The translations under genes and the position numbers were made by a program. This document shows, piece by piece, positions 1 through 32,000 of a stretch of 32,000 nt of DNA. Position 1 is the stretch's first letter; the number at the start of each line of letters is the position of its first letter. Source of the stretch: Candidatus Heimdallarchaeota archaeon B3_Heim (GTDB lineage: Archaea > Asgardarchaeota > Heimdallarchaeia > Hodarchaeales > Hodarchaeaceae); the NCBI GenBank assembly GCA_003144275.1, contig NJBF01000036.1, forward strand, positions 8,570-40,569, in the 5' to 3' direction. The notes under the pieces are model-generated. The model was given only the letters and a program-made list of their open reading frames with translations. It was not told where the DNA came from and did not search any database.

Positions 1-2
1 AA

Positions 3-245
3 ATCTAGGACTTGAGACCGTCCATAGAATCTTGTTAGTGGGATATCGGTAATGCTTTCTCCTTTGTTCAAAAAATGCAAAGGACTATCAAGATGACTCC
101 CAGTATGGACTCCCATTTGTACTTCTGAGAGGTTCAAACTATCTCCTTTTGAGATGTCTAGCACAGAAGTCAGTTTAAATTGAGGGTCACCTGGATAAAC
201 TATCATATTTTGTTCCATTGCAAGAGAAATATCAATGATTTTCAT
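3..245 (-). CDS. Cyclase family protein (kynurenine formamidase KynB-like), 5' part only; runs off the window edge
   Basis: Not in the ORF track. Manual translation gives MKIIDISLAMEQNMIVYPGDP...MGVHTGSHLDSPLHF, matching the HxG[T/S]HxDxPxH metal-binding motif. AGGTGG SD lies just upstream of the ATG. Confidence 0.85.
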   Translation of the reverse strand, partial: MKIIDISLAMEQNMIVYPGDPQFKLTSVLDISKGDSLNLSEVQMGVHTGSHLDSPLHFLNKGESITDIPLTRFYGRSQVLD

Positions 246-458
246 TGGTCCACCTTAGAGATATTTTTGATTCATATTGGGCTTGAATTGAATACATTCT
301 TATTCATATCAACGAAATTTTCGAAATATCAGAAATCTTTTCGATTTTATTACGATTAGGTATTTCTTAATATACTCAATTGGAGTTTTAAATGCCTTAA
401 GAAGTCTAAAATGCATGACGAAAAATATTTCACGTCAAGAACGTGGAGGATGTTTATA

Positions 459-1577
459 GTGAAAGCAATAGCTGTTATACCAAAAAAGAAAGGGAGTTTA
501 CAATTAATTGACCAAGATAAACCATCTATCGATCAAATACAAGATCATCGAGGAGTATTAATTAGAGTACTACAATGTGGGGTAGATGGGACAGACAAGG
601 AGATCGTTGAGGCTAACTACGGAAATCCCCCTTTAGGAGATGATCATTTAATTTTAGGTCACGAATGCCTTGGAATTGTGGAAAAAGTAGACCAAAATGT
701 GACTGAACTTAATCCCGGTGACTTTGTTGTCCCCACTGTCAGGAGAGCGTGTGGAAATACTATTTATGATACAATTGGCACTTCTGACGTGACTACTGCT
801 GACACTTACTGCGAACACGGTATCAATTTACTTCATGGATTTTTAACAGAATATTTCATCGATCAACCAGAAAATTTAGTGCGAATTCCAAGTAATCTCA
901 AAGAAGTGGCTGTGCTTCTTGAACCAACAAGTATTGTTGAAAAAGGTATTATGCACGCTGTTGAGATCCAACGCCGATTGAAAATCTGGAGACCTAAACG
1001 AGCTGCTGTTCTTGGAGCTGGGCCAATTGGGATATTAGCAGCACTAATGTTGAGGTTAAGAGGAATTGAAACTTACGTTATTTCTCGTACTCAAGCTCCC
1101 TATTTAAATTCTGATTTAGTAGAGGAAATTGAGGCCAAGTATATTAGCACAAAAGATATTTCTTTTAAAGATGCAGCAGACAAATTTGGCCCCTTTGACA
1201 TAATTTTTGAAGCAACTGGTTTTTCACCACTAGTTTTTGAAGCTATGGAACTTTTAGGCAAGAATGGGATCCTTATACTTTCTAGTATTACTGCTAATGA
1301 TCGAAAAGTTGAAATTTCTGCTGATAAAATCAATTTAGACTTCGTTTTAGGTAATAAGGTTTGTTTTGGAACAGTAAATGCTAACAGGGAACATTTTGAA
1401 CAAGGAGTCAGGGATTTATCCCAAGCCCTCCTTCAATATCCAAACTGGCTTTCAAAACTTCTTACTCATCCAATTAAGGGATTAGATCAATATGAAGGAT
1501 TAGTAAAAACTCTTTGTGGCCCTTCAAAGGGAGTCATTAAATTATTTTGTGAGGTTAGCCCTTTTCCTGAACAGTAG
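459..1577 (+). CDS. gdh: Zn-dependent glucose 1-dehydrogenase (MDR superfamily)
   Basis: CGVDGTD and GHE catalytic-Zn motifs, GAGPIG Rossmann motif, FGTVNA near the C-terminus. The structural-Zn four-Cys cluster is absent. GGAGGA SD at 445-450 favours a GTG start at 459 over the track start at 411. Confidence 0.8.
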   Translation: MKAIAVIPKKKGSLQLIDQDKPSIDQIQDHRGVLIRVLQCGVDGTDKEIVEANYGNPPLGDDHLILGHECLGIVEKVDQNVTELNPGDFVVPTVRRACGNTIYDTIGTSDVTTADTYCEHGINLLHGFLTEYFIDQPENLVRIPSNLKEVAVLLEPTSIVEKGIMHAVEIQRRLKIWRPKRAAVLGAGPIGILAALMLRLRGIETYVISRTQAPYLNSDLVEEIEAKYISTKDISFKDAADKFGPFDIIFEATGFSPLVFEAMELLGKNGILILSSITANDRKVEISADKINLDFVLGNKVCFGTVNANREHFEQGVRDLSQALLQYPNWLSKLLTHPIKGLDQYEGLVKTLCGPSKGVIKLFCEVSPFPEQ

Positions 1578-1588
1578 TGGTGAGCTCG

Positions 1589-4264
1589 ATGTCAAATCAT
1601 ATTTTAAAAACTGAAGAGGGAAAACGTCTACTGGAAGATCGTGATAAACAAAAACACTGGAAACGTTGGGGACCATATCTCAGTGAACGCCAGTGGGGAA
1701 CCGTTAGAGAAGATTATAGTTCTGACGGAGATGCGTGGGGTTCTTTTCCTTTTGACCATGCACAATCTAGAGCTTATCGTTGGGGAGAAGATGGACTTGG
1801 TGGAATTAGCGACAATCACCAGCGCTTATGTTTTGCCCTAGCTCTTTGGAATGGAAAAGATTCATTACTTAAAGAAAGATTATTTGGCTTAACTAATCCT
1901 CAAGGTAATCATGGTGAGGATGTGAAGGAATATTACTTCTATTTAGACTCTTCTCCCACCCACTCTTATATGAAATTCCTCTATAAATATCCTCAATTAA
2001 AATTTCCATACGAACAACTCGTGTCTGAAAATCAAAAACGTTCGCGTTCAGATCCAGAGTATGAACTTCTTGACACGGTTTTATTTGATGAGAACAAATA
2101 TTTTGATGTTACAGTGGAATATGCGAAATCAAATCCTGAGGATATTCTGATCAAAATTACTATTATCAACCAGGGACCTAAAGAGGCAGAAATATTCCTT
2201 TTACCCTCATTATGGTTTCGTAATACATGGTCTTGGAATGAAACAGATGAGAAGCCATCTTTAATTCAGAAGAACAGGGCCAATTCTATCTCAGAAGTTG
2301 AGGTATCTCATCCTAGCTTAGGAAGACGCTGGTTTTATAGTGAAAATCCAGAAAATCTTTTATTTACGGAAAATGAGACAAATTTTCAACGTTTATACGG
2401 AATTAATAATAATTCTCTTTATACAAAAGACGGCATAAATGACTATATTGTCAACAGTCATCAAGAAGCCATTAATCCTGAAAAACGGGGAACCAAACTC
2501 GCAGTTCTTTATAAACATACTATAAAATCGAAATCTAACTTTGTTGTTCGTTTAAGATTGACTAATCAACTCTTAGACCTTTCAGACCCTACCTCAGTTT
2601 TTGGTCATGGTTTTGAAGAGATTTTTGAACAACGTATGCGAGAAACTGATGATTATTATAATAGTTTTATTCCCACCTCATCAGATGAAGATCTGAAGAA
2701 TATCCAACGACAGGCATTCGCAGGAATGTTATGGACCAAACAATATTATCATTATATTGTCCAAACATGGTTAAAAGGGGATAAAGATTCAAAACCTCCA
2801 CCAGAACGATTTCATGGCCGAAATTCAGATTGGGTTCATCTCTATACAGATGATATATTATCTATGCCTGATAAATGGGAATATCCTTGGTTTGCTAGTT
2901 GGGATACTGCTTTTCACTTGATTCCTTTAGTTATGGTTGATCCAGAATTTGCCAAAAAGCAATTACTTCTCTTAACGAGAGAATGGTATATGCATCCCAA
3001 TGGTCAAATTCCTGCTTATGAATGGAATTTTGAGGATGTTAATCCGCCTGTACATGCGTGGGCAGCATGGAGAATATTCAGAATAGAAACTGAAATGTAT
3101 GGTAAAAAAGACCGCATTTTCCTTGAACGAGTATTTCAAAAATTGTTGCTTAATTTCACGTGGTGGGTCAACAAGAAAGATAGAGATGGGAAAAGTGTGT
3201 TTCAAGGTGGATTTTTAGGATTAGACAATATTGGTGTTTTTGACCGTAGTGGACGACATTTAGAAGAAGATATTCCCTATTCTTCACTTGATCAGGCAGA
3301 TGGAACCGCTTGGATGGGTATGTATTGTCTTAACATGCTTAGAATTTCATTAGAATTAGCTCAGGAAAACCAAGCCTACGAGGACATCGCGAGCAAATTC
3401 TTTGAGCATTTCTTGTACATTGCTAATGCGATGAATGATGTTGGGTTATGGGATGAAGAGGATGGGTTTTACTACGATACTATCCATTTTCCAAATCAGG
3501 AGCATCAGTCATTAAAAGTTCGGTCAATGGTAGGCTTAATTCCTCTTTTTGCTGTAGAATCAATTGACCGATCGCTCATTGAAAACCTTCCTGATTTCAA
3601 AAGAAGAATGGAATGGTTTATTGAAAATCGACCCGATTTAGCTAAGAACGTTATCTGCCAATCTGGTGAATCAAAGCAGCATATCTTTTCACTCGTTAAA
3701 AAGGATCAATTAACACGTATTTTAAAGAGATTACTTGAACAAAATGAATTTCTCAGTCAATATGGTATCCGTGCACTTTCAAAGTATCATCAAGAGTCAC
3801 CTTATGTCTTTCAAGTGGGAAATCATAGTCATAGCGTTTTCTATGAACCTGGTGAATCCAATAGTAGCATGTTTGGTGGAAATTCGAATTGGAGGGGGCC
3901 GATATGGTTTCCTGTGAATTTTCTTATTATTGAGTCTCTAAAAAAGTTCTCACACTACTTCAGAGACAGTATGAAAGTGGAATGCCCCACAGATTCAGGT
4001 AATTTCTTAACACTAAGGGAAGTCTCCCTACAGATTTCCAGTAGACTTAGCAATATTTTTAAAAGAAATAATTCTGGAAAGCGACCTGTTTATGGTCAAA
4101 CAGATAAATTTCAGCTTGATTCAGCGTGGAGGAATTTAATCTTATTCTATGAATATTTTCATGGTGAAGATGGTTCTGGCATAGGTGCAAGTCATCAGAC
4201 GGGATGGACAGGCCTTATAGCCATTCTAATTCAACAACTTAGTGAAAATGAGTTAAAGATGTAG
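1589..4264 (+). CDS. GH63-like (MGH1/YMR196W-type) glucosidase
   Basis: WGPYLSERQWGTVREDYS, YRWGEDG, GNHGEDVKEYYFYLD, MPDKWEYPWFASWD, YEWNFEDVNPPVHAW, GASHQTGWTG motifs. GGTGAG SD precedes ATG 1589. Confidence 0.85.
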   Translation: MSNHILKTEEGKRLLEDRDKQKHWKRWGPYLSERQWGTVREDYSSDGDAWGSFPFDHAQSRAYRWGEDGLGGISDNHQRLCFALALWNGKDSLLKERLFGLTNPQGNHGEDVKEYYFYLDSSPTHSYMKFLYKYPQLKFPYEQLVSENQKRSRSDPEYELLDTVLFDENKYFDVTVEYAKSNPEDILIKITIINQGPKEAEIFLLPSLWFRNTWSWNETDEKPSLIQKNRANSISEVEVSHPSLGRRWFYSENPENLLFTENETNFQRLYGINNNSLYTKDGINDYIVNSHQEAINPEKRGTKLAVLYKHTIKSKSNFVVRLRLTNQLLDLSDPTSVFGHGFEEIFEQRMRETDDYYNSFIPTSSDEDLKNIQRQAFAGMLWTKQYYHYIVQTWLKGDKDSKPPPERFHGRNSDWVHLYTDDILSMPDKWEYPWFASWDTAFHLIPLVMVDPEFAKKQLLLLTREWYMHPNGQIPAYEWNFEDVNPPVHAWAAWRIFRIETEMYGKKDRIFLERVFQKLLLNFTWWVNKKDRDGKSVFQGGFLGLDNIGVFDRSGRHLEEDIPYSSLDQADGTAWMGMYCLNMLRISLELAQENQAYEDIASKFFEHFLYIANAMNDVGLWDEEDGFYYDTIHFPNQEHQSLKVRSMVGLIPLFAVESIDRSLIENLPDFKRRMEWFIENRPDLAKNVICQSGESKQHIFSLVKKDQLTRILKRLLEQNEFLSQYGIRALSKYHQESPYVFQVGNHSHSVFYEPGESNSSMFGGNSNWRGPIWFPVNFLIIESLKKFSHYFRDSMKVECPTDSGNFLTLREVSLQISSRLSNIFKRNNSGKRPVYGQTDKFQLDSAWRNLILFYEYFHGEDGSGIGASHQTGWTGLIAILIQQLSENELKM

Positions 4265-4315
4265 GTGGAAATCCAATAGATTTGTTAGGAGGTTTTACCA
4301 ATCGAACTTAACCAA

Positions 4316-5779
4316 TTGTATGAAATTAATACACGAGTTTGGCTATATTCACTTCAAAAAAAACTCAACAAAGATTTAACTCTGATGACTATCCCAGACG
4401 AACTTTGGACAAGTATTATTGAAAAGGGGTTCGATTGGATTTGGCTTATGGGAGTTTGGGAACATTCATCCCTTCCCCAAGAGGAATTAGCAAAACACCC
4501 CGGATTAACCAAAGAAATAAGCAATTCACTACCCAATTGGAATCCTGTAGATGTGATTGGCTCACCGTATTCAATTATCAAATATGAATTAAATCCACAA
4601 TTAGGCCTCCCTGGAGATTTAAAGTCCCTTAAACAGAAATTGAATGATTTGGGTGCAAAGTTAATGCTTGATTTTGTCCCCAATCACTTTGGGAGTGCTT
4701 CAGAATTAGTTTTAACGAATCCAGAATATTTTATCTCAACAGACAATAGGCCACATTATCAATCACTATTTAAACAGGTAGAAACAGAGAAAGGAATACA
4801 ATGGATAGCTTATGGGAAAGACCCTTACTTTCCTCCATGGACTGATACGTTTCAGCTCAACTATTTCAATGAAAATACACGTGAGTACATGATCACAGTA
4901 TTAAATAAAGTTGTTAGTGAGTGTGATGGTGTGCGATGCGATATGGCTATGCTCTGTCTCAACGATATTATACAACAGACGTGGGGATTTTATCTTGAAC
5001 AAAAGAGGCATTTTGACACCCTTTCTTCAGAATTTTGGCCTGATGCAATAAAGACTATAAAATCTAATTTTCCTGAAATTCGTTTTCTTGCTGAAGTTTA
5101 TTGGAATCTTGGTTGGAAATTACAGCAAATGGGGTTTGATTATACTTATGATAAAGACCTTTATGACCTATTAGAGAATGGATCAACGGAAAAAATCCAA
5201 ACGCATCTTTCCGCTGATAAATCTTATCTCATGAAAAATATGAGATTTATCGAGAATCATGATGAAAGACGAGCTCACAACGTTTTCGGACATGAAAAAT
5301 CAATTGCTGCAGCAATCATTATGGGCACCGTGCCTGGGTTGAGTTTATACCATCAAGGTCAGCTGGAAGGTGAAAAAATCAAAATTCCAGTGCAATTGAG
5401 ACAAAAACAATCAGAAAAATCTGATCCTTTGATTCAAGAAGCTTATGATCGAATTTTGGAATTTACAAATCAAATCAAGTCTCATGATTACCAGTGGGCA
5501 TTATTGTCTACCTCAAACTCTAATATCTTAGCTTGGAAATGGCATGCCCCCAATTCAACCAAATCGTTTCTTGTCGTGGTTAACTACGCATCCTTTCAAT
5601 CTCAAGGAAATGTTTTCCTTCCACTCCATAGTGAATTCAGTAATATTGAGCAATTCGACCTTTATGATATTTTCAATGAGAAAAAATACTCCAGAAAAGG
5701 AGCCGATCTAAAGGAATATGGCCTTTTTGTAGATCTTCAACCTTTTCAAAATCATCTTTTTATTGTCGAACCCAATTAG
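4316..5779 (+). CDS. GH13 alpha-amylase family glycosidase
   Basis: Catalytic triad motifs DGVRCDMAM, AEVYW and ENHDE, plus LDFVPNH. The start codon is uncertain (see findings). Confidence 0.85.
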   Translation: MYEINTRVWLYSLQKKLNKDLTLMTIPDELWTSIIEKGFDWIWLMGVWEHSSLPQEELAKHPGLTKEISNSLPNWNPVDVIGSPYSIIKYELNPQLGLPGDLKSLKQKLNDLGAKLMLDFVPNHFGSASELVLTNPEYFISTDNRPHYQSLFKQVETEKGIQWIAYGKDPYFPPWTDTFQLNYFNENTREYMITVLNKVVSECDGVRCDMAMLCLNDIIQQTWGFYLEQKRHFDTLSSEFWPDAIKTIKSNFPEIRFLAEVYWNLGWKLQQMGFDYTYDKDLYDLLENGSTEKIQTHLSADKSYLMKNMRFIENHDERRAHNVFGHEKSIAAAIIMGTVPGLSLYHQGQLEGEKIKIPVQLRQKQSEKSDPLIQEAYDRILEFTNQIKSHDYQWALLSTSNSNILAWKWHAPNSTKSFLVVVNYASFQSQGNVFLPLHSEFSNIEQFDLYDIFNEKKYSRKGADLKEYGLFVDLQPFQNHLFIVEPN

Positions 5780-5781
5780 TA

Positions 5782-6495
5782 TCAATCAGCCCACGCTAGA
5801 TGAAGATTTAGTGCTATGAGAGCTATTAATGCAATTATTACCTGCGTATGAATCCCTCTGGCGATACGTCTAGCTTTTTTCATCAAAGGGGCCTTTCTCC
5901 ACCAATTTACCCTTATTAATATTCCTGCAATTGCTAAATATGTTCCATAAGATATAGCAATCCACGCGAAAAAGAAATTTGGGCCACTGTGATCTTCAAA
6001 TAGACTAATCAAATGAATAATCACCAACCCACAGAGTATAAGACACCCAATGCAATGTACATTTAATAAAAACCTACGAATCGTGAAGTATATGGAAAGA
6101 CTCGTTTTTTTTGAGTTGTATATCGTTAATTTTTCATCTCCTCCCTCCATCGTTCTATTTTTCTGATATTGATGGTAGCGAACTATCGGTTTTTCTAACG
6201 AATAGACTAGTAGATCTTTAAGGTAGATCCACAATACAAATGGTACAATTAATGACCCTGCAAATGAATTTGCTGTATTTCCGAATGACTTTCCAAGATC
6301 TTTCTCAGTTTCCAAAGAAATATCTAGATTCGTTTTGAGTAGGATGGCGATTAAGGCAAATATCATTACCAATGAAAGAGAGAAGAGGAGCGTTTTTGGA
6401 TATTTAATCTGCTTCCTTATTGCTCTGCTTAGAGTCTTTTTAATTATTCCGTTAAGTTGTCCATTCACCCAAAATCCATCCTTGATCAACTGCAA
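5782..6495 (-). CDS. Integral membrane protein with two His pairs (ferric-reductase/cytochrome b-like TM domain)
   Basis: Several hydrophobic segments; H147/H161 and H216/H232 each lie within a predicted helix. Confidence 0.5.
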   Translation of the reverse strand: MQLIKDGFWVNGQLNGIIKKTLSRAIRKQIKYPKTLLFSLSLVMIFALIAILLKTNLDISLETEKDLGKSFGNTANSFAGSLIVPFVLWIYLKDLLVYSLEKPIVRYHQYQKNRTMEGGDEKLTIYNSKKTSLSIYFTIRRFLLNVHCIGCLILCGLVIIHLISLFEDHSGPNFFFAWIAISYGTYLAIAGILIRVNWWRKAPLMKKARRIARGIHTQVIIALIALIALNLHLAWAD

Positions 6496-6682
6496 TAGAT
6501 ATCGGCCATTTTATTATTTCCTCTAATTGTTCATTTTGTATTAAATGTCTCTCTGACATCTAAATTACTTCTTTGTTCTTTTGTTTATGCACCTCCGAAT
6601 TCCATAACAATGAACGATATCCAAAAGTGTGAGGGTACTTTATCTCTGGTGTAAATAGAGCACTTTTTAATAAATTCGTCAG

Positions 6683-7228
6683 ATGAATTCAATTATGTCA
6701 CAAAATGAATCAAAACAGTGGTTATTACCTAAACGGGCATTTGATGATTGTTTTGGTTGTGCTCCGCACAATACGAAAGGACTGAAGCTTCAATTTTGGT
6801 ATACAGAAAAAGGGTGTATTAGTTACCATAGTATACCTAAAGAGTATTGTGGATTTACGGGATTGGTTCATGGAGGCATAATCGCTACACTTCTAGATGA
6901 AGTAGCTGCCTGGACCATAATAGCACACCTATTTCGAATAGGTATTACTGTCCAAATAACGGTAAAGTATCTGAAACCCATCCCGACAGAAGAAGAGTTA
7001 ATAATTCAAGCGGAGATTCTAGAGCATAACGGGGAAAACGTCACAGTTCTTGCGAGAATCCAGTCTAAAAAAGGACTAATTCTTGCAGAAGCTCAAAGTA
7101 AATGGTTGATTCCGAGTAACACGCTCCTAGAAAAAATCACAGGTTTAAACTCTCAAGAACTAAATCATTTACTAAAGGAAACGATTGAGCCAATTCAAAA
7201 AAAGCAATTAACACATCAGAATGAATAG
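6683..7228 (+). CDS. PaaI-family hotdog-fold thioesterase
   Basis: CFGC..HN..GL.L.F and VHGGIIATLLDE motifs. Confidence 0.85.
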   Translation: MNSIMSQNESKQWLLPKRAFDDCFGCAPHNTKGLKLQFWYTEKGCISYHSIPKEYCGFTGLVHGGIIATLLDEVAAWTIIAHLFRIGITVQITVKYLKPIPTEEELIIQAEILEHNGENVTVLARIQSKKGLILAEAQSKWLIPSNTLLEKITGLNSQELNHLLKETIEPIQKKQLTHQNE

Positions 7229-7407
7229 CAATTTGCTCTATAGCAAGAAAGACATAGTTTCTACTAATTTAAATGAAAGATAATGACACTAGTTCGAAAT
7301 AAACCAAATTATCACCTGGAAGATCCAATATGGAAAGATCCAATACCTCCTCCTGAGAATTTACCTCAGATTTTGCTTCGATGCTTGATCTCATTGCGTT
7401 AAATAGC

Positions 7408-7686
7408 CTAGGTATGACTAGATTTGTCAGACAACTCTTGAAAAGAGTTCTGGACAGGATGAGTCACACATCCGCTATCCGGCAGATTAGCACCACTAAA
7501 AGGGTTACTATTCATTGGGACTACTTGAAGCGTCCTTACTGCTGATATCCCCAGCGCTAATACCTCTCACGTCTAAAGGGTCATTCTTCTCTTGCCTTTG
7601 ACGGGTAACTCGTCTCACGTAGTTACAAGTGAATAAGACCCAAGAAGTTAGGAATTTTTCTTTTCATCACCTCGCTTGGAAGAGGT
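7408..7686. ncRNA. Candidate structured non-coding RNA or non-autonomous element, family unassigned
   Basis: 85 of 180 bases are G+C (47%) over 7441-7620 versus 17 of 60 (28%) over 7261-7320. Multiple hairpins: 7433-7449, 7457-7473, 7474-7491, nested 7578-7641 and 7669-7686. No long ORF. Confidence 0.45.
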
Positions 7687-7884
7687 TATGGAGGGAGGCT
7701 TTTTATGAATGTAAGAGAGAGGGAGAGGTTAGCGAATACGAGGAATCTCGCTTTGTCGGACAAAAATGATCATGGAGTAAGGAAGAAAAAAATGTACCGG
7801 TTAACGAACTATGACTAAAATGCCTCTTAAAGTACCTTACTTCTAACCTTAATCATATGAATAATCGTTAAGAGACGAATAAAA

Positions 7885-8355
7885 ATGCCAAAAAAGAAAA
7901 GGGGAAGAAAGGCAGCAGTCCCAAAAAAAACAACTGCTGAAAAAACAGTAAAGACGATGCCATTATCAAAGATTTATGATTCAACTTCCATCTACACAAC
8001 CCATCCCATTAGGAATTACGAGATTTCAAAGAAGTTTTATGAAGATATTTTAGAGTTACCAGTTAATCTGGAAATTCCTATGGCGGGATGGTACGAATTC
8101 CAATTACCTGTAAAAGGCGCAATGTTAGGTTTAAGTCAATATCGGGAAGAATCGGGTGAATTCAAACCTGCGAACTCGTTGAATATATCTATTTCTGATG
8201 TAGAAAAGGCCAAAGCCTCACTTGAATCAAAAGGAGTATCAACTTCTGATATTATTGACTATCCTGGTATGGTTTCAATGATTTCCTTCGAAGACCCTGA
8301 TAAGAATAACATCTTTCTTATTGGTCCTCCCAGAGTAAAGAACAGTGAGAAATAA
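7885..8355 (+). CDS. VOC/glyoxalase-bleomycin resistance family protein with basic N-terminal extension
   Basis: SKKFYEDILEL, LNISISDVEKAKASLESKGV and FEDPDKNNIFL match the VOC fold pattern. Confidence 0.8.
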   Translation: MPKKKRGRKAAVPKKTTAEKTVKTMPLSKIYDSTSIYTTHPIRNYEISKKFYEDILELPVNLEIPMAGWYEFQLPVKGAMLGLSQYREESGEFKPANSLNISISDVEKAKASLESKGVSTSDIIDYPGMVSMISFEDPDKNNIFLIGPPRVKNSEK

Positions 8356-8472
8356 ACATTCTCATTTCTCCTTCTGAATAAATTGTTCCATTCATGGATA
8401 TTCCCCCGAGTCTACCTGAATATCTATATTTATGAAATCTCTCAAAAAATGAATACTCAGAGGTAATTCGTT

Positions 8473-9507
8473 GTGAATCTATCAGTTTCAGGTCATTCAC
8501 CTTCAAAAACGGATCTAGAGTTGGAAATTGAACGTCTGTACGAGAAGATGAAAATATTACACTGGACAAAAGAGGATTGCGAGTTAATAGCGCCTCTTAC
8601 TTGGGAAATTAATCATTTGAAGAAAGAGAAAGATGCTGTAATACTAGCTCATTCTTACCAGCTGCCTCAGATCATTTTTGGGGTGGCCGACTATGTGGGT
8701 GATAGTTACAGCCTCAGTCGTCAAGCTATGGATGTTCAAGCAGACACCATCGTATTTTGCGGAGTGGAATTTATGGCAGAGACAGCTAAAATTCTTAATC
8801 CCGAGAAAAGAGTCTTACTACCGTCACTAAAAGCTGGATGTTCTTTAGCAGAAGGGATTTCAGTTGAAGATGTTAAGAATCTTCGAAACGAATATCCAGG
8901 GGTTCCCATTGCCTGCTATGTTAATACTTCCGCAGCAGTAAAAGCTGAATGTGATGTCTGTGTTACGAGCTCGAATGCGATTGAGATCATCAAAAAATTA
9001 GATTCTGATAAGGTCATTTTTGTGCCTGATAGACATATGATGAAAAACCTAGGACCATTAACAGGTAAAGATATCATCGGATGGGACGCTGAATGTATTG
9101 TACACGATCAATTTACTGGAGAACAGGTTCAACAACTACGTTCAGAAAATGCTGGGATTAAAATTCTGGCTCACACTGAATGCGATCCTTCAGTTGTCCT
9201 TGAAGCTGACTACGTGGGTGGTACTAGTGGTATGATTAAGTATGTCAGAACTTCAAATGAGGATAGCTACGCTTTAATCACAGAATGTGGATTATCCGAT
9301 CGATTGAAGGTAGAATTCCCGAATAAAACAATTTTAGGAAGCTGTGTGCTGTGTCCATATATGAAAGCGATAAATTTAGAGAATACGTTAGAAGTTCTTC
9401 GTTCTCCCCAACCTGAACAGATAATCGAAATTCCTCTTGATATCGCATCACGCGCAAAAGCTTCTCTCAAAAAAATGTTTGAAATGACTTCAAGTCCTAG
9501 AAGTTAA
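8473..9507 (+). CDS. nadA: Quinolinate synthase A
   Basis: LAHSYQ, GVEFMAETAKILNP, AGCSLA, YVNTSAAVKA, CIVH and CPYMK motifs include the three [4Fe-4S]-ligating Cys. GAGGT SD precedes the GTG start. Confidence 0.95.
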   Translation: MNLSVSGHSPSKTDLELEIERLYEKMKILHWTKEDCELIAPLTWEINHLKKEKDAVILAHSYQLPQIIFGVADYVGDSYSLSRQAMDVQADTIVFCGVEFMAETAKILNPEKRVLLPSLKAGCSLAEGISVEDVKNLRNEYPGVPIACYVNTSAAVKAECDVCVTSSNAIEIIKKLDSDKVIFVPDRHMMKNLGPLTGKDIIGWDAECIVHDQFTGEQVQQLRSENAGIKILAHTECDPSVVLEADYVGGTSGMIKYVRTSNEDSYALITECGLSDRLKVEFPNKTILGSCVLCPYMKAINLENTLEVLRSPQPEQIIEIPLDIASRAKASLKKMFEMTSSPRS

Positions 9508-9720
9508 GTAGGTAAAGACATTCCTTTTCAGGACTATTCTAACCTACAAATTAGTTTTAAGTGGGTATAACGGGAGGAATATCTCTACCGCTTATTAGAG
9601 CAAGCGAAAATCGGTTTTTATTTTCTCGATACAAAAAAAGGAGGAAGAGGGTAGTTCTGGTTTTGATTTGCTTCATAAAGGCTAATAGCTAAGAAAATTA
9701 ACTACAAGCTTAGATAATTT

Positions 9721-10176
9721 CTAAGAATCTAATTCTGACTCAAGTATAGTTTTCAGATTATCTAGTTCTTTTTTCATTTGCTTATTCATTTGGCGTCGGA
9801 GTAAGGGCTTAAGAAGAATGAACGTGATTGAGGTGAGAATGTGATCAGAACCTGCATTAATATTATTAGTAATTGCAGTTTGGCCATCTACATCTTTTAG
9901 ATCAAGCAAGTTTTCAAAAGGAAAGGGACCGTATGTAGATTTTACTCCAAATTGATATGGAGGGGAAAAATTAACAACTTCATATCCTATCTCATGGGTT
10001 TTTCCCGAATACATATAATTTCCCTCAAATATCGATCCTATCCCCACAGATTCCTCTGAAATAAGTTTTGTTTCACTTGCACCATCTACCCAGCGGTCAT
10101 TATTTTGAACATCAGTTATAAAAGAAAAAACTTTTTCTATTGGTCTATTAATCATTATTGTTGCGGTTCCTTTCAT
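9721..10176 (-). CDS. SRPBCC (START/polyketide cyclase) family protein
   Basis: I.INRPIEKVFSFITD..N..RW N-terminal signature. AGGTGG SD favours ATG 10176 over the track GTG at 10185. Confidence 0.8.
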   Translation of the reverse strand: MKGTATIMINRPIEKVFSFITDVQNNDRWVDGASETKLISEESVGIGSIFEGNYMYSGKTHEIGYEVVNFSPPYQFGVKSTYGPFPFENLLDLKDVDGQTAITNNINAGSDHILTSITFILLKPLLRRQMNKQMKKELDNLKTILESELDS

Positions 10177-10366
10177 GAATACCACCTAATAAGTAAATTT
10201 GATCTTTATCATCCAATAGACAGTTTCTTACAAAACTAATTTCAGTCTAGTCTTACGTTTATCGTCACAAGACATATTCAAGGAATTTTTCAAAAAAACA
10301 CTGAAAATATGGAGTGAAAGGCCATTCTTCACCCGAATATCTTTATTTTTTCAATCTTAATCGAGA

Positions 10367-11278
10367 TCATCTTTTGGTTGTTTTTTTATACAAATCGGCT
10401 AGTTCATCTATATCAAATTCTTCTAGAACTTCCTTCTGTTCACTTAGAGAACCAGTTTCATCCTTATCTAAAATGGCTCGTAATTTTTCATATTTGGTGC
10501 CTTTAATCAGATCTGGGTTTCGTAATTTTTCTCGTCCTTTGTCAGTAATTTTCCAGACTTGCTTAAAATCATCATATTCCAACTCACCTTTCGAACGTAA
10601 TTTGCGAAGTAAACCCAAAATTTTATCCCGATTGTATTCTACTTGGCCTGTGCGTGATATTATCTCAAGTTGACCTAAAATTGCTAATAATGGTAAGCCT
10701 AATTTCTTTTCTACAAGTATATCGAAGATATATATAGAAAGAAGCCTTGAAACACGGTCTTCAAGAGGAAATTTATCTCCTGTCAAGCATTCCTGAATCC
10801 ACGTGAGTACTTGTTCGAAAGATTTGGGAATTTTCCCTGTAGTGGAGAAAACACGATGTGGGAGATCATATCTATTTAACAGATCTAATTGATCAATAAT
10901 CACTGAAGGATGAGTTCTTGCGATATCTACTTTGTTAAAAACAATAGCTAAAGGCTTACCTAACATCAGAGGATCGTTTAAAATTCTAAGGAATTCTCTC
11001 CGGACTTCAGGAAAACTTCCTTCTTCACTACCATCAATAACAAATATACTCGCATCTACATGCTCCAAATATTCCTCAACGAACCTCCGTACCTCTTTTC
11101 TACCCCCAACCTCGATTATAGTAAAATTGGTTTTCCCATTGAGTATGATATCATAAGATTGATGAGCTGTTGATGGTATTCCTGGTTTAAACTCACTTTT
11201 TTGATAGGAATTTATGAGAGTAGATTTTCCGCTCCTTTCTAGCCCATATAAAAGTACCTGAATTGTATTCTTCAACAC
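10367..11278 (-). CDS. Arf-like small GTPase fused to a C-terminal winged helix-turn-helix domain
   Basis: G1 GLERSGKST, G2 T37, G3 EVGGR, G4 NKVD, G5 STT. Residues ~176-253 show a three-helix plus wing pattern ending LRSKGELEY...WKITDKGREKL. Confidence 0.8.
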   Translation of the reverse strand: MLKNTIQVLLYGLERSGKSTLINSYQKSEFKPGIPSTAHQSYDIILNGKTNFTIIEVGGRKEVRRFVEEYLEHVDASIFVIDGSEEGSFPEVRREFLRILNDPLMLGKPLAIVFNKVDIARTHPSVIIDQLDLLNRYDLPHRVFSTTGKIPKSFEQVLTWIQECLTGDKFPLEDRVSRLLSIYIFDILVEKKLGLPLLAILGQLEIISRTGQVEYNRDKILGLLRKLRSKGELEYDDFKQVWKITDKGREKLRNPDLIKGTKYEKLRAILDKDETGSLSEQKEVLEEFDIDELADLYKKTTKR

Positions 11279-11293
11279 TGTTCACTTATCATC

Positions 11294-11608
11294 TCATTCT
11301 ATTCGTTCAATTTTAAAATATACTGGTCGAAACCAATCGGTACAACCAACGATGTTACTATTTTCATCCACCATATGAGGAATATTTCCTCCATAAGCAA
11401 GCGTTAAAAGATCATGTCTTAAATCTGCCCACGCCCATTCGCAAAAACCCTCTGGAGGTTTATATCGACTCTCTTTCGTAACTTTAAACTCTTGTCCATC
11501 CTTAAACCGTTCACAGGGTCTTATGTCATGATATTTGTCCTTTACATACTCCTTTATTATATCACTATTAACAGTTCTTTTAATTACAGTTATTTTACAG
11601 TCATACAC
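11294..11608 (-). CDS. TIGR04076-family small Cys-containing protein
   Basis: CKITVIKR, PC.RF..GQEF, PEGFC.WAW and CTDWFRPVYFKIERI pattern. GGTG SD upstream of the GTG start. Confidence 0.8.
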   Translation of the reverse strand: MYDCKITVIKRTVNSDIIKEYVKDKYHDIRPCERFKDGQEFKVTKESRYKPPEGFCEWAWADLRHDLLTLAYGGNIPHMVDENSNIVGCTDWFRPVYFKIERIE

Positions 11609-11771
11609 GCTCTTTTCACCAATAACAAATGAAAGTTTGTTTATACATTTAAAGAAGAATTTTGAAATAACAACTAGGTCAATCGTAAATAGCTCTTATA
11701 AAATCTACTCGATATAATCTCTATCGAGGAAAGTCAATAAACATTCTAAGAAGTAACTTGAGGAAATAAAA

Positions 11772-12164
11772 ATGAGCATTATTACATTAATTTCTGCATT
11801 TATAGCGATTCTAATCTTTATAGGCCTTAGTATTTTTCAATTCTTACTTGTTCTAGGAAAACCATATGGAAAAGCAGCCTATGGAGGGAAATATGAGGTT
11901 CTACCAAACAATATGAGAATTTTAAGCGGATTAGCTACCATCATATTCGTGATTGCATCATTTTTCGTAGCCGTTCGGGCTGAAATTCTTCTTAATTTTC
12001 CCTTTCCTGATTTAGCAAATTTTGGCGTATGGGTATTTGCATTTTATTTAGCTCTCAACACTGTAGCGAATTTCTTGTCTCAGAGTAAAATAGAAAAGCA
12101 AATTATGACTCCAATATCTTTGACAGCATGTATCTGTCTTTTCTTAGTTGCTTTTAATCTCTGA
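11772..12164 (+). CDS. Small conserved four-TM membrane protein
   Basis: Four hydrophobic segments; LG.PYG.AAYGG and N....S..E...MTP pattern; GAGGA SD. Confidence 0.65.
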   Translation: MSIITLISAFIAILIFIGLSIFQFLLVLGKPYGKAAYGGKYEVLPNNMRILSGLATIIFVIASFFVAVRAEILLNFPFPDLANFGVWVFAFYLALNTVANFLSQSKIEKQIMTPISLTACICLFLVAFNL

Positions 12165-12343
12165 AAATCTGTAAACGGAATTGTGAAGAAGAATAGCCAG
12201 ATTTATCAGACTTAAAAACTGATGAACGCTCAGAATTAATTGGGAGTAATTAACCGTCAGAAATACATAGAATCTATTTTCGTCGGTAAAGGAGAGTTAA
12301 TCTAATGAAGACCACTTATCTTCTGGTTTATTTATTCTATGAG

Positions 12344-12886
12344 CTAAGAATGGATTGTTGAAAGCTTAAGAAGAAGTTCATCCGCACTTGTTAATTTTGC
12401 AAAGTAACCATCGAGAATACTGTTGTGATGATCAATTATCTGGGATGCTGAAAGATTTTTAGAAGACCATGTGCTGTGACAGTCTTTTACAAGCGTCACA
12501 TTATATCCCAAACTAAATGCTCGTCTTATAGTCGTATCAATGCAATATTCTGTTTGAAGTCCAAGTACAATAACTTCTTTCGTGCTCATTGATTTTAATA
12601 ATTTGTCTAAGTTTGTTTTATGGAAAGAATCAGGTGTAGTCTTCTGAAGAATGGATTCCTTCATTTGAGGTTTGATCTTTGGATGAATTTCCCACCCTTC
12701 AGATCCAGGTTCATCTGGATCATCTTTTCCACCCATATTTTGAATGTAAATCACTTTACAATTTGCTTTTCTAGCTTCATACAGAATTTTTTTAGTATTT
12801 TCTAGTAAGAGGTCACCTTGAAATATTGGAGCTGATTCAACGAAGTTTCCAACCTGTAAATCAAGAATTAGCAACGCTATAGTCAT
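12344..12886 (-). CDS. Isochorismatase-like cysteine hydrolase
   Basis: Asp-Lys-Cys triad in LILDLQ, KTTPDSF and GLQTEYCIDTT. Confidence 0.9.
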   Translation of the reverse strand: MTIALLILDLQVGNFVESAPIFQGDLLLENTKKILYEARKANCKVIYIQNMGGKDDPDEPGSEGWEIHPKIKPQMKESILQKTTPDSFHKTNLDKLLKSMSTKEVIVLGLQTEYCIDTTIRRAFSLGYNVTLVKDCHSTWSSKNLSASQIIDHHNSILDGYFAKLTSADELLLKLSTIHS

Positions 12887-12976
12887 TATACACCATCTTT
12901 TCCTGAGGTCAATTAAATTGTATTTTACGATTAGATAATAAGAAGTACTTTATTCTGGAGATTCATAGGTCGGTCT

Positions 12977-13393
12977 ATGGCGGAATTAAAAACTAAAAAA
13001 AATGATCAAAATGTTGAAGAATTCCTGAATTCTGTCACTGATCCAAAAAAACGTGCTGATTCTTTTGAAGTCTTAAAACTAATGAAAGATGTCACAAAGG
13101 AAGAGCCCTGTATGTGGGGAAATAGTATTGTTGGTTTTGGAGATTATCATTATAAATATAAGAGCGGTCGGGAAGGTGATTGGTTCTTGATTGGATTTTC
13201 ACCTCGCAAGCAGTATCTCACACTGTATATCGTGGCAGGTTTTGATCATTATGAAGATTTATTGGCAAAACTCGGAAAATACAAAACAGGAAAATCTTGT
13301 TTGTATCTCAAAAGACTTTCTGATGTGAATAGTGATATTCTAAAAACGTTAGCCAGTGAATCAGTGAAGTTTGTGAAAAATCGAGCTGATTAA
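12977..13393 (+). CDS. DUF1801 (YdhG-like) domain protein
   Basis: MWG.SIVGFG.YHYKYKSGREGDWF.IGFSPRK and LGK.KTGKSCLY.K.L.D motifs. Confidence 0.9.
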   Translation: MAELKTKKNDQNVEEFLNSVTDPKKRADSFEVLKLMKDVTKEEPCMWGNSIVGFGDYHYKYKSGREGDWFLIGFSPRKQYLTLYIVAGFDHYEDLLAKLGKYKTGKSCLYLKRLSDVNSDILKTLASESVKFVKNRAD

Positions 13394-13561
13394 AGTTTCC
13401 ATTTGGTTTAAAAGCCTTAAAAGAGAAACCCTCTAAATTTACTCATTTTTGGTTGACTCATGATTGGCCAAATTCTTTACCCATTTGGACAATTAGCCAT
13501 CGCATTATCAACTATAATATTACCGATATAGTAACAATTCCTCCCCTAAAATTAATCGATA

Positions 13562-14386
13562 CTAAAATGGCCGAGGGGGTAATTCATCCTTTATTCCCTC
13601 ATAAAGCTGCGAATTGATTTTGTTTAACAATGCCTCCAGGTAAGGTTTAATGTCATTATTGTAGAAAAATCGACACATCAATAGAAAATCTGTATTTTTC
13701 CCAATTCGCTTTATTATCCATCCCTCTCTATCCATTTCTTCTGATTCATCAGTTTCAATCCTTATTGCCTCTAACCATAAGTCCTTTTCTGATGGAATAA
13801 TTGGTATAAATGATTGAAATATTGCTCGTTCATTTGGATCATTTGAACCAAAGTTCCTGATTATTCCTTCATCTAAATCGGCAATATACAGACTTAGGAA
13901 CCGCATACCCATCATATTTTTTGCTTCAAACCGATTAATTTCAGTAGTAATGTGTTTAGAGAGATGAGAGGGAAAATGTTGTGAAAATTGTATAATTTCT
14001 TTTATTCGGGTTTGTTCCGACAAAGGTATGACATTTAGTCTTGAAAAATTGGAGTCTACAATTGATGAGAGAAAGACGTTCAAATTTCTATCGATAGCTT
14101 CGATTTTGGCTTTTGTATACCCCACATTATCAAAAATATCCTGTAATACAATATAGGCTATTGGTATAGTGTTTTCTTCTTTCGGATTGTACATTACTAA
14201 TTGAAAATTAGCTAAATGAACACTACGTAATTTACCTTCTCCTGCGAATTCTCTAGAGAAAGCAGTTAACGCACTCACCAAAGGCCAGAGGAGAGTAGGG
14301 TCCACTTTTAAATCAATATCATCATTCAAGAAAATTTCGTGTCCAATTCCAGTCTCAATGTTACAAATAGCAAAAAGATGAATCAT
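13562..14386 (-). CDS. Longin-like domain protein with a second longin/roadblock-like module
   Basis: N-terminal beta-beta-alpha-beta pattern IHLFAICNIETGI...DPTLLWPLVSALTAFSREF...LRSVHLANFQLVMY, typical of Asgard longins. A second alpha/beta module spans ~140-270. Confidence 0.55.
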   Translation of the reverse strand: MIHLFAICNIETGIGHEIFLNDDIDLKVDPTLLWPLVSALTAFSREFAGEGKLRSVHLANFQLVMYNPKEENTIPIAYIVLQDIFDNVGYTKAKIEAIDRNLNVFLSSIVDSNFSRLNVIPLSEQTRIKEIIQFSQHFPSHLSKHITTEINRFEAKNMMGMRFLSLYIADLDEGIIRNFGSNDPNERAIFQSFIPIIPSEKDLWLEAIRIETDESEEMDREGWIIKRIGKNTDFLLMCRFFYNNDIKPYLEALLNKINSQLYEGIKDELPPRPF

Positions 14387-14494
14387 TTTAGATGTTCACA
14401 ACCCACACCTCGCTCCTTAACTTCTGCTGTTTAAATTATTAGCCCAAATTTTTGTCATAATCAACAGCTTTATTAGTTTGATATAGAACATTCC

Positions 14495-14518
14495 TATATC
14501 GTATTATCTTATATCGTA
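14495..14518 (+). promoter_or_regulatory. Tandem TATATCGTA repeat, candidate MarR operator
   Basis: Exact 9-mer at 14495-14503 and 14510-14518, ending 5 nt before the first ATG of an operon containing a MarR gene. Confidence 0.35.
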
Positions 14519-14523
14519 CAAAT

Positions 14524-15003
14524 ATGAAAAATCGATCCACGATGAATGAACAAGAAATGAAAGACTTTAGTATTAAATTAATGCGAGAAGCTAATGTTAC
14601 GTGCTTCACAACTGTGGACGTAACTGGATATCCTCATACGAGAGCAATATTCAATCTCAGAAATATAAAACAGTTCCCCACACTCGCTAAGATATTTGAA
14701 AATCAAAAGGAGGATCTTCTGATCTATATTTCCACAAATACATCATCTACCAAAGTGAAACATATCCGTACTAATACTGCGGTATCTCTCTGTTTTACAG
14801 ACCCTGAAGATTTTAGAGGATTAACACTTGGTGGGGATATTGAAATTGTGACAGATGAGACGATAAAGAAGGAACTTTGGCTTGATTGGTGGGATAAGTA
14901 TTACCCAAAAGGGATTGAAGATGAAGATTATACCATTCTCATGTTACAACCAAAAACCGTCGAGGTTTGGTATAAGGGTAAATTTAAATTTCAGTTTACG
15001 TGA
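14524..15003 (+). CDS. Pyridoxamine 5'-phosphate oxidase-like FMN-binding protein (general stress protein 26-like)
   Basis: TTVD..GYPHTR, IYISTNTSSTKVKHI..N..VSLCF and LWLDWWDKYYPKG..D.DY..L motifs. Confidence 0.85.
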   Translation: MKNRSTMNEQEMKDFSIKLMREANVTCFTTVDVTGYPHTRAIFNLRNIKQFPTLAKIFENQKEDLLIYISTNTSSTKVKHIRTNTAVSLCFTDPEDFRGLTLGGDIEIVTDETIKKELWLDWWDKYYPKGIEDEDYTILMLQPKTVEVWYKGKFKFQFT

Positions 15004-15467
15004 GTTTTATGAGTTCTATGAAAGAGCAAAGAGCAGCTGGTTACTTGATTGCAAAAATACATCAAAGAAGTGGACGTATCTTTGCGAAGAAGCTCAAAAA
15101 ATACGATATTCATGACATTAATCCTGCTCAAGGAAGGATTCTATTTACTCTGTGGCAAAAGGATGGATTGTCCATTATAGAACTTTCTAAAGAAACAGGA
15201 CTTAGTAAATCAACTTTAACTCCGATGTTGGATCGTTTAGAAAAATCTGGACTCATTAAAAGAGTTCACTCTACAGAAGATAGAAGGAAGATTCTAGTCT
15301 TCATTACTGAGAAAAACAAAAGACTTCAATCAAATTATGTTTCAGTATCGAAAAAGATGACTGAAATTTTTTATAAGAATTTTACAAATGAAGAGAGAGA
15401 TCAGTTTGAAATATATTTACGACGACTGCATAACAATCTTCTAGAGGAAGAAACTCAGAAGTTATGA
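15000..15467 (+). CDS. MarR-family transcriptional regulator
   Basis: QGRILF.LW..DGL, LSKSTLTPMLDRLEKSGLIKR and EDRRKILVFITEK; GTGA overlap with the upstream gene. Confidence 0.92.
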   Translation: MSFMSSMKEQRAAGYLIAKIHQRSGRIFAKKLKKYDIHDINPAQGRILFTLWQKDGLSIIELSKETGLSKSTLTPMLDRLEKSGLIKRVHSTEDRRKILVFITEKNKRLQSNYVSVSKKMTEIFYKNFTNEERDQFEIYLRRLHNNLLEEETQKL

Positions 15468-15596
15468 GTCGCAGATCCACATTTGGCACAGTACCGCTCG
15501 TTAAATTCAATAATAGCTCCATAAGGCGAACAAAATTGATCTTCCTCAAAGGAAAATGAACAGACAATCGATCTAAATTACCTGGATAGTGAAAAT

Positions 15597-16157
15597 TTGA
15601 TCTGGGCAAAATATCTTGATAGTAGGAATGAAATTAGGATTCTAGGTATAATTGAAGAACGATTACAGAGAAAAATTCCACTTCTTGATTCTCAAGTGAA
15701 ATGGAATGATTTTGGAGTGTTTCTTCACAACAAAGCCATTACTGGTTTCGGATTCTATTCTCAACAATTAAACGTTCTTCCAAACGAAATATGGGCCCTG
15801 AAGAACTTAGAAGTCCTTAATTTCGTGAATTGTGGATTGAATGAATTGTCCACAAAGATCGGATCTTTAATTTCATTAAAAGAACTCTATATTGGAGGAA
15901 ATCAGCTTACAGTGATACCAAAATCAATTGAAACGTTAAATAATCTCCAGATTCTTTATATACTTGAAGATAACCTTTTTTCAATCCCTGAAGTAATTGG
16001 GAATCTCAGAAACTTGAACGAACTTGTTCTCTCCAGTAAATTTGTTAAAAAGCTTCCTCATTCAATAATTCAGTTAACCAGCAACACATGTAGTGTTTAC
16101 TTAAATAACCAAGAAGTAATGATACCTGATTCGACTGATAAGAAAAGAAATCATTGA
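15597..16157 (+). CDS. Leucine-rich repeat protein; start uncertain
   Basis: About four 23-residue LxxLxxLxLxxNxL..LP repeats after an N-cap (ILGIIEERLQRKIP...FGV). Confidence 0.8.
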   Translation: MIWAKYLDSRNEIRILGIIEERLQRKIPLLDSQVKWNDFGVFLHNKAITGFGFYSQQLNVLPNEIWALKNLEVLNFVNCGLNELSTKIGSLISLKELYIGGNQLTVIPKSIETLNNLQILYILEDNLFSIPEVIGNLRNLNELVLSSKFVKKLPHSIIQLTSNTCSVYLNNQEVMIPDSTDKKRNH

Positions 16158-16214
16158 ATCGATAAAAAGAGAAAGAACTTTTCAAAATAAGTGTATAAAT
16201 AGGGTGAAATGTAG

Positions 16215-16763
16215 GTGATTATTAGTCAAAAGAATCAGGTGATTCTTCGCCATGCCAAAGAGAAAGATTTTCCCCAAATCGATGAACTCACGATTATTTG
16301 TTACTCTGCTATTTATGAGAGCTTTGTAGAAATGGTGGGAAAGGAAATTTATAAAGAAATGTATCATAAGCCGGATTTACCCTGGCCTAACAGCAAAACG
16401 ATACAGAATCACAATTTATTCGCAGAGCATCCTGATTGGTTATGGGTTTTGGAAGAACAGGATATAATTTTCGGATTTGTATCCTTCAAGCTTAAGCCTG
16501 AGAAGAATTATGGAATTTTTGATAATAATGGAGTCCTACCTGCTTATGCAGGTAAAGGATGGGGGAAATTTATGTATCGACAGGTTTTAAAATTTTTTAG
16601 ATCAACTGGCCTTAGATTTGCATTAGTAGAAACTGGTCTAGATGATGCTCATATTCCAGCTCGTCGAGCTTACGAAGGAGTGGGATTTGATCATCAGGAT
16701 CTCATTACCATGTATTATCAGGACTTAGATAAAAATAATCCTGGTTCTGAAATACAAGATTGA
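16215..16763 (+). CDS. GNAT-family N-acetyltransferase
   Basis: GVLPAYAGKGWGK acetyl-CoA motif A and ARRAYEGVGF. Confidence 0.88.
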   Translation: MIISQKNQVILRHAKEKDFPQIDELTIICYSAIYESFVEMVGKEIYKEMYHKPDLPWPNSKTIQNHNLFAEHPDWLWVLEEQDIIFGFVSFKLKPEKNYGIFDNNGVLPAYAGKGWGKFMYRQVLKFFRSTGLRFALVETGLDDAHIPARRAYEGVGFDHQDLITMYYQDLDKNNPGSEIQD

Positions 16764-16776
16764 ATTTGGTGTACAG

Positions 16777-17250
16777 CTAGTAGGAATAGCTTATTTCCAC
16801 TAATTCATTTCCACCTTCAATTCGTAATCGAATGGTTGCTGAGTTCTCTCTATATAATTCCTTATACCGTTCTTTCAGTGGTGACAAATTAAAAACGAAA
16901 AGCTTTGTGAAAAATGCAGTACACATATCATCATTTGCTTCATGACTAAAGAGGAGCGGTGTTTGGACTGGATAGGACTCTAACCACGTATCAGAAGCGA
17001 TTAAACGAAAGATATGTTCTTCACATCCACCACCATATGACCCATTAATTACTAACTTATTTCCTATGATGGAAACATCATTTATCAAAATATTATCTTG
17101 AGGAGCAGAGAGATACAAGGAGTTACTTACTATTATATCCTCACTTTCAAGAAATAATATTGGGTTTATAATGAAAGCTCCAACAACAATCAATCCCAGG
17201 AGGCCAACAGTTATAATTGAACTTAGTACAATTTTCAGTGATAAAAACAT
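16777..17250 (-). CDS. Membrane-anchored exported protein, NigD C-terminal-like domain (tentative)
   Basis: N-terminal TM helix, then SYGGGCEEH.F.L...ESYPVQ...H....D.C.A with one probable disulfide. GGTGA SD. Confidence 0.45.
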   Translation of the reverse strand: MFLSLKIVLSSIITVGLLGLIVVGAFIINPILFLESEDIIVSNSLYLSAPQDNILINDVSIIGNKLVINGSYGGGCEEHIFRLIASDTWLESYPVQTPLLFSHEANDDMCTAFFTKLFVFNLSPLKERYKELYRENSATIRLRIEGGNELVEISYSY

Positions 17251-17378
17251 AGAATCACCAATCTTTTTTCATTGATATTCTTCTTCATGACCATTTACCA
17301 ATGAAACGATAAGTGCTTACTTGTGTGTGAATAAACACCTTTATTCGTCTTTCACCACACTTTGACTAAAAGTGAGCT

Positions 17379-18512
17379 TTATTTCATCTTTTTATATATC
17401 TGTGAGGCTCTGTCTTTGTAGTGTTGTACTGCAGGTTGATCAAAGGGATTAGATCCCTTTAATTGACATAAACGAATCGTTACCGCCTGAAGAAAGCCTA
17501 CACATTGAGCTGTTTCTGCTATCGTATCTTTTTCAAGTTCTATTTGAAAAACTGGACCTGGAAAGGTATCCGCTACAGCCCGAGAAGTAAGGTTCAAATG
17601 TTGACCAGCTGTCCCTTTAATTCCAGGAACCAATTTTCTTAAATTTTTTGGATAATCTTCTTCAGCAAGATCATTAATATAGTTATTACATAAGATACTT
17701 ACAAGAAAAGAGTCATTAACGCCACCATACCATCGTTGAAGATCGGAATGTGCACTACGAGGCATTATATGCAAAGATGTGTCAAGAGTATCAATCGAAG
17801 TTTTTGGTACAGATTCATTTAGGAGTTGTGTAAATAATATCCCTAATCCTTCAGTGAAATGGCCAGAGGGAAGAATTTTTGCCTTACTTATCCCCGATTG
17901 TTCCAGATTCCAAAATTTTATAGCTGTTTGTTCTGCTAAGGACCCTTTCTTAAAAAACTGTTTATAACTCTTTTTTAAATTAGATAAAAATTCTTCTGGA
18001 TCAAGACCCATGGCAATCATTGGTACAATACCAAGTTCGTTTTGAATAGCAAAGCGTCCAGAAATATCATGTGTTACAGAGACTATAGACCATCCGAACT
18101 GGTTCGCTACTTCTAATAATGCCCCACCATTCGTTACAACGAGAGATTCGTAATCTAAAAGATAGGGGATAAAACTAAGCACTTCATTTGTAGTTCCCGA
18201 GCGAGAGCAGTATATAACCCGGGTATTTTTCTTATCAGACTCTAGAAATGTTTTCAAAATGTAAGGATCAGGGACTTCCAAGTGAGTCGTTGGAACTGCA
18301 GCGTGTGCTTTGAACACTAAAGGTTGTACCTGAGATCCTCCGATACCAACGATTCCTAAATGCGAATAGTCACCCAAGACATTAGGAATTTTCTTTTTCA
18401 ATTGTTTGGCTCGTGAGATAAATTCATCCATTTTCTTGACAAAATCAGGAATAAGAAAGGAATCCATCTCATGGGGAAGTTCTGCAACCTTCTCTGGTAT
18501 GGTGATTTTCAT
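17379..18512 (-). CDS. pgi: Glucose-6-phosphate isomerase, compact form
   Basis: GIGGS, SRSGTT, SGRF, QLLNES (catalytic Glu), AHSDLQ (His) and NPFDQPAVQHYK (Lys). Confidence 0.75.
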   Translation of the reverse strand: MKITIPEKVAELPHEMDSFLIPDFVKKMDEFISRAKQLKKKIPNVLGDYSHLGIVGIGGSQVQPLVFKAHAAVPTTHLEVPDPYILKTFLESDKKNTRVIYCSRSGTTNEVLSFIPYLLDYESLVVTNGGALLEVANQFGWSIVSVTHDISGRFAIQNELGIVPMIAMGLDPEEFLSNLKKSYKQFFKKGSLAEQTAIKFWNLEQSGISKAKILPSGHFTEGLGILFTQLLNESVPKTSIDTLDTSLHIMPRSAHSDLQRWYGGVNDSFLVSILCNNYINDLAEEDYPKNLRKLVPGIKGTAGQHLNLTSRAVADTFPGPVFQIELEKDTIAETAQCVGFLQAVTIRLCQLKGSNPFDQPAVQHYKDRASQIYKKMK

Positions 18513-18609
18513 GATTATTCACTTTAATTCTTTGAAGAGAAATTAGTGATTTTATCATTTTGCCTAATATAAGAGTCAATTCGTAATGAAGTGAAAATCT
18601 AGAATTTTT

Positions 18610-19167
18610 TTATTGAGGAATTTGCCTTCTTTTAATTAATTCTTTCACTATAATAACAACAGAGACCATTGAAATACCTATAATCGTTATAATTAGTAAT
18701 AATTTGATTAAATCCTCGGTAGGATCAATGAAAGATGATTCATATGAATAACCTGCATTTTTCCAGGCATTAAACCCTTCTAGCATATTATAAACCAAAG
18801 TATAGTTTAAATCTATCAATGAATTTGATGCAATCACCGATCTTGATCCTGACCTACAATACACCAGAAGGGGTTGAGTTTTATTTTCTGGGAGTTTGTT
18901 TTGTCTAAAAGCTATTTCCTCATGCGGGATTAAGTGAGCATAAGTTATATGACCAATTGCATATTCTTCTTTAGTTCGCACATCCAAGATATATAGACTA
19001 CTCATATTATCTATTAAATTGTAGGCTTCAGAAACCGAGATATCATTGTAGCTATTGATTGTCTTGGCCTGAGTTTCCAATTCATTAGCCGATGAATATG
19101 GGGAAATGAGAAGGAGTATCACGAGCGAACAAAGGGATGATTTTTTTTGCGATTTTTTCACACTCAT
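18610..19167 (-). CDS. Rhodanese-domain protein with signal peptide and C-terminal TM anchor
   Basis: LDVRTKEEY..GHI, active-site loop CRSGSRS and LEGFNAWKNAG; hydrophobic N- and C-terminal segments. Confidence 0.85.
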   Translation of the reverse strand: MSVKKSQKKSSLCSLVILLLISPYSSANELETQAKTINSYNDISVSEAYNLIDNMSSLYILDVRTKEEYAIGHITYAHLIPHEEIAFRQNKLPENKTQPLLVYCRSGSRSVIASNSLIDLNYTLVYNMLEGFNAWKNAGYSYESSFIDPTEDLIKLLLIITIIGISMVSVVIIVKELIKRRQIPQ

Positions 19168-19249
19168 TAGTACTCAAAAATCAAGTCTGAATTATTAAAC
19201 AAGACGAAACATCAGACATTTAATATGAATAAATAGATTTTTCCTTATG

Positions 19250-19555
19250 CTATCCATCTAAATTTAATTTTATAGCATCTTCAGGACAAATCTCTACACA
19301 TCGATTGCAATTATAACATTCCCCTTTTTTACTATTAGATGCTGCTTCTTGAGTTGGACAAATTTTTTCACAAAGTCCACACTCGGTACAATCTTCAGTC
19401 CGTTGATATGTGTTCTTAGCAAATCGACTTAAAAGATCTGACCCTGCTCCAAATGGGTCTTTAAAAGTGTTGAATAGTCCTGCTGGAAATGTTACCGCTT
19501 CATCGTAAAAAAAAAAGCAATCCCAGTGAGAAATAAGTCTAAAAGAAAAACTAGA
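19250..19555 (-). pseudogene. Start-less 2x[4Fe-4S] dicluster fragment (NapH/YccM-like C-terminus)
   Basis: Not in the ORF track. The open frame encodes DPFGAGSDLLSRFAK...CTECGLCEKICP...CYNCNRCVEICPEDAI and contains no in-frame ATG/GTG/TTG before the Cys motifs. A T10 run lies at 19507-19516. Confidence 0.7.
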
Positions 19556-19558
19556 TTA

Positions 19559-20311
19559 TTAGCTACTAGATTGATATCTGTGACGCCAAATTCCGAAGCT
19601 TTGGAACAGAAAACATGCCAATAGACTATAGACAACTAGTTTCTGCATGCTTACTCTTATCAACAGGTCTTCATAAGTCACTATCTTGGGAATCAGAAAA
19701 AACAACCCGCCATAAGCTAGAACTATCAATATAAGTATTAGATATGTGATGGTATATACTTTTGAAAATTTCTGATCTCTTATTGTCAGTATAAGTAATA
19801 TGCCTAATACTATTGAGACAAGTGTGAATCCAGTCACCACTAATGAATCGTGAATAATTGTTACTAAGTTTGCGGGGGTGAAAGCAATCCCGATAAAAGC
19901 AATTGCTGCAACAGTCCCAATTTTTGCCACTATCTTACTCAATTTTTGCTCTTCTTCTGTAGAATTAAAAATTTCTGGAATAAATCGAAAGTAGCTAAGA
20001 AAGGTAAGCCCCAATCCCACAAGAGCTACAATAAACAAGATTACAGATATTAAATTCCCCTTCCCTGAGTACGCCACAGTCCTACCTAAATCACTAAAGA
20101 AATTAGTAAAAAAACTATATCCCTGAGCTGTTTCATCAATTCTTGTACCACCTGTATAGAAAATCATGGCTATAAAGGTTAAAATAATAAATTGAAGCGT
20201 TCCTATAAACACTAGGGGAAGCGTATGTTCTTTTTTGAGATACAACTTTCTACCTCTTGTGTAGCGTTTGCCTAAAGTCTTTTTTATATAATTGGAATGG
20301 GTAAACACCAA
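19559..20311 (-). CDS. DUF998-like polytopic membrane protein
   Basis: Y.GG......GYSFF.NFFSDLG motif followed by several TM helices. Confidence 0.6.
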   Translation of the reverse strand: MVFTHSNYIKKTLGKRYTRGRKLYLKKEHTLPLVFIGTLQFIILTFIAMIFYTGGTRIDETAQGYSFFTNFFSDLGRTVAYSGKGNLISVILFIVALVGLGLTFLSYFRFIPEIFNSTEEEQKLSKIVAKIGTVAAIAFIGIAFTPANLVTIIHDSLVVTGFTLVSIVLGILLILTIRDQKFSKVYTITYLILILIVLAYGGLFFLIPKIVTYEDLLIRVSMQKLVVYSLLACFLFQSFGIWRHRYQSSS

Positions 20312-20378
20312 CAGATTAAATTGTATATTACTATCTCACATATTCTCCAAGACAACCTAGCTCTAAAATCTTACTGAA

Positions 20379-21197
20379 ATGTACTCTAATAGAAATTATG
20401 GAAATTTACTAATGGTTGGTAGATGGTTAGAAACTGATTTCATTGATACTCATTATAATCTCGCTTTAGAGCAAGCAATTCTATATCTTCAGCCTCACAA
20501 TGAATTTTCTGCAACAGTTAGGTTCTGGACTAATCCAAAAGCTGTTATTCTGGGACGAAGTCAACAGATTGAGGAGGAAATAAACATTGCATATTGCTCG
20601 GAGAACAATATTATAACTGGGCGACGTATTTCTGGAGGAGGTACTGTTTTCCTTGATTCAGGTACTCTAAACATATCCATTTTCCTCCCAAGAAGACTAT
20701 TATTTCCTAGGGCCCGACATACCAGATCTATATCGAAATATTTTTCGGAACGTATTGTTGAGTGTCTAGAAGCTGAATTGGGTATAAATAAATTTGTTAT
20801 TTACCAAGATACGTCAATTCTGTTCAATCAAAAGAAAATATCAGGTTCAGCAGGATATTTCCGTAGTTCTTGGTTCCTACACCACTTAACTCTTCTCCTT
20901 CAGACGAATTTATCTCATTTGGATCAGGCTCTTCTGGCAGGAAAAGAACAATATAGCAGTAAGAGACCTAGTAGTTTTTTCCCTACGGCGAATTTACCTC
21001 CTTTGTCAAAAACTAAATTGATAAAGAGATTTATCAAACAGTTAGAGGAAGAATTCTCTCATGCTTTTAATAAATACCCGATTACTGAGTCAGAAAAAAA
21101 TCTAGCAAGACGTTTGACAAATAAAATGTATTCGCAGAGCTCATGGATTTGGGACAAAAAAAGGGGATTGATAGAACAGGAATTTTCTTCTTCGTAA
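20379..21197 (+). CDS. lplA: Lipoate-protein ligase A family, catalytic domain only
   Basis: N.ALEQAIL, VILGRSQ, RRISGGGTVFLD and KKISGSA motifs; convergent with the 2-oxoacid dehydrogenase operon. Confidence 0.85.
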   Translation: MYSNRNYGNLLMVGRWLETDFIDTHYNLALEQAILYLQPHNEFSATVRFWTNPKAVILGRSQQIEEEINIAYCSENNIITGRRISGGGTVFLDSGTLNISIFLPRRLLFPRARHTRSISKYFSERIVECLEAELGINKFVIYQDTSILFNQKKISGSAGYFRSSWFLHHLTLLLQTNLSHLDQALLAGKEQYSSKRPSSFFPTANLPPLSKTKLIKRFIKQLEEEFSHAFNKYPITESEKNLARRLTNKMYSQSSWIWDKKRGLIEQEFSSS

Positions 21198-21205
21198 TTT
21201 ACATC

Positions 21206-22633
21206 TCATTTTTTCGCTTTAACAAGTGTCACTTGATGAATGGCCTTATTAAGAGCCGCATCAGCAGCTTCCATAATCATTTCAGGTAACGTAGGATGAG
21301 GATGAACGGTAAGGCTTAAATCTTCAACGGTTGCACCCATTTCAAGAGCTAATGCGACTTCAGAAATGAGATCTGACGCATCAGGGCCAATGATTTGAAC
21401 TCCTAATAATTGATTTGTGGTTTTATCAGCAATCACTTTAACATAACCATCTTCAGCTAAGTGTGTCATCGCTCTTGCTGATGTTCCAAAAGCGGCTCTA
21501 CCTGTAATAACATCAAAACCAGCTTGTTTGGCTTGTGTTTCAGATAATCCTGCGTACGATACTTCAGGTTCTGTAAAAATTGCTATAGGTATTGTCTGAA
21601 AATCACTTTCAGAGGGTAAGCCAGCAATAACTTCAGCAGCGACGATTCCTTGTTTTGTAGCACGATGAGCTAAAAATGGGGGACCTGTACAATCACCAAC
21701 GGCATACACTCCTGAGGTAGAAGTTTGTTGTTTTTCATTGACGATTAGATAACCCTTCTCATCTAATTGAATATTGAGTACTGAAAGATCAAGATCTTCA
21801 GTTTGAGCCTTTTTACCTATTGCAAGAAGTATTTTATCTGCAGATAATTCTTGAGCTCCTTTCTTTGTTTTGATCTTGATATTAATTTTACCATTCTTCT
21901 TAACTGTATAATCTGTCGCCACAGTTGAAGTATAAATTGTGATCCCAAGCTGTTTTGCCTTCATACCTAACAAACGTTTGATAGGAGTATCGACTCCAGG
22001 CAGAATTTCAGGAAGCAATTCAATAATACTCACAGAAGTTCCAAGTTTAGCAAACAACGTTCCTAATTCGATACCGATCACTCCTCCACCTATAATAGCT
22101 AATTCTTGAGGAACCTCCTTAAGTGATAATAATCCCTTGGCACTCAAGATTGCCTGTTCATCTATTTTAAATTTTGGGAGCGAGATAAACGCCGATCCAG
22201 TAGCAAGTATTGCATCTTTGTATTTTATACAGATTTGAGATTCATCTTCTAGTATAACCTTTACTATTCCAGGTGTTTCGAAATGTGCAGTCCCTTTAAT
22301 AGTAGTTACACCATTCCCCTTTAACAATTGTTTGATTCCTTTTATCAGCTTATTTTGAATTCCCATTTTCCATTCTTGGAGAATTGAAAAATCTAATTTC
22401 GCTCCTTCTACAGTGATACCCATTTTCGGGGCATCATGGCTGATTTTGTGAAAGAACGAAGCAGCCGAAATTAATGCTTTACTTGGAATACAGCCCCAAT
22501 TCAAACATTCTCCACCAATGAACCCTTTTTCAACAAGAATAACCTTCATCCCCATTTGGGCAGCACGAATGGCTGCTGGATACCCTCCTGGGCCCGCACC
22601 AATGACTAAAACCTCTGTTTCCTTAGTTTCCAT
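21206..22633 (-). CDS. lpdA: Dihydrolipoamide dehydrogenase (E3)
   Basis: GAGPGG, GGECLNWGCIPSK redox disulfide, GGGVIG and HPHPTLPE. Confidence 0.97.
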   Translation of the reverse strand: METKETEVLVIGAGPGGYPAAIRAAQMGMKVILVEKGFIGGECLNWGCIPSKALISAASFFHKISHDAPKMGITVEGAKLDFSILQEWKMGIQNKLIKGIKQLLKGNGVTTIKGTAHFETPGIVKVILEDESQICIKYKDAILATGSAFISLPKFKIDEQAILSAKGLLSLKEVPQELAIIGGGVIGIELGTLFAKLGTSVSIIELLPEILPGVDTPIKRLLGMKAKQLGITIYTSTVATDYTVKKNGKINIKIKTKKGAQELSADKILLAIGKKAQTEDLDLSVLNIQLDEKGYLIVNEKQQTSTSGVYAVGDCTGPPFLAHRATKQGIVAAEVIAGLPSESDFQTIPIAIFTEPEVSYAGLSETQAKQAGFDVITGRAAFGTSARAMTHLAEDGYVKVIADKTTNQLLGVQIIGPDASDLISEVALALEMGATVEDLSLTVHPHPTLPEMIMEAADAALNKAIHQVTLVKAKK

Positions 22634-23899
22634 TTAAAATTCCTCATTAAGTAATAATAACGCTGGATTTTCCATATATCTAGTTAATTCATTTGTAAAC
22701 ATCGCTCCAACCGCCCCGTCAATTACTCTATGATCAATGGTTAAAGAAAGCATCATTACACGACGAATAGCGATTTCTGGGCTTCCATTTTGTTCAATCA
22801 CAACTGGTCGTAGCTTACTACGCATTAAACCAAGAATTGCTACTTCAGGCCATTTAATAATTGGTGTAGCTGCAAAACCACCGATATTCCCGATAGATGT
22901 AACAGTAAATGTCCCTCCAGTCACTTCTTCAAGAGTTAATACCCCCTGACGTGCCTTTTCTGCCAGTTCCACGATTTCTTGGGATATTTCCCAGAAACTT
23001 TTTTGATCTGCATTTTTAATAACAGGCACTACCAACCCATCATCAGTACTTACGGCAATTCCAATGTTAATCGATCCTTTCAGAATTATCTCCCTTTGCT
23101 CGTCATCTAGTGAAGAGTTAAAAAATGGGAACTTGCGCAATGCGGGAATTAAGCATTTGATAACCAACGGAATGTAACTCAATTTAACCCCGTATTTTTC
23201 TCCAAGAGGCTTGGCTTCTTGACGTATCGCTTCCAACGCCGTTATATCGACTTCTTCAAAATATGTATAATGAGCTGCGGTATCCTTAGATTTTCGCATT
23301 GCTTTCGATATGTTTCGACGCAATCCTCGTAATGGAATTCTTTGGTCCTCTTTAGATACATGAAGACTTTTAGTCTTCGATGATGGTATACCAGATGAAT
23401 TTTTATCGACATAAGAATTAAAATTCTCTCTCGTAATTCTCCCTGCAGGACCAGTTGCTGGGATTTCTCGCAAATCTATTTCTTGTTCCCGCGCTTGTCT
23501 CCTTATGGAGGGAGCAGCTAGAGGTTTTTTCATTTTAGATACAGATACGAGTTTTGTCGTACTTATTTGCTTAAAAGGGGATGCAGCAGTGAATAGAGAA
23601 TCATCTTTTTCCTCTTCTTTATCGCTTGTTGTAGGAACTTTTGATCTTGTGGGATCTTTCTGCATGATATCTATTTTTACTAAGATATTTCCTACTTTGA
23701 TGATATCTCCTTCTTGAAATTCGAGAGATAAAATTTCACCATCTACAGGTGATGTCAATTCTACTGTTACCTTTTCAGTCATTACATCAACTAGCAATTG
23801 TTCATTCTGGACAATGTCGCCAACAGCAACATGCCATTGAAGTATTTCCCCTTCATGTACACCTTCTCCTGGATCAGCAAATTTGAATTCGTATACCAT
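22634..23899 (-). CDS. 2-oxoacid dehydrogenase E2 (dihydrolipoamide acyltransferase), single lipoyl domain
   Basis: Lipoyl domain VMTEKVTVE, E3-binding AAPSIRR...GPAGRIT and catalytic DHRVIDG. Confidence 0.95.
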   Translation of the reverse strand: MVYEFKFADPGEGVHEGEILQWHVAVGDIVQNEQLLVDVMTEKVTVELTSPVDGEILSLEFQEGDIIKVGNILVKIDIMQKDPTRSKVPTTSDKEEEKDDSLFTAASPFKQISTTKLVSVSKMKKPLAAPSIRRQAREQEIDLREIPATGPAGRITRENFNSYVDKNSSGIPSSKTKSLHVSKEDQRIPLRGLRRNISKAMRKSKDTAAHYTYFEEVDITALEAIRQEAKPLGEKYGVKLSYIPLVIKCLIPALRKFPFFNSSLDDEQREIILKGSINIGIAVSTDDGLVVPVIKNADQKSFWEISQEIVELAEKARQGVLTLEEVTGGTFTVTSIGNIGGFAATPIIKWPEVAILGLMRSKLRPVVIEQNGSPEIAIRRVMMLSLTIDHRVIDGAVGAMFTNELTRYMENPALLLLNEEF

Positions 23900-23919
23900 T
23901 ATTTCTCACTCCGATTTTT

Positions 23920-24897
23920 TCAGAAATTATAAACTTTTTCTATCGTGTCCAAAGTTCTTTTGGCCGATGGTAGATACTCTTGTTCTAGTGAAAGAGGAAA
24001 CGGAGTATCATATCCAGTAACCCGCATTATTGGCCCTTCCATATATTCTATCCATCTTTCTGCAACGATTGCAGACAATTCTGCGCTAAAACCGCTGGTC
24101 TTTGGCGATTCAGTAATAGATATCATACGACCAGTTTTCTTAACAGAATTTTCGATTGCTATAATATCTAGTGGAACCAAGGTTCGTAAATCTATTACTT
24201 CACATTCTATCTTCTGGTTTTTTGAAGCTAGCTCTGCTGCTTCTAATGCAACATGGAGCATTGCACCATACGCTAAAATTGTGACGTCTTCCCCTTCACG
24301 AGCAATTCTTGCTTTTCCCAATGGGATAGTATAATCACCTGATGGCACCTCTTCCTTGAAAGCCCGGTATAATCGCTTGGGCTCAAGAAAAAGAATAGGA
24401 TCTTGTTCTCGCATAGCTGATGTCAGTAAACCTTTTGTCTCATAGGGGGAACTGGGAATTACAACTTTTAATCCAGGTGTATGAGTAAAATACGCTTCTG
24501 GTGATTGGCTGTGATAATGAGCACCTCTAACACCACCCCCGTACGGCGAACGAATAACCAGAGGGCTGGTAAACATTCCTCCACTTCGATATCGAAATTT
24601 GGCTGCTTCCGATATTAATTGGTCAAATCCTGGATATATGAAATCTACAAATTGTATCTCCGCAACTGGCTTCAATCCCATTAGGGCCATCCCAATGGCA
24701 AATCCAATAATACCATTTTCAGATAGGGGTGTATCTAAAACTCTTTGTGGACCATATTTCTCCAATAGTCCTTGAGTAGCACGAAAAACTCCTCCATTCG
24801 GACCAACATCCTCTCCCAGCACAATTAGTTTGTCATTCCGATCCAATTCTTCTTCAAGTGCAAGTCGAACTGATTCAACAAGTGTAAGTTCTGGCAT
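23920..24897 (-). CDS. 2-oxoacid dehydrogenase E1 beta subunit
   Basis: GEDVG..GGVFRATQGL, DTPLSE.GI.G, EIQF.DF and HSQSPEA. GGAGGAG SD places the start at 24897 or 24900 rather than 24954. Confidence 0.95.
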   Translation of the reverse strand: MPELTLVESVRLALEEELDRNDKLIVLGEDVGPNGGVFRATQGLLEKYGPQRVLDTPLSENGIIGFAIGMALMGLKPVAEIQFVDFIYPGFDQLISEAAKFRYRSGGMFTSPLVIRSPYGGGVRGAHYHSQSPEAYFTHTPGLKVVIPSSPYETKGLLTSAMREQDPILFLEPKRLYRAFKEEVPSGDYTIPLGKARIAREGEDVTILAYGAMLHVALEAAELASKNQKIECEVIDLRTLVPLDIIAIENSVKKTGRMISITESPKTSGFSAELSAIVAERWIEYMEGPIMRVTGYDTPFPLSLEQEYLPSAKRTLDTIEKVYNF

Positions 24898-25997
24898 CAT
24901 ATACTCCTCCTCTGCAAAGAAGCAATTTCGTCTAATTGCTCTTTTAGATGCCATGGAAGGTCACTATAAACATCCGAAAAAAGAGTTTCTAAGGCTGGAG
25001 GCCTATATTCTTCTGCTTTGGCAATTAAAGTGTTGATTTCTATATCAAAAGAAGATCGAATCTTGTTTGTTTGGCCATTCTTAAGGAATTTCTTCGAAAT
25101 TAAATATTTTTCAAATCGTTTTATCGGATCTAGTTTCAACCATTTCTCAAGATCTTTCTTTGGACGATATCGAGTAGGATCATCCGAAGATGTATGGGGA
25201 CCTGCGCGGTACGTAACAGCTTCAATAAAAGTAGGCCCTTCTCCAGCCCTAGCACGCTTGGCTGCTTCGAATACTGCATGATAGACAGCAAGAATATCAT
25301 TCCCATCTATTTGGATTCCTGGTAATCCATATCCTTTAGCTTTATCTGCGAGAGAAGCTGCACCAGTCTGCTTTGATAGAGGAACTGAGATAGCCCAATG
25401 ATTGTTCTGACAAAAAAAGATCGTTGGTGTCTTAAATACTGCACCAAAATTTAATCCAGAGTGAAAATCACTTGAAGATGTCGCTCCATCGCCAAAAAAG
25501 ACAATATTAACGATTTTTTCTTTTAAGTACTTATATGCGAATCCTGCTCCAGCTGCTTGGATTATTTGTGTACCAATGGGCGCTGAAGGATTGACATATC
25601 GATATTTTTTGGATCCAAAGAGTCCAGGTAATCTTCGACCTTTTTGGGGATCTTTTTCATTAATGAACCAGTGATTTACCAGATCAACTAAAGGAAACCC
25701 GCGGTAAAATGCCATTCCAGGTTCACGATATGCAGGGAAAATCCAATCTTCTGAATTTAATGCCGCAACAGCTCCTATCTGAGTCGCCTCTTGTCCTGTA
25801 CTTGGAATACTAAAGCTAATTCTTCCTTGACGCTGCAAACGCATACCTTTTTCATCTAAAAGACGAACAAGGATCATATATTCAAACATCTTCACCAATT
25901 TTCTTTCGGGAATATTAGGCTCGAGCTCAGGATGATTATTTCCCGAGGAATCTAAGATTTGCAACATACTCACGGTAGTATCCCTCATGATGTACAT
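24897..25997 (-). CDS. 2-oxoacid dehydrogenase E1 alpha subunit (pyruvate or branched-chain)
   Basis: QRQGRISF, GQEA, YRE, ThDP motif GDGATS...NN and YRAGPHTSSDDP. Confidence 0.95.
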   Translation of the reverse strand: MYIMRDTTVSMLQILDSSGNNHPELEPNIPERKLVKMFEYMILVRLLDEKGMRLQRQGRISFSIPSTGQEATQIGAVAALNSEDWIFPAYREPGMAFYRGFPLVDLVNHWFINEKDPQKGRRLPGLFGSKKYRYVNPSAPIGTQIIQAAGAGFAYKYLKEKIVNIVFFGDGATSSSDFHSGLNFGAVFKTPTIFFCQNNHWAISVPLSKQTGAASLADKAKGYGLPGIQIDGNDILAVYHAVFEAAKRARAGEGPTFIEAVTYRAGPHTSSDDPTRYRPKKDLEKWLKLDPIKRFEKYLISKKFLKNGQTNKIRSSFDIEINTLIAKAEEYRPPALETLFSDVYSDLPWHLKEQLDEIASLQRRSI

Positions 25998-26155
25998 CTT
26001 AACGATAGTTAATATCTCTTCATGGGTGGTTTTCGTAAAAAGAAGGCACGGTAGACCAAGTTTTTCTTTTTCGTAATCAAAAAAACTTAAACAAATGACC
26101 GAGCTCTTTTATTTGGTAAATGGAGTGTCAATCCCTTTACAATGTTAATTGATTC

Positions 26156-26368
26156 GTGTATCTAAAGTTTGGTGACCTTGTTTTGGTTCATACGGAAAAG
26201 AATGAAGCTCAAAGGACTGATTCAGCTATTTTAGAAAGATTTTCAAGTGAAGAACTTTGGATTCTATTTGTAAAAAAGAAATGTCAAGAGTGTAACCTAC
26301 CTGTAGATAAATGCAATGTACTTAAAGCACGAGAATGCTACGATGAGTGGTTCCAGAGTTGCGATTAG
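26156..26368 (+). CDS. Small Cys-rich hypothetical protein
   Basis: 70-aa ORF with CQEC..x5..C..x7..C..x7..C at the C-terminus; it fills the gap between divergent and convergent neighbours. Confidence 0.4.
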   Translation: MYLKFGDLVLVHTEKNEAQRTDSAILERFSSEELWILFVKKKCQECNLPVDKCNVLKARECYDEWFQSCD

Positions 26369-26377
26369 GGTTGAGAG

Positions 26378-27100
26378 TCAAGATTTGAATCCTTGCTTAC
26401 TTAGAATTTTAACACGACCATTTTTTTCTCCAATATAGGCTTTATTCACCATATTTATGAATAATCCTGAATCTACTACCCCAGTTAAGACTTTTAGTTG
26501 CGAAGAGAGCTTTTCTGGATCAGATATTTTTCCAAAATCTACATCCAATATGAAGTTTCCATTATCAGTAATTAGAGGGCCAATTTTCGCAAGTCCTTGC
26601 CTTAATTTTGCTTTTCCCCCCATTTTCTCAAGTTTTTGTACAAGTGGGATATGAGCTTCAGGAATTATCTCAACAGGAACCCCTTGTACCCAATACTCAC
26701 CCAATTGGGAGGAATTTTTCTGCCAATCAGCGATGATGATCAGCTTTTTGGCACTTTCAGCAACAATTTTCTCCTGAACTAAACATCCTCCACCCCCCTT
26801 GATTACATTTAAATCTGATGTAATTTCATCTGCTCCATCTATTGCTAAGTCCAGTGTTGGAAATTGATCTAATGATCCAAGTGGTAATCCTTCGTCTATA
26901 ATTAACTTCTTCGCTTGATAAGAAGTTGGTATACAAGTAATATTCCAGCCGTTCTTAGCAACGAGGGCAGCTAACTCACGAACAGCGTAAATAATTGTTG
27001 ATCCACTACCCACCCCAATTATTACGTTATCACGTAGATTCTCCTTTACCGCTAACTTAGCTGCCTCTCTCTTGGCTCTTTCAACTGATTCTGGGTTCAT
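26378..27100 (-). CDS. rpiA: Ribose-5-phosphate isomerase A
   Basis: GVGSGST, DGADE, KGGGG..QEKIVA and TDNGNFILD. Confidence 0.97.
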   Translation of the reverse strand: [240 protein letters not shown]

Positions 27101-27147
27101 AAGAAATCCTCATAGTTTGATTTCCAACTCCCCTCTACCCCCTTGAG

Positions 27148-28899
27148 TTACTCTCGTGATCGTTCCTCATCTTTTAAGACGCGTCTTAATACCTTCCCGA
27201 TGTCTGACAGAGGTAATTGCGAACGTATCTCTATGTAACGCTCATCATACGGTTGTTTGTATTTTACTAATTTTCTTCGAGAATACTCCAAAATTTCTTC
27301 TTTAGTTAAATCACTATTTGGTTTTGGGACTATATAGAGTTTTACAGTTTCACCTACTGAAGGGTGAGATACCCCAATACACGCAGCATTAGAAATTTTT
27401 GGATGTTCTATCAAAACCTCTTCAATTTCTCGTGGATAGGCTTTAAATCCTCCAACATTAATTAAATCCTTTTTTCTATCAGTTATATAGAAATAAAAGT
27501 CCGAATCATACTTACCAATATCACCAGTGAGAAAATATCTTTTCCCATCAATATCCCTCATGACTTCAGCCGTTTCTTCAGGTCTCTTGTAATATCCTTT
27601 CATTACCTGAGGTCCAGAAATTGCTATTTCTCCTTCCATGTCGATTCCTAGTTGTTTTGTGCCTGTTTCAATATCAAGGATAATTGATTCTGTATCAGGA
27701 ACTGGAATCCCGACAGACCCATCTTTTTTCAGGGGTGTATCTGTTCCTGGAGCTGGAGACATTGGAATGATGTGAGAAACAGGAGATGTTTCAGTCAAAC
27801 CGTATCCTTCGGCAAGATTAGCTCCAGATATGGCTTCGAATTCCTGTAAAACTGAAACCGGTAATGGAGCTGCCCCACTTGTACTTGTCAATAAGAAGCT
27901 CAAATCATATTTCTTCAAATCTGGATGATTGAGTAAAGCCATGTAGAGAGTGGGTACTGTGTTGAAAATTTGTACCTTATATTTTTCCAGGAGATACAGA
28001 ATTTGACTGAACCTATTTTCACGGGGATCGAGCATTAAAACCATGAGGCCCCCAAAAAATATTCCTAAGTTCATAGATGTTGTCGCTCCATAACTGTGGA
28101 AAAAGGGTAGACTGCCAATTCCAATTACTGTTCCGCGTTCTGGAGCTGGATCCATCCATACTGAACACTGTATCACATTACTTACAAGATTTCTATTTGT
28201 TAACATGGCTCCTTTAGGTGTACCAGTTGTTCCTCCTGTGAACATAATTACAGCAACATCGTCAGGTTTAATTGTAACTTTTGGACGTCCTTTGGGGTTA
28301 TACTTTTCAAATATATCTTTCATATAGATATCTCGGGAATCTAACTTACTGATTTTCCCCATCAATCCGCCTAAAAATCCTTTTATCTTAGAAAGGTAGG
28401 GTTTAACGCTAGCTACCACAATAAATTCCAAAGGAATTTTTCCCTCATCCCTTACTGCCTTACAAGTTTCATAAGGAGAAGCACTTGCTGTTATCATATC
28501 TGCACACACAATTCCACGTGCTTCACTTTGGATAACTTGTCCAGCTAGCTCACTCGCTGGATATTGGAAATTCAAGCTCACTACTGTTGCACCTGCTTTT
28601 AAAATTCCATAATAAGCTACTACAAACTCCACCATATTTGGGAGAAATACTGCAATTTTATCTCCTTGCTGAATTCCCTTTTCTACTAAAAAGGAAGCGA
28701 ACCTATCAGTTTGGTCGCCTAATTCAGCATATCTAACACGTGCAATTTTGTCAAAACTAGTTGTTTCCAGCACAAGAGCATCATTTTCAGGAAAATCTTT
28801 TACCGCATCATCTAAAAATTGAAAAAGAGGGATTTCTGGATACTCTATATGTTTTGGAACTTTTTCTGGGTATAACGGAATATCATCTGGAGTGACCAT
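27148..28899 (-). CDS. fadD: Long-chain fatty acid-CoA ligase (ANL superfamily)
   Basis: FTGGTTGTPKG, GYGLTETSP, TGDIG, DRKKDLI and IGKVLRR. GGTG SD favours ATG 28899; the track extends to 29019. Confidence 0.9.
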   Translation of the reverse strand: MVTPDDIPLYPEKVPKHIEYPEIPLFQFLDDAVKDFPENDALVLETTSFDKIARVRYAELGDQTDRFASFLVEKGIQQGDKIAVFLPNMVEFVVAYYGILKAGATVVSLNFQYPASELAGQVIQSEARGIVCADMITASASPYETCKAVRDEGKIPLEFIVVASVKPYLSKIKGFLGGLMGKISKLDSRDIYMKDIFEKYNPKGRPKVTIKPDDVAVIMFTGGTTGTPKGAMLTNRNLVSNVIQCSVWMDPAPERGTVIGIGSLPFFHSYGATTSMNLGIFFGGLMVLMLDPRENRFSQILYLLEKYKVQIFNTVPTLYMALLNHPDLKKYDLSFLLTSTSGAAPLPVSVLQEFEAISGANLAEGYGLTETSPVSHIIPMSPAPGTDTPLKKDGSVGIPVPDTESIILDIETGTKQLGIDMEGEIAISGPQVMKGYYKRPEETAEVMRDIDGKRYFLTGDIGKYDSDFYFYITDRKKDLINVGGFKAYPREIEEVLIEHPKISNAACIGVSHPSVGETVKLYIVPKPNSDLTKEEILEYSRRKLVKYKQPYDERYIEIRSQLPLSDIGKVLRRVLKDEERSRE

Positions 28900-29077
28900 T
28901 TCGAACAACACCATTAATTTGTATAGATTTGTTTTCCTAATGTGGGATAAGTGGCTATTAATAAAGTTAATCGCTACCTTAACTCTGCGTGAAGGCTGGT
29001 TAACGTTTAATAATCCCAATTAGGGATTCTAAATAGTTTGTTTAAATAAGAAAAAAGAATTTGGAAATGGAAAAGAT

Positions 29078-29218
29078 CTAATGCCAATGCCATTTATCCG
29101 TAGGCTCGATCTTAGGTTCCAATCCATACTTTACTTCCAAAGGATGAAGATTTTCTTTTTTGTGCAATCCCTTCTGAAGAATCACATCATCCGCCTTTTT
29201 ATCAGTACTTGGTTCCAC
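29078..29218 (-). CDS. Candidate 46-aa small protein ending WHWH
   Basis: GTG-started frame MEPSTDKKADDVILQKGLHKKENLHPLEVKYGLEPKIEPTDKWHWH, below the ORF-track cutoff. Confidence 0.35.
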   Translation of the reverse strand: MEPSTDKKADDVILQKGLHKKENLHPLEVKYGLEPKIEPTDKWHWH

Positions 29219-29232
29219 CTTTTCTCATTCCT

Positions 29233-29267
29233 GGGCCTTTGTTAGTATTTTGCTCTCTCAAAGGCCC
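29233..29267. other. 9-bp inverted repeat (GGGCCTTTG-17 nt-CAAAGGCCC)
   Basis: Perfect GC-rich stem in AT-rich intergenic DNA. Confidence 0.6.
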
Positions 29268-29456
29268 GAGAAATAGTGGAGTAATTCTACTAATAAAGAA
29301 CGTTACTACCTAAGTGCTACTAGGTCGAATTAGTGGAAATTGGAAACAATTATAAAGCAAGATGAGTGTAATTTCAAGTCAGGAACAAAAATCTGATTTT
29401 TCACTCGTCCTTGGTAAGTTCTTTTTAGTCCCTTCTAATTCTCTCGTAACTGTTGA

Positions 29457-30881
29457 ATGATAGTGCCTCCTCGAATTAAAGAAACGAAAGATCCCGTGAA
29501 ACTTGTACGATCTGGAATCTTTGCACTTAATAACAAAAAATGGAAAAAAGCTGTAAGGAAATTCGAGCTCGCATTAAATGATGAAGAAATACAAAATAAT
29601 GCGATTGTTTGGGCTAACTACGGTATTGCTCTCACTAATTTGAAACAACTATCTAAAGCACTTAGTGCTTTTTCAGCAGCTGTTCAAATTGACAGCAAAA
29701 ATGATGCATTTTGGTTAAAAAAAGGTCTTGTAGAATATCAAATGGAGCTCAATCGGGAGGCAGAAAAAAGTTTCAATCGTGCTGTAAAACTTAACAAGAC
29801 GAATGATGAAATTCCTATCCTTATATCCCGAAGTCTACAGAAACAAGAGGAGTTCAAGAAAGCTATCAAGGTATTAGAATCTGCTAGAAAGAAATATCCT
29901 AATTCTGCAAAAATACCTATAGAACTTGCAAGAATCTGGGAAAATCAGGAACAAGGGGAGAAATCAGTAGCTGTTCTTCACAACGCACTAAAGGAGACAA
30001 ACCATCCCGATCCTGGACTCCTTCTGGGACAAATACTATTAGATGATCAAGAATATGAAAAAGCGATTGATATCTATTCATTGGTGTTAGAACGTTTTCC
30101 AGATTCATATCATGCTCAATATGGTATTGGAGTTGGGTATCATGCCACAAAAAAATATCAGAAAGCGTTAGATAATTATCGAAGCGTAATAACCAAGTAC
30201 CGATCAACTAAACCTCCTCAAAGTCTTTACATTAACATTGCACGAGTACTTAGAGAGATGAAGAGGCCAAAAGAAGCAATAGATGCACTATTCCGAGCTA
30301 AAAAACTTGGAAAATCATCATTAGAGATTTCTCTTTTACTGGCAGATCTTTACATCGATACTAATCGTCCAGATAGAGCTAAACTATCATTAGAGGATAG
30401 TATTCAGATGAATAAGACAAATCCTGCTCTACGATATTATCTGGGTATGACTTACATTCAATTGGAGTCGTTTAGTGAAGCTAAAAGGTGTTTTAAACAA
30501 AGTATTGAGTTAGATTCTTCTTTTCAGGAAAGTAAGATTCAACTAGCTAAGCTTGCTATTCGTGAAAAAAAATATCAAGAGGCATATTCGATAGTAAGTG
30601 AAATTGTCAAAGTCGACCCTAATCATCTCACAGCTAAACGTCTTACTGCTCAATTAGCGTTTGATTTGAGAGATTTTCGTCGCACGATTGACTTAATCCA
30701 ACCAATGGTAGAAAAAGACCCTTCTCAGATAAAAGATCTTGAGATGTTGTTAAATGCATGGCTTGTCCTTAGTCAGCCTGAAAAAGCGCATAAATTTATG
30801 GATGAGCTCTTAGAAGTTGATAAAGGTTTGAGGACTCAACTTAAATCTATTGCATTTTTTGATCAGTTCTTGAATAAGTAG
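29457..30881 (+). CDS. Multi-TPR repeat protein
   Basis: Repeated 34-aa helix-pair pattern along the whole length (W.N.G.AL, A...F..A...D, ..Y.LG..Y). Confidence 0.9.
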   Translation: MIVPPRIKETKDPVKLVRSGIFALNNKKWKKAVRKFELALNDEEIQNNAIVWANYGIALTNLKQLSKALSAFSAAVQIDSKNDAFWLKKGLVEYQMELNREAEKSFNRAVKLNKTNDEIPILISRSLQKQEEFKKAIKVLESARKKYPNSAKIPIELARIWENQEQGEKSVAVLHNALKETNHPDPGLLLGQILLDDQEYEKAIDIYSLVLERFPDSYHAQYGIGVGYHATKKYQKALDNYRSVITKYRSTKPPQSLYINIARVLREMKRPKEAIDALFRAKKLGKSSLEISLLLADLYIDTNRPDRAKLSLEDSIQMNKTNPALRYYLGMTYIQLESFSEAKRCFKQSIELDSSFQESKIQLAKLAIREKKYQEAYSIVSEIVKVDPNHLTAKRLTAQLAFDLRDFRRTIDLIQPMVEKDPSQIKDLEMLLNAWLVLSQPEKAHKFMDELLEVDKGLRTQLKSIAFFDQFLNK

Positions 30882-30891
30882 GTAGCTAAAA

Positions 30892-31160
30892 TTGACCTTT
30901 AATTTAAGAGGAAAGACGCATATCTTAATGGATTGTGATGGGGTAATATGGAGAGGGAATCAGGCAATTCCTGGAGCTAAAGAAGTACTAGAGAATTTAG
31001 AAAATCAGGGATATCATTTAGGTTTTGTGACAAATAATTCAAGTCTGTCACGAAAGGGATTCTACCAGAAATTCGTCTCATTAGGTTTTCATCCAGAAAA
31101 ATATCTCATCATTAATTCGGGGTATGGAGCAGCTGTTTATCTTAATAACAACAAAATAAT
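30892..31160 (+). pseudogene. HAD-IIA phosphatase (PGP/NagD-like), 5' part only, interrupted near 31160
   Basis: Motif I DCDGVIW and motif II FVTNNSS are present. Similarity ends after AAVYLNNNKI; the cap domain and motifs III/IV are missing. Confidence 0.8.
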
Positions 31161-32000
31161 TTCATTCATGAGGACAGAAAAAGAGGACATTTCCTGCAGT
31201 CCATGGAGACCTTTTGTTGACCATATCCTTCTGTTGCCATATTAAGATTGTTATTAATATATATGTATGTCACAGGTGATGGCCCTGGCAGTGGCCGCAG
31301 CAGCAGTCGCAGTAGTGCCAGTAGCAGTTACTCTCGTGGTAGCAAGAGGGCACCACGTCGATAAACAATGTTGAAGCCAAATAGAGTATTAGATGAAATT
31401 CTGGGTATGGGTCTGATACATTTACAAGACACGCACACAAATTGTTGTATATCTACTGAGAAGAACAATTCCAAAAAGAGAGATAACTGGACTTGTAGCT
31501 GAGAGTTTGGGATGCCCCATTTATCATGCTTTGCATGGACCACCTACAATGACACATTGTAAATCCTTTTCTGTCCATTCTCAATTTTAATTTTCATGGA
31601 AAAGTGATGTTTAGCGTGAAAGGTATGCACTCAAGATGGCTTTTGCTAAGGCCGGTTTTATATAATTCCTTGTAAATAGCTTCACATTGTAAATACAGTC
31701 ACATGAAAGTGTACTACATGTGGAGTCTCTGAACTTTGCCTGTGATTCTGTGGAATGTTTCATGAATAAACAAATGTCAGTCTATGTGCAATGTTTCTGG
31801 CTTTCTCGCTGTTGTTAATCATTTCAATATTTCCACTGTGTACGGGAAATGAAAGTACAATTTGAATGAAAAGTTTGAAAAAGTCGCATATGAAATAGAG
31901 TAAAAAGATTTTTTTTGAATTTTTTTTTGAGTTTTGATGAAATAGAAGGAAAAGTTGCGATTATTTATTATATGCTAGAAAGTTGGATTACAAACAATTT
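31161..32000. other. Foreign, eukaryote-like DNA (probable chimeric junction or contaminant)
   Basis: No convincing prokaryotic ORF; AT-rich intron-like tract ending TATATATGTATGTCACAG, a Ser/Arg/Gly low-complexity exon-like block 31276-31364, then a long UTR-like stretch with T8 and T9 runs. Confidence 0.6.

Follow-up and report, generated by a model that had tools for sequence, protein, structure and literature searches.

The usual view of Arf-family GTPases is that of single-domain switches anchored to membranes, and in Asgard archaea they are taken as markers of nascent membrane traffic. In Roc-COR (Roco) and STAND proteins, a P-loop NTPase domain is followed by a domain that dimerizes or contacts the nucleotide pocket. 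PadR-type winged-helix proteins normally dimerize via their terminal helices rather than via helix 2, and use the Tyr of the helix-3 motif G-T-L-Y-P for DNA contact. Within Asgard archaea, general statements in the literature describe small GTPases fused to longin or roadblock domains and regard domain shuffling as common, and a preprint on Asgard ArfR set aside proteins with extra domains in its N-terminal-helix screen. Departures from the usual G3 motif are also on record for the Arf family, namely in ARL16, whose G3 reads R-E-L-G-G-C, with Glu for Asp and no catalytic Gln (10.1101/2021.10.14.464442).

Here we describe a gene encoding an Arf-type G domain followed by a winged helix, located in a 32,000-nucleotide stretch of contig NJBF01000036.1 of Candidatus Heimdallarchaeota archaeon B3_Heim (the window). 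The open reading frame originally predicted at 10367-11278 is real; its strand, which had not been given, is minus, the plus-strand reading of the same interval being full of stops. The features of the gene are listed below in window positions.

10367-11278, minus strand: whole gene, 303 codons plus the stop codon at 10367-10369
10784-11278, minus strand: Arf-family G domain, residues 1-165, assigned by Pfam PF00025, Foldseek, and VIA
11222-11245, minus strand: G1 (P-loop) G-L-E-R-S-G-K-S, residues 12-19, with E14, S16, G17, and K18 invariant in the family
11099-11113, minus strand: G3 and switch II, E-V-G-G-R, residues 56-60, with Glu for the usual Asp and Arg for the catalytic Gln
10925-10936, minus strand: G4 N-K-V-D, residues 115-118, first position N, H, or S in the family; the predicted dimer contacts include residues 114 and 117
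10544-10756, minus strand: PadR-like winged helix, residues 175-245 (helix 1, 175-190; helix 2, 197-209; helix 3, 217-229; wing strands, 233-236 and 241-244)
10463-10543, minus strand: post-wing helices, residues 246-272, with conserved I-T-x-K-G and K-Y-E-K-L-R, aligned to the C-terminal helix found in short PadR proteins
10433-10462, minus strand: linker, residues 273-282, variable in length and low in conservation
10370-10432, minus strand: residues 283-303, a conserved amphipathic helix at the C terminus, acidic but ending in basic residues

The start codon is a GTG (11276-11278) with a purine-rich G-T-G-A-A just upstream, and non-AUG start codons are found across the whole Arf-winged-helix family. 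The stop codon of the upstream gene lies 16 nt before this GTG, and only ~6 residues precede strand 1 of the G domain, which is too little for the amphipathic helix and Gly2 found at the N terminus of Arf proteins, both already noted as absent from the sequence alone. Nearly all family members have only 6-10 residues before strand 1, and an in-frame stop is located immediately upstream. The gene directly upstream matches TIGR04076, and this pairing is shared with close relatives only. A contig from an RNA library covers only positions 11280-11430, within this upstream gene, and its coverage stops short of the GTPase gene.

The Arf affiliation of the G domain was consistently recovered across methods. 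Pfam PF00025 (Arf) matched residues 4-163 with 76.1 bits (E 3e-21, cut-off 22.3), while the other Pfam matches inside the G domain were Roc (28.1 bits) and Gtr1_RagA (18.1 bits, below its cut-off of 22), and NCBIfam returned only a generic small-GTPase domain. When searched with Foldseek, the G domain was closest to Arl3 and Arl13B (E about 1e-14), and the top 50 matches all belonged to the Arf family, including the Asgard GerdArfR1. The VIA structural search likewise led with Arf6 (Z 24.7, rmsd 1.7 over 163 residues), followed by Arl13B (22.5), Sar1 (22.1), SR-beta (19.5), RagA-like (19.3), and Rab (about 18-19), so that the Arf6 match stands ~5 Z units above Rab and Ras. The complete set of G1 to G5 motifs was verified at the nucleotide level, and includes Thr37 in switch I and a G5 F-S-T at residues 144-146. 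Across the family alignment, which comprises 25 sequences, the P-loop Lys and Ser, the switch-I Thr, the G3 Gly, and the G4 Lys and Asp are invariant or nearly so, and the residues needed for guanine nucleotide and Mg2+ binding (P-loop Lys/Ser, Thr37, Gly59, G4 Lys/Asp) are retained here.

The altered switch II, also anticipated by the original prediction, turned out to be a family-wide trait. Instead of the Arf consensus W-D-x-G-G-Q, the G3 region here reads I-E-V-G-G-R; E-V-G-G-R occurs in 24 of the 25 aligned homologs and E-V-G-G-C in the remaining one, and a divergent 251-aa family member carries E-V-G-G-S. E56 and R60 thus rank, together with the G motifs, among the invariant or near-invariant positions of the alignment. 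Judging by ARL16, the combination of Glu at the first position with a residue other than Gln at the last is not without precedent in the Arf family.

For the C-terminal region, structure prediction yielded a winged helix, as had been proposed. The full-length AlphaFold model (mean pLDDT 82.8, pTM 0.73) and a domain-only model (pLDDT 78) both fold residues ~175-245 into a helix-strand-helix-helix-strand-strand order followed by further helices. Searched with VIA, this domain was closest to VanR (5z7b, Z 11.1), AphA (1yg2, 11.0), and TA0346 (3elk, 11.0), and the PadR family provided 8 of the 9 best matches (Z 10.3-11.1); the WHB domains of cullin and APC2 reached Z 9.7-10.2, with lower rmsd than the PadR matches. 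Foldseek matches were weak (E 0.02-0.1), with LmrR, RosR, and MarR in the lead, and a structure search of the atlas placed an archaeal PadR cluster first (TM 0.51). At the profile level, hhalign connected the domain to the Asgard PadR protein P0085 over 72 columns (92.4% probability, E 5e-7), itself a genuine PadR (40.8 bits on Pfam PF03551), and to an 82-aa protein of the same order that consists of a winged helix alone (95%). The ESCRT-II type (Vps25/EAP30), which had been offered as the other possible identity of this winged helix, was absent from the top 50 of either fold search. Taken together, the winged helix is PadR-like in fold, and its remote ancestry among PadR proteins is probable.

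Direct sequence searches were far less telling. Pfam searches of the C-terminal domains of 28 members placed no PadR (PF03551) above threshold among the families listed, which were weak matches to Mrr_N, HTH_45, and other winged-helix families, none at threshold. Searching the PDB with the sequence of the C-terminal domain gave nothing significant, and phmmer against 1.8 billion representatives gave four matches, namely three family members and one repetitive protein. Features that would mark a DNA-binding PadR are only weakly developed in this winged helix. The PadR motif G-T-L-Y-P aligns to D-K-I-L-G, and the position of its Tyr is occupied by Leu, Ile, or Met throughout the family. The net charge of the winged helix ranges between -3 and +3, and every member has an acidic or neutral wing tip.

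The acidic tail was recovered as predicted (net charge -3), though it ends in basic residues. Its helix follows the family consensus D-E-F-D-L-D-E-L-A-E-L-Y-K-K-T-T and then K/R, with a net charge of -3 to -5 in most members and low hydrophobicity. We also considered whether this motif might be a portable peptide, and rejected the idea for this genome, in which a regular expression and a small HMM run on six-frame ORFs recovered this gene only. One 55-aa fragment was recovered close to the gene in a different genome.

A search of 5.8 billion proteins returned 62 clusters, of which about 60 share the full architecture, nearly all at about 300 aa with full-length coverage and 47-84% identity. 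Conservation of the whole architecture across this many homologous clusters is far above chance. The most conserved stretch of the C-terminal domain reads G-L-P-L-L-x-I-L-G-Q-L-E-I-I-S-R-T-G-Q, then R-D-K. When a profile of the C-terminal 138 residues was run on 400 Asgard genomes, all of the strong matches (E 1e-53 to 1e-65) were confined to one GTDB genus, where 19 of 21 genomes carried the gene, almost always as a single copy. None was detected in the other 379 Asgard genomes (0/379), where weak matches corresponded to standalone winged-helix proteins of ~100 aa and PadR-like proteins of ~220 aa. Labels provided by submitters were mostly Hodarchaeota or Hodarchaeales, along with a few Heimdall, Thor, Hermod, or phylum-level names. 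Similarly, a G-domain profile search scored all family members at 134 bits or more, the next best being a eukaryotic Arf-like protein at 84 bits and then Arl6 and Arl8 at about 60 bits, and a search for shorter proteins, i.e., split or G-domain-only forms, gave contig-end fragments only. The fusion is therefore kept in orthologs, which disposes of the concern that it might be a one-off or a misassembly, and the locus holds a gene that is intact and conserved within a single Asgard lineage of Heimdall/Hod type.

The host genome is otherwise rich in related GTPases, with 48 loci scoring on the Arf model. Among these are canonical proteins that combine W-D-x-G-G-Q with an amphipathic helix at the N terminus, as well as several proteins with other C-terminal domains. 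In a quick tree with these paralogs, the family formed a fully supported clade with a long stem (1.79) and short internal branches, placed with weak support (SH-aLRT 67-85) inside the Arf-type group alongside paralogs and eukaryotic Arl6/Arl8-like sequences. This combination of a long stem and short branches fits a single burst of change followed by purifying selection. With canonical Arfs encoded in the same genome, the protein is therefore a derived offshoot rather than the "standard" Arf of this genome.

Modeling of two full-length copies predicted a homodimer with ipSAE values of 0.64, 0.58, and 0.56 (median 0.58), against 0.00 for the best control; contacts agreed between runs to 86% or more, and the partner pLDDT never fell below 77. 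The score mark applied is reached by 20 of 30 solved homodimers and by 1 of 23 solved monomers, counts which are approximate for this case given the custom alignment used. The predicted interface is symmetric. Residues 198-212 of the winged helix, R217, and part of helix 1 pack against their counterparts, and the interface extends on the partner G domain to residues 114 and 117 (G4), 123-129, 133-134, and 142-145 (strand 6, G5). Invariant or near-invariant positions make up 16 of the 32 interface residues (Fisher p 0.0025) and 10 of 18 within the C-terminal half (p 0.0014), a test which is not fully independent since the prediction itself took the 25-row family alignment as input. This would explain why conservation within the winged helix peaks in helix 2 and the loop between helices 2 and 3, and not in helix 3 (the "recognition" helix). 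The predicted interface includes neither helix 3 and the wing nor Arg60 and the switch regions, so that the dimer model leaves the G3 change unexplained. No solved chain matched the two-domain arrangement when the full-length model was searched with VIA, alignments ending by about 170 residues; because none aligned beyond the G domain, it is unlikely that the dimer pass reflects recall of a known complex.

Building on the observed domain make-up, folds, conservation, and phyletic range, the reading we tentatively favor, at slightly less than an even chance, is that of a lineage-specific, two-domain, atypical Arf-family GTPase acting as a homodimer, in which the winged helix serves first as a dimerization and coupling module. 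The G domain would still bind guanine nucleotide and Mg2+ via the retained residues. The membrane anchor of Arf proteins has been lost, and this is therefore not a membrane-recruited Arf; with the catalytic Gln also lost (Arg60 here), GTP hydrolysis is probably slow or proceeds by a different route. In the predicted dimer, helix 2 and the following loop (198-212, with R217) would pack on the same elements of the second copy, while the same surface would touch the guanine-base loops (G4/G5) and helix 4 of the partner (residues 114-145). Nucleotide occupancy and dimer geometry may thus be interdependent, and we infer from this arrangement both a coupling of nucleotide state to the dimer and an output directed at proteins. 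The surface left free for this output would comprise helix 3, the wing, and the conserved acidic C-terminal helix, where a partner could be met.

The same free surface can be read differently, since helix 3 and the wing are the elements that bind DNA in related proteins. On such a reading, the protein would be a one-component, GTP-gated transcription factor, i.e., a PadR-like dimer seated on an operator via helix 3 and wing, with the nucleotide state of the Arf-like domain setting its affinity for DNA and the acidic helix either mimicking DNA in autoinhibition or contacting the basal transcription machinery. The best fold matches are indeed DNA-binding regulators (PadR, MarR, and RosR), the hhalign match is to a real PadR, a symmetric dimer is what DNA-binding winged-helix proteins need, and family-wide non-AUG starts would suit a low-abundance regulator; the resemblance of the tail to acidic-hydrophobic activation motifs is a lead only. 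We consider this unlikely nonetheless, as the near-neutral winged helix with its acidic or neutral wing tip, the replacement of the PadR Tyr, and the lack of PadR from the Pfam families listed for this part of the protein all speak against it, and as the predicted interface buries helix 2, the usual contact for the DNA backbone. Genomic context points the same way. By inspection in an informal motif search, the 160 nt upstream of 19 orthologs held no shared palindrome or motif, and an autoregulatory operator was rejected on these grounds. A conserved operon was likewise dismissed, as neighbors differ between distant orthologs and only close relatives share a neighborhood, and no conserved divergent or neighboring target gene was found among the ortholog neighborhoods compared. 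The nucleotide-gated DNA-binding regulator of the original prediction thus gained no positive evidence. A more specific form, in which an Arf-type switch sets the geometry of a PadR-like dimer on DNA within a single chain and an activation-domain-like acidic helix contacts the basal transcription machinery, seems distinctly improbable. These neighborhoods also provided no partner, GAP, or GEF that could be named for the Arf-winged-helix protein. In one Heimdallarchaeum genome, a RagA-like gene encoding 300 aa adjoins the ortholog.

Other alternatives concern the state of the switch and the place where it acts. The absence of the catalytic Gln from every member (mostly R, with C or S in single members) and the variable first residue of G4 (N, H, or S) could indicate a hydrolysis-dead pseudo-switch, with nucleotide bound permanently or never, serving as a static dimeric scaffold or adaptor in the manner of Arl13B and other atypical GTPases. 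One of the best structural matches of the G domain is to Arl13B, itself without the Gln and extended at its C terminus, and ARL16 offers a parallel with its E-L-G-G-C. Yet the near-invariance of the P-loop, switch-I, G3, and G4 residues suggests selection for nucleotide and Mg2+ binding and for a working switch, and a near-invariant Arg at the catalytic position suggests function and not decay, which makes a pseudo-switch rather unlikely in our assessment. A role in membrane traffic, with the protein reaching membranes by its C terminus through the amphipathic helix and basic end, would be in keeping with an Arf-related family in a lineage with many trafficking-type GTPases, and Lys or Arg does end the tail in most members. 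This we regard as very unlikely, given a tail helix too acidic and too low in hydrophobicity to fit anionic archaeal lipids well, the lack of a lipidation motif or a predicted membrane segment, and the presence in the same genome of canonical D-x-G-G-Q Arf-related proteins with an N-terminal amphipathic helix. Compared with these readings, the homodimeric GTPase with a winged helix for dimerization and coupling remains the one we tentatively favor.

No published description of the Arf-winged-helix architecture was found in the literature searched, in agreement with the initial impression that this was not a described family, and the Heimdallarchaeum ortholog (UCE14160.1) was not found by its accession among the supplements of the Asgard ArfR preprint. 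What emerges is a Heimdall/Hod-type lineage which rebuilt an Arf-type G domain, losing the anchor and the catalytic Gln and gaining a winged helix, and in which the rebuilt GTPase, probably a dimer, was then kept under strong selection. Should the winged helix really touch the G4/G5 loops of the partner as predicted, this would represent a new way to couple a small GTPase to dimerization. If instead the winged helix binds DNA, the protein would be a new kind of one-component regulator, and a GTP-gated transcription factor of this type would give a "eukaryotic signature" small GTPase a direct part in regulating genes among the archaea closest to eukaryotes. Either way, a count of Asgard "Arf-like" genes is not to be equated with one of membrane-traffic switches.

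Among known systems, the eukaryotic Arf family (Arf6/Arf1, Arl3, Arl13B, Sar1) and Asgard ArfR (HodArfR1, GerdArfR1) share the G-domain fold and PF00025 with this protein (Z 22-25), and 8oum/8oul, found among the structural matches of the G domain, belong with this comparison. The context of switch II here, E-V-R-x-F-x-x-x-Y, also resembles the Arf pattern. The protein nevertheless differs from Arf and ArfR in having no N-terminal amphipathic helix, in reading E-V-G-G-R for W-D-x-G-G-Q, in its extra 140-aa C-terminal region and predicted homodimer, and in its very long branch of weakly supported position. ARL16 is similar in its Glu for Asp and lack of a catalytic Gln, and one family member shares its Cys (E-V-G-G-C), whereas ARL16 has just one domain, at a length of about 170-230 aa, and most members here have Arg rather than Cys. 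ARL16 clusters also appeared among look-alikes with a score of 0.82, a lead only. The PadR regulators (VanR 5z7b, AphA 1yg2, TA0346 3elk, and LmrR) have the same winged-helix fold, including the long loop between helices 2 and 3 and the helix that follows (Z 10-11), but the domain described here stays below the Pfam threshold among the families listed, has its Tyr replaced and its wing acidic or neutral, is fused behind a GTPase, and is predicted to dimerize via helix 2 rather than terminal helices. Rag/Gtr GTPases are alike in plan, their ~300 aa being divided between a small G domain at the N terminus and a dimerizing domain at the C terminus (dimerization being a prediction here), and 8yl2 is a homo-oligomeric Asgard RagA-like structure; their C-terminal domain is a roadblock and not a winged helix, and their G domain is of Rag type and not Arf type. 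The likeness to Roc-COR and STAND proteins is one of function only: no COR or NB-ARC signal appeared in the Pfam lists for the full protein or the C-terminal domains, and the contact is here predicted in trans, to the G4/G5 loops. Overall, the Arf-winged-helix protein would belong to the known class of multi-domain, dimerizing small GTPases, as an Arf-family member whose dimerization is predicted from modeling.

Within the GTPase family, the position of the start is conserved across the orthologue-carrying loci L002-L024: the P-loop glycine lies 10-11 codons downstream, and each start is preceded 5-10 nt upstream by a purine-rich stretch. ATG is rare at this position, based on a comparison of the window start (11276-11278, minus strand) with the homologous site of L002-L024, where the codon was TTG at about 8 loci, CTG at about 7 (e.g. 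L003 and L019-L024), GTG at 2, and ATG at 3, two of these from one genome. In several family members, ATG, GTG, and TTG were all absent from the open frame ahead of G1 (the P-loop).

The following genes were annotated around the GTPase gene in the window:

11294-11608, minus strand: TIGR04076-family gene (104 aa), 3' end 16 nt upstream of the GTPase gene, same strand
13562-14386, minus strand: 274-aa ORF, with a conserved counterpart in synteny at L002:801-1625 (a close relative)
14524-15467, plus strand: PNPOx-like gene and MarR-family regulator gene, overlapping by 4 nt (15000-15003)

The TIGR04076-family gene and the GTPase gene are probably carried on one transcript; their adjacency is retained in close relatives only (L002, L005-L009) and was not found at the loci of more distant orthologues. 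The 274-aa ORF had no match in Pfam or NCBIfam. The PNPOx-like and MarR-family genes, which look like a small operon, likewise adjoin the GTPase orthologue in L002. Contigs from marine-sediment and cold-seep metagenomes covered the GTPase gene (compared within 10367-11608) at roughly 92-95% identity (e.g. 53 differences over 939 nt for a 10-kb contig of metagenome run X1), and these environments therefore host close relatives.

Sequences matching or resembling parts of the C-terminal region also occur outside of full-length orthologues, including one ORF in genome G069:

L034:1492-1659, minus strand: 55-aa ORF, C-terminal tail motif only

The motif reads E-E-F-D-L-E-K-L-V-E-L-Y-K-K followed by basic residues. 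The ORF lies about 4.4 kb from the full-length GTPase gene of G069, and looks like a leftover of a duplicated 3' end. In the representative protein library, the repetitive protein P0066 (516 aa) contains four copies of a unit (S-W-K-I-S-S-x-G-R-D-K, then K-G-R-K-Y-D-K-L) resembling the wing and post-wing part of the GTPase's C-terminal domain.

At locus L001, in the complete Heimdallarchaeum genome, the orthologue is part of a small cluster of GTPase genes. The others in this cluster encode a Gtr1/RagA-like protein of 300 aa (132 bits) and an Arf-like protein of 179 aa; a HEAT-repeat protein is encoded nearby. Cluster members are located at L001:3184-4086 (minus strand) and L001:4548-5086 (plus strand). 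The source genome of the window (G000) holds 48 loci scoring against the Arf model, for example:

G000:C4:13503-14006, minus strand: Arf-scoring locus
G000:C96:102902-103423, minus strand: Arf-scoring locus
G000:C27:23905-24390, minus strand: Arf-scoring locus

At three of the 48, the product is an Arf-type protein 326-347 aa long that carries a C-terminal domain of another kind; one of these three proteins displays a Sar1-like D-L-G-G-H motif.
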